From: Candidatus Cloacimonadales bacterium
Lineage (GTDB): Bacteria > Cloacimonadota > Cloacimonadia > Cloacimonadales > JAFGVF01
Direction: 5' to 3'
NCBI GenBank assembly: GCA_963667035.1
Contig: OY762964.1
Location: 2,976,001-3,040,000, forward strand
DNA: 64,000 nucleotides
Numbering within the stretch: the stretch's first letter is position 1; each line of letters starts with the position of its first letter. Positions 1-64,000 of the stretch are shown here, one piece after another. Both the position numbers and the translations under genes were made by a program. A model generated the notes under the pieces. The model was not told the DNA's origin. It did no database searches and saw only the letters and a program-made list of their open reading frames with translations.

Positions 1-1
1 C

Positions 2-1195
2 GTCTTTATATCTAATGGAAACCCTAGTTATTCAGACATTATAAGGGATGGTAATGAGAAAGTTGTCAGAGCCAGACTCGAGGATGCAGGATTCTATTAT
101 CAGGAAGATACTAAGTATTCACTTGCTGATTTTGTACCTAGGCTGGAAGAGGTTACTTTCCAAGCAAGTCTTGGAACAGTTAAAGAGAAGAGTGACAGGG
201 TTATTGATATAGTAAGATATATGTGTGAAGAGCTGGATTTACCTGCCGAAACAAAGTTAAAAGCAGAACGCTGTGCTCTATTAGCAAAGGCTGACCTTGT
301 AACTATGATGTTAGGAGAAAAAGAATTCACTAAGCTTCAGGGATACATTGGTATGAAATACGCTTTAGCTACCGGAGAAGATAAAGATGTAGCACTTGGC
401 ATTTATGAGCATTATATGCCTAGAGGACAAAATGACTCTCTTCCAAGTTCTGAACTGGGTGCTCTTGTTGCTGTTGCTGATAAATTAGATACTGTTTGTG
501 GAATAATTGGGGTGGATGTCATCCCTACCGGTTCGAATGACCCTTTTGCTTTAAGAAGAGCTGCTAATGGTGTCGTACAGATTATCGAGGACTATCAGTG
601 GAATTTGGATTTATCAAAATTGGTTAGCAAGGCTTTTCAAAATGTTGAAAGCAAGCTTCCAAAACCAAATAACAACAAGGATTTTGTTCTAAACTTCTTT
701 AATCAAAGAACAAGCTGGTTACTTCAACAGTATAAAGTTGATTATGACATTATAGATAGTGTGCTTCACATAGAAGGCTCAAGTATTGCTTCATTGAAAC
801 AGCGTGCCATGGATTTGCAATCGTTTAAGACAAATCCAGAATTTGTTACTCTAGTTCTAGGTTTTAAAAGAGTATCAAATATTATTGCGAAAGTGGATAG
901 TATTTGTGATTTCTCTGAAAGCCTATTGGTCGATGAGGCAGAGAAAGCTCTCTATAATGAATATATTAAGCTTTCTGATAACGTTAGAGTAAACTTAGTG
1001 AAGGGTGCTTATCGAAAGATAATGGACTCTTTAGTTGATTTCGGGACTTGTATTGATCGCTTCTTTGATGAAGTTCTTGTTAATACCGATAATGAAGAAA
1101 TCAGAAACAACAGATACTCGCTCTTATCCAAGATAAGAGAACTATTTTTGAATGTCTCTGATCTTAATAAAATAGTTGTCGAAGGAAATGAATAA
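2..1195 (+). CDS. glyS: Glycine--tRNA ligase beta subunit (5'-truncated by window edge)
   Basis: Frame reads open from base 2: GNEKVVRARLEDAGFYYQED, then KADLVT..EFTKLQG.IG.KYA, PTGSNDPFALRRAA and C-terminal DALR-like FFDEVLVN...R.NR motifs. Confidence 0.95.
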   Translation, partial: VFISNGNPSYSDIIRDGNEKVVRARLEDAGFYYQEDTKYSLADFVPRLEEVTFQASLGTVKEKSDRVIDIVRYMCEELDLPAETKLKAERCALLAKADLVTMMLGEKEFTKLQGYIGMKYALATGEDKDVALGIYEHYMPRGQNDSLPSSELGALVAVADKLDTVCGIIGVDVIPTGSNDPFALRRAANGVVQIIEDYQWNLDLSKLVSKAFQNVESKLPKPNNNKDFVLNFFNQRTSWLLQQYKVDYDIIDSVLHIEGSSIASLKQRAMDLQSFKTNPEFVTLVLGFKRVSNIIAKVDSICDFSESLLVDEAEKALYNEYIKLSDNVRVNLVKGAYRKIMDSLVDFGTCIDRFFDEVLVNTDNEEIRNNRYSLLSKIRELFLNVSDLNKIVVEGNE

Positions 1196-1206
1196 TCGGA
1201 GTAAAT

Positions 1207-1959
1207 ATGCACTGTAAGCATTGTAATAATAAACTCGAACCAACTCAAATCTGGTGCAATGAATGTGGACATCAATCTGAGTTACTTAAAAAAGACCTCT
1301 CATTTATAACAGTTTTAAAAGAGAGCTGGAGTAAATATAAAGGGAATATTAATCATAATTTGGCAATTGGTTTCATTCTTACTTTTTTAGCGATTATACC
1401 AATTATCATAGTTTCAATATTACATAACACCCTAGAGTTTAGTCATAAAAGTTTTGCTAATTACCTTATATACAATCTACTTTTTATAATCATCACTCCA
1501 CTGGCTTTTATCCCATTCAAAGTTTTCTCTGATTCGAGTGATGGCAAAGCAAGTATAAAGGATTTCTTTTCTAACTTCAAGTTTTATCCTCAGATGTTTC
1601 TTTTTGCCTTTGCCAACTTCTTAGCATTCTTTATTATCAAGTATGTTTGTATTGGTGACCCTATACTGAAGCTCGTGAGGATTGTGCTTGTTCTCTATTG
1701 GCCATCAATTGTACTCCCTGTGCCTTTTCTAATCAGTGAATATAAAATGAATCCTTTTAAAGCAATTCATTTATGCTATAAGAAACTTGGAGATGTTAGA
1801 TGGAAGCTTTTCTTTATATGGGTATTCCTATTACTTCTAAACATGCTTGGAGCAATACCATTCGGAATCGGTTTGTTGGTTACCTTGCCATTTAGTTATG
1901 TCTTAGTTAACAACTATGTTAGAAAGCTGATAGAGTTTAATATTATCGAAGTAAAGTAA
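1207..1959 (+). CDS. Zinc-ribbon (CxxC..CxxC) multi-pass membrane protein
   Basis: N-terminal CKHC...CNECG followed by several hydrophobic helices; 11 bp after the glyS stop. Confidence 0.7.
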   Translation: MHCKHCNNKLEPTQIWCNECGHQSELLKKDLSFITVLKESWSKYKGNINHNLAIGFILTFLAIIPIIIVSILHNTLEFSHKSFANYLIYNLLFIIITPLAFIPFKVFSDSSDGKASIKDFFSNFKFYPQMFLFAFANFLAFFIIKYVCIGDPILKLVRIVLVLYWPSIVLPVPFLISEYKMNPFKAIHLCYKKLGDVRWKLFFIWVFLLLLNMLGAIPFGIGLLVTLPFSYVLVNNYVRKLIEFNIIEVK

Positions 1960-1984
1960 ATATCATTTATCGAATAAACTTTAT

Positions 1985-2013
1985 ATGCGAAGGCAATTGC
2001 CTTCGCATTTTTT
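1985..2013 (+). terminator. Intrinsic terminator of the glyS operon
   Basis: Perfect inverted repeat ATGCGAAGGC-AATT-GCCTTCGCAT followed by a T-run. Confidence 0.85.
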
Positions 2014-2047
2014 ATTAATAGAACAGTCAAATCAAATAGGTGTAACA

Positions 2048-2069
2048 ATTGTATACATATGTATACAAT
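2048..2069. promoter_or_regulatory. Perfect 22-bp palindrome; candidate transcription-factor/enhancer site
   Basis: ATTGTATACATATGTATACAAT is its own reverse complement; another GTATACAA half-site lies at 2081-2088. Confidence 0.5.
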
Positions 2070-2345
2070 CTGTAAAGAACGTATACAAAATAGAATATTC
2101 TAATCGTGATGTATATCACTATACAGCTTTAAAGTTAACTAAATCATAGTGTTATGGTGGTATGTAAAGTTGCAGTAACTGATGTTGCATAGTGTTATTA
2201 CCTAGATAACTGACACCAAAATTAACGAATCAGGTAAAAATCCATTTTCCAGAGTATATTCATAAAAAAAATATGAATTTATATCTGCATGATATTCAAT
2301 GATATATAGTGCTATGGAAAATATTTGTTACAAAATTATTCCTTT

Positions 2346-2361
2346 TGGAACGGCTGTTGCT
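2346..2361 (+). promoter_or_regulatory. Sigma-54 (-24/-12) promoter
   Basis: TGGAAC-GGCTG-TTGCT fits TGGCAC-N5-TTGCW with exact GG-N10-GC spacing. Confidence 0.7.
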
Positions 2362-2371
2362 TTATTATAGT

Positions 2372-2496
2372 TTGATTGCAGTTTGCAAGATAATTAAGGT
2401 AGTTTCCTACCTCCTTCTATCTTAATTATCATCCCCTTCAATAACGGATACCTCCTTGAAGTCCCAGCCCCCCCTGACTGGGACTTTCCTTTTTTT
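2372..2496 (+). ncRNA. Candidate sigma-54-dependent small RNA (or terminated leader) with anti-SD CU-rich motifs
   Basis: Lies between the -24/-12 promoter and a strong terminator; stem GATAATTAAG/CTTAATTATC (2389-2398/2421-2430); TACCTCCTT twice (2408, 2449); no ORF in the track. Confidence 0.55.
2459..2496 (+). terminator. Intrinsic terminator with C-rich loop
   Basis: AAGTCCCAG-CCCCCCCTGA-CTGGGACTT followed by TCCTTTTTTT. Confidence 0.8.
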
Positions 2497-2541
2497 CTTT
2501 ACAGCATTTGAAACTTCCATATTTGTATTCTCAGGAGTGAT

Positions 2542-3861
2542 ATGAAAAAACGTAATTACTTATTAATGGCTACTGATTTGATAATTCCTGTTTTGCTTCT
2601 CATCATCATAACTATTCTATTTAGAAGTAAAAATTGGGATATACTGATTCAATACAAGTTCTGGTCGAACACGAGTGGATGGTATCTTAAAGATACTTTC
2701 CCATGGAGACAACTCTATCTTTACGGGAACATCCCTGCTTTATTAATTTCGTTAACGGCTTTGATTGTGTATTGCTTGAGTTTCTTTAAGCATGGATTGG
2801 TTAAATATCATAAACTTTCCGCATATTTGATAGCTGTTATGATACTTGGTCCCGGTATAATTATCAACAGTGTACTCAAACAGAATTGGGGACGTCCGAG
2901 ACCTCGTGATGTTGTTGAGTTCGGTGGTTATTACCAGTTTGAGCAAATTTGTGATTATGATAGGTCAAGTGGTGGAAATTCATTTCCTTGTGGTCACGCC
3001 TCAATGGGATTCTTCTTCTTTGCACCAGCAATACTACTTAGAAGGAGTAAACTTAAGTTTTATGCTCTACTCCTATTTAGTTGGGTTTTTGGTCTTTCTA
3101 TAGGGCTAGCGAGAATTATACAAGGCGGGCATTTTGCTAGTGATGTAATATGGTCTGCTATGATTGTTTATTGGGTATCATATCTATTGTATTATGTTTT
3201 TGCATTAGATAAGAGTCTTTATTCTACTAAAGTAGTTTTTGAGAGGCTCAGGAATTCAAAGACTGTTGTTGCGTTAGCAATTACTTCAGCAATTCTGTTG
3301 ATTGGCTTAGTTTTTACTGCGTCTCCATATAATAGAACAAAGCGTTATGACAAATTTAACAACTTTAATCCTGCTGTTAAATCTATTTTCAATGTTAAGA
3401 TATTGGATGCTAATGTTCAGGTGAACTTCGACGACAATTTTGAGTATCTAATGAGTGTACAAGGATTTGGTTTTCCAGGCAGTAAACTTATGAATAAGTT
3501 CTCATCTTCTGTCTCCGATTCGATTCAAGTGTTTGATTGGAATCAGACTAAAAAGGGATTCTTCTCTGAGTTTAGTCAGCAAGGGGAACTTGAATTTCCT
3601 ACGGTCATGTCAGGTACTATAAATATAGAAATCACAGAAGGAGATTTATTGCTGAATTTAAAGGATTATGATTTAAAATCATTAGATCTTAATATTACTC
3701 TAGATAAAGGCAATTTGTTTATCTTTGATAAAGATGGTACTGGTTTTTATTATGAAATCAATGCTGTTAATGAAGATAAAGTATATTCCGGTGGTGGTAA
3801 CCATTCTATACGAGTTAAGGCAAAAGTAGCAAGTCAAGATAACTTTAAGTTAGACAAATGA
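2542..3861 (+). CDS. PAP2-family membrane phosphatase with C-terminal soluble extension
   Basis: PAP2 motifs K.NWGRPRP, SFPCGHA, RIIQGGHFASD; multiple transmembrane helices. Confidence 0.85.
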   Translation: MKKRNYLLMATDLIIPVLLLIIITILFRSKNWDILIQYKFWSNTSGWYLKDTFPWRQLYLYGNIPALLISLTALIVYCLSFFKHGLVKYHKLSAYLIAVMILGPGIIINSVLKQNWGRPRPRDVVEFGGYYQFEQICDYDRSSGGNSFPCGHASMGFFFFAPAILLRRSKLKFYALLLFSWVFGLSIGLARIIQGGHFASDVIWSAMIVYWVSYLLYYVFALDKSLYSTKVVFERLRNSKTVVALAITSAILLIGLVFTASPYNRTKRYDKFNNFNPAVKSIFNVKILDANVQVNFDDNFEYLMSVQGFGFPGSKLMNKFSSSVSDSIQVFDWNQTKKGFFSEFSQQGELEFPTVMSGTINIEITEGDLLLNLKDYDLKSLDLNITLDKGNLFIFDKDGTGFYYEINAVNEDKVYSGGGNHSIRVKAKVASQDNFKLDK

Positions 3862-4014
3862 TAGCATTGTATTTAACAATTAAAATATACAATGGTATTG
3901 GTTAGTTTTAGTTAAAAATAAATTGTGCTGTGTTACTGTAACCTAATTCTATTCATGGGAATCAAATACATGAACATTAAGTTCACAATAACACAGAGAT
4001 GAATAGAGTTGTAA

Positions 4015-4176
4015 AAAGGAACTTTACAAAATCGAACAGACTCTCTAGAAATGATTAAACAATTTGCAGGATGGGTTTATCAGATTTGCTTAGAGAATGA
4101 GATGGAAAACCATTTAGGTTATACTTGTAATAGCTTTGAGCCCATAGAAACAGAAAACAGCATTATGTTGTATTGA
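4015..4176 (+). pseudogene. IS256-family transposase N-terminal remnant
   Basis: 4051-4176 translates MIKQFAGWVYQICLENEMENHLGY..., matching the IS256 'LEaEm.eHLGY' motif; the rest of the gene is absent. Confidence 0.6.
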
Positions 4177-4559
4177 AGTATTGATTAAAACTATGAGATA
4201 AACATAGAAAAGTTAAATTGCTTTATATGATGAATTGTTTTCATTAGCTTACTAAGAAGTACATGCCATATCAATTTTTGTAATAATTTCCAATACAATA
4301 ACATTTTACGTATAACTACTCATTAACAGATATAATTTGCTTTTGTCTAATTTCCAATATCGCAAATTTAAATGTAACTAACTCATTGATGATAATATTT
4401 TTGTTGACATATAGTTAAGACACAACTAATTTCGTAAGGTTATATATGGTATAATTACATTGTATTTTATATATAAGAGGCTCTTGCCTCTAATCCGTTA
4501 TGAAGGGTACCTGTAATGGGGTACACATTTTGGAGGAAATTAAAAAGGAGAAGCAAAGT

Positions 4560-7500
4560 ATGAAAAAAACACTATTGTTTTTGTTCATATCATTGTTGGC
4601 AATCAGTTCTATTCTTGCTGTAGGTGGAGACACACCGGCAACTGCCGAGAATATTTCTGTCTTGCCTTACAATGATTCAGGAAACACATCATCAGGTTAT
4701 ACCAACTACATTGGAAATACATCTGCTGATGCTTGGTATCTTATTAACTCTGTAATAGAGTTAACAAATGTAACCTTTGACCTGACAGGATCATCATTTG
4801 ATACATTTATGAGAGTATATGACAGTACTGAAACTCAGTTATGGTCTGATGACGACGGAGGTTCGGGAAACACATCAAAAATATCAGGTAAAACTTTATC
4901 AGCTAATACAGATTATTATATTTGTGTAGAAGGCTACAGCGGTAATACAGGGGCATATATTCTCAATGTTTCAGCTAATGAAACCGGTAATATTAATGAT
5001 GCCTCGGCTCCAACGTCAATAAGTAATGTCAGCCCTATAGCCGGCACTACTGAAATAGCCTTACAACCTACATTAACTTGGGATTTCGGTGATAATACTG
5101 AAACTTATGATCTGTATCTCGACACTGATAATCCACCTCAGACTTTAGTAGTCAACAATGCTGAAGCCGGAGTTTCAGGTTCATTCACGCCAGAGATAGA
5201 CCTGGTTGAATACACAACTTATTATTGGATGGTTGTATCTAAAAGTTCTACCAGTTCAGAATTACAAAACATTGTTAACAGTTTCACTACTGTTGATTTA
5301 GTCGCAGGAGAGGTAACTAATCCAAATCCAGGAGATAATGGCTTGAATATAGATATAAATCCAACCATAACTTGGGATTTTGCAGCAAATACAGAGACTT
5401 ATGATCTATATTTTGATACAGTAAATCCTCCTGTTAATCAGGTTGTTACTGATGGTATAGCCACAACTGGCTCTTATACTCCATCAGAATTAGCGTTGGA
5501 TACTGAGTATTATTGGACTGTTATTTCTAAAAACTCAGTTTCATTTAGAACAACTGAAAACACTTTTAGTTTCCGAACTAAATTAGCAGATAATATTGTT
5601 CCGATTGGATATGGAACAGTTGTTGACAGAGGACTCCCGGTTGATCCTTATTTTGGGTATACATATTCACAAAGTATCTATTTACAAAGTGAAATAGATT
5701 TCGCAAACCAGAGAATACAAAAGATATGGTATCATTATAATGGTTCTAGTGATCTTGAACACACCAGTGAGTGGGTAATCTATATGGGTCACACAAGCTT
5801 GACTGAGTTTGCTACCAATACTGATTGGATATCAATTGATAACTTATTGCAAGTTGCTTCTGTAACTTTAGATCCATATCCTACTGAAGAGGGCTGGATT
5901 GAGTTTGTATTAGATACACCGTTTGTTTATAACAATGTTGATAACTTAGTTATTGCAGTTGAAGATAATCAATCCGGTTATGAAACAAGTAGTGATGAGT
6001 TTTATTGTTCTTCAGTTACAGGAAGTCGCTCAATAATGTATAGGAATGATAACACAAATCCTGATCCTGTAGCTCCTCCGGTAGCTGCCGGGATATATAA
6101 TTATATTCCTAATATAAGAATGGAGTTCGGAGATATACCTGAAGCACCCCAGTTTAGCATAAATCCGGAATCTAAAGATTTCGGTACAGTATTATTTGAT
6201 GTAACAGATTCACAACTCTTTACTATAAATAATACCGGCGGAACTGATTTGATTATAGATACTCCTATAGCAATGGAGACAGAAAGTGACTTTACTATGG
6301 TCGATAGTAATACTTATCCGTTATCAATTGCTCCTGGAGCTGCAGCAACATTCACTGTAGAATTTACTCCTACTGTTGCAGGTCCGGCTACAGACAATAT
6401 TGTTATAATTGATAATACCACAAGAGCTAGTCGTTTAATACCTGTATCAGGAGAAGGTGTAGACCCGATCGTTAGAAACTTCCCTCATACACAGTCTTTT
6501 GACGAGCCTACATTACCGGCCGGCTGGGTAATTGATCCGGTAGTTGCAGGAGATAGTTGGGAAATTGGTAACGATGAACTAGGTGGACACGGAGCTACTG
6601 CAGAAGCAACCGGAAACGGTGGATACATGATGGTCATTGATGATTCAACACCTGAAACAGTACCTTCTCATCTTTACTCACCACAATTTGATTTAACAGG
6701 TTTAACAAATCCTATTCTTGAGTTCAAATATTGGATTGGTGATAATTCTAACACTTCTGAGCTTCATATTGATATAATAACATCAGAAGAGACTTTCACA
6801 TCTGTTACCGTGTTAAGCGATAGTAATGGTGCTTCTGATTGGGCAACTTGTATTGTAAATCTTCAAGCCTATACAGGACAACTAGTGAGTATAGACTTCA
6901 GAGGAATGGAAGGTTCCGGTTATGAAGGAGATATATCTATTGATGATATTTATATCTTCAATAACACAAATCCTCCTGCAGTTACTACTCTTGTTTCTCC
7001 TCTGAATGAAGCTACTGATTTAGCTTTATCCGGCAACTTGGAATGGAATCCGGTAAACTATGCAAATGGTTATTTAGTTAACTTTGGAACAGATAACCCA
7101 CCAACGAATGTTTTGGATTCATTTGACAATGCGAGTAGTGTTGCCTATGAGTATAGCGGATTATCTACAGGAACCGTCTATTACTGGCAAATTATTCCGT
7201 ATAATGGCAATGGTAATGCTAATGATTGTCCTGTCTGGAGCTTTACAACAACCTCTTCTGCACCAGACCCTGCTACCAATCCATCCCCAAGTGACGGAGC
7301 TACAAATCGTACCCAATCAGGAACTTTCAGCTGGAATGCAAGTTTACTTGCCGAAGGATATTATTTCTGTCTAGGTACAGATAATCCACCAACAAATATG
7401 GAAAACATGCATGATAACGGAACTAACCTAGACTACACTTATGTAGATTTTAGTTATGGTACAACTTATTATTGGCAAGTTATCCCTTATAATGCTGCAG

Positions 7501-9164
7501 GCAACGCTGTTGATTGTCCTGTATGGTCTATGACCATAATGGAAGACCCAAGAATCTATCCTTCATATTTACAGACATTTAACCAGAGTAGTTCATTACC
7601 AAACAAATGGACCTCAAATATGGGTGTAAGAGCTTCTTGGGGATTAACTAATTCTAATGTTCTTTATAAGAATCTATATAGTTCTGTTTCAAGTTGTTAT
7701 GCCGAGCTAAATAATGTTACTAGCATAGATCCGAATGACTATGTTTCATTCTATTATAGACTAGTAGATTATAGTGGTGCACCTAATAATCCTACTACTT
7801 TAGGAGAAGGTGACTCTGTAGTTCTTAGTGCTTCAATCAATGATGGAGAAGAGTATACTCCTCTCTATACAATCAATCAAAACAATCATACTCCAACTAC
7901 AGCTTGGAGAAAGATTACATTGCCAATAGATACATTTGTTGGGAATGATGTTAAATTCAGATTTGATTGTACTTGGAATAACGGAGATTACTATATCATG
8001 ATTGATAATTTCTTTGTTGGACCAATTGAAGCAAATATTATAATTTCAGAAGTCAATGCAGGTACTGTTCAATATGTTGAACTTTATAATGCAGGAACTA
8101 TTTCTGCTAGTATTGAAGGTTGGCATTTAGATCAGTTTAATCCTGCTATTTCTACAATATTCAGTTATGAGCTTGAAACTAACCTCCCTGAGAATATGAT
8201 GCTTTATTCAGGTAAATATGTTACTATCATAGGTGGAACATATGAGCAATTCATTGCAGAATATCCGGGATTCAACGGTTACTACATTGCTGATGGTGAT
8301 GCTTCTGTAGGAGTTCCACAGATTTCAAACAATAGTTGGTTCAGACTTGATGATGGTACTGCTAAAACAACTATAGACCAATTCGGTTCTGAAACAGCCG
8401 GAGCATCTGTTGGTACTATCTATGAAAGAAATGATGCAGAATCTTCAGGAGACGATATTGCTAATGACTGGACTCCGGTTATAGCTCCAACTCCAGGCAT
8501 TCCAAACGAGAACGACCTTACTAATGATAATGCCCTTCCTATTCAATTGACCAGCTTTGTTGCTGAGAATATGACAACATCTGATGAAGGTTCTTTCGTT
8601 CAATTAGAATGGGTTGTTGAATCTGAAAGTAATATATCCGGTTACAACATATATCGTAATAATATATCTTCAGAAGATTCATACTACCAGATTAATTCAG
8701 GAATTATAGTTGCAAACAATCTGTTCTCTCAGAATCAGTATATCTATAAGGATACAGAAGTTGAAGTTTCAAACACATTCTACTATTGGCTTGAAAGCGT
8801 TTCAATAGACGGTATAAGTCAATTCTTTGGTCCCGTTGAGATTACTATAGAAGAGAATGATACTCCGGATACACCTGAAGTCCCATTTGTAACTTCAATG
8901 AATTCTGTTTACCCTAACCCATTTAATCCAACAACCCAAGTTTCATTTAGTTTGAAGAGTGAAGAAAACGTAACAATTAGTGTTTATAACATTAAGGGTG
9001 AATTAATTTCTGTTCTCTATAACGGAATGAAACCTCAGGGTAAAAATGTTGTTTCTTGGGATGGTATTAATAGACATGGTAAAGCTTGCGGAAGTGGTAT
9101 TTATTTCTTTAGAATGAAAACTAAAGGATATACTGCAGTTAAGAAAGCTACTTTACTGAAATAG
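4560..9164 (+). CDS. Large secreted multidomain protein (PPC-like, Fn3/Ig repeats, ASH/choice-of-anchor D, MAM-like, lamin-tail, T9SS/FlgD-type C-terminal domain)
   Basis: Start revised to ATG 4560 (AAGGAG RBS, signal peptide MKKTLLFLF); repeated YDLY.DT.NPP / GTDNPP..YYW modules; IISEV..YVELYN lamin-tail motif; C-terminal YPNPFNPTT...SGIYF...K..LLK. Confidence 0.85.
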   Translation: MKKTLLFLFISLLAISSILAVGGDTPATAENISVLPYNDSGNTSSGYTNYIGNTSADAWYLINSVIELTNVTFDLTGSSFDTFMRVYDSTETQLWSDDDGGSGNTSKISGKTLSANTDYYICVEGYSGNTGAYILNVSANETGNINDASAPTSISNVSPIAGTTEIALQPTLTWDFGDNTETYDLYLDTDNPPQTLVVNNAEAGVSGSFTPEIDLVEYTTYYWMVVSKSSTSSELQNIVNSFTTVDLVAGEVTNPNPGDNGLNIDINPTITWDFAANTETYDLYFDTVNPPVNQVVTDGIATTGSYTPSELALDTEYYWTVISKNSVSFRTTENTFSFRTKLADNIVPIGYGTVVDRGLPVDPYFGYTYSQSIYLQSEIDFANQRIQKIWYHYNGSSDLEHTSEWVIYMGHTSLTEFATNTDWISIDNLLQVASVTLDPYPTEEGWIEFVLDTPFVYNNVDNLVIAVEDNQSGYETSSDEFYCSSVTGSRSIMYRNDNTNPDPVAPPVAAGIYNYIPNIRMEFGDIPEAPQFSINPESKDFGTVLFDVTDSQLFTINNTGGTDLIIDTPIAMETESDFTMVDSNTYPLSIAPGAAATFTVEFTPTVAGPATDNIVIIDNTTRASRLIPVSGEGVDPIVRNFPHTQSFDEPTLPAGWVIDPVVAGDSWEIGNDELGGHGATAEATGNGGYMMVIDDSTPETVPSHLYSPQFDLTGLTNPILEFKYWIGDNSNTSELHIDIITSEETFTSVTVLSDSNGASDWATCIVNLQAYTGQLVSIDFRGMEGSGYEGDISIDDIYIFNNTNPPAVTTLVSPLNEATDLALSGNLEWNPVNYANGYLVNFGTDNPPTNVLDSFDNASSVAYEYSGLSTGTVYYWQIIPYNGNGNANDCPVWSFTTTSSAPDPATNPSPSDGATNRTQSGTFSWNASLLAEGYYFCLGTDNPPTNMENMHDNGTNLDYTYVDFSYGTTYYWQVIPYNAAGNAVDCPVWSMTIMEDPRIYPSYLQTFNQSSSLPNKWTSNMGVRASWGLTNSNVLYKNLYSSVSSCYAELNNVTSIDPNDYVSFYYRLVDYSGAPNNPTTLGEGDSVVLSASINDGEEYTPLYTINQNNHTPTTAWRKITLPIDTFVGNDVKFRFDCTWNNGDYYIMIDNFFVGPIEANIIISEVNAGTVQYVELYNAGTISASIEGWHLDQFNPAISTIFSYELETNLPENMMLYSGKYVTIIGGTYEQFIAEYPGFNGYYIADGDASVGVPQISNNSWFRLDDGTAKTTIDQFGSETAGASVGTIYERNDAESSGDDIANDWTPVIAPTPGIPNENDLTNDNALPIQLTSFVAENMTTSDEGSFVQLEWVVESESNISGYNIYRNNISSEDSYYQINSGIIVANNLFSQNQYIYKDTEVEVSNTFYYWLESVSIDGISQFFGPVEITIEENDTPDTPEVPFVTSMNSVYPNPFNPTTQVSFSLKSEENVTISVYNIKGELISVLYNGMKPQGKNVVSWDGINRHGKACGSGIYFFRMKTKGYTAVKKATLLK

Positions 9165-9188
9165 AATTTGGACTCAGTCCATTTAATC

Positions 9189-9220
9189 AAAGACCCGACT
9201 AAACTCGGGTCTTTTCTTTT
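9189..9220 (+). terminator. Intrinsic terminator
   Basis: AAAGACCCGA-CTAAAC-TCGGGTCTTT followed by T-rich tail. Confidence 0.8.
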
Positions 9221-9226
9221 ACCAAT

Positions 9227-9262
9227 AAAAAAAGAGGAGAATCATTTCTGAACCCTCCTCTT
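9227..9262 (-). terminator. Terminator of the pst/phoU operon
   Basis: AAGAGGAG...CTCCTCTT stem preceded by an A-run (T-run on the minus strand). Confidence 0.6.
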
Positions 9263-9294
9263 ATAGGAACCTGAAGTGTTGTTATTAGTAAGAT

Positions 9295-9954
9295 TTATTT
9301 CTTATCTTCTTCGATACCGGCACCATGCTTAATAAGCATACCGGATGAAGCATAGATAGTGTCTTCTGCAATATTTGTAGTTAAATCGGCAATTCTCTCG
9401 AAAGCTCTTGATATTCTAACAACATGAAACAGTTCACTTAAGTTGTATGAGGAATAATCAAGCTTTAACAAGTCATTAATGATTTTACGATTCAGATAAT
9501 CCACAACTTCGTCATCTTCACATACTTGATTAGCGAGTTTAGGATTCATTTCAGAGATAGCAGATATTGCATTATCAAGCATCTTCTTTGTCTCTCGACC
9601 TATTTTTTCTAAGTCGTTAATCTGAGCAAAAATTGGTTTATGCATTATCTTGTTAGTACTACTTGATATATTCTCGGCAAGATCTGCGAGTCTCTCAAGA
9701 TTAACGTTAGCTTTCATTATTGCCACTATTGTTCTAAGCTGAATAGCCTCAGGCTGATTCAAAGCAATAGTGTAAATGCATTCTTCTTCCAGTTTGTTTT
9801 CAAGCTCATTTACTTTCTCTTCATAAGAGCGTATTTCTTGCGAGTTATCTATCTTATCATTAATTGTAACAAGACATAACTCAATCATTTTTGATACATA
9901 ACTGGCTTGCTCCATGAGCATCTTCATCAGGTTTTCAAGTCTACCTTTTATCAT
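9295..9954 (-). CDS. phoU: Phosphate signalling complex protein PhoU
   Basis: QPEAIQLR, LERLADLAENI, FERIADLTTNIAE; start revised to ATG 9954 after GAGGAGG. Confidence 0.93.
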   Translation of the reverse strand: MIKGRLENLMKMLMEQASYVSKMIELCLVTINDKIDNSQEIRSYEEKVNELENKLEEECIYTIALNQPEAIQLRTIVAIMKANVNLERLADLAENISSSTNKIMHKPIFAQINDLEKIGRETKKMLDNAISAISEMNPKLANQVCEDDEVVDYLNRKIINDLLKLDYSSYNLSELFHVVRISRAFERIADLTTNIAEDTIYASSGMLIKHGAGIEEDKK

Positions 9955-9964
9955 TATCCCTCCT

Positions 9965-10723
9965 CTAACCGAACACGCCGGTAAGATAAGCTTCTGTTTG
10001 AGAATTCTCAGGTTTAGTAAACACTTTCTTAGTCTCTCCGAATTCAATAAGGTCACCAAGATACATGAAAGCGGTATAATCGGATATACGTCCTGCTTGT
10101 GCAATGTTATGTGTCACTATCAGGATAGTAACCTTATCCTTTAGAGCTAAACACAACTCTTCAATCTTAGCTGTTGACTGAGGATCAAGAGCCGAAGTCG
10201 GCTCATCCAACAATAAAACCTCAGGGTCATTGGCAAGAGCTCTTGCTATGCATAAACGTTGTTGCTGACCACCTGATAGATTCATAGCTGAATCATGAAT
10301 TCGATCCTTTACTTCATCCCATATCCATGCACCTTTAAGACTCTCTTCAACTTTAGCATCTATCTGCTGCTTACTCATACCACCACGTATATTAAGTCCG
10401 TAAGCAATGTTTTTATATATTGATTTAGGAAATGGATTAGGTCTTTGGAAAACCATACCCACTCTTTCTCTTATCTTAGTTACATCATGCTTGGAATCAT
10501 ATATATTCATCTCATCAAGCATAATATCGCCCTTTATTTTACAACTTGCTACCATATCGTGCATTCTGTTAAAACTTCTCAGTAAAGTAGATTTACCACA
10601 TCCTGAAGGTCCTATTAGAGCTGTAATTTTATTCTTATAAACCGGCATGTTTATGCCTTTAAGTACGTGTTTATCTCCAAACCAAAGATTTAGGTCTTTT
10701 GTCTTTACTTGTGCTTTTACCAT
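9965..10723 (-). CDS. pstB: Phosphate ABC transporter ATP-binding protein
   Basis: [44 protein letters not shown]. Confidence 0.96.
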
Positions 10724-11571
10724 CTTCTATTTTTCCTTATTCGATATCTGATTATGATTGCTGTAAAACTGATTAATAACACTAAAAGAAGGAGTACAAC
10801 TGCTGTTCCATAAGCAATCGGAACTTGTTTATCTGCATGAGATCCTTCTGTCATGAGAGCATATATATGATATGGAAGAGCCATAACTTCATCAAAGACT
10901 GAGCTGGGAAGTCTACGTGTATAGAATGTTGCAGCGGTGAATAATATCGGTGCAGTTTCACCTGCTACACGACCAATACTGATGATAGTACCGGTTAAAA
11001 TATTGGGAAGGGCGGCAGGTAAAATAACTCTGGTAATCGTCTGTCTTTGTGTTGCTCCCAGAGCTAATGAAGCTTCCCAGAAATCTATTGGTAATTGACG
11101 GATAGCTTCTTCACTTGTATTGATTATAACAGGAAGAGCTAAAATACCGAGAGTTAAAGCTCCCGATAATATACAAACATCCAGTTGGAATAGGTTAACA
11201 AATAATGTCATACCAAAGAGACCATAAATAATTGAAGGAACTCCGGCAAGAGTGTTAACAGCAACTCTAACGACTCTTACAAGTTTACTTTTTGCCGCAT
11301 AACTTGTCATAAAGATAGCTGTTAATATACCTAGAGGTAAAGCAAAGGCTATTGATAATACTGTTAGCCAAAAAGTACCTAAAATAGCTGGATAAATACC
11401 ACCCTCTGTCATGTATTTTCTTGGAGACTGAGTCAGGAATTCCCAAGAAAGCATGTGACCTCCCTTAGAAAAGATCATATACATAAACATGATTAGGAAA
11501 AGACCTGTAACAACTATACTCAAAAAGAGACTGAAGTTTCCAAAGAAAGCATTTATTTTACGCTTATTCAT
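10717..11571 (-). CDS. pstA: Phosphate ABC transporter permease PstA
   Basis: [31 protein letters not shown]. Confidence 0.94.
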
Positions 11572-12443
11572 TATCTATCTCCTCTCTTTTTGAGAATGAA
11601 AACTTCGGTTAGTAAGTTAGTTGCAAAAGTTATAACAAAAAGAACAATACCAATTGCATAAAGAGAATAGTAATGATTACTACCTAATACACACTCTCCC
11701 ATTTCTCCGGCTATTGTAGCGGTCATTGTTCTTGTAGGACTAAATATGCTTTGGGGAATCATTGGAGCCCCACCCGCAACCATTAGAACAACCATAGTTT
11801 CTCCAATAGCTCTACCGAAACCAAGTATTATTGAGCCTATAATACCTGATTTAGCTGCAGGAACAATCACTTTAACTATTGTTTCCCACTTGTTTGCTCC
11901 CAGAGCAAAGGACGCTTCTCTTAATGAAATAGAGACATTGGTGATTGCGTCTTCAGACATACTGGAGATAATCGGTACACACATAATACCTAAAATTATT
12001 GAAGCGGAGAATATATTAAGTCCCGTATCTATGTGAAAAAGTTTAGTTATAAAAGGAGCAAGAAATGCCATTCCAAATAAACCGTAAATAACTGATGGTA
12101 TACCTGCAAGAAGTTCAATCACAGGTTTTAGGACTTCTTTCAATTTGGGAGGGGCTATTTCTGCAATAAATATTGCACTGCCTAAACCTAACGGGATAGC
12201 AATGATAAGAGCACCGATTGTTGTAACAAACGAACCTACAATCAGAGTCAGTATTCCATAATCTGCCGGTTCGGATGTTGGATGCCAAGCAAGTCCTCCT
12301 AAGAATGTGAAGAAGTTGTATGTTTTAAAAAGCGGAACTCCTTCAAAGAAGATACTCAGGATTATGGCAAATAAGAAAACAATAGAAAAAAGGGCAGCCA
12401 CATAAGTTACACCTTTAAAAAACTTCTCTCGAAAATCATTCAT
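11571..12443 (-). CDS. pstC: Phosphate ABC transporter permease PstC
   Basis: ELLAGIPSVIYG, GRAIGETM; start likely ATG 12443 (MNDFREK), downstream of the intercistronic hairpin. Confidence 0.93.
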   Translation of the reverse strand: MNDFREKFFKGVTYVAALFSIVFLFAIILSIFFEGVPLFKTYNFFTFLGGLAWHPTSEPADYGILTLIVGSFVTTIGALIIAIPLGLGSAIFIAEIAPPKLKEVLKPVIELLAGIPSVIYGLFGMAFLAPFITKLFHIDTGLNIFSASIILGIMCVPIISSMSEDAITNVSISLREASFALGANKWETIVKVIVPAAKSGIIGSIILGFGRAIGETMVVLMVAGGAPMIPQSIFSPTRTMTATIAGEMGECVLGSNHYYSLYAIGIVLFVITFATNLLTEVFILKKRGDR

Positions 12444-12473
12444 TTCAGGTTCCTGTATTCTTAAGAAAATCAA

Positions 12474-12500
12474 GGGCATATTCAACGGGTGAATATGCCC
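12474..12500 (-). other. Intercistronic hairpin between pstS and pstC
   Basis: GGGCATATTCA-ACGGG-TGAATATGCCC, perfect 11-bp stem. Confidence 0.7.
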
Positions 12501-12526
12501 CCTATTTTATTGTTTACCATTCCAGA

Positions 12527-13354
12527 TTAAAGAGCTATGAAACCTTGCTCTTCAACGATTCTTTGACCTTCAGCAGAAAGGATGTAATCGATAAATTTCT
12601 TTGTCCAACCTTTAGGGTTTCCGTTTGTGTACATATAAAGTTTTCTTGCGATTGGGTATGTTCCACCTTTAATTGTACCTTCAGTAGGCATAACACCATT
12701 AACTTTTACAGCACTGATTCTGTCTGTAAGGTAACCAAGACCTGCATAACCGATAGCACCAGGTGTGTCTGCTACTGTTGTCGCTACAGCATTATTAGAG
12801 GCAAGCATAAGAGCTCCGCTAATCTGCTTCTGACCTGCAAGAACTATTGTGTTGAAAACTTCAAATGTACCTGAAGCAACGTCACGACTGATAATTACGA
12901 TAGGTTTGTTTTCTCCACCAACTTCTGACCAGTTGATGATCTTACCTGTGTAAATATCACGAATCTGTTCAATTGTAAGAGCTTTTACAGGATTGTCTTT
13001 ATGAAGAACTATTGCAATACCATCATTGGCAACTGCGTGTTCTACAGGATTAACACCGTTTTCACGAGCTTGAACGATTTCCTTATTCTTAATATTTCTT
13101 GAAGCATCTCCGATATCAGCTGTTCCTGAAATAATCGAAGCGATACCAACACTAGAACCACCACCACGAACTGTTAAATTTACTTCAGGATACTTATCCA
13201 TGAATGTTTCAGCTCCGGCTTGTGCAATAGGGAGTACAGTTGTTGAACCGGCTATTCTTACTGAATTACCTTTTTTTCTGCGAGCAAAAGCAGGTGATAC
13301 TACAAGGGTAAGGATTACACATACCAAGAGAACTTTTACTAAGTTTTTATTCAT
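12527..13354 (-). CDS. pstS: Phosphate ABC transporter substrate-binding protein
   Basis: Signal peptide; GSTTVLP, GGGSSVGI, SRDVASGT, YPIARKLY. Confidence 0.93.
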   Translation of the reverse strand: MNKNLVKVLLVCVILTLVVSPAFARRKKGNSVRIAGSTTVLPIAQAGAETFMDKYPEVNLTVRGGGSSVGIASIISGTADIGDASRNIKNKEIVQARENGVNPVEHAVANDGIAIVLHKDNPVKALTIEQIRDIYTGKIINWSEVGGENKPIVIISRDVASGTFEVFNTIVLAGQKQISGALMLASNNAVATTVADTPGAIGYAGLGYLTDRISAVKVNGVMPTEGTIKGGTYPIARKLYMYTNGNPKGWTKKFIDYILSAEGQRIVEEQGFIAL

Positions 13355-13371
13355 TTTTCCTCCGAAGGGAT

Positions 13372-14418
13372 TTACTTAAGTTTATGTGAGAAGATGTAAC
13401 GAAGCTGAACCATCATTGTGTTCACGTCATCTTTAGTATCATCTTCAAATGACTTGATATTGTAGTTAGCTTGAACCATAACTACAGGAGCAGCTTTAGA
13501 ATCTCTTAAAAGATTCCAGTTGAAACCGAACATCATTGTGCTCTCACCATCATCATCTTGATCAGTGTTTGGATCATATTCGTCATAACGTCCAACAAGA
13601 TCCAAATCTAGAGGAAGATATGAAGCAAGTTTAACTACAGGCATAATTGAAAGCACGGTCACATCTTTATCATCTTTCCCGTCTTCTTCATAAGAAGTTG
13701 TCTCCATAAGATACTGAGCATCTACTGATATATGACCATAAGCGACTTTACCTACAACAGCTATTTTAGAGTAATCTTCTCTATCATCTGTATCTTTTTC
13801 ATTCTTACTATCCATCATATATGAACCACCAACCATGATTCCCGAGAATGGAGTTAAACGTAAGTCACCAACAAATGCCATTGATGTGTTTGTATCATCA
13901 GATGTACCTTTCTTGTAGCCTTCACCATTATAGAGACCTACGTGATAGGTACCATAACCTGAAGGAAGGTAGCCACCATAAACGATACCATAGTCAGCAG
14001 ATGAACAGAATTTGTACTTATCTGAAGGATCTTTATCGATCATAGTATATTCATAAGAATAGATTGTACCGAAATATGTTTTTGCTAAACCAACAGTAAG
14101 TTTACTGTCTTTAAGCATCCAGGGGTAAGCAAAATCAAGATAAGCGTATTTGATTTTAAGACCGGCACCGTCAGTGAAATCTTCTGTGCTTCCCGAGAAG
14201 AAGTCAACATTGAAACGTCCACTGATATTGCTGTTAAATTTAGGCTCTAAGCGGAAATAACCTCTTGAGAGACCAAAATAGTTCTTTGTAGTTTCCCCAT
14301 CAACAGACTCATTAGTCCAACGATTCCATAATTCCATTTTTAATTTTGTTTCTTCCATTGCGGACAATGTTGTCGCTAATACTGCGATCATTAATAAAAA
14401 GAAGATAGCTTTTTTCAT
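13372..14418 (-). CDS. Outer-membrane beta-barrel, putative phosphate-selective porin
   Basis: Signal peptide, IKYAYLD, YNGEGY, alternating amphipathic strands, aromatic C-terminal strand; first gene of the pst operon. Confidence 0.7.
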   Translation of the reverse strand: MKKAIFFLLMIAVLATTLSAMEETKLKMELWNRWTNESVDGETTKNYFGLSRGYFRLEPKFNSNISGRFNVDFFSGSTEDFTDGAGLKIKYAYLDFAYPWMLKDSKLTVGLAKTYFGTIYSYEYTMIDKDPSDKYKFCSSADYGIVYGGYLPSGYGTYHVGLYNGEGYKKGTSDDTNTSMAFVGDLRLTPFSGIMVGGSYMMDSKNEKDTDDREDYSKIAVVGKVAYGHISVDAQYLMETTSYEEDGKDDKDVTVLSIMPVVKLASYLPLDLDLVGRYDEYDPNTDQDDDGESTMMFGFNWNLLRDSKAAPVVMVQANYNIKSFEDDTKDDVNTMMVQLRYIFSHKLK

Positions 14419-14480
14419 TTTAGCTCCTTTAGATTTTTAGGTTGATACCTTCTATCTTTTGCCCTTAAATACCGTTGGAT

Positions 14481-14519
14481 TGTTAAACAATTATTAAGCT
14501 AATGTGAATTCCCTGTTAA
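14481..14519 (-). promoter_or_regulatory. PHO-box array (4 direct repeats, 11-bp period)
   Basis: Plus-strand hexamers TGTTAA/TATTAA/TGTGAA/TGTTAA at 14481, 14492, 14503, 14514, i.e. TT(A/C)A(C/T)A-N5 repeats on the minus strand, ~60 bp upstream of the porin-pst operon. Confidence 0.75.
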
Positions 14520-14804
14520 TTGCCCTTATTTTATCCTAAAATGGTATATAAATTAATAAATCGTTACAGCATTGTTATATCATAATATCCTTACAGTAGT
14601 ATAACTTGTGCATCCATAGTTTAGAGAAATACCACGATATTGTCTCTTAACTGAACTAATTATCTATTACTTCACATAGAACTACTAAGTTTCTATTATA
14701 ATTCCGAATACTTTTTTGAAACTCAATTTATACTTAACAGTAATATTATTTGCCAAAATGTTATCCGGTTTTCTTAATGGTGTCTGATACTCATGGGAGG
14801 AGAA

Positions 14805-16118
14805 ATGAAAAGATTATATATAATTCCGATTTTTCTTTTACTGATTATAAATTTATTCTCGGAACCTAAAAATGTTATTTTATGTATTGGTGACGGGATG
14901 GGGTTTAATCATGTTAAGATATCCAATTATTATGATTACGGAGAAGACAATAAACAAATCTATCAACAGTTCCCCATTAAACTGGCAATGAGCACCTGGT
15001 CTGCTACTAATGGAAGTTATAGCACCGAAAAGGCTTGGGAAAGCTATGAATATCTCATGTCCGGTTTCACCGATTCATCAGCTTCAATTACAGCGATTAC
15101 TACAGGAATAAAAACGGATAATACTAAGTTAAACTTTGACCCGCAAGGAAAAGCTATAAGACCTATTGGAGATTATGTTGTCGATACCGGTAGAAGTCTT
15201 GGAGTAGTAACAACAGTACCTTTTTCTCATGCAACTCCTGCCGGAGTAATAACTAGTATGGAATATAGGAAAGACTATTACCAAATAGCTCACAATATGG
15301 TTTTGAATTCCAAAGCATCTGTAATCATGAGCGGAGGAAGTCCGGAGTATAGAGAAGATAAAAGTAGTAAATACATTGGACCAGCAAGTTTTTGGAAATG
15401 GTTAAAAACCGGTAACACCACCTTTGAGAATATAAGTGTACAAGACATTGATAATGACCAACAACCTGATGCGTGGACATTTATCACTAATAGAGACGAT
15501 TTTATTAAGTATGGAACAGGAAATACTCCAAAACGACTTATTGGAGTGAACACTTCAGCGAAAAATGGGCAACAAACACGTTTGGGAGACACTAAAGCTA
15601 ATCCTTATGAAGTACCTTTTGATGAAACGATAGCATCATTAAAAGAGATGACAAAAGCTGCTCTCAATGTCCTCGATAACAACGAGACCGGATTCTTTCT
15701 TATGGTAGAAGGTGGGGCAATTGATTATTCGGGTCATTATAACCAACCGGGACGTCTTGTTGAAGAAATGAATGGCTTTAATGAGACAATAGAGGAAGTT
15801 TGCAATTGGGTAGAACAAAATAGTAGTTGGGATGAAACATTGGTCATCGTTACTGCCGACCATGAATGCGGATGTGTTTGGGGACCACCGTCAAAAAATA
15901 AGTCTGAATTTAATGAAATTGTTAATAATGGGAAAGATAAACTACCCGGTTTTGTATTCAACAGCAGTGATCATACAAACTCATTAGTACCTTTTTACGC
16001 TAAAGGGAACGAGGCTGATTTGTTCACTAAAATGATAAAAGGAAATGATAAAGTCAAAGGTGAATATATAGATAACACCGATATCGGTAAAACCTTGAGA
16101 ATATTCTTTAGTAATTAG
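14805..16118 (+). CDS. phoA: Alkaline phosphatase (PhoA-type)
   Basis: IGDGMG, TDSSAS (nucleophile Ser), HATPA, FFLMVEGGAIDYSGH, VTADH; start ATG 14805 after GGAGGAG; signal peptide. Confidence 0.9.
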   Translation: MKRLYIIPIFLLLIINLFSEPKNVILCIGDGMGFNHVKISNYYDYGEDNKQIYQQFPIKLAMSTWSATNGSYSTEKAWESYEYLMSGFTDSSASITAITTGIKTDNTKLNFDPQGKAIRPIGDYVVDTGRSLGVVTTVPFSHATPAGVITSMEYRKDYYQIAHNMVLNSKASVIMSGGSPEYREDKSSKYIGPASFWKWLKTGNTTFENISVQDIDNDQQPDAWTFITNRDDFIKYGTGNTPKRLIGVNTSAKNGQQTRLGDTKANPYEVPFDETIASLKEMTKAALNVLDNNETGFFLMVEGGAIDYSGHYNQPGRLVEEMNGFNETIEEVCNWVEQNSSWDETLVIVTADHECGCVWGPPSKNKSEFNEIVNNGKDKLPGFVFNSSDHTNSLVPFYAKGNEADLFTKMIKGNDKVKGEYIDNTDIGKTLRIFFSN

Positions 16119-16334
16119 TTTTGTAAAATGGTAAGAATGACTTAGTTTGTGATAAATTCATTGTAATTATGACAGTGACTATAATAAAATTCATTAATCT
16201 AAATCATTACATACAAAAAACTTCTTGCCATAATTCACGAACTCGGAAATTTTGCTAAACAGTAAATTTCTTGCAGAATTCCCTGCGAATAATTGACGAA
16301 ATAAATAAGATAAGTATAAACATAAGAGGATATT

Positions 16335-16895
16335 ATGGCTTCAACTTCCGATATCAGAAACGGAATGATAATTGAGTTTAATAACGGTCTCTTTGAGATT
16401 GTTGAATTCTTGCATGTAAAACCGGGAAAAGGTGCTGCTTTTGTCAGAACCAAGCTTAAAAACTGTAAAACCGGTCAGGTAATAGATAACACTTTCAGAA
16501 CAAGTGAAAAACTTACTGAGATTAGAATTGAGAAATCAATAAAACAATATTTATACAAAGATACTGATTTCTTTTACTTCATGGACACTGATACATACGA
16601 ACAGATGAGTATCCCTAATGATGCTATAGGGGAACTTGATAAGTTTCTTATGGAAGGTATGGAAGTAAAGGTTAGAATGACTCCGACATATGAGATAATA
16701 GGTATTGAATTACCCATCTCTGTGATTCAGGAGATTACTGAAGCAGAACCTAATGTGAAAGGCAATACAGCTTCCGGAAGTGGAAAAGTAGCTTTCACAG
16801 AAACAGGACTGAGAATCATAGTTCCTTTCTTTGTTGAAGTTGGAACTAAGATTAAAATCGATACTCGCACTGGCGAGTATATGGAACGTGCATAA
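16335..16895 (+). CDS. efp: Translation elongation factor P
   Basis: HVKPGKGAAFVRTKLKN, VPFFVEVG.KIKIDTRTGEYMER. Confidence 0.97.
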   Translation: MASTSDIRNGMIIEFNNGLFEIVEFLHVKPGKGAAFVRTKLKNCKTGQVIDNTFRTSEKLTEIRIEKSIKQYLYKDTDFFYFMDTDTYEQMSIPNDAIGELDKFLMEGMEVKVRMTPTYEIIGIELPISVIQEITEAEPNVKGNTASGSGKVAFTETGLRIIVPFFVEVGTKIKIDTRTGEYMERA

Positions 16896-16914
16896 AAGAC
16901 CCTAGGAGGATAAA

Positions 16915-17121
16915 ATGGCTAAAGGTAAAGCATTTGCTGCGAAGCTTGCTCATGAATTGAGTACAGAAGGTAAAGTATTCTGTCCGGTATGCAATACTGA
17001 GATAAAAAGAATCAAATTAATCACAGCTAATAAATCAAAAGCTAGTACCTGGGCTCCAAAATATCGTTTTGAAAAAGTTTGCAAATGCAACGAAAAAGAT
17101 ATTATGGCAGGTAAATACTAA
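16915..17121 (+). CDS. Small basic protein with CPVC...CKC; possible Zn-binding bL38/DUF4295 relative
   Basis: Strong RBS (AGGAGG), 19 bp after efp, Lys-rich, four Cys, shared terminator; product assignment tentative. Confidence 0.7.
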   Translation: MAKGKAFAAKLAHELSTEGKVFCPVCNTEIKRIKLITANKSKASTWAPKYRFEKVCKCNEKDIMAGKY

Positions 17122-17143
17122 ACTTTATCCGGTTTAACATATT

Positions 17144-17176
17144 AAAGAGACTGCAAGTATTGCTGTCTCTTTTTTT
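17144..17176 (+). terminator. Terminator of the efp operon
   Basis: AAAGAGAC.GCAA-GTA-TTGC.GTCTCTTT followed by a T-run. Confidence 0.75.
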
Positions 17177-17792
17177 ATATGTAATGTCAGTTACCCAAAC
17201 TTGGTCTTTTTGGAGGATGCTAATTTCCGGTAAAAGATTAGGATATATCTTCAATTTATGCTTCCAATTGGTTGTTACTACATAACGCTTTGGAGGTCTT
17301 AACAACAGGTTATTCATACGTAACAACTCTATTAGTTTATCCCTACCTATCTTTAGGTTAGGATCATTTTTTTTTCAAGCATTTTTATTATCATTCGATA
17401 GCCTGTTGTCTCCTGTTCTCGTCGGAACTCTTCAACAAGTCTCACTATCTCACGGTCTCTCGCAGCATCTCGTTCGAGTATTTTCTTATGCTTATTATAG
17501 CCTTGTCTTGTATAGCCGTACATTTTACAAATACGCCCTAATCCTCTGTATTTAAGTCCGCATTCAACAGCTCTTTCTTGAATTTCTCCTGCACTATCGA
17601 ACCAAGCTTTTTTTTTAAATCCATACCTAGCTTCTTACCTGAGACCTCGATCAATGTCTCAAGTGCTAACTCTTTCATCAAGTGCACGCTGAAAGCGTCT
17701 ATTTTCCATGCGTAAGCGAATCAATTCTGTTTGTTCATCTTTACTTATCATTTCTTCTGTTCTGTTTTGGGTAACCTATTCAGGACAGTACA
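17170..17792 (-). mobile_element. Degraded IS3-family element (orfA/orfB fragments)
   Basis: QVWVTDITY integrase motif; orfA tail ALETLIEVSGKKLGMDLKKKLGS with A9G slippery run (17607-17616); terminal TGTACTGTCCTGAATAGGTTAC end starting at 17792; truncated and frameshifted. Confidence 0.8.
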
Positions 17793-17819
17793 AACCTGTT
17801 AGTGCACACATTCGGCACG

Positions 17820-17942
17820 ATATAACAATTCGCATTTTTCCCACTGCTCTCGCACTGTGAAAGCACTGTCAACCCGGTGATTCAGTGGGTGTACAGTGCT
17901 TGGGTACTGCCTTCACAGTGGGAACACACTGCGTTGTTAAAT
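17820..17942 (-). repeat. Integron attC-like imperfect palindrome
   Basis: Minus strand begins ATTTAAC (RYYYAAC) and ends GTTATAT; arms TAACAA..CGCA..TTCCCACTG / CAGTGGGAA..TGCG.TTGTTA, plus inner stems; 123 bp. Confidence 0.5.
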
Positions 17943-18109
17943 CGGGAATAATTAGAGCCCAAAAATAGCATAAAAGTCTGAAACTCCGCATAAAACGCAC
18001 TGTGGATTCTCGTAGTGAGAGCTTCCTTGCTTGCTCACAGCTCGAAGAGCTATACAAATAGCAGAATAAATCCAGATGTTTTTAGAAATGCAACCATGTT
18101 TATTGCAGC

Positions 18110-18730
18110 TCAAGCGTGTAACTCATTAAAAAAGGCTCTGTGCATCCTTTCATGCCTTCCATTCTGTTGAGGTTTTCCTTTATCTATGCGCTCAGGAGTG
18201 ATGCTAAGTTTAATAATGTGAATAGAGAGCTTTGATAAACCAGTTATACCAGCACTACAAAATGGGGCTCCATTATCTGATCTAATGGTTTCTGGTAAGC
18301 CATACTCATGGAATGTCCAGTCTAATGCTTTCTTCATATTTTGGGACTAACAAGCCTTTGCAACAGAGTAAGAATCGGCTATAGTTATCGAAAATAGTTA
18401 AGGGATAGCAGTACCTATTGTCTTTAGTTTTAACCTGTCCTTTATAGTCAATACTCCAAACTTTATTCGAATCAGTACACTTCTTAAATGGTTGAGTGTA
18501 AGGTGGTACCACTGTTTTTCTTCTTCTTGTTTTAACTAACCCCTGTTTCTTAACCAGTCGCCTGCTGTACTATAAGCTGACCATGCTATATCCGAATGCC
18601 TATTTCTTAATGCTTGTATTATCTTTTTAGACCCCCAACTTAGATGCTTGTGTTTCATCACAATAATCATGTTTACCACATCTATATTTATTTGATTTGG
18701 ATGATTATGTGGAGCTCTACTAAGTTCATT
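18110..18730 (-). mobile_element. Degraded IS481-family transposase
   Basis: Fragments VWSIDYKG..RYCYPLTIFDNYSRFLL and YGLPETIRSDNGAPF..GKPQQNGRHERMHR in different frames. Confidence 0.85.
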
Positions 18731-18823
18731 TTGCTATGATTCCTATCTTAATCTCTTTGAATTAAAAATCAGTGGATACATTTTTATTGACAGAAATTCT
18801 ATTTATCTGATGAAAATGAAATT

Positions 18824-19897
18824 ATGAAATGTCCAATATGTAAAGAAGAAATGCTTAAGAAGCTGGATGGAGATTATTCAATATTTGAATGTGAGGGATG
18901 CGATAAGGTTTTTGCTAGCCTTAGTTCTATGAAGAATAGTGGTAAGGATGTAGATATTCTTACAGAAATAAGAAATGATACTATGGAACATGGTTTACCA
19001 AGTAATATCTGTCCTAGTTGCTCTAGACAGATGAAAGCTAAACCGGCGAAAAGCCTTCAAAACGAGCCACTTATCGAATATTGTGCAATTTGTAATTTCG
19101 TTTTCTTACCTAAGCAAAGTTATCATACTTTACCGGAAAGAGAAATGATTGATGAATACGATAACATGTCTGATGAAAGTCTTAAAGTTCTTCAAGATGT
19201 AACAGATGATCTAAAAAAGAAGCTTCATGTAAATTCATATGAAAGCATTAAAGATTATTCACCGGTTGAAAGAATATTATTGTATTTCTTCCCAAGGTTA
19301 CTAGGGGCTCCAAAGCTAACTAGAATACCTATTGTTACATCCTTTCTGCTTGGTATAGCGTTAATATTCTCATTTATTCCTAGAAGCATTATGTGGAGTT
19401 CCTTTCAAGAGCCATTGCTCTCTTTTCAACATATTGTGTTTGACTTTTCTATCTCTCAAAGTATCATTGGATTATATGTTCTATTTCTTTTCGGCTCTAG
19501 GTTGGAAGTGACATTGGGAAGAAAAAGTTATCTGATATTTTTAGCATCCACCTACTTTGTTTCATATATACTACGACTTTTTATAAATCCTCAATCGGTA
19601 GTAACAGGTGGTATGTTTCTAACTATGGCAATTACAGCATTCTTTATGTATCTTTTTTATCATTCTCATTTGAGAGGAGCATTCTTTTTAAGAATCTATA
19701 CTATACCCGTTTGGATGTTTACTTTTTTAATGATCATTTTTACACTACTAATCCAATCATCTATTGGTTTTGAAGTCGGAAACATATTATTTCTCATAGT
19801 AAGTTTTGGTATGCCCATCATCTTCTTAATCGCTCTGGGAGGAAGAAAAACAATCCTAAAGAAAGCGGGATTTGAAGAATATACATATTTTAATTAG
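18824..19897 (+). CDS. Zn-ribbon + rhomboid-like membrane protein, apparently catalytically inactive
   Basis: Two N-terminal CxxC..CxxC ribbons; LFLFGSRLEVTLGRKSYL matches the rhomboid TM2-TM3 region; no GxSG motif or catalytic His visible. Confidence 0.65.
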   Translation: MKCPICKEEMLKKLDGDYSIFECEGCDKVFASLSSMKNSGKDVDILTEIRNDTMEHGLPSNICPSCSRQMKAKPAKSLQNEPLIEYCAICNFVFLPKQSYHTLPEREMIDEYDNMSDESLKVLQDVTDDLKKKLHVNSYESIKDYSPVERILLYFFPRLLGAPKLTRIPIVTSFLLGIALIFSFIPRSIMWSSFQEPLLSFQHIVFDFSISQSIIGLYVLFLFGSRLEVTLGRKSYLIFLASTYFVSYILRLFINPQSVVTGGMFLTMAITAFFMYLFYHSHLRGAFFLRIYTIPVWMFTFLMIIFTLLIQSSIGFEVGNILFLIVSFGMPIIFLIALGGRKTILKKAGFEEYTYFN

Positions 19898-20003
19898 ACA
19901 AGCATGGTTTTTCGTTAACCTAAAGGTATTGTTCAGTTTATTCTATTGACATAGGATTTCTGAAAGATTAGTATCGGATATTAGCAAGTGTTAAGAGGTT
20001 AAA

Positions 20004-22604
20004 ATGAAAAAACTTGTACTTATTTCTTTATTTCTTGTAACATTTTTATTACTATCGGCCTACGGTGGAGATGGCAATCTATACGGAGGCTACTATTTTG
20101 CAACAAATCTTCCGGGCCCGGACACTCTGTCTTTTCATCCCGAATTCGAATGGATAAATTTAGGTCTTTCAGGTAATACTCCCGAGTATGGTAACGCTGA
20201 CTCGGATGACGGATATGTTGAAGTACCCATTGGATTCTCATTTAACTATTTTGGGAATACGTACGATTCTATCTTCATTGGCACTAACGGCTATTGCTCT
20301 TTTACAAATCCCGTATCAGCAAGCTATCTTGCAACTAATATGAGTATTCCGCAAACAACATCTCCAAACAATGTTATAGCTCTTTGTGCAATGGATCTTC
20401 AAACTGAATTTATACCGTCTATTTGTATTTATGGTAACGATTCTGAAGGAAACTTTGTTTATTCGGTATCTGGTTGGAACGATTATGATGATGATGACGA
20501 AACATGGGATGTACAAATGATTCTTTATCCTACAGGTAGAATTAAGATACAGTATAATAATGTTATAAACTTAGGGAACAACTCATCTACAATGATGGGA
20601 GACTGTTGTATTGGCATTGAAAACATCAACGGTACTATTGGTCATCAATATAGAAACAATGGTGATGGAGGTGAAGTTCAAAGTCTTATGGCACTATCTT
20701 ATGCACCTTCTCCTGAATTGCTTTCCGAAACAGGAGAACCAATCGTCTATCAAAATGAATTAGATTTTGGTTATTGTGAGATTAACGCAGATATAGATAC
20801 TCTCTACCTAAATATAAACAATTATTCACTAAGTTCCATTATAATACAGGCTGCTCCTATGATAAGTGGAGATAATACAGCTTTTACTCTATTTGATGAA
20901 AGCATCTATCCTTTTATAATTCCTAGTGAGGGACAATTAATCTATCCTATAACTGTCACTCATGATTCGACAGGAGTAAGAAATGCTATTATCTCATTTT
21001 CTGATGGATTAAATCAATATCAAACATCCTTGATATCCTACAATTACCAAGAGGATAACAACGATGTTTCAGAGAATTCAAGTGAGATTAATGTGTTTGA
21101 ATATCATACTTATACTGCTGTAATAGCACCTGAAAATGATGTCGATTGGTATGTCTTCTGGCTTACTTCCCCGGGAAATTTAACGATACACACTGAAACT
21201 ACTAATACCTCTTCCTTAGATTTACAAGCAACTTTATATGGTCCTTATCAAAACAGTAACCAGATTATCGATGAATCTCATTTAGTCAGCGTTGATAATA
21301 ACGGATGGTCTGATGATTACAACCCATTGATAGGAGAAGAAAGAATTGAGGATAGTGGATTCTACTACCTAAAAATAGATGAGGAAAATGAATCTCCCGG
21401 ATATGATAAACTATACAGTCTGTTTATTGAGTACTGGGAGGTTAGTTATGAAGTACCGGAACCTCCTATTAATTTAGACATTCTTTTAGTATCTCAAGGA
21501 ATTCAACTCTCTTGGGAATGGGGTGATGGAATGCCGTTTATCGGATTTGGAGGTTTTAATGTTTACAGAGATGATCAATTGATTAATGAATCCCCATTAA
21601 TGGACTCACTGTTTATTGATTCACCTAATGATATGGAGACCGGAACAGTATTTGAGTACAAAGTAACAGCATATAGTTCATATTTAAACTTAGAATCAGC
21701 TCCTTGTGATTCTGTGTTGTTTCAGATACAAACCCCTCTTTTTAGTGATGATTTTGAATCATACGATGATTTTAGTATAGAATTTGCTCCATGGATTACT
21801 ATTGATGTAGATGGTAATAATACTCATTCATTCTCTAATGAAATAAGCTATCAAAATGAAGGTATTCCTCAAGCATTTATGGTATTTAATCCTTCTGAAA
21901 CCAACCCACCCATTGACTTTATAGAAGCTTATAAAGGCGATAAGTTTCTAATAAGTACATGTAGTGTAACAAGCAATAATGAGAATTGGTTAATAACTCC
22001 TTTAATAAATTTACCTGATTCAACAACCCATGTAAGCTTCATGGCAAGAGCATTAACAACACAGTTTGGTATGGAACAGTTTAGTATAGGTGTTTCTAAT
22101 GGATCTCAAAATATAAGTGATTTTGAGCTGTTAAATGGAGATTCTCCTATTCAAGTATCTGATACTTGGACATGTTATACATTTTCTCTTGATGAATATG
22201 CAGGCAATCAAATAAGAATTGGCATTGTTAGCAATGCAACAAATACAATGATGTTTATGTTGGATAGTTTTCTTGTAGCTAACTCAGAGATTACTCTTAA
22301 CAATAATGAGGAAGTAATTACGGGCGAGCAATTAATGCTACTAAACAACTTCCCTAATCCATTCAATCCTGAAACTAATATCACTTTCTTTATATCGAAA
22401 ACTGCTAATATCCAATTGGAAATCTTCAATATTAGAGGGCAAAAAGTTATGACACTTTTAGACAGAGATGTTGAGAAAGGATATCATTGCATTACTTGGG
22501 ATGGAAAAGATATGAATGGAAACAATGTTTCTTCCGGGGTTTATTTATACCGTTTACATTCAGATAGTTATACCAGCTCAAGAAAGATGATATTGATGAA
22601 ATAG
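20004..22604 (+). CDS. Secreted protein with Fn3, cleaved-adhesin (choice-of-anchor J) and T9SS/FlgD-type C-terminal domain
   Basis: Signal peptide; DDFESY..W...DVDG...NWLITP; NFPNPFNPET...SSGVYLY..RKMILMK. Confidence 0.85.
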   Translation: MKKLVLISLFLVTFLLLSAYGGDGNLYGGYYFATNLPGPDTLSFHPEFEWINLGLSGNTPEYGNADSDDGYVEVPIGFSFNYFGNTYDSIFIGTNGYCSFTNPVSASYLATNMSIPQTTSPNNVIALCAMDLQTEFIPSICIYGNDSEGNFVYSVSGWNDYDDDDETWDVQMILYPTGRIKIQYNNVINLGNNSSTMMGDCCIGIENINGTIGHQYRNNGDGGEVQSLMALSYAPSPELLSETGEPIVYQNELDFGYCEINADIDTLYLNINNYSLSSIIIQAAPMISGDNTAFTLFDESIYPFIIPSEGQLIYPITVTHDSTGVRNAIISFSDGLNQYQTSLISYNYQEDNNDVSENSSEINVFEYHTYTAVIAPENDVDWYVFWLTSPGNLTIHTETTNTSSLDLQATLYGPYQNSNQIIDESHLVSVDNNGWSDDYNPLIGEERIEDSGFYYLKIDEENESPGYDKLYSLFIEYWEVSYEVPEPPINLDILLVSQGIQLSWEWGDGMPFIGFGGFNVYRDDQLINESPLMDSLFIDSPNDMETGTVFEYKVTAYSSYLNLESAPCDSVLFQIQTPLFSDDFESYDDFSIEFAPWITIDVDGNNTHSFSNEISYQNEGIPQAFMVFNPSETNPPIDFIEAYKGDKFLISTCSVTSNNENWLITPLINLPDSTTHVSFMARALTTQFGMEQFSIGVSNGSQNISDFELLNGDSPIQVSDTWTCYTFSLDEYAGNQIRIGIVSNATNTMMFMLDSFLVANSEITLNNNEEVITGEQLMLLNNFPNPFNPETNITFFISKTANIQLEIFNIRGQKVMTLLDRDVEKGYHCITWDGKDMNGNNVSSGVYLYRLHSDSYTSSRKMILMK

Positions 22605-22625
22605 ATACAAAACATTAGATAAACA

Positions 22626-22655
22626 AAAAGAGTACCGAGGAATCGGTACTCTTTT
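22626..22655. terminator. Bidirectional terminator between convergent genes
   Basis: AAAAGAGTACCGA-GGAA-TCGGTACTCTTTT. Confidence 0.88.
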
Positions 22656-22673
22656 ACTATAATTGTTGTTAAT

Positions 22674-25600
22674 CTATCTTCTGCTTCTAACAGGTAATGT
22701 ATCTGTTGATGAAACTATACGATAGAACTTCTTATTAACATTATCAGTATCGGTCCATGTTGCATCTGTTACTATGGTTTCTAATACCCAAAGATTTAAA
22801 TCTGCAAATGGATTTGATGATGAATATACTTTGTATGTAGTTGCATTAGTAGCAGTATCCCAAGTTAGTACCCTTCCATTTTCAGAATGAGCAATAGCAA
22901 GATTAACTACAACATCAGGAGTAACAACTCCTCCCTGACCGGTTGGATAACCTAAGTTAGAGTAATCATCAATATCATTAACAATCCACTGAGAATTGGA
23001 AGCATCTGTTCCAGCAGAGGTTGTCCAGTCGGTTGTTGCTCCAGTAACGGTTTCTTTTCTTATCAAAGTATGGTCAACTGTAGCATTGGTAACATCAGCA
23101 ACATCCCATCCTGTTCCGGGATCTGCACCTTCTGTACCTACAACATCGATAAGAACACCATTATATGCTAAACCCATTGCATCATCACCGTTGAAATAAC
23201 AAATAGTTGTTCCTACTAAATCAGCAACTGCTTGAATTTCAGCAATAGCACTTGAGTTACATACGACATAAACATCTCCTGCTGCAAGTGTACCTGATAA
23301 GGCAACTGCATTTGTTTCTCCTTCTACCCAATCACCACCATTGGAGATTCGCCAGAATTCAACAAGACTTAAATCTACCGGATCTGCACCTGCATTATAT
23401 ATCTCTATAGCTTTATTGTTAGATGAGCCCTCTATGTATTCGCTGATATAGATATTAACTTCGGTAGGTTCTACAATTGTGTAAACGGCTTCACCAATAT
23501 TACTTGGAGTGAAACCTACTTTATATGCTTTTGCTTTGAGTGTTGTTGTTTCACTGACATTTATTGCAATAGTATAAAGTGTTGATGTTTCATCAGGGTC
23601 TGTACCATCTGTAGTATAATAAATTGATGCCTCTGCAGTATCGCAGAGTATCTCAACACTTTGAGTTTCGGAATAGGTACCTGTTCCCGGACTGAATGTA
23701 GGTGTGGCTACAACAGTAGTTATAACATCTAAATCAGTAAGGAATCTTGATGTAAAGAATTCACCCTCTGAGCGAGAGTTAAGAATTCCGGTAACATTAA
23801 CCGGTTGTGTTGGAATAGCTGTTCCTATATAATCAACATCATAGAATGTTGAACGGAAATTATAGCTGTCAACTCCATCAGATAATGTGTAAACTGTTCC
23901 GTTAGCAAATGAACCTGTTTCTACAAATGAAACATTGTTCACTGTTACTACTTGAGCTTCATAGCTTTCAAAGCTAGTTGAGAGGTCTGAAAGAGTAAGC
24001 ACTACCGGAGTTACTGTGTTACCTGTTGATGTTGCAACTCCAGGGTCATTAGAAGGAACAAACTGTAACATTCCACCATAAGGACTAAGAGTTCCACATA
24101 TACCTGTTATTCCATCATACAAGTTATAAATAGTTGTAATATTCCCTGTACTATCATCTATCAGAATTGCTCCTGTAGCATCCTGAATATATTTCTGGTT
24201 ACGATAAGATTGCTGGAATGTTATTACAACTTCACCGGTAAGACAGTAATATGTTCCATCTGCAGAACCGGCTCTCAAAGCAGCAATATTGGTAACTTCA
24301 GTCATTACTGAATAATTATTTACTGAGCTTTCTCCTGTCATTGGACCTACATTTGAATCTGTTGCACTTACTTTGTAGTATACTACTGTGCCACCTGCTT
24401 GAGCAGGAATGTTTGCTGTATAAGTAGCTCTGTTGAGACTCATATTCACACTGTTTGTAAGTGCATCAGAAGCAACTCCCCAGTACAATGTAGCAGAAGC
24501 AATACCATCATCATCAGTGATGTCAGCAGTAACTGTTACTATGTCTGTTGAAGTTGGAATATCGGGTGTTGAAATTACATTTGTGATTGCAGGAGCTATA
24601 TTTACACCTTCAATTACTGTACCTTGAAGCAGGATATTATCAACTTCCCAGGCTGCAGCTCCATCTGTAGGATTAGAGGTATATTTGAAAGCAATTCTAC
24701 CTGATCCTACATATCCTGAAAGATCAATTATACCAGAATTAGCCCAAGCAAAACCACCAGTAGAAAGAACAGGGTTAAGCATTGTCCAGTTAGCAGTGGT
24801 CGGATCATCTATATAATCAGTAGAGACATATACTTCAATTGCAGGACCGGAATAATTATATGCTGAATCAAATGAGAATTGCTCATTATCATAAGCATTA
24901 AAATTAACTTGTGGTGAGATTAACCAGTCTTCATTATTAGTAGCTACACCTGAGTAGCCATTAATATAAGCGTAATAGTTTTCACTGTATGAAGTAGTAT
25001 ACCAGTATTGGTCACCTACTACTGAATATGGAGTCCAATTTCCAAGAGTTGTAGCTTCAAAGTCTTCATTGAAAATATCTACTAATGGAAGTGAACCTGT
25101 TCCTGTAAGATTTATTACAACATTATCAAAGCCATCAGACATGTGAGTAATAGTTCCTGTTTCCTCACCCGACACTGTTGCTGTGTATCTAACCCAGATT
25201 GTTCCGTCAAAATCAGGATCAAGGTCATATATTTCCGTATCCCAGCTCAAAGCATTATCTGATACTTCGAAAGGTCCTGATACTTCTATATTGATAACAT
25301 CTACAAGATCGACACCTTGTAAGGTATATTCTTGAGAAGCAGAAGTGGATCCAACTTCAGCTTCGAAACTCAATTCATTAGTACTTACAATTATACCTTC
25401 TGTTGGAGTTGGTTCTGTAATTGTGAAACTTTGCTCGCTAGAAGTGGTTATTGCAGTATCATCATCTGTTGCCTCAACAACGAAGTAATATGTACCTGCT
25501 ACTAAACCTGATAATGTAGCACTATAGGTTGAACGAGTATTCATTGAAACTGTTGTTCCATAAACACCTGATGCTGTTCCATATTTGAGTTCTACGTTTG

Positions 25601-28600
25601 AAACGGCACTATCGTCAGTAACATCAGCAGTAATAGTAACATTCATACCAACTTCAGGAGCTGCAGGATTAACTAAGATGTTTGTTATAACTGGTAATTC
25701 ATTGAAGTTTGCAGTTGTTTGACCTAAGTTACTGTAGTCATCTTCTCCAAGAACTATCCATTGTGAATCGGATAAGTCAGTACCCGCAGAAAGAGTCCAA
25801 TCTGTAGTTCCTTCAGTTACTGTAGATTTTCTAATAAGAGTGTGATTTGCTGTAGCATCAGCGATACCAGCAACAGCCCAACCATTTCCAGGATCAACAC
25901 CTTCAGTACCAACAACATCAATAAGTATGCCATTGTAAGCTAATCCCATTGCATCATCGCCATTGAAGTAAGTTATTGATGAGCCTACAGAATCAGCTAA
26001 AGCTTGGATTTCTGGAATAGCACTAGAATTAACATTAACCCATACTTCTCCTGGATTCAATGTTCCGGTTAAAGTTGTTGCATTAGTTGCACCTTCTACC
26101 CAATCACCACCATTTGAAATTCGCCAAACTTGTACCATAGATAAGTCTACCGGCACTGTATCAGCATTATAGATTTCGAATGCTTTATTGTTGGAAGAAC
26201 CTTCAAGATATTCACTAATGAAGATATTCGGCACATTAATTTCTTCTATTGTATAAATTGCTTCTGCAACAATACTTTCTGTATAATCTACTTTATAAGC
26301 TCTTGCTTTAACAGTAGTTGTTTCGCTAATACTGATTGCTCCGGTATAAAGAGTTGAAGCTTCATCAGGATCTGTTCCATCAGTTGTATAATATATTAGT
26401 GCATCAACTGTATCACAAAGAATCTGTACACTCTGTGTATCTGCATAAGTACCCGCTTCAGGGGTAAAGGTTGGTGTTGCAACAACCGGAACTGTAGATG
26501 TCACTATATCAGCAGCATCTCTAGCTGAGATATATTCACCATCAGTACGAGAGTTCATTATACCTGATAATGTAACTGCTCCTGAAGGGATTACTGTTCC
26601 AATATAGTCTACATCGTAGAATGTTGTGCGGAAGTTGTAATTGTTAGTACCATCTGTAAGTGTATAAACTACACCATTTGCAAAGTTACCTGTCTCTACA
26701 AATGATACATCGTTTACTGTTACTACTTGTGCTTCATAAGTTTCAAAACCTGCTGTAAGGTCTGAAATAGTCACTATAGCAGGGGTGATTGTGTTACTTG
26801 TTGATGTGGCTACACCCGGATCAGATACAGGACTAAATTGAAGCATTCCACCGTACTCGCTAAGTGTACCGCGAAGTCCAGTAATACCATCATTAACATT
26901 ATAAGCAGTTGTTACAAAACCACTATTATCATCAATAAGAATACCACCTGTGGCATCTTGGACATACTTCTGATTACGATATGTTTGCTGATATGTAAGA
27001 ATTGCTTCTTCTGTGAGACAATAGACTGTTCCGTCTGTTGTACCAGCTCTAAGTGTAGCAATATCAGAAACATTAACAGTACTGATTATGCTGTAGTTAT
27101 AGGTTGAGCTTGTAGTAGTTGCAGGTTCCAAGTTTGCATCAACCGCTACTATTTCGTAATATACTGTTGAGCCACCTGCTTGAGCAGGGATTTCAGCTGT
27201 ATAAGTAGCTCTGTTTAGTGTCATTGCAACATTGTTGGTCATCGCATCTGAGGCAAGACCCCAGTTCAATGTAGCGGAAGCAATGCCATCATCATCTGTA
27301 ATATCTGCTGTAACAGTTATTACTTCTGTAGCTGCCGGAACTTCAGGAGTATTAGCAACATTAGTAATTACTGGAGCTGGATTTGCTGCAGGAGGAGGTG
27401 TTGGACTACCAAGATTAGAGTAATCATTGATAGTACTAACAATCCACTGTGAATCGGTTGCACTAGTTCCTGCTGATGTTAACCAATCGGTAGTGGCAAA
27501 ACCTGTTGTCTTACGAATAAGGGTATGGTCTACTGTTGCAGCTGTTTCTCCGGCTACATCCCAACCTGTACCTGGATCTGCTCCTTCCGCTCCGACAACG
27601 TCAACAAGGGTTCCATTGTAAGCTAGACCCATAGCGTCATCACCGTTGAAGTAGCAGACTGTGGTTCCTACTAAGTCTGAAAGTGCTTGAATCTCTGCGA
27701 TTGCACTTGAGTTACATATTACATAAACTTCTCCCGGTGCTAAGGTTCCGGATAAAGTAACTGCATTAGTTGCTCCCTCTGCCCAGTCTCCACCGTTTGA
27801 GATACGCCAGAATTCAACAAATCCAAGGTTAACATCATTGTCACCTGCATTGTAGATTTCTATAGCTTTATTGTTTGATGAACCCTCAATATACTCACTA
27901 ATGTAGATATTAGCCGGTTCTGCTACTGAGAAGTCATAGGTTGATTCTGAAACTGAACTTGGTCCATATCCTACCAAGTAAGCTTTAGCTTTTACTGTTG
28001 TAGTTTCACTGATTGATATTGCTGTCGAATAAAGTGTTGAAGCTTCTGTAGGTTCTGAACCATCTATTGTATAGTAGATTGAAGCTCCTACTGTAGAACA
28101 GAATATCTCAACTGACTGTGTTTCTGAATAGATACCACCGTCAGGAGTAAAGTAAGGTGTAGATACTATCGGAAGTACAACATTGTAACTTCTCTCGTCG
28201 CTTGTTTCTGTATTAGTATCGTTATCAGTTGCAGATACAGTATAATAAACTGTAGCACCATCAGCTTGAGCAGGAATAGTGCCTGTGTAAATATCACCTG
28301 AATCAAGTGACATTGATACTGTGTTTGTAAGTGAACCGGATGTAAGTCCCCAATTAATCTCTGCTGATGTGATAGAACCGTCATCGGTAATAGTAGCACT
28401 GATTACACAATCCTCACTTGGTGAAGGAGTATCGGGAGTATTAGATATACCTGAGATAATTGGAGTAGTAACTGCACCACCACTGTAGTCGGTTACTGTC
28501 AAATCATCGATTAATAGACGTTCTTTGTCTTCGATATTTCTAATTCTGAAGAATATATCGTCACCGGGTAGATTAACTGTTTCCGAATACTCGGTATAAG

Positions 28601-29015
28601 TAGTGGAAGTAACATTAACTGAAGAACCGATCGCTGTCCATTCTCCTGAAGTGCTTCCAACCTGGTATTCTACAATAAACTCAATAGGTTCACTTGGAAC
28701 GTTTCCATCCCAATGTCTATACCAGAAAGAGATAGTACCGAGACCACCGTCTTTACCATTTCCGTCTAAACCTTTAAACAGAAGGTATTCCATAATTGTA
28801 CTTGAGTCATCATTAAATCTGACTGCTTTTCCGGAACGAGCATAGGTTTCATGAACCATTGCATTGTTGTTTTCCCATGTTCCTATGCCATCATGTGTGT
28901 ATTCCACAACACCGGCATAAGAGCCATCAGACCATGCGTCAAAGTTTTCAGTGAAGTCTGCAAACAAAACTAAACTGAATACAAGGATTGCAAAAGAAAG
29001 AAATATTCTCTTCAT
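22674..29015 (-). CDS. 2113-aa secreted repeat protein (3 lamin-tail, 3 chitobiase/Fn3-associated, 2 OB-fold-like, several Ig-like, 1 cleaved-adhesin-like domain)
   Basis: Signal peptide; ISEY.EGSSNNKA.EIYN x3; IYYT.DG..P.E.STLY x3; IA.LRAG..DGT.YCLT x2; RBS AGGAG. Confidence 0.85.
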   Translation of the reverse strand: MKRIFLSFAILVFSLVLFADFTENFDAWSDGSYAGVVEYTHDGIGTWENNNAMVHETYARSGKAVRFNDDSSTIMEYLLFKGLDGNGKDGGLGTISFWYRHWDGNVPSEPIEFIVEYQVGSTSGEWTAIGSSVNVTSTTYTEYSETVNLPGDDIFFRIRNIEDKERLLIDDLTVTDYSGGAVTTPIISGISNTPDTPSPSEDCVISATITDDGSITSAEINWGLTSGSLTNTVSMSLDSGDIYTGTIPAQADGATVYYTVSATDNDTNTETSDERSYNVVLPIVSTPYFTPDGGIYSETQSVEIFCSTVGASIYYTIDGSEPTEASTLYSTAISISETTTVKAKAYLVGYGPSSVSESTYDFSVAEPANIYISEYIEGSSNNKAIEIYNAGDNDVNLGFVEFWRISNGGDWAEGATNAVTLSGTLAPGEVYVICNSSAIAEIQALSDLVGTTVCYFNGDDAMGLAYNGTLVDVVGAEGADPGTGWDVAGETAATVDHTLIRKTTGFATTDWLTSAGTSATDSQWIVSTINDYSNLGSPTPPPAANPAPVITNVANTPEVPAATEVITVTADITDDDGIASATLNWGLASDAMTNNVAMTLNRATYTAEIPAQAGGSTVYYEIVAVDANLEPATTTSSTYNYSIISTVNVSDIATLRAGTTDGTVYCLTEEAILTYQQTYRNQKYVQDATGGILIDDNSGFVTTAYNVNDGITGLRGTLSEYGGMLQFSPVSDPGVATSTSNTITPAIVTISDLTAGFETYEAQVVTVNDVSFVETGNFANGVVYTLTDGTNNYNFRTTFYDVDYIGTVIPSGAVTLSGIMNSRTDGEYISARDAADIVTSTVPVVATPTFTPEAGTYADTQSVQILCDTVDALIYYTTDGTDPDEASTLYTGAISISETTTVKARAYKVDYTESIVAEAIYTIEEINVPNIFISEYLEGSSNNKAFEIYNADTVPVDLSMVQVWRISNGGDWVEGATNATTLTGTLNPGEVWVNVNSSAIPEIQALADSVGSSITYFNGDDAMGLAYNGILIDVVGTEGVDPGNGWAVAGIADATANHTLIRKSTVTEGTTDWTLSAGTDLSDSQWIVLGEDDYSNLGQTTANFNELPVITNILVNPAAPEVGMNVTITADVTDDSAVSNVELKYGTASGVYGTTVSMNTRSTYSATLSGLVAGTYYFVVEATDDDTAITTSSEQSFTITEPTPTEGIIVSTNELSFEAEVGSTSASQEYTLQGVDLVDVINIEVSGPFEVSDNALSWDTEIYDLDPDFDGTIWVRYTATVSGEETGTITHMSDGFDNVVINLTGTGSLPLVDIFNEDFEATTLGNWTPYSVVGDQYWYTTSYSENYYAYINGYSGVATNNEDWLISPQVNFNAYDNEQFSFDSAYNYSGPAIEVYVSTDYIDDPTTANWTMLNPVLSTGGFAWANSGIIDLSGYVGSGRIAFKYTSNPTDGAAAWEVDNILLQGTVIEGVNIAPAITNVISTPDIPTSTDIVTVTADITDDDGIASATLYWGVASDALTNSVNMSLNRATYTANIPAQAGGTVVYYKVSATDSNVGPMTGESSVNNYSVMTEVTNIAALRAGSADGTYYCLTGEVVITFQQSYRNQKYIQDATGAILIDDSTGNITTIYNLYDGITGICGTLSPYGGMLQFVPSNDPGVATSTGNTVTPVVLTLSDLSTSFESYEAQVVTVNNVSFVETGSFANGTVYTLSDGVDSYNFRSTFYDVDYIGTAIPTQPVNVTGILNSRSEGEFFTSRFLTDLDVITTVVATPTFSPGTGTYSETQSVEILCDTAEASIYYTTDGTDPDETSTLYTIAINVSETTTLKAKAYKVGFTPSNIGEAVYTIVEPTEVNIYISEYIEGSSNNKAIEIYNAGADPVDLSLVEFWRISNGGDWVEGETNAVALSGTLAAGDVYVVCNSSAIAEIQAVADLVGTTICYFNGDDAMGLAYNGVLIDVVGTEGADPGTGWDVADVTNATVDHTLIRKETVTGATTDWTTSAGTDASNSQWIVNDIDDYSNLGYPTGQGGVVTPDVVVNLAIAHSENGRVLTWDTATNATTYKVYSSSNPFADLNLWVLETIVTDATWTDTDNVNKKFYRIVSSTDTLPVRSRR

Positions 29016-29297
29016 CTTTTTTGCTCCTCTCCTTTTTTAGTGATTATTTATTACATGATTAAAACCGAGAATACGGTTGATAAATTATCGATATTAATGT
29101 GTGCTTTTTACAAAGCAGACTCTACATTACTTACCAAGCAAGGGTGTATTACACACTTACTTGATTGAACTAAACTCTTGAAAAGTCTCATGTCAAGCAA
29201 AATAGAGCTATACACGGTTAAATTTTAGTTAAGCATAAATCTTTACCATTCAATAATATATGCTGTGTGCAACTAGCTTTTTCACAAACGACTATAT

Positions 29298-30131
29298 TCA
29301 ATCAACATAACTCACAAATTCTGAAATCTTTCTTCGCTCAGGCAGGGGTAGTAGCTTAGTCGGATAACCTACGGGAGTGAGCATTGAGATATAGTGAGTT
29401 TCAGGAATCCCTAGAAGAGATTTAACCTCATCTCTATCCATATCAGTGATCCAACAACCACCTAATCCATTATTTTCAAGAGCAAGAAGAAGATAGCTAC
29501 CGGCAATAATCGCATCAGATTTAATTCTTTTAGTTTTATCCGGATTAACACATGTAGCAATCACTATATCTGACTTTCCTAATGGACCTGAAGCAGATTC
29601 CCTAATCATAGAGAGTTCTTTAATAATCGACTTATTTCTAACTACAATGTAGTAGAAAGATTCACTATTTCTACTTGTAGGCGAATAGCGACATTCTTCA
29701 AAAACATTATTCAATACTTCTTCTGAAACAGAAGCACCGGTAAAACTACGATAACTTCTTCGCTGTTTCAGCAAATCAGTTCCATTATAATAAGAGTTTA
29801 TAGGGTGTTTAAATGTTTGGAATTCAATTTTTCTACCCTCAGGGTCATAGCTATAGAAATGATAGATGTTATAATTTGGATTATAATGTGGTGTGTTTAT
29901 AGGTTCAAGTTTAGAAGCCATTTGTTCAACTTCCTCCCTTGATGTGTAAAAGAATGTTATTAGCATATCCAAATCAGACTTATCACTTTTACATATTCCC
30001 AATAGTAGGTTTCCATGTCTAACTATGCAAATGTCCTCTTGTTCCAACCAGACAGTACAGCCTAAAGTTATAAGGTAAAAATTTCTTAAGACTTCGAACA
30101 TTGTAGTCTTAAAAAATACTATTCCGCCCAT
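29298..30131 (-). CDS. VOC/glyoxalase-nitroreductase fusion protein
   Basis: N-terminal IVFF...FY...DPEGRKIEFQ; C-terminal RRSYRSF, SPTSRN, GLGGCW, PVGYP. Confidence 0.85.
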   Translation of the reverse strand: MGGIVFFKTTMFEVLRNFYLITLGCTVWLEQEDICIVRHGNLLLGICKSDKSDLDMLITFFYTSREEVEQMASKLEPINTPHYNPNYNIYHFYSYDPEGRKIEFQTFKHPINSYYNGTDLLKQRRSYRSFTGASVSEEVLNNVFEECRYSPTSRNSESFYYIVVRNKSIIKELSMIRESASGPLGKSDIVIATCVNPDKTKRIKSDAIIAGSYLLLALENNGLGGCWITDMDRDEVKSLLGIPETHYISMLTPVGYPTKLLPLPERRKISEFVSYVD

Positions 30132-30330
30132 TACTTCTCCTATTAACTCTTTAGTACGCTAACTTAGAAATGCGTAACATTTAGCCTGTGTTTAGTAGAA
30201 GAATACTGTCAATTGAAATTGTTAACAAGAATCAAACGGTCTTAACAATTAAGCTTGTGATAGGTAATTAGCTGTTTGTAAATTAATTGTTAAGGCAAAT
30301 CTATATTATTATGGAAACTCTAGATAATTT

Positions 30331-30363
30331 AAAAAGGGTAGATGCATTATCACATCTACCCTT
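30331..30363 (-). terminator. Intrinsic terminator
   Basis: AAGGGTAGATG-CATTATCA-CATCTACCCTT with an A-run on the left. Confidence 0.8.
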
Positions 30364-30382
30364 GAATATTTTGTCCCTTAGA

Positions 30383-32371
30383 CTATGGTATCATGTAGAT
30401 TTTAGTATTGTCTCTATATCCTTCTTCGTCTGAATACCAAGCAGGATAAACAGCACCTGAGCTTTCTGCCCAAGGTTTGAATTTAAGATATGCTTCAGTT
30501 ACCTGCTTTCTCTCATATGGGTGATCCCAACTGCTAGCAATATTGATCGCCCAAGGAAGGTTATTAGCAGTTCTATAGTATCTGCTTGCAGGTATGACCG
30601 AATTATCATCTCCGGTATTAAACAAGCTCAAATCTGCCTGATCTGTTGGAGGCATATCAGGAAGATGAACTTCCTTACTTCTATTTCTATCTATGAATAT
30701 GAATGGATTGAATGGCTGTTGCCATTGCCAGGCTCCTGAATTTGTTATATATGTATTGAACTTAATATCTACAGCAAATTCGGCAGGGGTTACATAACTT
30801 GCACCATATTCCGTATTAATGAAATTAGCTCCATTATTTGGCATTAGATCATTAGAGTTGTGAACAAAAACTATAGTAGCTTTACTTCCGCTTTCTAATT
30901 GAGGTACGAAGTTAGCGTTGGAAACAATATCTGAATATGTTAGAGTGTCTGAACCATCTATTACGGTGATACTCTCAATCAAGTCAGAGCTGAATGGGAA
31001 TTGAACTGCAAAACCATTCTGATATCTTGCACCAATTGCCATAAGTTTAAATTCTGCTATCAAATGAGAAATCGTATTGCCTGGAAGAGTATGGTAGAAG
31101 AAGTTATAATCAATTACCATATCATTAAAATCATAGTCACCCATATTTGGCCACAAGTCTTCATACGCTAGTGTTGAGAAAGTATGGTCATTTGTTTCAA
31201 AGGCTTTTGTCGGATCATCCGGGAAATCGTCAAAAACATCAGATACATCATCACCATCTCTATCTTCAGGTTCGTCAATAGGAGGAATATCAATAATTTC
31301 TACTGATTCTATCGGATTAGCTGTTGCATAGAATACTGCATCGTTGTAGTCATTGTCTCCAAATGGAACTTCTAAGTCTTCAAAAGCAAACAATAATTTC
31401 TCATATTCGCCGTCATAAACGAGAATACTCTGTTGAATTGAATTATGATTTAGCTCATAATTTGAATACCAAGTATCTTCAGTAATATTCGCTTGGTTGT
31501 ATCTCCAACCGTTACTCATTAGTACCCAAGCGATAACAGTGCCTTCATCAAATTGTCCTAAGTATACTTTATCACCGGGAGTTAAATCTCCACCACTACC
31601 CCACATTGAAACATTAGGGAAAATCACTTTAATTGAATCGATATCCGCTACCGATGTTGGTGGATTATCTGCCTGATATGTGTAGTAACCTAAACTGTTT
31701 TTATTACCTGCACCTTCATGCACAAAGGTAACCCATAAATCAGCAGGTTGGTCAATAAGTACAACATTCAACTGATTATCAGGGCTCAAATAGTCCGGGT
31801 GATAATCTTGTAAAGGTTTGCCTTCCGGTAATGTAGCATTAACTTTTTCCAAGAAGCCTTGTTCAAGAACATCAAAATCCATTCCGATAGGTGCACCGTT
31901 GTAATTATATGGTAATACATAACTGAGTGTAGATTTGGGAGGAGTTACAGCTTCTTTACTAATCTCAGCTTTCGCACCGAACGTATAAGAAACTAATCCA
32001 GATTCAATCGGAAGTTCCTTTGAATCCATGTAACCGACTAAATAAACGGAAGTCAAAGCTGTTGGTAGAGTAACAAGTGTATGTAAGCTACCATTACTTC
32101 CAGTAGCTCCACTATAAAGGTATCTTCCACCGTCATTTGGATCTGCGGAATAGAAATCAAAGCTAATATTTGGAATGCCTTGATTATTTCCGTTTAATAC
32201 ATTAATTTCAACCTCTACATCATGCAAGGTAGAGAAGTTAAAATCCTCTGCTACAGTTAAAGTCTCGAAACTTGAATCTGAGTTAGTATCTACATCATCA
32301 TTATTATTCGAACATGAAATTGCAGCAAGGAGAGTTAGAATCAATACAAATATAGACAAAATTCTTTTCAT
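30383..32371 (-). CDS. LruC-domain lipoprotein (DUF4114/DUF4842-like)
   Basis: Lipobox AISC; VTFVHEGAG.KNSLGYY; YEDLWP..GDYDFNDMV; EVHLP..PPT; LPWAI. Confidence 0.85.
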   Translation of the reverse strand: MKRILSIFVLILTLLAAISCSNNNDDVDTNSDSSFETLTVAEDFNFSTLHDVEVEINVLNGNNQGIPNISFDFYSADPNDGGRYLYSGATGSNGSLHTLVTLPTALTSVYLVGYMDSKELPIESGLVSYTFGAKAEISKEAVTPPKSTLSYVLPYNYNGAPIGMDFDVLEQGFLEKVNATLPEGKPLQDYHPDYLSPDNQLNVVLIDQPADLWVTFVHEGAGNKNSLGYYTYQADNPPTSVADIDSIKVIFPNVSMWGSGGDLTPGDKVYLGQFDEGTVIAWVLMSNGWRYNQANITEDTWYSNYELNHNSIQQSILVYDGEYEKLLFAFEDLEVPFGDNDYNDAVFYATANPIESVEIIDIPPIDEPEDRDGDDVSDVFDDFPDDPTKAFETNDHTFSTLAYEDLWPNMGDYDFNDMVIDYNFFYHTLPGNTISHLIAEFKLMAIGARYQNGFAVQFPFSSDLIESITVIDGSDTLTYSDIVSNANFVPQLESGSKATIVFVHNSNDLMPNNGANFINTEYGASYVTPAEFAVDIKFNTYITNSGAWQWQQPFNPFIFIDRNRSKEVHLPDMPPTDQADLSLFNTGDDNSVIPASRYYRTANNLPWAINIASSWDHPYERKQVTEAYLKFKPWAESSGAVYPAWYSDEEGYRDNTKIYMIP

Positions 32372-32475
32372 ATTTACCTCCGGATACTATAAATTTATAG
32401 AATAAATTTGTTTGTTATTTTGGCAATACTTTTATGTTAGTCAAAGTTTACCTAAATAAGCTTAATATTAACAAG

Positions 32476-33240
32476 TTAACTTGAAAGTGTGAGATTAAGA
32501 CCTTTAATTAGTATATTTCTCAGCTCTTGCATGTGAATACTATCTGCTATCCCACTCCACTCATCCATAAATGTTTTTTTAAACTCCAAAGCGATAGCAA
32601 TTGCTTTCTCGCCGTAAACATGATGTATCCATCTCGGAAAATGTCCTCCTGGAAATTTTACATTAATTCTACAATCAATTGATCTGCCATTGTAATCAAT
32701 ATCACAGATATTATCTCTGAGTTTTTCAACAATTGATAGATTATTTTCCGGCATATTATTTGTTCCGAGAATTATCTCGGGATTATATTTAGGGTCATCA
32801 TATTCAGCATCAGGTCCTAATCTGTGATGATTATAGGAATGTATATCCAAGACAATAATCCTTCCGTAAATATTTATAAGCTCGTCCAGATGAAGCTTAA
32901 CACGACGATAGAAATCATCATATTCATTCAAAGAGTTTTCTATTTCTGTTTCAATAAGTGGAACGTCTCTTAGCTTAAGTCCCCAGCAATCTTCCGGATT
33001 CTGGTAAACAGATCTTGTTCTAGGTCTGTTTAAATCTACTTCAAATCTACTTGTATTAACGACTATCCTGTTTTTAGCAAACTCAGTAAAGAATCCCGTC
33101 AAAGGATCTTCTTCTCTTAATCTATCGGCTTTCGAAAGAATCATTTTCTCAGCAATTTCATCTCTTAGATAATGCCCATTATGGATAGCGGTACAAACTA
33201 ATGGAGTAGAATAATCGAAAATGAAAGTTGCTTTATGCAT
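32476..33240 (-). CDS. N-formylglutamate amidohydrolase family protein
   Basis: AIHNGH, REEDP, SRFEVDLNR, DIHSYNH, N.KF.GG, ALEFKK.FMDEW. Confidence 0.85.
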   Translation of the reverse strand: MHKATFIFDYSTPLVCTAIHNGHYLRDEIAEKMILSKADRLREEDPLTGFFTEFAKNRIVVNTSRFEVDLNRPRTRSVYQNPEDCWGLKLRDVPLIETEIENSLNEYDDFYRRVKLHLDELINIYGRIIVLDIHSYNHHRLGPDAEYDDPKYNPEIILGTNNMPENNLSIVEKLRDNICDIDYNGRSIDCRINVKFPGGHFPRWIHHVYGEKAIAIALEFKKTFMDEWSGIADSIHMQELRNILIKGLNLTLSS

Positions 33241-33242
33241 TC

Positions 33243-33938
33243 CTATACTTCCCAGTTTTCAATCAGGTTCATGAGCAATATCATCTGATTTATATAATTC
33301 TGAAAGAACTCTACAACTTTATCCCTTGGTAATTTCTCGGTTCTTAAGGTAATAGCTTTTCTAAAGCTATCGAGAACAACTTGTGTCACTTCATCTGTTT
33401 TTTCCAAAAGTTCATACTCTGTTTTAGGAATCTCTTCGTTCTCAAGAATAAGAATACCTTTAAATACGGGAATCAAAGCTAGCAGTGAGACTTGTATAAG
33501 CTCACTTATTACTTTCATATTGCCAAGACTCTCTAGTAAATATTGTCTTGTGAGAAGAACTTTACCTTTAACTTCTCTTTCCATTTGTAATCTGACATCT
33601 TTAGGATTGAACTCCAGAGACTTAAAAATATCCATTTTTGAATAGGTAGATTCGTAGTAATACTTGATATTGAGAAATTCAAGAGGGAAACTATCTAGGG
33701 AAGTTAGGATATATTCTCGGCTTATAATAAGCGGAAAAGGCATCTTCTTGGCTTTAATCTTTTTCAGTAAAGGGCGTAGTTCTACTAATGCAGCAACATT
33801 CTCATTCTCAACAATAAGGAAGAAATGTCCCATATCCAGGTGTCTGTTGTAGATACCGGCTTGAATAAGATTATCTCCGAGAATAGCTTCAAATTCTTTA
33901 GATATTCCTATCCAAAACTGTCTGTACTTCTCAATCAT
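33243..33938 (-). CDS. Conserved hypothetical protein (possible nucleotidyltransferase-like fold)
   Basis: SLDSFPLEFLNIK and LQMEREVKGK motifs; tightly coupled to glyQ. Confidence 0.6.
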   Translation of the reverse strand: MIEKYRQFWIGISKEFEAILGDNLIQAGIYNRHLDMGHFFLIVENENVAALVELRPLLKKIKAKKMPFPLIISREYILTSLDSFPLEFLNIKYYYESTYSKMDIFKSLEFNPKDVRLQMEREVKGKVLLTRQYLLESLGNMKVISELIQVSLLALIPVFKGILILENEEIPKTEYELLEKTDEVTQVVLDSFRKAITLRTEKLPRDKVVEFFQNYINQMILLMNLIENWEV

Positions 33939-33943
33939 TTTAT

Positions 33944-34798
33944 CTACTCCTCTACGGTTTCATATTTCTTTGTATAGAGCTCAGCACATAATTTAGCCAT
34001 AGCTCTGATTCGACCTATATACGCGGCCCTTTCTGTTACACTTATAACCCCTCTTGCATCCAAAAGATTGAATGTGTGGGAGCTTTTTAGTAAATAGTCG
34101 TAAGCGGGATAAACTACATATTGTTTGATAAGTGCGTGACATTGCTTCTCGTAATCTTCAAAGTTTGCGAAAAGAGATTTAACGTCAGCCAATTCAAAAT
34201 TAAACTTAGAGAATTCAACTTCCTTATGGTAGAATATATCACTATAAAGAGTTGTATCATTCCATTTTAGTTTTCTGTAATCATCCACATTTTGGATATA
34301 CATTGCAAGTCTTTCAAGTCCATAAGTAAGCTCCACAGCTATCGGAGAAACATCTACACCACCTACTTGCTGAAAATAAGTAAACTGCGAAATCTCCATA
34401 CCATCCAACCAAACTTCCCAACCAAGTCCCCAAGCACCAAGAGTTGGAGATTCCCAGTCATCTTCCACGAAGCGAATATCGTGTTTCTCTATCTCAACAC
34501 CAATTGCCTTTAAACTTTGAATATAAAGCTCTTGGATGTTCTCAGGTGACGGCTTAATAACGGCTTGGAATTGGTAGTAATGCTGAAAACGATTGGGGTT
34601 TTCCCCGTATCTTCCGTCTTTCGGACGTCTGCATGGTTGAGCATAAGCTACTGCGGTATGGGTACTTCCCAATGCTCCGAAAAAAGTAGCTTGATGAAAC
34701 GTTCCTGCCCCCATCTCCATATCATAAGGCTGAATAATATTGCAACCTTGTTTTGCCCAAAATTTCTGCAAAGTAAGAATTATATCTTGAAAGTTCAT
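33944..34798 (-). CDS. glyQ: Glycine--tRNA ligase alpha subunit
   Basis: [51 protein letters not shown]. Confidence 0.98.
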
Positions 34799-34908
34799 AA
34801 CTTCTCCATTATGTATAATGTAATGAATATTTATAATATAAGTATCTCTATGATTGTCAATAAAAATTGCTATCCCACTTTTATCATGTGTGCAAGGAAC
34901 AGCAATGA

Positions 34909-34943
34909 AAAACTGTCTCTCATTTACAACAAGAGACAGTTTT
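34909..34943 (-). terminator. Intrinsic terminator
   Basis: AAAACTGTCTCT...AGAGACAGTTTT. Confidence 0.75.
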
Positions 34944-34962
34944 AATGCTAACTTATTAGCAA

Positions 34963-37278
34963 TTATTTAAGCAGAACCATTTTACCTGTAGCTACATTTT
35001 TACCTGATTCTATTCGATAGAAATAAACACCGGAAGAAACCGGTTGCTTATCACTGTTTACTCCATTCCAGGTAATTAAATGGGTGCCAGCTGAAAAGAA
35101 CTTATCGGTAACAACATCAATTTCTTGTCCTAAAATGTTGAAGATTGAGATTTTCACATCATTGCTTTCCTTTATTGTGAAACTCAATGTTGTAGAAGGA
35201 TTAAACGGATTGGGATAGTTTGAAATTCTGAGATTATTTGTAATCTCAGGGTTATTTTCATCATTGTTGGGTACACTAATCAGCGATATAAATGCATAAA
35301 CGTCATCTATATATAGTATTGAATTACCGATTGTTATAGATTGAATAGCTAATCGAATCTGCTCAGAATCAGGAATGGGAATAGCTACCCTATATTCAGT
35401 CCAATCAGTTCTTACTTGAATGGAGGAAGGGTATTCCTGAACATAAACAAATTCATTAGGATTAGCACTGCCATCAGAGTATTTAATATTCATAACAGCA
35501 ACTTCTTCTCCCGACAAAATATGGCTTTTAGCATAAAAGGTAACTAATAGAGAGTCCAAATCACCTATGTAATGAAGCGGTGTATCAAATAGAGGAGATA
35601 TTAACCAGTCATCAGTATTCCCATTAACACTTGGCAATGAAGCAACCATTTTAGTACCATTATGAGGATTTGTTCCTCCAACAATCGGATCAATTTCATA
35701 AGGATCCAGAACAATGAATCCCTTAGGGTCAGTATCACCGGGGAAGGTAGATTCTGAATAAGAAAGAGTTTCTGACTGGTCTAAATCCAAACTTAGCCAA
35801 GGAGTGAATTTATGATCAAAACTATTGTTGTCCTCAAAACCATCGTCCAAATAATTAACTGTTTCAGAATCTAAGAAATGAATCTTAGTGTTAGGGAGGA
35901 AATACCTTGTATCACCTGCCGGAGGGGTAGCAATTGAAGGCACTACCGAGTCAGAAGAAAAATATAGACTTCTTGACGAAGCTGTAGGAGTACATCTAAA
36001 ATTATCTGCATTGGTTTCTGAAAGGTTAGTATCTTCAAGACAAGCTATGACTAGGCTCTTGTCATGTTGTAAGACAAATGGTTCATCCAAATCTATTCTT
36101 AGCCAAGTATGTGAATCAACATTACTCACAATACCATCAAACACAAGAGTAAGTTCATCCTCAAGTAACCAAGAGTTGTTATTAGTGAAGCTACTTTCAG
36201 TTGTGTTACCCATATATATTCTTATATGATTAGAAAAAACCGAGTAACCTGTCCAGAAGTATGACAAACCTTTAATAACGTCCCCAAATGCTATCTCATT
36301 GTTTCTATATAATGATTGAGTATAACTATAGCGATTAACAGGATCCCAAGGTAATCCACCTAATACCGAAGTCCCAATGCCAATCTGATTAGAAAACTCG
36401 GTATTTTCGGTAGTAAATGATTTAACTCCTGATGTAGTAGCTCCATGTTCGTTTTCTGCATCTACTTTCCAAAAATATGTTTCACCTTGTTCCAGCATAC
36501 CAGAAAGTTCATAGTTTGTTACTTCTTCCTTTGCAGGACCTGTATATATGATATCTAAATCTTCTTCAGAATCACCAAAATAGACAATATTTGTATCTGT
36601 TGAAACACCATTCTGCCAGTAAAGACCAGAAGTTGCAGGAACTTCAGATTGACCAGCCATAGGATATATATCGAATGGGACAACGGGAGCTGATGAGTCG
36701 TAATAATACAACCTAATGCATGGAACCCAGTTTAGAATATTTCCGTTACCATAAGGGAAAGCATTATCACTATTTGCATATTTTATTCTAGGATTATAAT
36801 ATGTGTTATAATGATAGAATTCAGGACATCCAGAGTTGAATGCTCCGTCATTATTAATCCACACAATATTAAGTGAGTTTACTCCATCATAAGTAAATGG
36901 GTTATCCAATGTAATCGTGTTCCAATTCCCGTTAAAAGTAATGTCTCCATTGAACACTAACTGGTAACCATTACTTTCAGGAAAAGAATACAAACTTTGT
37001 GTAATCAAAGTATCCGGATAGTTTTTTAGATATATCTTCTGATTATGTAAAGTATAATAGCTTGGATTGTTACTAACATTATATGCTAATTGATAAATGA
37101 CTTTTGATTCACCTATCTCATGTTGTCTATATAATGATTCAGACCATCCGAAATCATATACTCCACAGACAGGTGTATCATAAGTCGTTAATTCTTCTGT
37201 TCCAATCTCTATATATTCTGCATTTAGTAGTATTGTTACGGTAAAAATAAACAATAGTAGTAATATCTTATTTCTCAT
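34963..37278 (-). CDS. Secreted protein with duplicated beta-sandwich module, cleaved-adhesin and T9SS/FlgD-type C-terminal domain
   Basis: Signal peptide; S.SLY...EI..LVF.G..W..I.LD.PF module twice; [17 protein letters not shown]...SSGVYFY..KMVLLK. Confidence 0.85.
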
Positions 37279-37290
37279 ATTGTCCCCTTT

Positions 37291-37995
37291 CTAATCTGAA
37301 AATAAAGTTCTTAATCCTTCTGATGCGTTAACTCTGAGATGATAATCATAGAGAGAAGACATCTCCGTTTTCTCAGGATTTATCTCTATACAATAGGCAC
37401 TATTTTGTTTTGCATATCTCGGTAAACCTGCCGCAGGCCAAACAACAGCAGAAGTGCCTATACTTACAAACAGTTCAGCTTTTAAAACCGTTTCTATAGC
37501 TTTATCAATGACATTTTCATTTAAACAGTCCTCAAACCAGATTATATCGGGTCGTAAGAAAGAACCGCATTTCTCACATTTATAACTTTTATAGTTACTA
37601 TTCTCTTTATCGTGAATGATTCCGTGTCTGGGACACCTTAGTCTCCAATGACTACCATGAAGTTCTATCACATTCTCACTTTCCGCTTTCTGATGCATTC
37701 CATCAATATTCTGAGTAATAATCGTTACATTATATTTTTGTTCCAATTCATGAATTATCTTGTGCCCTTCATGGGGTAAACAATCAAATATTAGACCTCT
37801 ACGCATCTCGTGAAACTTTAATACTTTTATAGGATCTTTATCATAAGCTCTTTGACATGCATACTCCTGCCAGTTATATTCATGCCAGAGTCCTCCCTTA
37901 CCTCTATAAGTAAAGACTCCTGATTCAGCAGACATTCCTGCTCCTGTGAAAAAGACTATAGACTTATATTCATCTAATGGCTTAGGTAATATCAT
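37291..37995 (-). CDS. cobB: NAD-dependent protein deacylase (sirtuin)
   Basis: TGAGMSAESG, TQNIDGMHQ, ELHG, LRPDIIWF, IGTS.VVWPAA, EINP. Confidence 0.92.
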   Translation of the reverse strand: MILPKPLDEYKSIVFFTGAGMSAESGVFTYRGKGGLWHEYNWQEYACQRAYDKDPIKVLKFHEMRRGLIFDCLPHEGHKIIHELEQKYNVTIITQNIDGMHQKAESENVIELHGSHWRLRCPRHGIIHDKENSNYKSYKCEKCGSFLRPDIIWFEDCLNENVIDKAIETVLKAELFVSIGTSAVVWPAAGLPRYAKQNSAYCIEINPEKTEMSSLYDYHLRVNASEGLRTLFSD

Positions 37996-38000
37996 TAGTA

Positions 38001-39542
38001 TTAACTCCAGTATTTTTTATCAAGAGTTCTATACTGAATAGCCTCACTAATATATTCAGGTTTGATCTCCTTTTCACCGTTTAAATCAGCAATTGTTCTA
38101 GCTACTTTCAGTATTCTATCGTACACTCTTGCAGAAAAACCTGAATGGTCAATAGCTTTTTTTATTAAATTATGACAATCTTCATTCAGTATACAATATT
38201 TTCTTAACATCTTTGAAGTCATCTGAGAATTACAGAATATGTTATCGTCTTTAAATCTATTTAGTTGTATTAATCTAGCTTTGTTCACACGTTTACGAAT
38301 CTCTGATGAACTCTCGCCTGCCGGTTTTGATTTAAGTTCTTGATAGCTTACTGCAGGAACCTCGATATGAATGTCTATTCTATCTAAAAGAGGTCCTGAG
38401 ATTCTTGATCTGTATCGCGAAATCATAGTAAACGAGCAGTTACAGGTATGTCCTGGTATTGAGCATCCATAATATCCGCAAGGACAGGGATTCATTGAAG
38501 CTATAAGCATGAATTGAGCAGGGAAAGCAAGGCTCTGAGCTGCTCTTGATATTGAAACAATTCCGTCTTCAAGTGGTTGTCTTAGTACTTCAAGAGCATT
38601 TTTCTTGAATTCTGGAAGCTCATCCAGGAAGAGAACTCCGTTATGAGCAAGAGAAACCTCTCCAGGTTTTGGAAAAGTACCGCCCCCTATTAGTGCAATG
38701 TCACTTACAGTATGATGAGGAGATCTAAAAGGTCTGGATGAGACTATTCCCTCATGCATCTTTGATGATAATCCCGACACCGAATGTATCTTGGTTGTTT
38801 CAATAGCTTCTTCCAGAGTTAAATCAGGCAATATAGTTGGTAATCTGCGAGCAAGCATAGTTTTCCCTGAGCCTGGAGGTCCTATCATAATCAAGTTATG
38901 CCCACCTGCAGCCGCAACTTCCAAAGCTCTTTTAGAGAAGTATTGCCCCTTAACATCATACATATCTACATCAAAGCTGTTTAGGCTACCAAAAAGTTTA
39001 TCTTTATCAATTACATACGGGTCTATCTTAATGCTTCCTTCCAGAAATTGAACAGCTTCCATAAGAGAATCTACAGGATACACTTCCAACCCTTCAACAA
39101 TAGAAGCTTCTTTTGCATTTTCAGAAGGTAAAATCAATCCTTTCAGGTTCTCTTCAGCAGCTTTTACAGCTATTGGTAAAACGCCTTTTACAGGTCTTAA
39201 TGAACCATCCAGTGATAGCTCTCCAATCAATGCATATTCATTAATTCTTTGAGGTTTTATTATCTTAAGAGTAATTAATAGTGAGATAGCTATTGGCAAA
39301 TCAAGAGACGAACCGTCTTTTTTTACATCTGCTGGTGCAAGATTGATAGTATATCTTAGATTAGGTACTCTCCAGCTACTGTTTCTTATTGCAGCACACA
39401 CTCTATCCTTACTCTCTTTTACACTATTTGTTGCCATACCCACGATTGAGAACATTCCCGCACCCAATCTGGAATCACTCTCAATTGTTATCCTTATTGC
39501 ATCAATCCCTATTGTAGAATATGAAATAGCTCTGCCAAGCAT
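38001..39542 (-). CDS. comM: YifB/ComM Mg-chelatase-like AAA+ ATPase
   Basis: INLAPAD, GELSLDG, GPPGSGKTMLA, PFRSPHH, PGEVSLAHNGVLFLDE, MNPCPCG. Confidence 0.92.
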   Translation of the reverse strand: MLGRAISYSTIGIDAIRITIESDSRLGAGMFSIVGMATNSVKESKDRVCAAIRNSSWRVPNLRYTINLAPADVKKDGSSLDLPIAISLLITLKIIKPQRINEYALIGELSLDGSLRPVKGVLPIAVKAAEENLKGLILPSENAKEASIVEGLEVYPVDSLMEAVQFLEGSIKIDPYVIDKDKLFGSLNSFDVDMYDVKGQYFSKRALEVAAAGGHNLIMIGPPGSGKTMLARRLPTILPDLTLEEAIETTKIHSVSGLSSKMHEGIVSSRPFRSPHHTVSDIALIGGGTFPKPGEVSLAHNGVLFLDELPEFKKNALEVLRQPLEDGIVSISRAAQSLAFPAQFMLIASMNPCPCGYYGCSIPGHTCNCSFTMISRYRSRISGPLLDRIDIHIEVPAVSYQELKSKPAGESSSEIRKRVNKARLIQLNRFKDDNIFCNSQMTSKMLRKYCILNEDCHNLIKKAIDHSGFSARVYDRILKVARTIADLNGEKEIKPEYISEAIQYRTLDKKYWS

Positions 39543-39561
39543 TATACCTCCGAATACTTAA

Positions 39562-40842
39562 CTAACTTTGCTCCTTTTTTAATTTACTCCACCATTTCAG
39601 ACGTTTGTTAATCTCTTTTTCAAACCCGAATTCCGAGGGAGTGTAAAACTCCTGCTCTTCCATCTGATCTGGAAAACATTTTTGATAATTATAGGCATTT
39701 TTATAAGCATGGGAGTATTTGTAATCTTTACTATATCCGAGATCTTTCATAAGTTTCGTGGGAGCATTTCTCAGATGCAAGGGAACTCCCATAGTACTTG
39801 TTTTAACAGCTAAAGCAGAAGCCTCTTTGTAGGCCATATAACAAGCATTGCTTTTAGGAGCTGTTGCAAGATAAACAACCAACTGAGTCAAGGCAACATT
39901 AGATTCAGGCATCCCTAGCATCTTGATAGTATCTTTAACTGCAATTGCTTGCACCAAAGCATTAGGGTCAGCCAATCCCACATCTTCAGAAGCAAATCGG
40001 ATTAGCCTTCGCACTATATACATCGGATCTTCACCTGCTTCCAGCATTCTTGCTAGCCAATATATCCCGGCTTGAGCATCACTTCCTCTTAGAGATTTAT
40101 GCAAAGCGGATATTAGGTTATAATGTTCCTCTTTGTTTTTATCATAAAACATGGCTTTGCGAGTTAGTATCTTGCTAATAAGTGACAATTCAGGTTTTTC
40201 ATCACTTCTTAGATATGGAATTATAGCATCCAGATAGTTCATTACTTGTCTGCCATCTCCCTCACTAACATCAGCTAGATATGCTACAATATCTTCAGGA
40301 ACATCTAACTTAAGTTTCTTCAATGCTTGCTTAATTATTTGGGAAAGACTCTCAACTGTATGTATTTCCAGTACGAATACATGGCATCTTGATAGAAGTG
40401 CAGGAATTATTTCGAATGAAGGGTTCTCTGTTGTTGCTCCTATCAGAATTATTGCTCCTGATTCAACGAAAGGAAGAAAGGCATCTTGTTGAGATTTATT
40501 AAATCTATGTATCTCGTCAATAAACAAAATTGTGTTTGTTTTATGAACTTTGAAGTGATAATCAGCTTCTTGCATTACTTGTTTTACTTCTTTAATACCG
40601 GATAGTACCGCACTGAAATATATAAAATCTTGATTACAGCTTTTCTCAACAAACTTTGCTATTGTAGTTTTTCCACAACCGGGTGGTCCCCAAAGTATAA
40701 AAGAACTGTACTTTCCTGAATCAAGCATTTGACGAAGTAAGGAACCCTTGTCTAAAACTTTATTCTGTCCCTTAATTTCATCAAGCTCTGTCGGTCTCAT
40801 CCTCTCGGCTAAAGGTATATTAGTATTAGTTTTTTGTGACAT
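39562..40842 (-). CDS. rarA: Replication-associated recombination protein A
   Basis: [63 protein letters not shown]. Confidence 0.96.
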
Positions 40843-40905
40843 ACCCTAACAAAATTAGTGAGTTAAATTTAGTCTATATTTTTCATTATATATTATGAGA
40901 AAAGT

Positions 40906-40933
40906 TCAGGCAAGAAGTTAGTTTCTTGCCTGA
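40906..40933 (-). terminator. Hairpin/terminator
   Basis: TCAGGCAAGAA-GTTAGT-TTCTTGCCTGA just after the stop at 40946. Confidence 0.7.
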
Positions 40934-40945
40934 TACTAGTATCAA

Positions 40946-43900
40946 CTATTTAATAAGAATCATCTTTCTTGTCTTTGTATAAGTTCCCGATTTCATCTTA
41001 TAGAAATAGATACCACTGGAAACTTGTTTATTGTTTTGATCTCTTCCGTTCCATAGAACCGAATGCCTCCCGGAACCAAACTCATTATCGGCAACTCTAG
41101 AGACAAATTGTCCTTTGATTTTATAAACATCAATAACCACATTTTCCGATTGCTTCAATTCAAAATTTATATTGGTAGTAGGATTGAACGGGTTAGGATA
41201 GTTATTCAATAGTTTTGTTGAAAGAATAGGTTGTGCTTCAGTTGAGTTATCTACAACTCCATTAACAGAATCAATTGAAAGGTCATCAATGAAGAGAGCA
41301 AAACGATCACATGAGCAACAATTTAATCCTACCCTAATCACATCGCCGACATACTCTGATAAATCATAACTATAGTATGTCCATTGAATCCCAACTTCTA
41401 GAGGATTATCATTGTTAAACATAACAAAGCTATCTGTACCCTCCGATTCGGTACTTACTCCAACATTTAAATGTTCAAATCCGAATTGACTTGTGTATGA
41501 GCGTGCCCAAAAACTGACAAATCCTCCTTCATCGCCAAGCTGAATAGTCGGAGAAATAATCCAATCATCATTCGCTTCATGTAATGACGAGAAGCATGCA
41601 ATATATTTATCTCCACTATGTGCAGAAGCGAAGGGTACCGGAGGAACGGCAGTATTAGGGTTAAAAACCATGAAAGCCATCTCTTCTCCTTGATTATCAA
41701 ACTCAATATTAGCAAAAGAGATAGTGTTATCATTATCATTATCTATCAATTCCCAATCACCGAATTCAAGTGAGAAGTCTGAATAACTCTCAAAATCATC
41801 TCCCACAACAACTGCTCTTGGAGTTAACTCAATGTTACACATTTCAATGTACTCTCCCAAAACAGGTAAATCATATAATTCCAATGGAAGATACATGTTT
41901 GCTTCTACATGGAAATCATGAAAGCCTTCGTCTAAACAAACGATATAGTATCCTATATCATCTGTGACAATTGTGAGCGTATCGACTGTAATCACTGCTC
42001 CGGGTATAGACTCCTGAGTATTAATATCCGTTACAAGACCTTGTAAATAACCACGTTGGTCTTTATGAACAATATTGGATATGGATGCTGTAGATTCAAA
42101 ACCTCCTGTATAGACTGCTCTTACCGCATATCTATAATCATTTGAAGGTAATTCTGTCCAACCATAATCCGTAAACAGTGTATCTGCAGTAAGAACTTCT
42201 ATCAAATTCCAACTTTGAGGACTACTTTCGGTACCTGCAATGAATCTATAAAGATTGTAACCTAAAACTTCTCGTATCTCTCTGTTTACACCATCGGTAG
42301 TTAATAAGGATAAATCGGAATTAGTGTTTCTGTTACTCTCCGGAATAAACGGTTTACCAATTCTAATAGCATTCTCTCCGTTTGTATCCCAATCTACCCA
42401 TGCTTGCAAATTCCAATTATAGTCGAGTTCTTCGTTCACTTCAAGAAGAGTTTGCCATGTTCCTCCCCAAAGCATCATATTACCGAAACCATCTATTGCA
42501 GGTCCCTGGTCACAACCAACCGGATGTCCTGTTTGTGTGTCTACACTTACACCAACCCATAACTCCTGAGATGCATCTATTTGAACAGGATTGTTTAATA
42601 TCTCAGTATGCCAATTATTGTAGCTTGTGATATTATTGCACAATTGGTCTATTAATATCGTTTGAGCATTTTCTCCTGACCAAACTCTAACAGAATACTC
42701 ACAATTTGCTTCTCTCGGATAGAATTTAACTTTAGTAATAAACATTCCACCATAGTCATCTAGAAACTCAGGCTCCCATCTGCAAGCAATGTCAAATTGA
42801 GCTTCTGCTCCTGTTCCAACACCACTACTATTTTGCCCTGAATCCCAAGCAAACCATTGAGGTATACTACCTTCATTAGGCTCTCCCCAATGTACACTAA
42901 CAAATGTGCTATACTCATCCACCTCTGCTCTGACATCATGGGATGGAATAATATATTCTGTAATCATCATATCCAGTTCATTAGCACCATCAATAATATA
43001 ACTTTCAATAGTACTTCCTTGGTATCCATCAAGACTTGCCACAATTCTATAATTACCTAACCAAATGTCTGATATAGTAGCAATTCCCTGATTATTAGTT
43101 AGTCCACTGTATTCGTTATATATGCCGTCAGGATTAGGAGTAAGAGCCGTTAAATTTATTGATGCTCCCAATGGAGTATCCCCCGAGTTTGTTGTAAGAT
43201 TTATTGTAAGACTACCATACATTACTCGAGGAAGCCAATTCGATAGTATCGGATATGATTGGTATCCATTAGTATAATTTGCTTGAACAGCATATTTATA
43301 CACTCCCGGATTAGCTCCTATCCAGTTTGAATCTGTGTAAGTTGTATCTTGAATCGTAGCAAGCTCAATCCAGTTTTCAGGATTGTTCTCATCATTCATA
43401 TTTAATCTGAACACTGTGTAATCAAGAAATGTTCTATTCTGCACAATTCTGGTTACCAATGGACTAATGTTTCGTTGTTTCTCAATCATCAATGGATGAT
43501 TTGCAGTTTGCTTCTCTACTCTTCTATTTAGTAAACTACCACTTGAGAATGGAAGCTCCGAGACATAGGCTTGAAGATTCCAGTTACAATCAAGTGTAGG
43601 GGCTATAATATGAAGTTCTTCCCAAACATCGGTAGTTTTTATCATGTCTCCACCGGATTGATGAGGACCTTCATCGCAACCGACAGGTCGATACTCAGAT
43701 GTATGTTCAACCTCATAACCAAGCCATATAGGTGAATCTCCTGTTATTGGTATTGATGTATCAAGTTGCACTTCATTCCATGCATCGATATTATAAGTAG
43801 GAACAGATTGTTCATGAAGCAGCAAATCACCATTCTCGCCCGAATATATCTTTATTGTAACGGACACTGCAGAACTCTGTATATAGAGTCGCATTGTATT

Positions 43901-44428
43901 TATGAATAGTCCGAGATAGTCGTTTAACTCGTTAACCTCATATTTACAAGCAACTTCAAATACTCCTCCGTTTGACAATCCTACTCCATCACTATTAACA
44001 CCATCGTCTTTATAGAGCCAGGTATTGTTCAATCCACTAGTCTGAGGTGTGTCCCAGTTTAATAACACTTCGTCATTATCTAGTACTTCAGCTGTTAGTT
44101 CACTAATCGGATAAGTTACTTCTTGTAACACAATCTGTCCTAACTCTATATCAGCTGTCCCTACTACAAGTTCTTGACTAATAGAGAAATATCCTTGGGC
44201 ACAAGCAATCTGTTGATAAGTATAGTTGCAATTAACGTTATTAATACTAAAGAAACCGTTAACATCGGTTTCAACTTGATAATCATAATCACCATGTAAG
44301 TAATAAAATCCACTAATTCCGGTCATTGTGTCTGATCCAATCAACTGACCACTAACATTGCATACAGGCTGTGCAATTATAATTGCAGAAAATAGAATGA
44401 ATACACTTAACAGTAATGTTCTTTTCAT
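40946..44428 (-). CDS. Secreted protein with carboxypeptidase-regulatory-like, Fn3, cleaved-adhesin and T9SS/FlgD-type domains
   Basis: Start revised to ATG 44428 (MKRTLLLS, GGGG RBS); duplicated D.G.NS.GVG...W.G..V....PVGCD.GP...WNLQA module; [10 protein letters not shown]...SSGIYFY..RKMILIK. Confidence 0.85.
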   Translation of the reverse strand: MKRTLLLSVFILFSAIIIAQPVCNVSGQLIGSDTMTGISGFYYLHGDYDYQVETDVNGFFSINNVNCNYTYQQIACAQGYFSISQELVVGTADIELGQIVLQEVTYPISELTAEVLDNDEVLLNWDTPQTSGLNNTWLYKDDGVNSDGVGLSNGGVFEVACKYEVNELNDYLGLFINTMRLYIQSSAVSVTIKIYSGENGDLLLHEQSVPTYNIDAWNEVQLDTSIPITGDSPIWLGYEVEHTSEYRPVGCDEGPHQSGGDMIKTTDVWEELHIIAPTLDCNWNLQAYVSELPFSSGSLLNRRVEKQTANHPLMIEKQRNISPLVTRIVQNRTFLDYTVFRLNMNDENNPENWIELATIQDTTYTDSNWIGANPGVYKYAVQANYTNGYQSYPILSNWLPRVMYGSLTINLTTNSGDTPLGASINLTALTPNPDGIYNEYSGLTNNQGIATISDIWLGNYRIVASLDGYQGSTIESYIIDGANELDMMITEYIIPSHDVRAEVDEYSTFVSVHWGEPNEGSIPQWFAWDSGQNSSGVGTGAEAQFDIACRWEPEFLDDYGGMFITKVKFYPREANCEYSVRVWSGENAQTILIDQLCNNITSYNNWHTEILNNPVQIDASQELWVGVSVDTQTGHPVGCDQGPAIDGFGNMMLWGGTWQTLLEVNEELDYNWNLQAWVDWDTNGENAIRIGKPFIPESNRNTNSDLSLLTTDGVNREIREVLGYNLYRFIAGTESSPQSWNLIEVLTADTLFTDYGWTELPSNDYRYAVRAVYTGGFESTASISNIVHKDQRGYLQGLVTDINTQESIPGAVITVDTLTIVTDDIGYYIVCLDEGFHDFHVEANMYLPLELYDLPVLGEYIEMCNIELTPRAVVVGDDFESYSDFSLEFGDWELIDNDNDNTISFANIEFDNQGEEMAFMVFNPNTAVPPVPFASAHSGDKYIACFSSLHEANDDWIISPTIQLGDEGGFVSFWARSYTSQFGFEHLNVGVSTESEGTDSFVMFNNDNPLEVGIQWTYYSYDLSEYVGDVIRVGLNCCSCDRFALFIDDLSIDSVNGVVDNSTEAQPILSTKLLNNYPNPFNPTTNINFELKQSENVVIDVYKIKGQFVSRVADNEFGSGRHSVLWNGRDQNNKQVSSGIYFYKMKSGTYTKTRKMILIK

Positions 44429-44570
44429 ATTATTCCCCCGATAATTAATTAACAGATACTTAATTGGTACCAAGTATAAGTTTGGCAATATTAAGGAGTC
44501 AATATTTTTTTTGTAACTGTAAGTTATAATTTTAGTTAAATAGGTTTCTAAAGGCGTTCTGCCATATATG

Positions 44571-44601
44571 AAAAAAGAGTATGCTGTTCAGCAGACTCTT
44601 T
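44571..44601 (-). terminator. Intrinsic terminator
   Basis: AAAGAGT.TGCTG-TT-CAGCA.ACTCTTT preceded by an A-run. Confidence 0.7.
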
Positions 44602-44623
44602 GTTTTATCTTTAGTTTTAGAAA

Positions 44624-45769
44624 CTACTTTACCAGTACCATGTTATTCCAATACATCTCTGAACCTGATTGAACACTGTAATAGTAGATACCGGATGATA
44701 GATTATCAGCATTAAACACGATATTGTTTTTCCCTTGTGAGAAATATTGGTCAGCAATTGTTCTAACTAACTGTCCTCTGTTATTGTATACTTTTACGAC
44801 GACCTTATCGGCTTTTTGAAGATTGAACGATATTGTTGTTTCAGGATTAAAAGGATTAGGATAATTACTTATATCATTTATTGTCGGAGTGTTTACATTC
44901 TCGCTGTTAGATACTGGGTCAAACAGTATATCTATAGGTCCGAAATTATAACCAGATGCATCCATTGTCATTCCAGAAACCCAATAATAATATGTATTTC
45001 CTGCAACAACTTCGGTATCGTTGAAGTTGTAATTCGAAGGAACAGCCATATTCATTGCAGGTATAAGGTTTGATGTGAGTCTGGTAGCAGTATCAAAATC
45101 ATTGTTTGTATTTCTATATAACTCATATCCTGCCATATTGTTTTCTTCGGCTTGCCAGTTTATTCTTATATAGTCATCAACTCTCTCAGCAGAGAAATTC
45201 GTTAATGAAACAGGAACCAATGCACTGTAGTCAATGCTAAAATCATGGAAATAAGTATCTACATCCGAGCTAATCTGATATGATTCCGTACCTTTTTCAA
45301 ACTCCAGCATAGTCCAAGGTCCATCCGGAATGCTTCCTGAAGCAGAGTTTGATTCTGTGAATTCAATGTAAATTCTATATATTCCGTCCGGAACTTCAAC
45401 TCCATTATAGTTTGTTCCGTCCCAAGTAAGATTATGAGTTGTGTGATAATTCAAAGAAGCTCCTGTTACCGCTCCTACGCTATTACCGCCTGTCATCTGC
45501 ATAAACTTAACAAGATGTTGCATATAGCTCAAAGCCTTACGTTCAACCGTTTTCACAAATGTATCAGTATCGGTTGTTATCCATAAAGCAAAACAATGTC
45601 TGGGTGCATATTGTCCGTTATGAGTTGTTGTTCTAACAGTTATATCCATTGTACCCGGAGTTCTCTCTTCTACAGAGAGGATTCCATCATTAGGTATAAA
45701 ATTGGTTTGCTCCAATGCAAACATGAATGTACTAAATAAAAGTAAACTAATTATTAATATCTTTTTCAT
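44624..45769 (-). CDS. Secreted DUF2271-like protein with T9SS-type C-terminal domain
   Basis: YAPRHCFALWI...FVKT, AVTGAS, WDGT...VPDG.Y; PVSLTNF module; [10 protein letters not shown]. Confidence 0.75.
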   Translation of the reverse strand: MKKILIISLLLFSTFMFALEQTNFIPNDGILSVEERTPGTMDITVRTTTHNGQYAPRHCFALWITTDTDTFVKTVERKALSYMQHLVKFMQMTGGNSVGAVTGASLNYHTTHNLTWDGTNYNGVEVPDGIYRIYIEFTESNSASGSIPDGPWTMLEFEKGTESYQISSDVDTYFHDFSIDYSALVPVSLTNFSAERVDDYIRINWQAEENNMAGYELYRNTNNDFDTATRLTSNLIPAMNMAVPSNYNFNDTEVVAGNTYYYWVSGMTMDASGYNFGPIDILFDPVSNSENVNTPTINDISNYPNPFNPETTISFNLQKADKVVVKVYNNRGQLVRTIADQYFSQGKNNIVFNADNLSSGIYYYSVQSGSEMYWNNMVLVK

Positions 45770-46132
45770 AATCTCTCCAAACTTGTTATCCGCTTATCTC
45801 ATCTAAAATCTATAGGCAATATGTCAAGTAACTTTAGTTTAGGGATTTATCTGATTCTCAGTTTTAACAGTTTTGTGACATAAATTTCTTACTAAGATTA
45901 TGAAACTCAATACAATTGCATTTGTCTTTCTTTCTACACTTTGTATCAATGAACTATTACAGATTACTGCATAAAATTGCATTACCGAAAGTAATTTTCA
46001 AGAATTATACAAATAATAGTTTAACAATCCTCATCGTATCTCTCTGCCAATTTGCTCCAGTTCAATACACGAGACTTACTCGGGAATCTTGTGGGATTTT
46101 GCCCGAGAAATTTAGTTGACGAGTAAAAAGAT

Positions 46133-47584
46133 TTACTTGAATTGTTCAATAGTCCAGGCAAGAGCTTCCTCAAGTAACTCGGGTGGAGGGCTTTTTATCA
46201 TACCTTCCTCTATTAACAAGTGGGTTGAAGTGCGAGCATTATCAATTCCTTCTTTAGCTTTATCATAAGCTTCTTGCCAAGTTAATATATGTCGTGCAAC
46301 TCCATCTTCAATTGCTTGCATGGCAACATCGGCGGCTTCTTTAGGAAAAACTTCCGTTTCATCCATTGTAGGAACAATGTTATCCGGAGTGATACCTCTT
46401 TGTTCAGCAAATTCAGCTAAGGAATAAGCTGCACGAATTGCCATATTATCCGTTATTTCTTTAGCTTCTGTTAAAAGAGCTCCCTTAAGTATTCCAGGAA
46501 ATCCCAGAGAATTGTTAATTTGATTAGGGAAGTCTCCTCTTCCTGTTGCAACAATATATGCTCCTGCTTCCTTCGCTGCATAAGGATAAATCTCGGGTAC
46601 GGGATTTGCACAAACAAAAACAATAGGTTTCTTGTTCATCAATTTAATCCATTCAGGTCTGATTGTATTTGGCCCTGGTTGGGATAGGGCTATTAACACG
46701 TCAGCATTTTTAAAGGCTTCTTCTTTATCCTGAATCATGTTAGGATTAGTTTTTGAGGCTAATTCCCATTGTTTATAACTTCCCGGATTGTTCTTTAAAT
46801 CATCTCGGTTTTTATGTAAACTTCCCTGAGAATCAAATATAATCATATTACTTTCCGGTAAACCTGCCTTGATTAGGAAACGAGCAATAGTTGAATTTGA
46901 CGCACCACAACCAAACATTACCGTCTTAATATTGTTTATATTTTTGTTCGCTAACTTCATTGCATTGATAAATCCGGCGAGTGTTACACAAGCTGTTCCC
47001 TGAGCATCGTCATGCCAAACAGGTATATCACATTCTGCCCTGAGAGTATCAAGTACCTTATAACAGTTAGGTTGCGAAATATCCTCAAGATTGACAGCAC
47101 CAAATGAAGGTTGGAGCATTTTCACAAAATCAATTATCTTTTGAGGATCTGGATTACCCTTTTCATCCCTATTATCTATACACAAAGCAACTGCATCAAT
47201 ACCGCCTAAATATTTCATTAGAAATGCTTTACCCTCCATAACCCCAAGACCACCGGGAGGTGTGCAATCACCGTCACCAAGCACACGAGTTGAATCACTT
47301 ACAACAGCAACAAGATTACTTCTGTTTGAGAGCTTAAACGAGGAATAATTGTTATCTCTAATACTGGTTGAGACTTTAGAAACACCAGGTGTATACCAAA
47401 CGTTAAACCAGTTAAATCCCCATACACCGGCTTTGGGTAAAGTCTGCATTTTACCATTATAGAAATAGTGAGCCTTCTCTGATAGTCTCTTTAAAAAAAT
47501 AGTTTGAGCATTAGCTTTCTGTTCGGGAGTAAACTCTTCAGGGAAAATATTACTCAGGTTGTTTAAATCAATATTCAGCTTCAT
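46133..47584 (-). CDS. NAD(P)-dependent malic enzyme
   Basis: YTPGV, VMEGKA.L.K, VNLEDI, HDDAQGTA, ANPVPEI, ATGRGDFPNQINN. Confidence 0.93.
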   Translation of the reverse strand: MKLNIDLNNLSNIFPEEFTPEQKANAQTIFLKRLSEKAHYFYNGKMQTLPKAGVWGFNWFNVWYTPGVSKVSTSIRDNNYSSFKLSNRSNLVAVVSDSTRVLGDGDCTPPGGLGVMEGKAFLMKYLGGIDAVALCIDNRDEKGNPDPQKIIDFVKMLQPSFGAVNLEDISQPNCYKVLDTLRAECDIPVWHDDAQGTACVTLAGFINAMKLANKNINNIKTVMFGCGASNSTIARFLIKAGLPESNMIIFDSQGSLHKNRDDLKNNPGSYKQWELASKTNPNMIQDKEEAFKNADVLIALSQPGPNTIRPEWIKLMNKKPIVFVCANPVPEIYPYAAKEAGAYIVATGRGDFPNQINNSLGFPGILKGALLTEAKEITDNMAIRAAYSLAEFAEQRGITPDNIVPTMDETEVFPKEAADVAMQAIEDGVARHILTWQEAYDKAKEGIDNARTSTHLLIEEGMIKSPPPELLEEALAWTIEQFK

Positions 47585-48115
47585 CTATCTCCTCTTAAAA
47601 ATGTTGTTTCCGTTAGTATCAATTGCCACTATACACGGAAAGTCTTTTACTTCCAGTTTTCTTACTGCTTCCGGGCCTAGTTCTTCCCAAGCAATGACTT
47701 CCGCAGAAACTATTGTCTCAGAGAGCAGAGCACCAGCTCCGCCAATAGCTACAAAGTAAACACCTCTATTTTTAACAATGGAACTAATAACATCGTCAGA
47801 GCGACCTCCTTTTCCAATCATGCCTTTTAAACCATTTTCAAGAAGAGTAGGAGCATAAGCATCCATTCTGTAGCTGGTTGTAGGACCTGCCGAGCCTATT
47901 ACTTCTCCCGGTCTTGTAGGAGTAGGGCCTGTATAGTAGATTACACTGTTTTTTAACTCAAAAGGTAAACTCTTTCCGGATGCAAGTAAGTCAACAATTC
48001 GCTTATGGGCAGCATCTCTAGCTGTATAAATAATACCGGAGATTAAAACATTATCTCCAATTCTAAGTTTATTAATATCTTCTTGTCTTAATGGTGTTCT
48101 AAATTTAATGTCCAT
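47585..48115 (-). CDS. Fe-S fumarate hydratase (class I), beta subunit
   Basis: TARDAAH, GSAGPTTSYRM, MIGKG, ELGPEA. Confidence 0.92.
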   Translation of the reverse strand: MDIKFRTPLRQEDINKLRIGDNVLISGIIYTARDAAHKRIVDLLASGKSLPFELKNSVIYYTGPTPTRPGEVIGSAGPTTSYRMDAYAPTLLENGLKGMIGKGGRSDDVISSIVKNRGVYFVAIGGAGALLSETIVSAEVIAWEELGPEAVRKLEVKDFPCIVAIDTNGNNIFKRR

Positions 48116-48123
48116 AATTTATC

Positions 48124-48966
48124 CTAAAGAATAGCAGTTTTGTGCCTATGGGCATGACACTGAATATTGATTGCAACAGGAAGTGATGCAATGTGACACG
48201 GCATTGTCTCTATCATTACTTTAAAAGCTGTAGTATTTCCGCCAAGTCCCTGAGGTCCGACATTGCTCTGATTAACAAGTTCTAGAAGTTCATTCTCAAG
48301 TGTAGCCCAGTTCTTCTCTTTATTGTTTGAACTTAGCGGACGCATAAGGGCTTTCTTTGCCAATAAAGCAGAAGTCTCAAAATTACCTCCTACTCCAATT
48401 CCAATGATTACTGGAGGACATGGATTACCTCCAGCTTCAATCACGGTATCCAGAATTAATTTCTTTATACCGTCTACACCGTCAGAAGGCTTTAACATCG
48501 CTATCCTACTCATATTTTCCGAGCCTCCTCCTTTAGGGGCTACAGTTAACTTAAGCCTGTCTCCGGAAACGATATCGTAATGAATTATAACAGGAAGATT
48601 GGTATTTGTATTACTTCTTCCGAAACAAGGATCCGTAACCATGGATTTACGGAAGTAGTTATCTTTATAACAGAGTCTTACACCTTCTTCTATTGCTTCT
48701 TTTAAATTGCCGTCAATGTGCAATTCTTGCCCTAATTCAACAAATACGACAGCAACTCCTGTATCTTGGCAAATAGGTTTTTGTTTCTCTATTGCCAGAT
48801 TTGCATTAAGTAACAACTTCTCAAGTATATCTTTAGCAAGAGGATTGTTTTCTTTCTTTATAAATTCTGCAACCAGTTGAGGTAATTCTTCATCCAATTC
48901 ATAATTTGCGTTCTTGAAGAGTTTTATTATCTCGTTAGTTATCGACTCAGCTTTTATTTCTCTCAT
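48124..48966 (-). CDS. Fe-S fumarate hydratase (class I), alpha subunit
   Basis: PICQDTG, PKGGGSENMS, GNPCPP, CHIASLPVAINIQCHA.RH. Confidence 0.92.
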   Translation of the reverse strand: MREIKAESITNEIIKLFKNANYELDEELPQLVAEFIKKENNPLAKDILEKLLLNANLAIEKQKPICQDTGVAVVFVELGQELHIDGNLKEAIEEGVRLCYKDNYFRKSMVTDPCFGRSNTNTNLPVIIHYDIVSGDRLKLTVAPKGGGSENMSRIAMLKPSDGVDGIKKLILDTVIEAGGNPCPPVIIGIGVGGNFETSALLAKKALMRPLSSNNKEKNWATLENELLELVNQSNVGPQGLGGNTTAFKVMIETMPCHIASLPVAINIQCHAHRHKTAIL

Positions 48967-50173
48967 TTTCTTTCCTTACTCTTCTTGTATAGGCCTCAGC
49001 TAATCCACCAATAGAAGTCTCTCTGTAGCTGGGCGATAAATCTTTTCCTGTTTGGGTCATAACATACACTACTTCATCAAATGAGATTCTATGTCTACCG
49101 TCAGAGAATATGGCATACTCGGCACAAGAGATTGCCTGCTTTGCAGCAAAAGCATTTCTTTCAATACAAGGTATTTGTACTAATCCCATCACAGGATCAC
49201 ATGTTAGACCCAGATTATGCTCTAAGCCCATTTCTGCAGCATACTCTATTTGAGAAGGTGTACCTCCCAGAATTTGGGCAACAGCCCCTGCAGCCATTGC
49301 ACAAGCTGTTCCTACTTCTCCCTGACAACCAACTTCAGCTCCAGAGATAGAACCATTCTGCTTAACTAAATTACCTATTAATCCTGCAGTTAGTAATGCT
49401 CTAAAGACTTCTTTCTCAGTACAATCCATTTGGGTTAGGCAATATTTCATTGTTGCTGGTAGGACTCCACAAGCACCGCAGGTTGGTGAAGTGGCAATCA
49501 AGTTTCCTGAAGCATTTTCTTCGGATACTGCTAAGGCATAAGCTGTTATAGTTAAACCTCTCTTGTAATGTGGGGAAGAAAGCTTAGACTTTCTCAAAAG
49601 AGAATTGGCTTTCCTAGCTACCCCCAATCCTCCCGGAAGTACTCCTTCATCCGATAAGCCTCTCTGTATGGCATCTTCCATAACTCTCCACACCTCTTTG
49701 ATATGATCAAGAATCTCTATCCCTTCCTGTTCAATGACATATTCCCACAAGTTTAGTCCCTTCTCTTCACAATATTCAAGAATATCATCCATAAACTGGT
49801 GTTTATAAACGTTATGAGCGGTCTTATCACCGGTTTCGGATACGGAACCTCCTCCGATGCTATATACTTGCCATTCACCTAACAGATGATCTTGCTCATC
49901 AAAAGTTTTAAAAAGCATACCGTTAGGATGAAGGGGGAGCTCAATTTCAGGTTTCCAAACAATATCTAGTTTTCTATCATGAAAGACAGAGTTGAGAGCA
50001 GTATCTGTTAAATGCCCCTTGCCTGTTGCAGCAAGACTGGCAAAGAGGGTAACTTCGAAATGTGGGGCTAGAGGAAATCTATTTAAAAATGTGGTTGCAG
50101 CAATTGTCGGCCCCATAGTATGACTACTTGAAGGTCCTCTGCCTATTTTGTAAAGTTCTCTGAGAGTTTCCAA
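48947..50173 (-). CDS. sdaA: L-serine ammonia-lyase, Fe-S dependent (single chain)
   Basis: IGRGPSSSHTMGP, SLAATGKGH, PTCGACG, SGAEVGCQGEVG, LGLTCDP..GLVQIPCIERN; TTG start. Confidence 0.94.
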   Translation of the reverse strand: METLRELYKIGRGPSSSHTMGPTIAATTFLNRFPLAPHFEVTLFASLAATGKGHLTDTALNSVFHDRKLDIVWKPEIELPLHPNGMLFKTFDEQDHLLGEWQVYSIGGGSVSETGDKTAHNVYKHQFMDDILEYCEEKGLNLWEYVIEQEGIEILDHIKEVWRVMEDAIQRGLSDEGVLPGGLGVARKANSLLRKSKLSSPHYKRGLTITAYALAVSEENASGNLIATSPTCGACGVLPATMKYCLTQMDCTEKEVFRALLTAGLIGNLVKQNGSISGAEVGCQGEVGTACAMAAGAVAQILGGTPSQIEYAAEMGLEHNLGLTCDPVMGLVQIPCIERNAFAAKQAISCAEYAIFSDGRHRISFDEVVYVMTQTGKDLSPSYRETSIGGLAEAYTRRVRKENERNKS

Positions 50174-50378
50174 TTATACTTTTCCTTCTCGTACAAGACG
50201 AGTAAAATGTTCATAATATCTATCCATTGTCTTCTCATATTCTGCCGGAAAAAAACAACCGGGTAATTGTCTCGACTTTTTTATGATAGGCAACACATTC
50301 ACAACAGATTCCTTTTTTGGAACACGGGTCATAAGTGCAAGTACAATTTTGTTGGTTATCACTCTTCTTGCAATCCAT
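50174..50378 (-). pseudogene. Small Cys-rich protein (DUF6485-like) split by one extra base
   Basis: ATG 50378 after AGGAG gives MDCKKSDNQQNCTCTYDPCSKKGICCECVAYHKK; a +1 shift in the A6 run (50277-50282) continues SRQLPGCFFPAEYEKTMDRYYEHF...; span 205 = 3x68+1. Confidence 0.75.
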
Positions 50379-50472
50379 TTTGACTCCTGAGGTTTTTGTT
50401 TATTGCATTCGCAAGAAGGTTTTTGTAAAGTTAAATTTTAAAGATACAATTGACCATTTATTTACAGATAGC

Positions 50473-50503
50473 AAAAAAGACTACCCTATAAAGAGTAGTC
50501 TTT
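50473..50503 (-). terminator. Terminator of the ABC/M1 operon
   Basis: AAAGACTAC...GTAGTCTTT with an A-run on the left. Confidence 0.7.
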
Positions 50504-50521
50504 ATACTAATAATCAATAGT

Positions 50522-51238
50522 TTATTCTTCAAACAGGTCTTCTTCCGAAGGTGGAGTGTATTCAAAGTGTTTAGACATCTTCATGGTTGTAGTATTCTCC
50601 ATTTTCTGTCCGCCTGCTTCAATAACAGTTTCAGAAATAACTTTACTTGCAAAGAATTTTCCCTTACTGTTTGTTTTATAATAAGAAGTGTTCTTCATAG
50701 CAGTAACAAATTGAGGTAAAGGAAGCATGCTGTTTTCATCTTTTATAGGCTCTCCTGTTTTAGCATCTAAGAAAACCGTGCCAAACAATTGAGTTTCTTT
50801 ACCACTCTCATCCGTTACTGTTTTTTTATATGAGAAGACGGCACAATCGATTCCTTCAAAGTCCTGATTACCTTTTCTTTTAAGTTTTATCTCATTAGGA
50901 TCATCAACAAATACACCATCTTTCTTTGGAGTAAAATCTTGAGCAAGAATCTGATTTACAACAGGGTTATCTGCAGTAATTTCTTCTTCTCCCATAACAC
51001 CTTTAATAAATTCAGATTCAAGTCCTTCATCTGTTTGCTTAACGCCAACATGAAACTCTGCGGTAACACTTTGAGGTCCGGTCATACTGGTTGTCATCTT
51101 CATTAATCCCGGAACAAGATTCCAGTTGTTATTATAGAATTCTTGGGCTTTTGTCCAGAGGGGGTCCACTCCTTTAGCAGTAAGACAACTACATATAACT
51201 ACAAATAGTAATGTTGTGAATAAAAGTTTTTTTAACAT
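50522..51238 (-). CDS. Exported hypothetical protein
   Basis: Signal peptide, RBS AGGAG, beta-rich sequence; last gene of the ABC/M1 operon. Confidence 0.7.
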   Translation of the reverse strand: MLKKLLFTTLLFVVICSCLTAKGVDPLWTKAQEFYNNNWNLVPGLMKMTTSMTGPQSVTAEFHVGVKQTDEGLESEFIKGVMGEEEITADNPVVNQILAQDFTPKKDGVFVDDPNEIKLKRKGNQDFEGIDCAVFSYKKTVTDESGKETQLFGTVFLDAKTGEPIKDENSMLPLPQFVTAMKNTSYYKTNSKGKFFASKVISETVIEAGGQKMENTTTMKMSKHFEYTPPSEEDLFEE

Positions 51239-51247
51239 AATATCTCC

Positions 51248-54200
51248 TTAATTTGCTCTCCCTTGAACCGTAACAACTTCTTCAGGGGCAGAACCACTTA
51301 CACTAACAATATTGTCATAGGGATTTTTGTCAATAAGCATAAAATATGGATCAACACCTACTTTTATAGGTTTAATCGGAGTTTTTATACTAAAATGCCT
51401 CTTCCCATCAGCAATTTGAATTTTATTAATATAAAGAGGATACTCCTTTTCTTTTCCATTAACAAACTTTGTACCTAGTACAGCTACATCTATCCAATCA
51501 TTCATATCCGTTTTAGTTGTTTCTCCTTTACCGTCATCATACATCTTTGCAACTTCTACATCAAAATCAACGGTATACTCTTCATCATCAGTTTCAGGAT
51601 TGGTTATTTTCAGATTTGTTACTTTATTATCATAGAGGGTAATCTTTTTATACCAATCATCAACAAGATATATAAGAGAGTCAGGAGTTTCATTCTCCAA
51701 ATATGACAGGAATTCCAAGGTATTTGTATACGGTCTGTCTTGGAATTTAACGGAATCAAGATAGTTTGATAAAGCTCTATTCATTGGTCTTCCACCAATC
51801 ATATCGGCCATGCCGTACATTACAATTGCTCCTTTGTTATAATATATGTATTGTTGGTTCTCAACAAGATATAGGGGTTCCTCTTCACGATCTTCGTAAG
51901 CTCTTCCTGTAAGATAAGAGCTCAACTCATGCTTAAGGAATTTTCCAACAATCTCCATTCCAAACTTCTTTTCCATTACTTTAACGGATGAATATTGTGC
52001 AAAGGCTTCACTAAGCATTACTGCACCTTGAACGTCAGCACCGATTACCTGATGTGCCCACCACTGATGAGCAACTTCATGACATGTAACCCAATAAGGA
52101 TAATCAATATCTCCTTTATCTGCATTAACATCAGCAATGAAGCCTATTGATTCGGAGAATGGTATTGTTGTAGGGAAGGATTGTGCATAAGTTGCCCAGC
52201 GAGGGAATTCTACGATTCTTAATACCTTATTCTGGAATGGTCCAAAGCTATTGGTATAGTATGATAAAGAGTTCTTCATAGCAGTCATCATTCCATCTGT
52301 GTTGTAAGGATGTTCTGAGTCGTAATATACTTCCAAATCAACTTCTTGTCCTGTTTTCTTATTTTTCCAATGACCTTTCTTAACTTCAAGTTCAGCGGAA
52401 AGGAATGCAACAAAATTCAAGATAGGTTGATCCATTTTAAAGTGAACATACTTCCTTCCATTCTCTTCCCATTTGTCCATTACATAACCGGGAGAAATAG
52501 GAGTCTGAGAGTTCACGGTACTCATCACAACTTCATAGGTTACCCAATCCGAGTCATTAGAGATATATGTATTCTGACGTGCTTTTACGTCATCGACTTT
52601 TGCCATTCTTTCTTTAGGCGGGAGTCCCATTTTCTTTCTTTTATCAGGACTAGAAATCTCCATGCCCGTATCATAGGCAAAACCCGGTACAAACATCTTG
52701 TTGTTAAGAAATGTTCCGTTTTTAACAACCGAAGTAGAATTAAATCCTTTTGGCTCTGTAACAAATTCAAAATCACAATGGAATTCTTCTCCTGGTTGCA
52801 ACGGCTCAGTAAATTTATATGTTCTGATACCGAAGTCCGTATTGTCGACACTTATTGTTGAAGGTTTATCAAACTCCAGCTTTTTCATTTCCATATCTTC
52901 GTTGTATGTAACATACATGGAGTCTAAAGCAACAGTTTCTTTGTTTCTAAGAGTTAGTCTGCCACCAAGTACACCTATACCATCTTCGGGATATAAATCA
53001 ACTTTAAGACTTACATCTGTAACTCTTGGCCCAAGCATTCCGTCATATTTCTTAAAGTCTTTTTCAAGCTGTGCTCTGATTTTGACCCAAGTCTTACTTA
53101 AATGAAAATCATTAACTATGTTTGTTTGATAGAATACTATGGAAGCCATAGAAAGATATACTACTCCCAAGCTTATCAAGAGAGTTTTAACAGCAGGAGT
53201 CATTCTTTGCTTTGCTAGACTTTTTCTCTCTATGATATTATTGTTTCGACCTCTAACCATAAACAGATAAGCTACTACAAGAAGTATTATATCCAGAGAT
53301 GTCCATAACAATGTACTAACAATATTAAATCCTGTATTTCCTCTCCATCCTGCCATATCAGAATAACTCATACCTATACCGGATTGGTAATTAAACAACG
53401 GGTGTTCAAGACCAATCATTGATACAAAGCCTCTAAGAATAACAACACCTAAGAATACGAAATGAGACACATATTTGTTGTTTACAAGAGTATGTACTGT
53501 AAAGGCTGTAAGAGTGAGTCTAAAGATTGCCAAGGTTCTGAAAATAAACTCAACAAGATAGACATCAGGCTTTATATTAGTAAAACCACTAAACAATTGA
53601 AATAGAATTGCAACTAAAAATGCTCCAATGATTATTATCAACTGCATTCCCATTAAAGCAAATAGTTTAGAAACAAGGAATACCCAACTCTTGGATGGTG
53701 TAGAATCCAGTATCAAATCCATTCTATTGATTCTACTTTTCCAAAGCAATTCACCTGCAAACAGAGTTACTAGCACCAATATCAAAGTAGAGATACCACC
53801 ATGAACACCGGACATCACTTTGTAAGTTACCGGTAACGTTTCAGTTTCATATATCTGACCTGATGTTCTTATGGTAAAATATGTTAGTGCTAAACCACAT
53901 ACAACCAAAATCCAGAAATAGAATCTGGAAGTTATATTTTTTGTCTCCATCCCAATAAGGTAGTAAAGTTGCTTCCAGCTCTGTTTTGATGAAAAGTCTT
54001 TTTGAACATTAGCAGAATTAAAGCTTATGGCTTTATATTTTGATACTGTTGATTTACTCTTTTTCTCTCTCTTACCTTTCAATTCAGGATAAGCAAAAAC
54101 AGTTTTTATGTAAGAAAGCCAGAATAGAACTAATCCTACACCACACCACAGTAATCGATTAATCATCATTACAGGAGTAAACGGTACAAGGTGATTATTC

Positions 54201-54904
54201 TTTTCAGCAACACTCATTAAATCTGTAACAAATCCTGAAGTAAATATTGCAAAAGGATCAAGGATGGCTATCAATCTCTTCATGCTAACTTTACTTGCTA
54301 AGGTTGAAATTATCAGGTAGAAAACCAATAAGAGTATGGCACCGACATAAACAGAAGCTTGTTTTTTTGTTAATGAACCGATTGCATAGAATATCCCACA
54401 AGTAAATATCATGTTGGGAAGAACAATTGTTACGTAAGGCCATAAATAAGCCGCAATGTTAATACTACCAAAATAGCTTCTGTCTATCCAAGGTGATATT
54501 GATGATAGGAATATTCCCACTGCTATAGAGAACATTATCATGGTTAGCACTATAGCATTGCCAAGGAATCTGCCTAGTAAGTAACTAATCTTGCTGATAG
54601 GTTTGGTGTAAATTAACTGAAACATAGAATATTCATGATCCCTGCTGACTGCATCTCCCGAGAAAGCTGCACAGAAGAAGATTGCCAGTAGTTGGAAACC
54701 AAGAATAGTAGAGTGAATAAAGAATGGAGAGTTAAGCATAATTCTCTCACCACTTCCTGCCATCATAACTCTCATTCCGGTAAATGCACCTCCGGCAATC
54801 TGAAGAGTAAAATATGATAGTAGAAAGAAAACTCCCATATATATGTATGTAGAAATTCTAGTTAGTCTGTATTTTAGCTCAAATTTAAGCATTTCAAGGA
54901 ACAT
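51248..54904 (-). CDS. ABC-2 permease fused to M1-family zinc aminopeptidase
   Basis: About 12 N-terminal TM helices; YAQSF, HEVAHQWW (HEXXH), LSEAFAQY, YIYYNKG. Confidence 0.9.
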   Translation of the reverse strand: MFLEMLKFELKYRLTRISTYIYMGVFFLLSYFTLQIAGGAFTGMRVMMAGSGERIMLNSPFFIHSTILGFQLLAIFFCAAFSGDAVSRDHEYSMFQLIYTKPISKISYLLGRFLGNAIVLTMIMFSIAVGIFLSSISPWIDRSYFGSINIAAYLWPYVTIVLPNMIFTCGIFYAIGSLTKKQASVYVGAILLLVFYLIISTLASKVSMKRLIAILDPFAIFTSGFVTDLMSVAEKNNHLVPFTPVMMINRLLWCGVGLVLFWLSYIKTVFAYPELKGKREKKSKSTVSKYKAISFNSANVQKDFSSKQSWKQLYYLIGMETKNITSRFYFWILVVCGLALTYFTIRTSGQIYETETLPVTYKVMSGVHGGISTLILVLVTLFAGELLWKSRINRMDLILDSTPSKSWVFLVSKLFALMGMQLIIIIGAFLVAILFQLFSGFTNIKPDVYLVEFIFRTLAIFRLTLTAFTVHTLVNNKYVSHFVFLGVVILRGFVSMIGLEHPLFNYQSGIGMSYSDMAGWRGNTGFNIVSTLLWTSLDIILLVVAYLFMVRGRNNNIIERKSLAKQRMTPAVKTLLISLGVVYLSMASIVFYQTNIVNDFHLSKTWVKIRAQLEKDFKKYDGMLGPRVTDVSLKVDLYPEDGIGVLGGRLTLRNKETVALDSMYVTYNEDMEMKKLEFDKPSTISVDNTDFGIRTYKFTEPLQPGEEFHCDFEFVTEPKGFNSTSVVKNGTFLNNKMFVPGFAYDTGMEISSPDKRKKMGLPPKERMAKVDDVKARQNTYISNDSDWVTYEVVMSTVNSQTPISPGYVMDKWEENGRKYVHFKMDQPILNFVAFLSAELEVKKGHWKNKKTGQEVDLEVYYDSEHPYNTDGMMTAMKNSLSYYTNSFGPFQNKVLRIVEFPRWATYAQSFPTTIPFSESIGFIADVNADKGDIDYPYWVTCHEVAHQWWAHQVIGADVQGAVMLSEAFAQYSSVKVMEKKFGMEIVGKFLKHELSSYLTGRAYEDREEEPLYLVENQQYIYYNKGAIVMYGMADMIGGRPMNRALSNYLDSVKFQDRPYTNTLEFLSYLENETPDSLIYLVDDWYKKITLYDNKVTNLKITNPETDDEEYTVDFDVEVAKMYDDGKGETTKTDMNDWIDVAVLGTKFVNGKEKEYPLYINKIQIADGKRHFSIKTPIKPIKVGVDPYFMLIDKNPYDNIVSVSGSAPEEVVTVQGRAN

Positions 54905-54915
54905 CTGTCCCTCCT

Positions 54916-55797
54916 TTAAACTATCTCATCAGCCGGTATTGTGCTGAAATAAACATCTGATAAATCCGGATTCTTAAGATCAAAGCCTTCTCCCGGATTC
55001 TCTTCACTAAGGACAGTAATCTGTAATTTCCCAACTTGGAGTTTAGAAGATATAACTTGATATTCCTTTTGGTGTTGCTTCATTTCGGATTTATCAATCA
55101 GCTTTATCCACAAACGATTTTTAAGATTATCTATTGCAGTAATAGGATCGGAAGAGATAAGCACTTCTCCTTTATGAATAATAGCAAATTCGGAACAAAG
55201 TTCACTTACATCCTCAACTATATGAGTTGATAAAATCACTATTCTGTTCTCGCCTAATTCGGATAGAATATTGTAAAAATGATTTCTTTCTTTAGGGTCA
55301 AGTCCGGCTGTGGGCTCATCAACAATCAATAAATCAGGTTCTCCGAGAAGAGCTTGTGCTATTCCGAATCTTTGTTTCATACCACCGGAATACCCTCCCA
55401 GATGTTTCTTTCTTACATCGAAAAGGTTTACCTCATTCAAGTAGTGGTTAACAATCTCTTTTCTTTGAGAGTTATTAGCAATACCTTTCAGTCTGGCAAA
55501 ATGGCTTAGCATATCATAAGCGGAGACATTAGGATAGAAATCAAAATCTTGAGGTAAGAATCCCAAGCGTTTCCTAATTCCCAATTTATCTTTAGTTATA
55601 TCTATACCATCAAAAATTACAGTACCTTTATCTGCCTCTTGAAGAGTTGAGATAGTTCTCATTAAAGTTGATTTACCTGCCCCGTTAGGTCCTAAAAGAC
55701 CGAACATCCCTTCACTAATCTTAAGATCGATACCCTTGAGGGCTTGAACTCCATTGGAATATGTCTTTTCCAAACCGCTTATTATAAGCTCTTTCAT
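54916..55797 (-). CDS. ABC transporter ATP-binding protein
   Basis: GPNGAGKST, YSGGMKQR, IVDEPTAGLDP, STH. Confidence 0.95.
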   Translation of the reverse strand: MKELIISGLEKTYSNGVQALKGIDLKISEGMFGLLGPNGAGKSTLMRTISTLQEADKGTVIFDGIDITKDKLGIRKRLGFLPQDFDFYPNVSAYDMLSHFARLKGIANNSQRKEIVNHYLNEVNLFDVRKKHLGGYSGGMKQRFGIAQALLGEPDLLIVDEPTAGLDPKERNHFYNILSELGENRIVILSTHIVEDVSELCSEFAIIHKGEVLISSDPITAIDNLKNRLWIKLIDKSEMKQHQKEYQVISSKLQVGKLQITVLSEENPGEGFDLKNPDLSDVYFSTIPADEIV

Positions 55798-56050
55798 CTT
55801 TATTCCTTCCTTAGTAGATATTTCTAAGCGTCACTATAATAATTATTGTCATTTCTCATGGTTACTGAGAATTTACAAAACTATACTCAAAGTGTTATTA
55901 TCAATTAAAAGTGTAAAGTTGTTTTTTATAATACAATCTATTATCCTATTATGAACATAAAGCCATCTGATAATTATTAACATGGTTAAGAAATTATTCT
56001 CTTGACCTTTATTTTTGTACTAGCATAATTCTATCTCAAAGGTATTTAAA

Positions 56051-58366
56051 ATGATAGGTAATAGAATAGGGATGAAAGAATTCCCAAATCCAATATTATT
56101 TCCGACATTGGGATTCTGTCTTGGAATTATTCTCCAAGCTTATTGGCATTTACCGTTTCTTGCCCCTATAGTGATTATGCTCCTTACTATTACTTTAGTA
56201 ACTAAACTGAAGTTTGTCCCATTATTACTACTTATAATAGCCTTAGGTGCAATGCGATATGATGCAACTAATCCAAAAAATCCTCTGGAGGAATATCTTT
56301 CTCATGAGGAAACAACCAACGAGTATATAAAGGGTCATGTTACAGATAAAGACCATCTTCAATCCGGTGATTGGGTTTATATAGTCAGAACAGAATCTAC
56401 ATATAGCTTTCCTTTTCAAGTTACATTAAGAGTATTTTCGGAGAATGACACACTTATGATTGGAGACATTATCTCTGCGTATATCAATTTGAATAGGGTA
56501 GACCCCGCTCTCAATCCGGGAGAATTCGATTACTCCGGATATATGCTAAGGAATGGTATTCACGGGAAAGCAAACTTCTCAAGCAAAATAAAGGTTTTTA
56601 GAAATAGGCAGAATCTAAGAACAGTACTAAATCGGATAAAATTATCTGCTCTTGGAAGAATTGAAAGAGTATTTCCCAATAACTCCGGATTTGTTAAAGC
56701 AGTCCTATTTGGGGATAGGTCGGAGTTAAATGAAGTGAGAGATACATTCAAAGATGCTGGTGTAATGCATTTGTTAGCAATAAGCGGTTTACATATAGGG
56801 ATTATCTATCTGTTTGTGTTTACCTCTTTAAGGTTTTTTTTATCAAAAAGGGCTTCCATAGCAATCGCTTGTATTATTTTGCTTGGATATCTTGCTGTTT
56901 GTAATAATTCACCATCAGTAAGTAGAGCTGTTATCATGATAACAATTATCTCACTTGCAAAGATATTGGAAAGAGATATTAGTATAATCCAGTTGTTATC
57001 ACTTTCCGCATTACTAATTTTATTCTTAAACCCGCATGAATTGTTTAATGTTGGATTTCAGTTAAGTTTTACTGCTGTCTATACCATATTGGTAATTACC
57101 CCAAAACTGGGATTTATAAATCATCATAAAGAGAATAGATACATTAAGTATCTTCTAACCCCCATTGTGATAACAGTAAGCGTTAACTTGTTACTTCTTC
57201 CCATAATATTATATCACTTCCACGAAGCACCATTAGTTGGAGTAATCAGTTCTATCCCTGCAATTCTACTGTTCAGTTTATATTTCCCCATAACAATCTT
57301 AGTATATATAACTCCAGTTTCTGCGTTAAGTCAGTTTCTTTATCCTGTTTCAGAGCAATTGCTTCATTTATTGTTTAAACTGGTATATATGACATCAAAT
57401 TTACTACTCAAACTTGATTATATAATCTTTCCGCGATTCTTAATAATTGCATTCTGGATTTTTATCGTGATTATCCCTTTGTTAAAGCATAGACGCATAG
57501 TAATGTTATGCTTTATTATTTTGTTCTCAGCTACTTTATTCTATGTTAATGAGTTTGGAAGTAAAAGGTTTGAGGTCGTCAGCTTTGCAGTTGGGCACGG
57601 AGATTGTCATTTAATCCGGAATGGTAACGGAGTTGTGATGATTGATACGGGAGCATTCAATAAAAGGGTATCAGAAATTGAAAGACATGTATTCCCTTAT
57701 CTTAAGGAAAATGGTATAAAATCTATAGATAAGCTTATCATTACTCATCAGCATAATGACCACTACGGGGGAATTCTACCTCTACTAAATGAAGTTAAGG
57801 TAAAGGAGCTTGTGGTAAGTAGTAATTTTGCAAGAAGCGGATTATTCAAGCATTGGAAGAGTATTTCTTCTCCTATTGAGAATACCGTGGTAACTGTTGT
57901 TGATGATACTTTGCATTACAAAAAAGGCAATATGGATTTGCTCTTTATTAATCCCGTGTCTAACTATATGGAGTATAGTGTGAATAATCAGTCCTTGATA
58001 ACAAAACTGGAATATAAACAACTCTCAATTCTGTTTACAGGTGACTTGGAGATAGAAGGCGAGAACGAAGTTCTAAGAAAGTACAAGAAGAGGTTAAAAA
58101 GCGATGTATTGAAAGCCGGTCATCATGGAGCTAAGAATACTATCGGTTATTCTTTCTTAAAAACAGTTTCCCCATATCTGGTGATAATTCCTGCTAATTG
58201 TAAAAAACATTCTGATTTTGCAAAAGAAACACTAATAAAACTTAAAGAATTTGAGATAGAGTACTATATTACAGGATATGACGGAGCAGTGATTATTACC
58301 GAAGAATCGGATAGATTTTTTGCCCGTACCTATCATACTCATGAAACAGTCTACTTAAGCTATTAG
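56051..58366 (+). CDS. comEC: DNA internalization competence protein ComEC/Rec2
   Basis: NPGEFDY, HLLAISGLH, GFQLSF, VGHGD, THQHNDHYGG (MBL), FTGD, KAGHHG; start may be 56072. Confidence 0.93.
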   Translation: MIGNRIGMKEFPNPILFPTLGFCLGIILQAYWHLPFLAPIVIMLLTITLVTKLKFVPLLLLIIALGAMRYDATNPKNPLEEYLSHEETTNEYIKGHVTDKDHLQSGDWVYIVRTESTYSFPFQVTLRVFSENDTLMIGDIISAYINLNRVDPALNPGEFDYSGYMLRNGIHGKANFSSKIKVFRNRQNLRTVLNRIKLSALGRIERVFPNNSGFVKAVLFGDRSELNEVRDTFKDAGVMHLLAISGLHIGIIYLFVFTSLRFFLSKRASIAIACIILLGYLAVCNNSPSVSRAVIMITIISLAKILERDISIIQLLSLSALLILFLNPHELFNVGFQLSFTAVYTILVITPKLGFINHHKENRYIKYLLTPIVITVSVNLLLLPIILYHFHEAPLVGVISSIPAILLFSLYFPITILVYITPVSALSQFLYPVSEQLLHLLFKLVYMTSNLLLKLDYIIFPRFLIIAFWIFIVIIPLLKHRRIVMLCFIILFSATLFYVNEFGSKRFEVVSFAVGHGDCHLIRNGNGVVMIDTGAFNKRVSEIERHVFPYLKENGIKSIDKLIITHQHNDHYGGILPLLNEVKVKELVVSSNFARSGLFKHWKSISSPIENTVVTVVDDTLHYKKGNMDLLFINPVSNYMEYSVNNQSLITKLEYKQLSILFTGDLEIEGENEVLRKYKKRLKSDVLKAGHHGAKNTIGYSFLKTVSPYLVIIPANCKKHSDFAKETLIKLKEFEIEYYITGYDGAVIITEESDRFFARTYHTHETVYLSY

Positions 58367-58519
58367 GACAGTAGTAATTATGAGCATACTATGCTAATAA
58401 ATTAGTCCTCATGTTAGTACAGTCTTTTGCATATCAAGAAAAACGGATTATTATTTTTCTTGTGTAAAAAAATGTAGCTATATATAGCGGAATCAGGATT
58501 GCTATAAAGTGGAGGATTA

Positions 58520-59473
58520 ATGAACTACGATGTGATTATCATTGGTGCCGGACCTGCCGGTCTTTCAGCTGCAGTATATGCAGCTAGGGGAGAGATGAAA
58601 ACAGTTGTTTTCGATAAAGGTATTGAAGGCGGTCAGATGAACCTAACCGATGAGATTGAGAACTATCCGGGATTTGAAAAGGTTGTAACCGGTTATGAAA
58701 TGGGAATGAAAATGAAGGCACAAGCTGAGAAATTTGGAACTCAGTTTAAATATGAAGAAATTACAGCTGTTTCTCTGGACGGTTATTGCAAAGTTGTTGA
58801 AACAACTAAAGCTAAGTACAGAGCGAAAGCACTTATAATTGCTACCGGTGCTTCTCCAAGAAGATTGAATGTTCCGGGAGAAGAAAGATTAACAGGACGA
58901 GGTGTTTCCTATTGTGCCGTATGTGACGGAGCTCTTTACAGAGGTAAAACCGTTGCCGTTATCGGTGGAGGTGATTCGGCAGTGGAAGAAGCAATGTATT
59001 TAACTAAGTTTGCTAAAAAAGTATATCTTATCCATAGAAGAGAGCAACTCAGAGCTGAGAAAGTTATTCAAAACAGAGCTTTTACAAATAAGAAAATAGA
59101 GTTTATCTGGAACACTGTTGTAAATGAGGTAGAAGGTGATCCTGTAGTCTCTGGTTTAAAATTATTCAATCGTAAAGAAGATAAGAATACTTATCTTAAG
59201 GTTGACGGTGTCTTTATTTATGTTGGGATTCTTCCTAACAATAATTTGTTTGAATCCAGAATTGAATTGAATGAAGCAGGATTTGTAACAACCAATTCTC
59301 TTATGCAAACAAACCTTCCGGGAGTTTATGTTGCAGGTGATTTGAGAGAAAAACCTTTAAGGCAAGTTGTTACTGCTGCAGCAGATGGAGCAATTGCAGG
59401 TTGGTCTGCCGAGAAGTGGATTGAAGAGAATGAAGAACACTTCGCAGACGGTGTTTGTGAAATTATAAAATAA
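58520..59473 (+). CDS. trxB: Thioredoxin-disulfide reductase
   Basis: GAGPAGLSAA, IENYPGF, GVSYCAVCDG, GGGDSAVEEA, AGD...RQVVTA. Confidence 0.95.
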   Translation: MNYDVIIIGAGPAGLSAAVYAARGEMKTVVFDKGIEGGQMNLTDEIENYPGFEKVVTGYEMGMKMKAQAEKFGTQFKYEEITAVSLDGYCKVVETTKAKYRAKALIIATGASPRRLNVPGEERLTGRGVSYCAVCDGALYRGKTVAVIGGGDSAVEEAMYLTKFAKKVYLIHRREQLRAEKVIQNRAFTNKKIEFIWNTVVNEVEGDPVVSGLKLFNRKEDKNTYLKVDGVFIYVGILPNNNLFESRIELNEAGFVTTNSLMQTNLPGVYVAGDLREKPLRQVVTAAADGAIAGWSAEKWIEENEEHFADGVCEIIK

Positions 59474-59496
59474 CTATTATCAAAAATTGAAACTAT

Positions 59497-59523
59497 AGCC
59501 TGCTGTTTTCAGCAGGCTTTTTT
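59497..59523 (+). terminator. trxB terminator
   Basis: AGCCTGCTG-TTTT-CAGCAGGCT followed by a T-run. Confidence 0.85.
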
Positions 59524-59529
59524 AGATGT

Positions 59530-60236
59530 GTAACGAAATCCACCTGCTCTGCAGGTGGTTCCCCAAAGCTTTAGCTATGCACAAAAATTCCTCCATCGTA
59601 ACTTTGTAGTGTCAGCTGCAAAATAAACAAAGGAGGAATAATGGATAATAGTACATTATCACATACTACATGGAATTGTAAATACCACATAGTCTTTGCA
59701 CCCAAGTATCGACGACAGGTAATTTATCGCAAACTAAAAAAAGATATTGGTGAGATACTGCGAGTATTATGTGAACGGAAACAGATTGAAATCATTGAAG
59801 CAGAGGCTTGCCCCGGTCACATTCACATGTTGATAAAAATACCACCGAAATATAGTGTTTCATCAATAATGGGATATCTTAAAGGTAAGAGTAGCCTGAT
59901 GATTTTTGACCGACATACTCAACTGAAATACAAGTATGGTCAACGTCGATTTTGGTGTCGAGGCTACTTTGTCGATACCGTTGGCAAAAATGAACAGCGA
60001 ATAGCAAATTATGTCAGGTCACAACTCCAAGAAGATGTACTCTCTGATCAGATGACAATCAAAGAGTTTAATTGACCCGTTTACGGGTAAGCAAGAAAAC
60101 TAAGGCATTAAAATAACCCCTTTAGGGGTATCCGGAAATAGTTGTGCAGCTGACATTTTCTCAGAGGGCGAAAGCCTGGTCAGTGTCCGCCCTTATAGGG
60201 CGAGTCCAAACCACCAGCTGAGCTGGTGGTCATGAT
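59530..60236 (+). mobile_element. IS200-type insertion sequence (tnpA only)
   Basis: Sub-terminal hairpins CCACCTGC-TCT-GCAGGTGG (59540-59558) and ACCACCAGC-TGA-GCTGGTGGT (60210-60230) flank a Y1 transposase; exact ends uncertain. Confidence 0.85.
59641..60075 (+). CDS. tnpA: IS200/IS605 Y1 (HUH) transposase
   Basis: CKYHIVFAPKYRR, HIH (HUH), LKGKSS, FWCRGYFVDTVG, Y...Q; RBS AAGGAGG. Confidence 0.95.
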   Translation: MDNSTLSHTTWNCKYHIVFAPKYRRQVIYRKLKKDIGEILRVLCERKQIEIIEAEACPGHIHMLIKIPPKYSVSSIMGYLKGKSSLMIFDRHTQLKYKYGQRRFWCRGYFVDTVGKNEQRIANYVRSQLQEDVLSDQMTIKEFN

Positions 60237-60336
60237 TATGACACTTTTTTTAACAATTCCATAGACTAATAGGTTAAGTCTGTATTTAATGCAGTTAATA
60301 ATACACAATTTTATGCTTACACTGAATTATCTGTTC

Positions 60337-60477
60337 TCTTTCATTTACCTATTTCAATTCCTAATAGATACTCGTTAGCGCCCCGTTAGATTCTCATTAC
60401 GATAAATAGGAAACGAACAGGCAACTGTTGAGGAACCGATAATCATCTAATATGAATTGAGATAGATAAATGAGAGA
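60337..60477 (+). other. Long imperfect inverted repeat; candidate structured RNA or miniature element
   Basis: 60337-60360 pairs with 60454-60477 over 24 positions (2 G-U, 1 mismatch). Confidence 0.45.
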
Positions 60478-60486
60478 CTAAAGAAA

Positions 60487-61539
60487 CTACTGTGGTTTAT
60501 AACACTTATTCCACCAAATGTTCTGTATCTCTGCATCGTGGGATATCGCTTCGTTAAATTCCTGAATAGAAAGATTACAACAATTGGGATTCCAGACATT
60601 CTTTTTAGCTTTTTCATGATTAGCCTTATGAATGAAATCAGAGATAGAGGTTACAGGCTTGAAGTCACTCACTTTGGTATGGATTATGTAACCTTCATAA
60701 ATATCCGAAAGTTTGAGTTGCTCATACCCCGGATTGTAAATAGTATTAATAACCTTTATATCTCCATAAGGAGTTTGATGTAAATCAATACCAACAGTTC
60801 CGATCTCATCGTATAGCTCTTCAAATTGACCGTTACCGGGTAGACTTGTAGATTCACCATCAATCAAGATTTGCGGAGAGTGCATGAAAACATTGTAGAT
60901 TCTACCGGGTAGCTTCTTATTAAGATAGTTTCCATATCTGTCGTCCATAAAATGTACATGTGTATACTTCCCATCATTTACACTGACAGCCGGTTGTTTG
61001 AATTTTGTAAAAGAGTGATTACGACCTGTTATCGTAAGAATCTTATCATTATGATTTACAACCCTATCTACTACTGCATCTGCCCAATATTCCTCAGAGC
61101 AACCCTTACCAATCTCTTTCCATTGCTCATTGGTAAGTTCAACACCTTTTGCATGATATTTATTCTTCAACTCGAGGTTTGGTGAATCATTTAAACCTAT
61201 AAGATTAAGTTTATTCCCTGATTGATTAACTAGCCATACAGCTTTATAGACATCAATATATTCTTGATAACCCCAGAAAACACTCATATTGAATTGAAGT
61301 TGTTTTGCCAGTTCAAAATCAAATACTTCGGCAGTTACCAGATTGTTAATAAGATTCTGATCACTCCTACATAGAAATTCGGTTCCGACTGTATTAACTC
61401 CCATCTCCGGTAACATTTGGACCAGTTTACAATAGAACTCCAAGTCTTGTTTTACCCGATGATACTCTCCTAGCATGACGACATCATACTTGCAGAAAAG
61501 AGTTTTTATGAATTCTATAGGATTTGTATTAATTGTCAA
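60487..61539 (-). CDS. Hypothetical protein, ChaN/EreA/TIKI-like fold
   Basis: VVMLGEYH..., VGTEF, GRNH motifs; start uncertain (TTG 61539 proposed because the ORF-track start lies well inside the upstream gene). Confidence 0.55.
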   Translation of the reverse strand: MTINTNPIEFIKTLFCKYDVVMLGEYHRVKQDLEFYCKLVQMLPEMGVNTVGTEFLCRSDQNLINNLVTAEVFDFELAKQLQFNMSVFWGYQEYIDVYKAVWLVNQSGNKLNLIGLNDSPNLELKNKYHAKGVELTNEQWKEIGKGCSEEYWADAVVDRVVNHNDKILTITGRNHSFTKFKQPAVSVNDGKYTHVHFMDDRYGNYLNKKLPGRIYNVFMHSPQILIDGESTSLPGNGQFEELYDEIGTVGIDLHQTPYGDIKVINTIYNPGYEQLKLSDIYEGYIIHTKVSDFKPVTSISDFIHKANHEKAKKNVWNPNCCNLSIQEFNEAISHDAEIQNIWWNKCYKPQ

Positions 61540-62446
61540 AACCTCTAAAGCCTTTTCCAAGAGTTTGATGAATATCCGATACAACAAAGAAGGCGTCCGG
61601 ATCAATATCTTTAACGATTTGCTTCAAGCGTCCAACTTCTCGATTAGTAATAATCGTGTAGATGATATCTCTTTTTTCTCTGGAGAATCCACCCTCGCCT
61701 TTAAAAATGGTACAACCTCTTTTCATCTCAAAGAGAATCTCTTCCCTAATCTGTTCAGTGTTGTTGGAAAGAATAGTTATTCCTTTAGTGATTGAGAAAC
61801 CTTCAATTACTAAATCGGCGACTTTTGAACTAACATAAAGCGAGAACAAAGCCCAGAGGATTAGATTGGCATTCTTAAAGAAATATCCTGAAAGCATTAT
61901 TATCATTGTATCAATGATAAGGTAACTAGTTCCAATGGAGAATCCGAAATACTTTCTCATAAGCAGAGCCGGGATATCCGAACCGCCCGTAGAACCATTG
62001 TTTCTAATTACCAAACCGATTCCGGCACCATAAATTAGCGAACCTGCGAGAACAGCAAGAATGTACTCGTTAGTAAAACTATTGGCTCCATTTACAACGT
62101 AAAGAAAAGGTTTAATAGCATCCATACCTATGAAATGATTGCTAATAAAGTAATCAGAGAATACGGAAGTGAGTATTATAGCAATGATGGATTTAAATCC
62201 GAACTGTTTTCCGAATTGCCATAAACCTATAAAGAAAAGAGGTATATTAAGCATGAGCATGAACGTACCGGGTTGAACACCTGCTTTAAAAAAAGCAATT
62301 TGAGCTAAGCCGGATACTCCTCCCGGAGCAATCTTAAAAGGCATAAGAAATAGACTGTATCCAAATCCCATTGCCACAGAGCCAATCAATATACCAAGTA
62401 GATTGAGAAGATTAGCTTTTGATATTAACTTTCTTTTTTTCTTCAC
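61529..62446 (-). CDS. YitT family membrane protein (DUF2179)
   Basis: APGGVSG, NIPLF, GSTGGSDI, RGCT...GEGGF, IDPDAF; start GTG 62446 after GGAGG. Confidence 0.9.
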   Translation of the reverse strand: MKKKRKLISKANLLNLLGILIGSVAMGFGYSLFLMPFKIAPGGVSGLAQIAFFKAGVQPGTFMLMLNIPLFFIGLWQFGKQFGFKSIIAIILTSVFSDYFISNHFIGMDAIKPFLYVVNGANSFTNEYILAVLAGSLIYGAGIGLVIRNNGSTGGSDIPALLMRKYFGFSIGTSYLIIDTMIIMLSGYFFKNANLILWALFSLYVSSKVADLVIEGFSITKGITILSNNTEQIREEILFEMKRGCTIFKGEGGFSREKRDIIYTIITNREVGRLKQIVKDIDPDAFFVVSDIHQTLGKGFRGFDN

Positions 62447-62492
62447 AATAATCCTCCGATGATATTTTATTGATACGAAATTGGGAGTCAAT

Positions 62493-62849
62493 ATGGAAAT
62501 TAATAAGTTGATAAATCTATGTAAAGAATTACAGGGAACATGGGAAGACAGACCTTTTGGACCCGATAATTCCGTTATGAAAGTAGGTGATAAAATGTTT
62601 GCTATCATATCTGAAGATAAAGGCTTGAGGATTAATTTGAAGTGTGATCCTGATTTTGCACTCGTTCTAAGAGAACAATACAGTTACATTATTCCCGGTT
62701 ATCACATGAACAAAAGACATTGGAATACAGTTGTTATAAATGATGATGTAGATATAGAATTACTCAAAAATCTTGTTAAGGACTCATATAGTCTGGTCTT
62801 TAACAGCCTTCCTAAAAAAGTAAGACAAAGGATTCAAGGAACTCAATAG
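62493..62849 (+). CDS. MmcQ/YjbR family DNA-binding protein
   Basis: PFG...KVGDKMFA, INLKCDP, PGYHMNKRHWNTV, SYSLV; ATG 62493 after GGGAG. Confidence 0.92.
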   Translation: MEINKLINLCKELQGTWEDRPFGPDNSVMKVGDKMFAIISEDKGLRINLKCDPDFALVLREQYSYIIPGYHMNKRHWNTVVINDDVDIELLKNLVKDSYSLVFNSLPKKVRQRIQGTQ

Positions 62850-63196
62850 TGCATTTTTTAATTAAAACCATAATCTCAGCAGTAATAATAGTGCTTATCT
62901 CGGAGATTTCAAAACGCTTCACCTTAATAGGAGGTATTCTAGCATCTTTACCGCTAGTCTCATTCTTAGGCATAATCTGGTTGTACCTTGATACTAAAGA
63001 TGTCAAACCGATAATATCTTTATCACAATCTATATTTTGGTTAGTGATACCCTCCTTGCTCTTCTTTGTATTGTTTCCCATTCTGTTAAAGAAAGGTGTA
63101 GCCTTCTGGACCTCTTTTGCTATCTCTACAGGAATAATGATTGTTTTCTATGGAATCATGGTCAAAATACTGCAGTTCTTCAATATCATTCATTAG
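62849..63196 (+). CDS. DUF3147-like small membrane protein
   Basis: IK..ISA.II..ISE..KR, GGILASLPL.S, IFWLVIPSL. Confidence 0.8.
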   Translation: MHFLIKTIISAVIIVLISEISKRFTLIGGILASLPLVSFLGIIWLYLDTKDVKPIISLSQSIFWLVIPSLLFFVLFPILLKKGVAFWTSFAISTGIMIVFYGIMVKILQFFNIIH

Positions 63197-63650
63197 GAAA
63201 CGAAAGGAGTCGGTACCTTCTAGTAATAAGCAAATACTATTTTAAAGATTACGTTTACTCATAATATACATAGAGATTACTATTAATTACAAGTCATCAT
63301 GTTACAATCACTATAGAAACAAGTTATTAAGAATGATACCAGGCAATCCTAAATGAAAGAAAATCTTGGATTACTAATAATTTAAACTTATGAATATGAG
63401 TGTAAAAAATAGGCTTAATTTTCTTAATTGTGTAAAATAAAGAGACTATCTTCCAAGCTTAAAAAGGATTTGACAGTATTACAAACTATTGAAAAATAAC
63501 TAAACTGGAAGATAGTATATACATTTACTCGTCGTTGCAATTACTAAATCGCAAGTAAGTAATAATTTTTGCAGGTGTTTATGTGATTAGAGAAATGTAT
63601 GTATAAAGTTATTATAAATAAATGAATCGAAAAAAAGGAAGGAGATTCGT

Positions 63651-64000
63651 ATGATTAAACATCGAAGAGCGGGTTTATCTCTTTTGATGGTTCTTCTTGT
63701 CCTTGCTGTTACTCCATTATGGAGTACCTCAGCAGCAGACATGATTGTAAAGAACCTTCAAGTAACAGATATCCCCAACGATGACGGATCAGGACTGCGT
63801 ATTAGCTGGACTCCGCTACCTAAGGAAGCAAGAATCCAAGAATACCATATATATCGCGGTATAAGCCCTGATTCCCTCTTTTTAGTCAGTACAATTCCGG
63901 TAAACCCCAAAACAGGTGTTTCTTCGGATGTTATGTACTATTACGATAGCGGTTGGACGCAGCTTATTAGCATTAACTCTCCCGCTAAACTGAAAAAAGA
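63651..64000 (+). CDS. Exported Fn3-type protein (3'-truncated by window edge; not in ORF track)
   Basis: ATG 63651 after GGAAGGAG; MIKHRRAGLSLLMVLLVLAV signal; VTDIPNDDGSGLRISW...YHIYRG; open to the end of the window. Confidence 0.8.
   Translation, partial: MIKHRRAGLSLLMVLLVLAVTPLWSTSAADMIVKNLQVTDIPNDDGSGLRISWTPLPKEARIQEYHIYRGISPDSLFLVSTIPVNPKTGVSSDVMYYYDSGWTQLISINSPAKLKK

Follow-up and report, generated by a model that had tools for sequence, protein, structure and literature searches.

A predicted ~120-nt RNA with anti-Shine-Dalgarno-like motifs, bounded by a sigma-54-type promoter and a terminator, precedes a PAP2-family gene in Cloacimonadota

Cloacimonadota is an uncultured phylum that is common in anaerobic digesters and sediments, and we found no description of a regulatory RNA in the literature on it. 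We examined a 64,000-nucleotide stretch of a Candidatus Cloacimonadales genome (referred to here as the window). The locus of interest begins with a -24/-12 promoter, which is followed by a non-coding stretch of about 120 nt (about 2374 to 2496) and then by a gene for a PAP2-family protein (Table 1). A first-pass annotation had listed the promoter, the copies of a CU-rich motif and a terminator with a C7 loop, and all of these were found where it had placed them. It had also proposed a transcript of ~125 nt. The non-coding character and the terminator of the stretch were borne out, while the start and length required correction; because conservation starts at G2374, we place the length of the RNA at ~119 to 123 nt. 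Judged by sequence and conservation, this short non-coding stretch is bounded by a promoter and a terminator of its own. Promoter, structured RNA and terminator form a single unit that is conserved in four species.

Table 1. Positions of the features at the RNA locus, numbered from the first base of the window
Feature	Position	Strand	Remarks
Candidate upstream activator site	2050..2087	.	Four TGTATACA-like repeats; sole conserved block in the spacer
Sigma-54 -24/-12 promoter	2346..2361	+	TGGAAC-N5-TTGCT; GG and GC 12 nt apart, the consensus spacing
Predicted RNA, ~120 nt	2374..2496	+	First conserved base through the end of the T tract; single genomic copy
5' hairpin	2376..2388	+	5 bp, 3-nt loop; 5/5 pairs invariant, sole change in the loop
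Hairpin 1	2389..2430	+	14-bp stem; invariant 14-nt loop (2403-2416) with UACCUCCUU (2408-2416); in MFE and centroid structures
Single-stranded linker	2431..2458	+	UCCCCUU (2432-2438) and GGAUACCUCCUU (2446-2457); 26/28 columns invariant
Intrinsic terminator	2459..2496	+	Predicted fold; 9-bp stem (2459-2467/2478-2486), invariant loop CCCCCCCUGA, T-rich tract
Open frame from TTG	2456..2545	+	TTG lies inside CCUCCUUG; spans the terminator and stops on the PAP2 ATG (ATGA overlap)
PAP2-family gene	2542..3861	+	439 aa, ATG at 2542; Pfam PAP2 E 5.4e-24

At the orthologous loci of all four species, the promoter retains the GG/GC spacing that is the consensus for sigma-54-dependent promoters. TGGAAC and TTGC are invariant, and only the 5-nt spacer between them varies. 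The TGGAAC-N5-TTGC pattern has 16 sites in the genome compared to ~3.8 expected from base composition, and 6 of the 16 fall within the 9.9% of the genome that lies outside ORFs of 80 aa or more. For the longer TTGGAAC-N5-TTGC form, 6/11 sites were non-coding by the same definition. Reversed-pattern controls of the motif gave 4 and 1 sites, none of them non-coding. A loose TGG-N9-TGC pattern was not enriched within the window (19 sites versus 16.4 expected). The longer form is also found upstream of genes with Shine-Dalgarno (SD) sequences elsewhere in the genome, one of which is type IV pilin-like. Other sigma-54 promoters of this genome lie 22 to 58 nt from start codons, and A/T-rich TTAT/ATA stretches follow the -12 element in these promoters as well. 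Two further units made of a sigma-54 promoter and a short RNA are present in this genome.

The presence of rpoN had been left to be checked; the genome encodes it in a 486-aa open frame (Sigma54_DBD, 169.6 bits), and it has 11 strong Sigma54_activat matches for enhancer-binding proteins. None of the 11 Sigma54_activat matches is adjacent to the RNA locus. While the 330-bp upstream spacer is otherwise unalignable among the four species, one block of TGTATACA-like repeats is conserved. The repeats are exactly 10 bp apart (2050, 2060, 2070 and 2080) and stand about 260 to 300 bp upstream of the -24 element. Their paired pattern has no other intergenic occurrence in the genome. The block is possibly the site of an enhancer-binding protein.

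A 129-nt stretch at the locus folds at -33.8 kcal/mol (z = -5.55), and none of 200 shuffles folded as well. In hairpin 1, where 98% of cells are paired, there is one compensatory pair, alongside three G-U changes on one side only; the terminator has two compensatory pairs in one species, with 100% of cells paired. The covariation statistics are thin, coming from just four sequences and an identical copy in a metagenome; on this basis, 99.1% of cells are paired with 3 compensatory pairs, and 9/500 shuffles reach as much. Variation is concentrated in the stems, with 12 of 56 paired columns being variable versus 2 of 52 unpaired columns (Fisher p = 0.0086). A simple terminator scan missed the terminator at 2459-2496 since its 10-nt loop, which includes CCCCCCC (2468-2474), is longer than the maximum of 8 allowed by the scan. 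We found no start-bearing frame with an SD inside the RNA that is conserved across the four species.

The RNA element stands out as a sharp island of conservation in the four species of one genus (g1), with 87 to 95% identity. Mean column identity is 95% within the RNA versus ~60% in the upstream spacer, and the PAP2 proteins of the same species are only 52 to 62% identical. The suggestion that this RNA was undescribed agrees with our Rfam search, in which it matched no family: there were no matches at gathering thresholds in the whole window, and the best permissive match (COG2827 RNA, E 0.75) reached 17.7 bits against a threshold of 49.1. BLAST over 41 relatives together with a covariance model over 151 genomes of the order returned only the four same-genus copies. 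Eight weak covariance-model matches (E 0.06 to 0.99) were inspected and discarded, as none had the promoter or the motifs. When metagenome contigs were scanned for the twin-motif pattern, 22 loci came up: a single true copy, identical to that of G002, and 21 unrelated ones.

As had been proposed, the CU motifs are conserved in the four species and predicted to be unpaired. TACCTCCTT is present at both 2408-2416 and 2449-2457, ATCCCCTT at 2431-2438 and GGATACCTCCTT at 2446-2457. The loop motif has an unpaired probability of 1.0 in 4/4 species, and the second motif one of 0.51 to 0.77. With both strands counted, the 3.1-Mb genome has only 27 occurrences of TACCTCCTT, and arithmetic from the genome counts gives about 0.006 same-strand pairs within 50 nt expected. 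The RNA thus has what marks the alpha-r14/RsaE type, a repeated C/U-rich motif in unpaired regions that are less variable than the stems. The UACCUCCUU motifs are complementary to strong SD sites (AAGGAGGUA). This host uses SD sequences, with GGAG at -20 to -4 of 36% of ORFs versus 5.9% in a control window, and its 16S tail is canonical. Neither Hfq nor CsrA was found in the genome.

The first-pass annotation had further likened the RNA to the 16S tail. The three 16S genes of this genome end in GGATCACCTCCTTT, and the 12-mer GGATACCTCCTT is this tail minus one C. The likeness holds for the CCUCC core, which both motifs contain. Beyond that core, the GGAU extension is conserved in this genus only and is missing from loop 1 and from the analogous RNA of the sister genera (type B, described below).

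The PAP2 protein combines an LpxF-like lipid A phosphatase domain with a C-terminal part of ~220 aa of unknown family. It matches NCBIfam LpxF with 92.4 bits over profile positions 17 to 215 of 217, which is below the equivalog cut-off of 400, and we therefore describe it as a PAP2-family, LpxF-like protein and not as LpxF. Homologs in the other species share 52 to 57% aa identity with this first sequence. In 4/4 species, the RNA lies directly upstream of this same gene, in its predicted 5' leader, and is not a free-standing gene, with 36 to 41 nt between the end of the T tract and the PAP2 start codon. No separate PAP2 promoter was recognized in the 41-nt gap. Because all four copies lie ~41 nt upstream of PAP2 and PAP2 has no visible promoter, we believe that the RNA is at least a PAP2 leader.

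A single-protein scan of genome contigs found no PAP2 relatives. An alignment-based scan gave 15 loci, and the 3 with 53 to 62% identity have the RNA element. Four loci follow these in similarity (L073-L076, from one Cloacimonadota, two KSB1 and one Delongbacteria), at 37% identity and lower, and on inspection they have no such leader. Both the RNA and the PAP2 ortholog are present in 4/4 genomes of genus g1, and both are missing from the family's 8 remaining genomes.

Sister genera in the same family have a different, near-invariant RNA, which we call type B as opposed to the type A RNA of this locus. It has a sigma-54-type promoter, a C-rich terminator loop and ACCUCCUUG immediately 5' of the terminator. 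The two types are alike in the TTGGAAC form of their promoters, in AAUAAC...CUCCUUG directly 5' of a C-rich-loop terminator hairpin and in size, and each genome has one type or the other. The 5' part of type B is its own, a 9-bp hairpin whose CA-rich loop is 29 nt long, and type B has no PAP2 linkage; in one case, the copy overlaps with the final ~25 codons of a T9SS cargo gene. In G008, there is a second type B copy, which we consider a free-standing RNA gene because a convergent gene follows it. A composite pattern of the promoter with ACCTCCTT 45 to 75 nt downstream was found in 11 of the 12 genomes of the family and in 0 of the 191 in the rest of the order, and its reversed control gave 1 match in 203 genomes.

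Homology between types A and B was not detectable with a covariance model (best E 0.11), and for this reason the stand-alone status of type B applies to type A by analogy only. We rejected a 26-nt similarity between the type A and type B promoters as a sign of homology. The A/T-rich TTAT/ATA stretches after the -12 element recur in other sigma-54 promoters of this genome, so that the similarity probably belongs to the promoter class. No type-B-like promoters were found within T9SS gene ends in this genome. In some sister species, GTWWAC repeats similar to those described above lie ~190 to 200 bp upstream of the type B copy.

We give about an even chance to the reading that the ~120-nt unit is an Hfq-independent sRNA of the anti-SD type, released by termination, that doubles as the PAP2 leader. 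The anatomy, conservation, covariation, promoter class and presence of the sigma-54 machinery are directly supported by the results above. Transcription itself, termination efficiency, trans action and targets we infer from the sequence, as follows. The sigma-54 holoenzyme and an enhancer-binding protein, possibly bound at the phased repeats 260 to 300 bp upstream, would start transcription near 2372-2374. The intrinsic terminator would end most transcripts and thereby release the ~120-nt RNA, which would display the 9-mer UACCUCCUU twice (in the 14-nt hairpin loop and in the linker just 5' of the terminator) as well as more C-runs. In a host with SD-led translation and without Hfq, this RNA would pair with several mRNAs at their ribosome-binding sites and so reduce their translation. 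Read-through of the terminator would carry transcription into the LpxF-like PAP2 gene, which starts 41 nt further on, and yield its mRNA; a single signal would in this way deliver both the RNA and an envelope-remodeling enzyme.

Candidate targets were sought, among others with a genome-wide duplex scan. Of the 27 perfect complements to the 9-mer in this genome, about 9 stand ahead of a start codon. Among matches located at an SD, the best one to the linker is a 13-nt complement at a T9SS cargo gene; it was rejected because the extended pairing is lost in other species, the comparison being with the closest homolog in G001, at 44% identity and perhaps not the ortholog. The best SD-located match to loop 1, at a TusA/DsrE-like gene, was rejected as well, with the extended pairing lost in 3/3 orthologs. 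The sole perfect 14-nt complement to loop 1 is antisense to a gene. Following the two top candidates across species thus gave no conserved trans target, and in three sister genomes AGGAGGTA followed by a start codon was as frequent as the reversed control.

A broader version of trans action, which we regard as doubtful, is that the RNA is a sigma-54-switched stand-in for the anti-SD tail, either competing with the 30S subunit for the strongest SDs genome-wide or titrating a factor that reads the 16S 3' end. If true, the envelope response would come with a global shift in translation and not with the repression of a few chosen mRNAs. Together with type B and the two further units, it would amount to a form of riboregulation that is specific to Cloacimonadota, controlled by enhancers and linked to genes for the envelope and type IX secretion.

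It is also conceivable, although fairly unlikely in our view, that the locus is purely a cis-acting PAP2 leader, i.e., an attenuator. The promoter would then be that of PAP2, the terminator would set the level of read-through, an effector (a protein, a small molecule or the ribosome) would read the unpaired motifs and the short RNA would have no function. The position of the RNA 5' of PAP2 at a fixed spacing in 4/4 species, its co-occurrence with the PAP2 ortholog in this genus only and the lack of another visible promoter in the gap are all consistent with this. So is the comparison with the other sigma-54 promoters, since the layout here amounts to their distance from the start codon with a terminator-bearing leader inserted. 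However, no anti-terminator pairing is conserved; the sole helix in competition overlaps the base of the terminator by 3 bp, and a small alternative hairpin in loop 1 was rejected because it is broken in 2 of the 4 species. The first-pass annotation had offered a cis model of its own, in which CCUCCU masks the AGGAG of PAP2. While its expectation that homologs lie upstream of PAP2 genes held for all four, the masking did not: the PAP2 SD is not conserved, and pairing between the C-rich motif and the PAP2 start was no better than in shuffles in 4/4 species (0.11 to 0.69 of shuffles were at least as good). The leader is also missing from more distant PAP2 homologs (37% identity or less, 4 loci inspected), and the analogous sister-genus RNA has a stand-alone copy.

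The same motifs could instead make the RNA a decoy or sponge, with its tail-like sequences (among them GGAU-ACCUCCUU, which lacks one C relative to the 16S 3' end) titrating a protein or another G-rich RNA that reads the 16S tail or CU-rich RNA. The 12-nt likeness to the tail of the same genome, the invariance of the unpaired motifs and the lack of a conserved mRNA target among the two candidates followed would agree with such a role. We nonetheless consider it improbable. With GGAU missing from loop 1 and from the sister-genus RNA, only the CCUCCUU core is common, and there is no known candidate partner; neither CsrA nor Hfq was found in the genome.

The open frame across the terminator raises the question of translation-coupled attenuation, in which a ribosome on the TTG 2456 frame would block the terminator hairpin and then re-initiate on PAP2. 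In the pyrBI leader, a ribosome behind the polymerase prevents the terminator hairpin from forming. Here, the TTG frame stays open to within about 5 nt of the candidate PAP2 start in 4/4 species despite frame-shifting indels in the T tract, and the other two frames close earlier in 3/4 species. The C7 loop reads Pro-Pro in this frame. Yet these are only about 3 independent observations because G000 and G001 are close kin, and stop codons cannot occur in much of the frame, which is rich in pyrimidines. The start is a TTG with GGA as its sole possible SD, and past the hairpin the peptide is not conserved. Within the stem, compensation comes with non-synonymous changes (Gln to Ser and Gly to Arg), which argues for selection on pairing and not on a peptide. 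This mechanism also leaves hairpin 1 and the first motif unexplained, and we find it quite improbable. That there is no plus-strand RNA at all, the region being a DNA-level protein-binding region or a minus-strand gene for a small protein with AAGGAGGUA SDs, is very improbable: the reverse complement does have two strong SD-like sites and a 12- to 15-codon frame after the first, but this mini-ORF was rejected for a frameshifting 1-nt deletion in one species (column 49), the substitutions compensate plus-strand pairing, and the hairpin has its T tract on the plus strand only, with the promoter pointing the same way.

We return to the termination-released sRNA that doubles as a leader. As a candidate, the locus is well delimited: its promoter class is clear, its seed can be tested and it has a plausible physiological link to lipid A remodeling. 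It belongs to a Cloacimonadota family that repeatedly couples sigma-54 promoters to short terminator-ended RNAs. Trans action, if true, would bring to the FCB-group relatives, and under sigma-54 control, an anti-SD-seed strategy that has been described in alpha-proteobacteria and Firmicutes. The cis reading, if true, would make this a new type of leader for an envelope enzyme.

Leader-derived sRNAs such as rnTrpL and SreA/SreB are freed by premature termination and are able to act elsewhere, and in pyrBI the leader frame spans the terminator. The proposed unit is like the former in that a terminator in a 5' leader would free a short RNA while read-through would make the mRNA. In contrast to these systems, we found no ligand-binding fold, SD-led leader peptide or anti-terminator here.

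Qrr1-5, NrsZ and CrcZ are sigma-54-dependent sRNAs. Together with GlnZ, they resemble the RNA described here in having a -24/-12 promoter, control by an enhancer-binding protein and a short regulatory RNA as the product. Unlike this RNA, they are proteobacterial and mostly Hfq-dependent, and to our knowledge none of them has a duplicated anti-SD-like seed. GlnZ is described, in the part of the source available, as an sRNA from the RpoN-dependent glnA mRNA (PMC9731577). The literature match for sigma-54, small RNA and anti-Shine-Dalgarno combined was, going by the accessible portion of that paper, a Caulobacter RNA sponge (PMC12559287).

Parallels in seed design come from two other groups. In RsaE/RoxS of Firmicutes, according to the sections of the source at hand, several C-rich regions block initiation by pairing with G-rich SD sequences (PMC4409812). 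The RNA described here would likewise have to manage without Hfq; none was found in the genome. The RsaE/RoxS motif is a C-run compared to CCUCC here, and RsaE/RoxS RNAs are under ResDE and other sigma-A regulators, have free-standing genes and show no sequence or model match to this RNA. The alpha-r14/NfeR1 family, as far as the excerpted text describes it, places identical, ultraconserved aSD motifs in several unpaired regions while its stems vary, and these motifs act redundantly on the translation initiation regions of many mRNAs (PMC10746234). The same source text gives alpha-r14 (NfeR1) and AbcR1/2 of alpha-rhizobia the pattern of invariant loops and variable stems seen here (PMC10746234). 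The alpha-r14 motif is CCUCCUCCC in three hairpins versus UACCUCCUU twice here, and NfeR1 has, in that text, a sigma-70 promoter under LsrB/NtrC (PMC10746234) as opposed to the sigma-54 type. Our RNA also differs in its phylum and in being fused to a gene leader, and it does not reach the Rfam thresholds. Taken together, the kind of mechanism is already known under either the trans or the cis reading, and the Cloacimonadota RNA, as judged from its sequence, seems to be a further case of a regulatory RNA of a familiar kind.

The RNA element sits within a 580-bp intergenic gap of a genome assembled as one contig (3.10 Mb, 35.6% G+C). The first-pass annotation had read the region as a candidate small RNA under sigma-54 control, and each feature that it listed was found where it had been placed. 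The 129 nt downstream of the promoter had a predicted fold in four parts (-33.8 kcal/mol, z = -5.55), an energy matched by 0 of 200 shuffles. Since the three 16S genes of this genome have the 3' end GGATCACCTCCTTT, the 12-mer of the RNA corresponds to the 16S tail with one C deleted. The whole genome has only 27 copies of TACCTCCTT, both strands included, so a same-strand pair 41 nt apart is unlikely by chance (~0.006 pairs of such spacing expected, by arithmetic from the counts). Both copies of UACCUCCUU were predicted to be accessible, with unpaired probabilities of 1.0 in the loop and 0.51-0.77 in the linker. As for the surrounding genes, the upstream membrane protein carries an N-terminal Cys-X2-Cys...Cys-X2-Cys motif and has no family in Pfam or NCBIfam. 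A type IX secretion (T9SS) cargo gene (4500-9164) starts ~640 bp past the end of the PAP2 gene and encodes 1554 aa with MAM, Ig-like, lamin-tail, and Por_Secre_tail domains.

Features of the RNA locus and of the analogous type B RNA. Positions are those of the window, and the features from the promoter to the PAP2 gene are on the plus strand; L085 is the locus inspected in G008, a genome of a sister genus.
Feature	Position	Remarks
Membrane protein gene, 250 aa, predicted	1207-1959	Upstream neighbor of the gap
Terminator of the membrane protein gene	1985-2008	
Four TGTATACA-like repeats	2050-2087	Exact 10-bp phasing; sole conserved block of the 330-bp spacer
Sigma-54-type promoter, TGGAAC-N5-TTGCT	2346-2361	Consensus GG/GC spacing
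5' hairpin	2376-2388	5 bp
Hairpin 1	2389-2430	14 bp; 14-nt loop holds UACCUCCUU
Linker	2431-2458	28 nt; carries UCCCCUU and GGAUACCUCCUU
Terminator hairpin	2459-2486	9 bp, loop CCCCCCCUGA, then T-rich tract
Open frame from TTG	2456-2545	Terminator C7 loop read as Pro-Pro; stop on the PAP2 ATG (ATGA overlap)
PAP2-family gene	2542-3861	Downstream neighbor of the gap
Type B copies, G008	L085:519-670 and L085:1509-1660	Others in loci L086-L092

The genome encodes rpoN (Sigma54_DBD, 169.6 bits, in a 486-aa frame) and has 11 strong matches to enhancer-binding proteins. A genome scan gave TTGGAAC-N5-TTGC as the typical site form, lying 22-58 nt ahead of start codons with a good Shine-Dalgarno (SD) sequence, including that of a type IV pilin-like gene. 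Outside the window, the TTTGGCATGAAATGTGCA site at G000:C1:2628879, which lies 42 nt 5' of a type IV pilin-like gene, serves well as an internal positive control for this promoter class. TGGAAC-N5-TTGC was observed at 16 sites, with ~3.8 predicted by base composition. Of these sites, 6 fell outside ORFs of at least 80 aa (9.9% of the genome), as did 6 of the 11 that begin with an additional T. The reversed patterns, run as controls, occurred 4 times and once, never in noncoding sequence. The loose TGG-N9-TGC was not enriched in the window (19 versus 16.4 expected), and thus only the fuller motif carries weight. In a four-way alignment with the other species of the genus, the -24 and -12 elements were invariant and the spacer between them was variable. 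The sequence upstream of the promoter could barely be aligned, and there the phased repeats were kept in all four species at an equal distance to the promoter. No other intergenic occurrence of the paired repeat was found in the genome. Judged from sequence, these repeats are a reasonable candidate for an activator-binding site.

Among 41 related genomes searched with BLAST, only those of the three remaining species of the genus held full-length copies (95, 88, and 87% identity). From 151 genomes of the order, a covariance model built on the four sequences returned the same four copies only (E <= 7.8e-31); eight weak matches were rejected on inspection, as they were without the promoter and motifs. 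One metagenome contig held a copy identical to that of G002, a congener, and the other 21 twin-motif pattern matches in metagenome contigs were unrelated. Conservation restarts at G2374 and stops with the T tract, while the PAP2 proteins beside the RNA share just 52-62% identity among species. The proposed structure had 99.1% of cells paired, with compensatory double changes in three pairs (one in hairpin 1 and two in the terminator), values reached by 9 of 500 shuffles. Variable columns numbered 12 of 56 in stems versus 2 of 52 in unpaired regions (Fisher P = 0.0086), which, within the thin statistics of four sequences, is the signature of an RNA with its information in loops rather than stems. 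Taken together, the element is a real, conserved, sigma-54-type RNA, undescribed and confined to one genus of uncultured Cloacimonadota.

A 26-nt promoter match in G008 led us to the type B RNA, which is near invariant in all seven genomes of one sister genus and the single genome of another. It has a TTGGAAC-type promoter like that of the window's RNA and a 9-bp hairpin whose CA-rich loop spans 29 nt. Directly before its long terminator hairpin, the loop of which is C rich, stands AAUAACCUCCUUG (z = -5.57); type B had no Rfam match. We call it analogous rather than homologous because the covariance model of the window's RNA did not detect it (best E, 0.11). One copy overlaps the final ~25 codons and 3' untranslated region of a T9SS cargo gene, with its promoter-like site inside coding sequence and read as Gly-Thr-Asp-Val-Ala. 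Column identity there went from 0.73-0.94 in coding sequence to 0.94-1.0 between the promoter-like site and the hairpin and then to ~0.5, and the stem showed compensatory changes. The second copy, carried by the sister genus with seven genomes, is intergenic, 0.5-1 kb downstream of the first; in G008 a convergent gene comes next, so this copy is a free-standing RNA gene. Each genome has one or the other type of RNA. The promoter followed by ACCTCCTT 45-75 nt downstream matched in 11 of 12 genomes of the family and in 0 of 191 genomes from the order's 12 remaining families; the reversed control had one match in 203 genomes. By analogy, type B makes it more likely that the ACCUCCUUG-before-terminator module common to both RNAs would be a trans-acting seed.

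In some sister species, GTWWAC repeats resembling the phased repeats of the window lie ~190-200 bp 5' of the type B copy. The source genome also holds a second unit (L129; G000:C1:2677060-2677300, minus strand) of a sigma-54 promoter, ~100-nt RNA, and terminator, with GUCGGCGAGAGGGUUUA as its conserved core and a terminator loop of CUCCCC; two congeners (G001 and G003) retain the promoter and show compensatory changes in the stem. A third (L130; G000:C1:1287420-1287600, plus strand) has an ATGGAAC-N5-ATGC promoter, ~60-nt RNA, and terminator, with 84% identity in G001.

An orthologous PAP2 gene lies directly downstream in all four copies, 36-41 nt from T tract to start codon. The RNA and this ortholog are equally narrow in distribution, both being present in all four genomes of the genus, and the ortholog was not found at E <= 1e-10 in the eight other genomes of the family. 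The gene product carries a PAP2 domain, and its best named likeness is the lipid A 4'-phosphatase LpxF (92 bits over nearly the whole profile, far under the equivalog cutoff). The likeness covers the first 220 residues, and the C-terminal remainder of ~220 residues is without a Pfam match. No separate promoter was seen in the short gap between the T tract and PAP2; therefore, the RNA is at least the 5' leader of the PAP2 mRNA, and terminator read-through is the simplest route to PAP2 expression. Among PAP2 homologs at greater distance, the four closest in sequence (29-42% identity) lacked such a leader.

We judge the chances to be about even that the RNA is an anti-SD-type sRNA released by termination and doubling as the leader of the LpxF-like gene. 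The host fits trans action: SD use is general (GGAG at -20 to -4 of 36% of ORFs versus 5.9% in a control window), and neither Hfq nor CsrA was found in the source genome. C-rich seed sRNAs act unaided in organisms likewise without Hfq. Perfect 9-mer complements lay ahead of a start codon in ~9 of 27 cases. No target could be named from the extended complements: the best were one of 13 nt to the linker, at a T9SS cargo gene, and one to loop 1, at a TusA/DsrE-like gene, and neither kept its extended pairing in sister species. The sole perfect 14-nt complement to the hairpin 1 loop (G000:C1:122781-122794, outside the window) is antisense to an 881-aa gene and is probably due to chance.

A purely cis-acting leader agrees with the constant position ahead of PAP2, but no conserved anti-terminator is visible in the four species, and we think this unlikely. 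The specific cis mechanism proposed at first, in which the C-rich motif masks the PAP2 SD, did not hold up: the SD is AGGAG, GGGAG, GGUGA, or none across the four species, and duplexes of the C-rich regions with the PAP2 start region were no better than those with shuffled targets in any species (fraction pairing at least equally well, 0.11-0.69). Action as a decoy is improbable. Slightly more doubtful still is coupling through an upstream frame, that from TTG 2456, which crosses the terminator and resembles ribosome-coupled attenuation. This frame is open in all four species and stops at most ~5 nt from a candidate PAP2 start, a position kept despite frame-shifting indels; however, its start is weak, its peptide is unconserved, the compensatory stem changes are nonsynonymous, and a pyrimidine-rich region is naturally without stop codons. 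That there is no plus-strand RNA here at all is very improbable.

Sigma-54-dependent sRNAs are well known, among them Qrr, NrsZ, and CrcZ. The excerpt of PMC9731577 adds GlnZ, and that of PMC4409812 describes C-rich regions of RsaE/RoxS pairing with SD sequences. A limited literature search turned up no paper on Cloacimonadota sRNAs or on sigma-54 control combined with an anti-SD seed. Unlike trans-acting sRNAs of the alpha-r14 and RsaE/RoxS type, the window's RNA is not a free-standing gene, and it has no sequence or model match to any of these sRNAs or to alpha-r14/NfeR1. The alpha-r14/NfeR1 sRNAs, which in the excerpt of PMC10746234 have identical, ultraconserved anti-SD motifs left unpaired, variable stems, and redundant action on initiation regions, are its closest working models.
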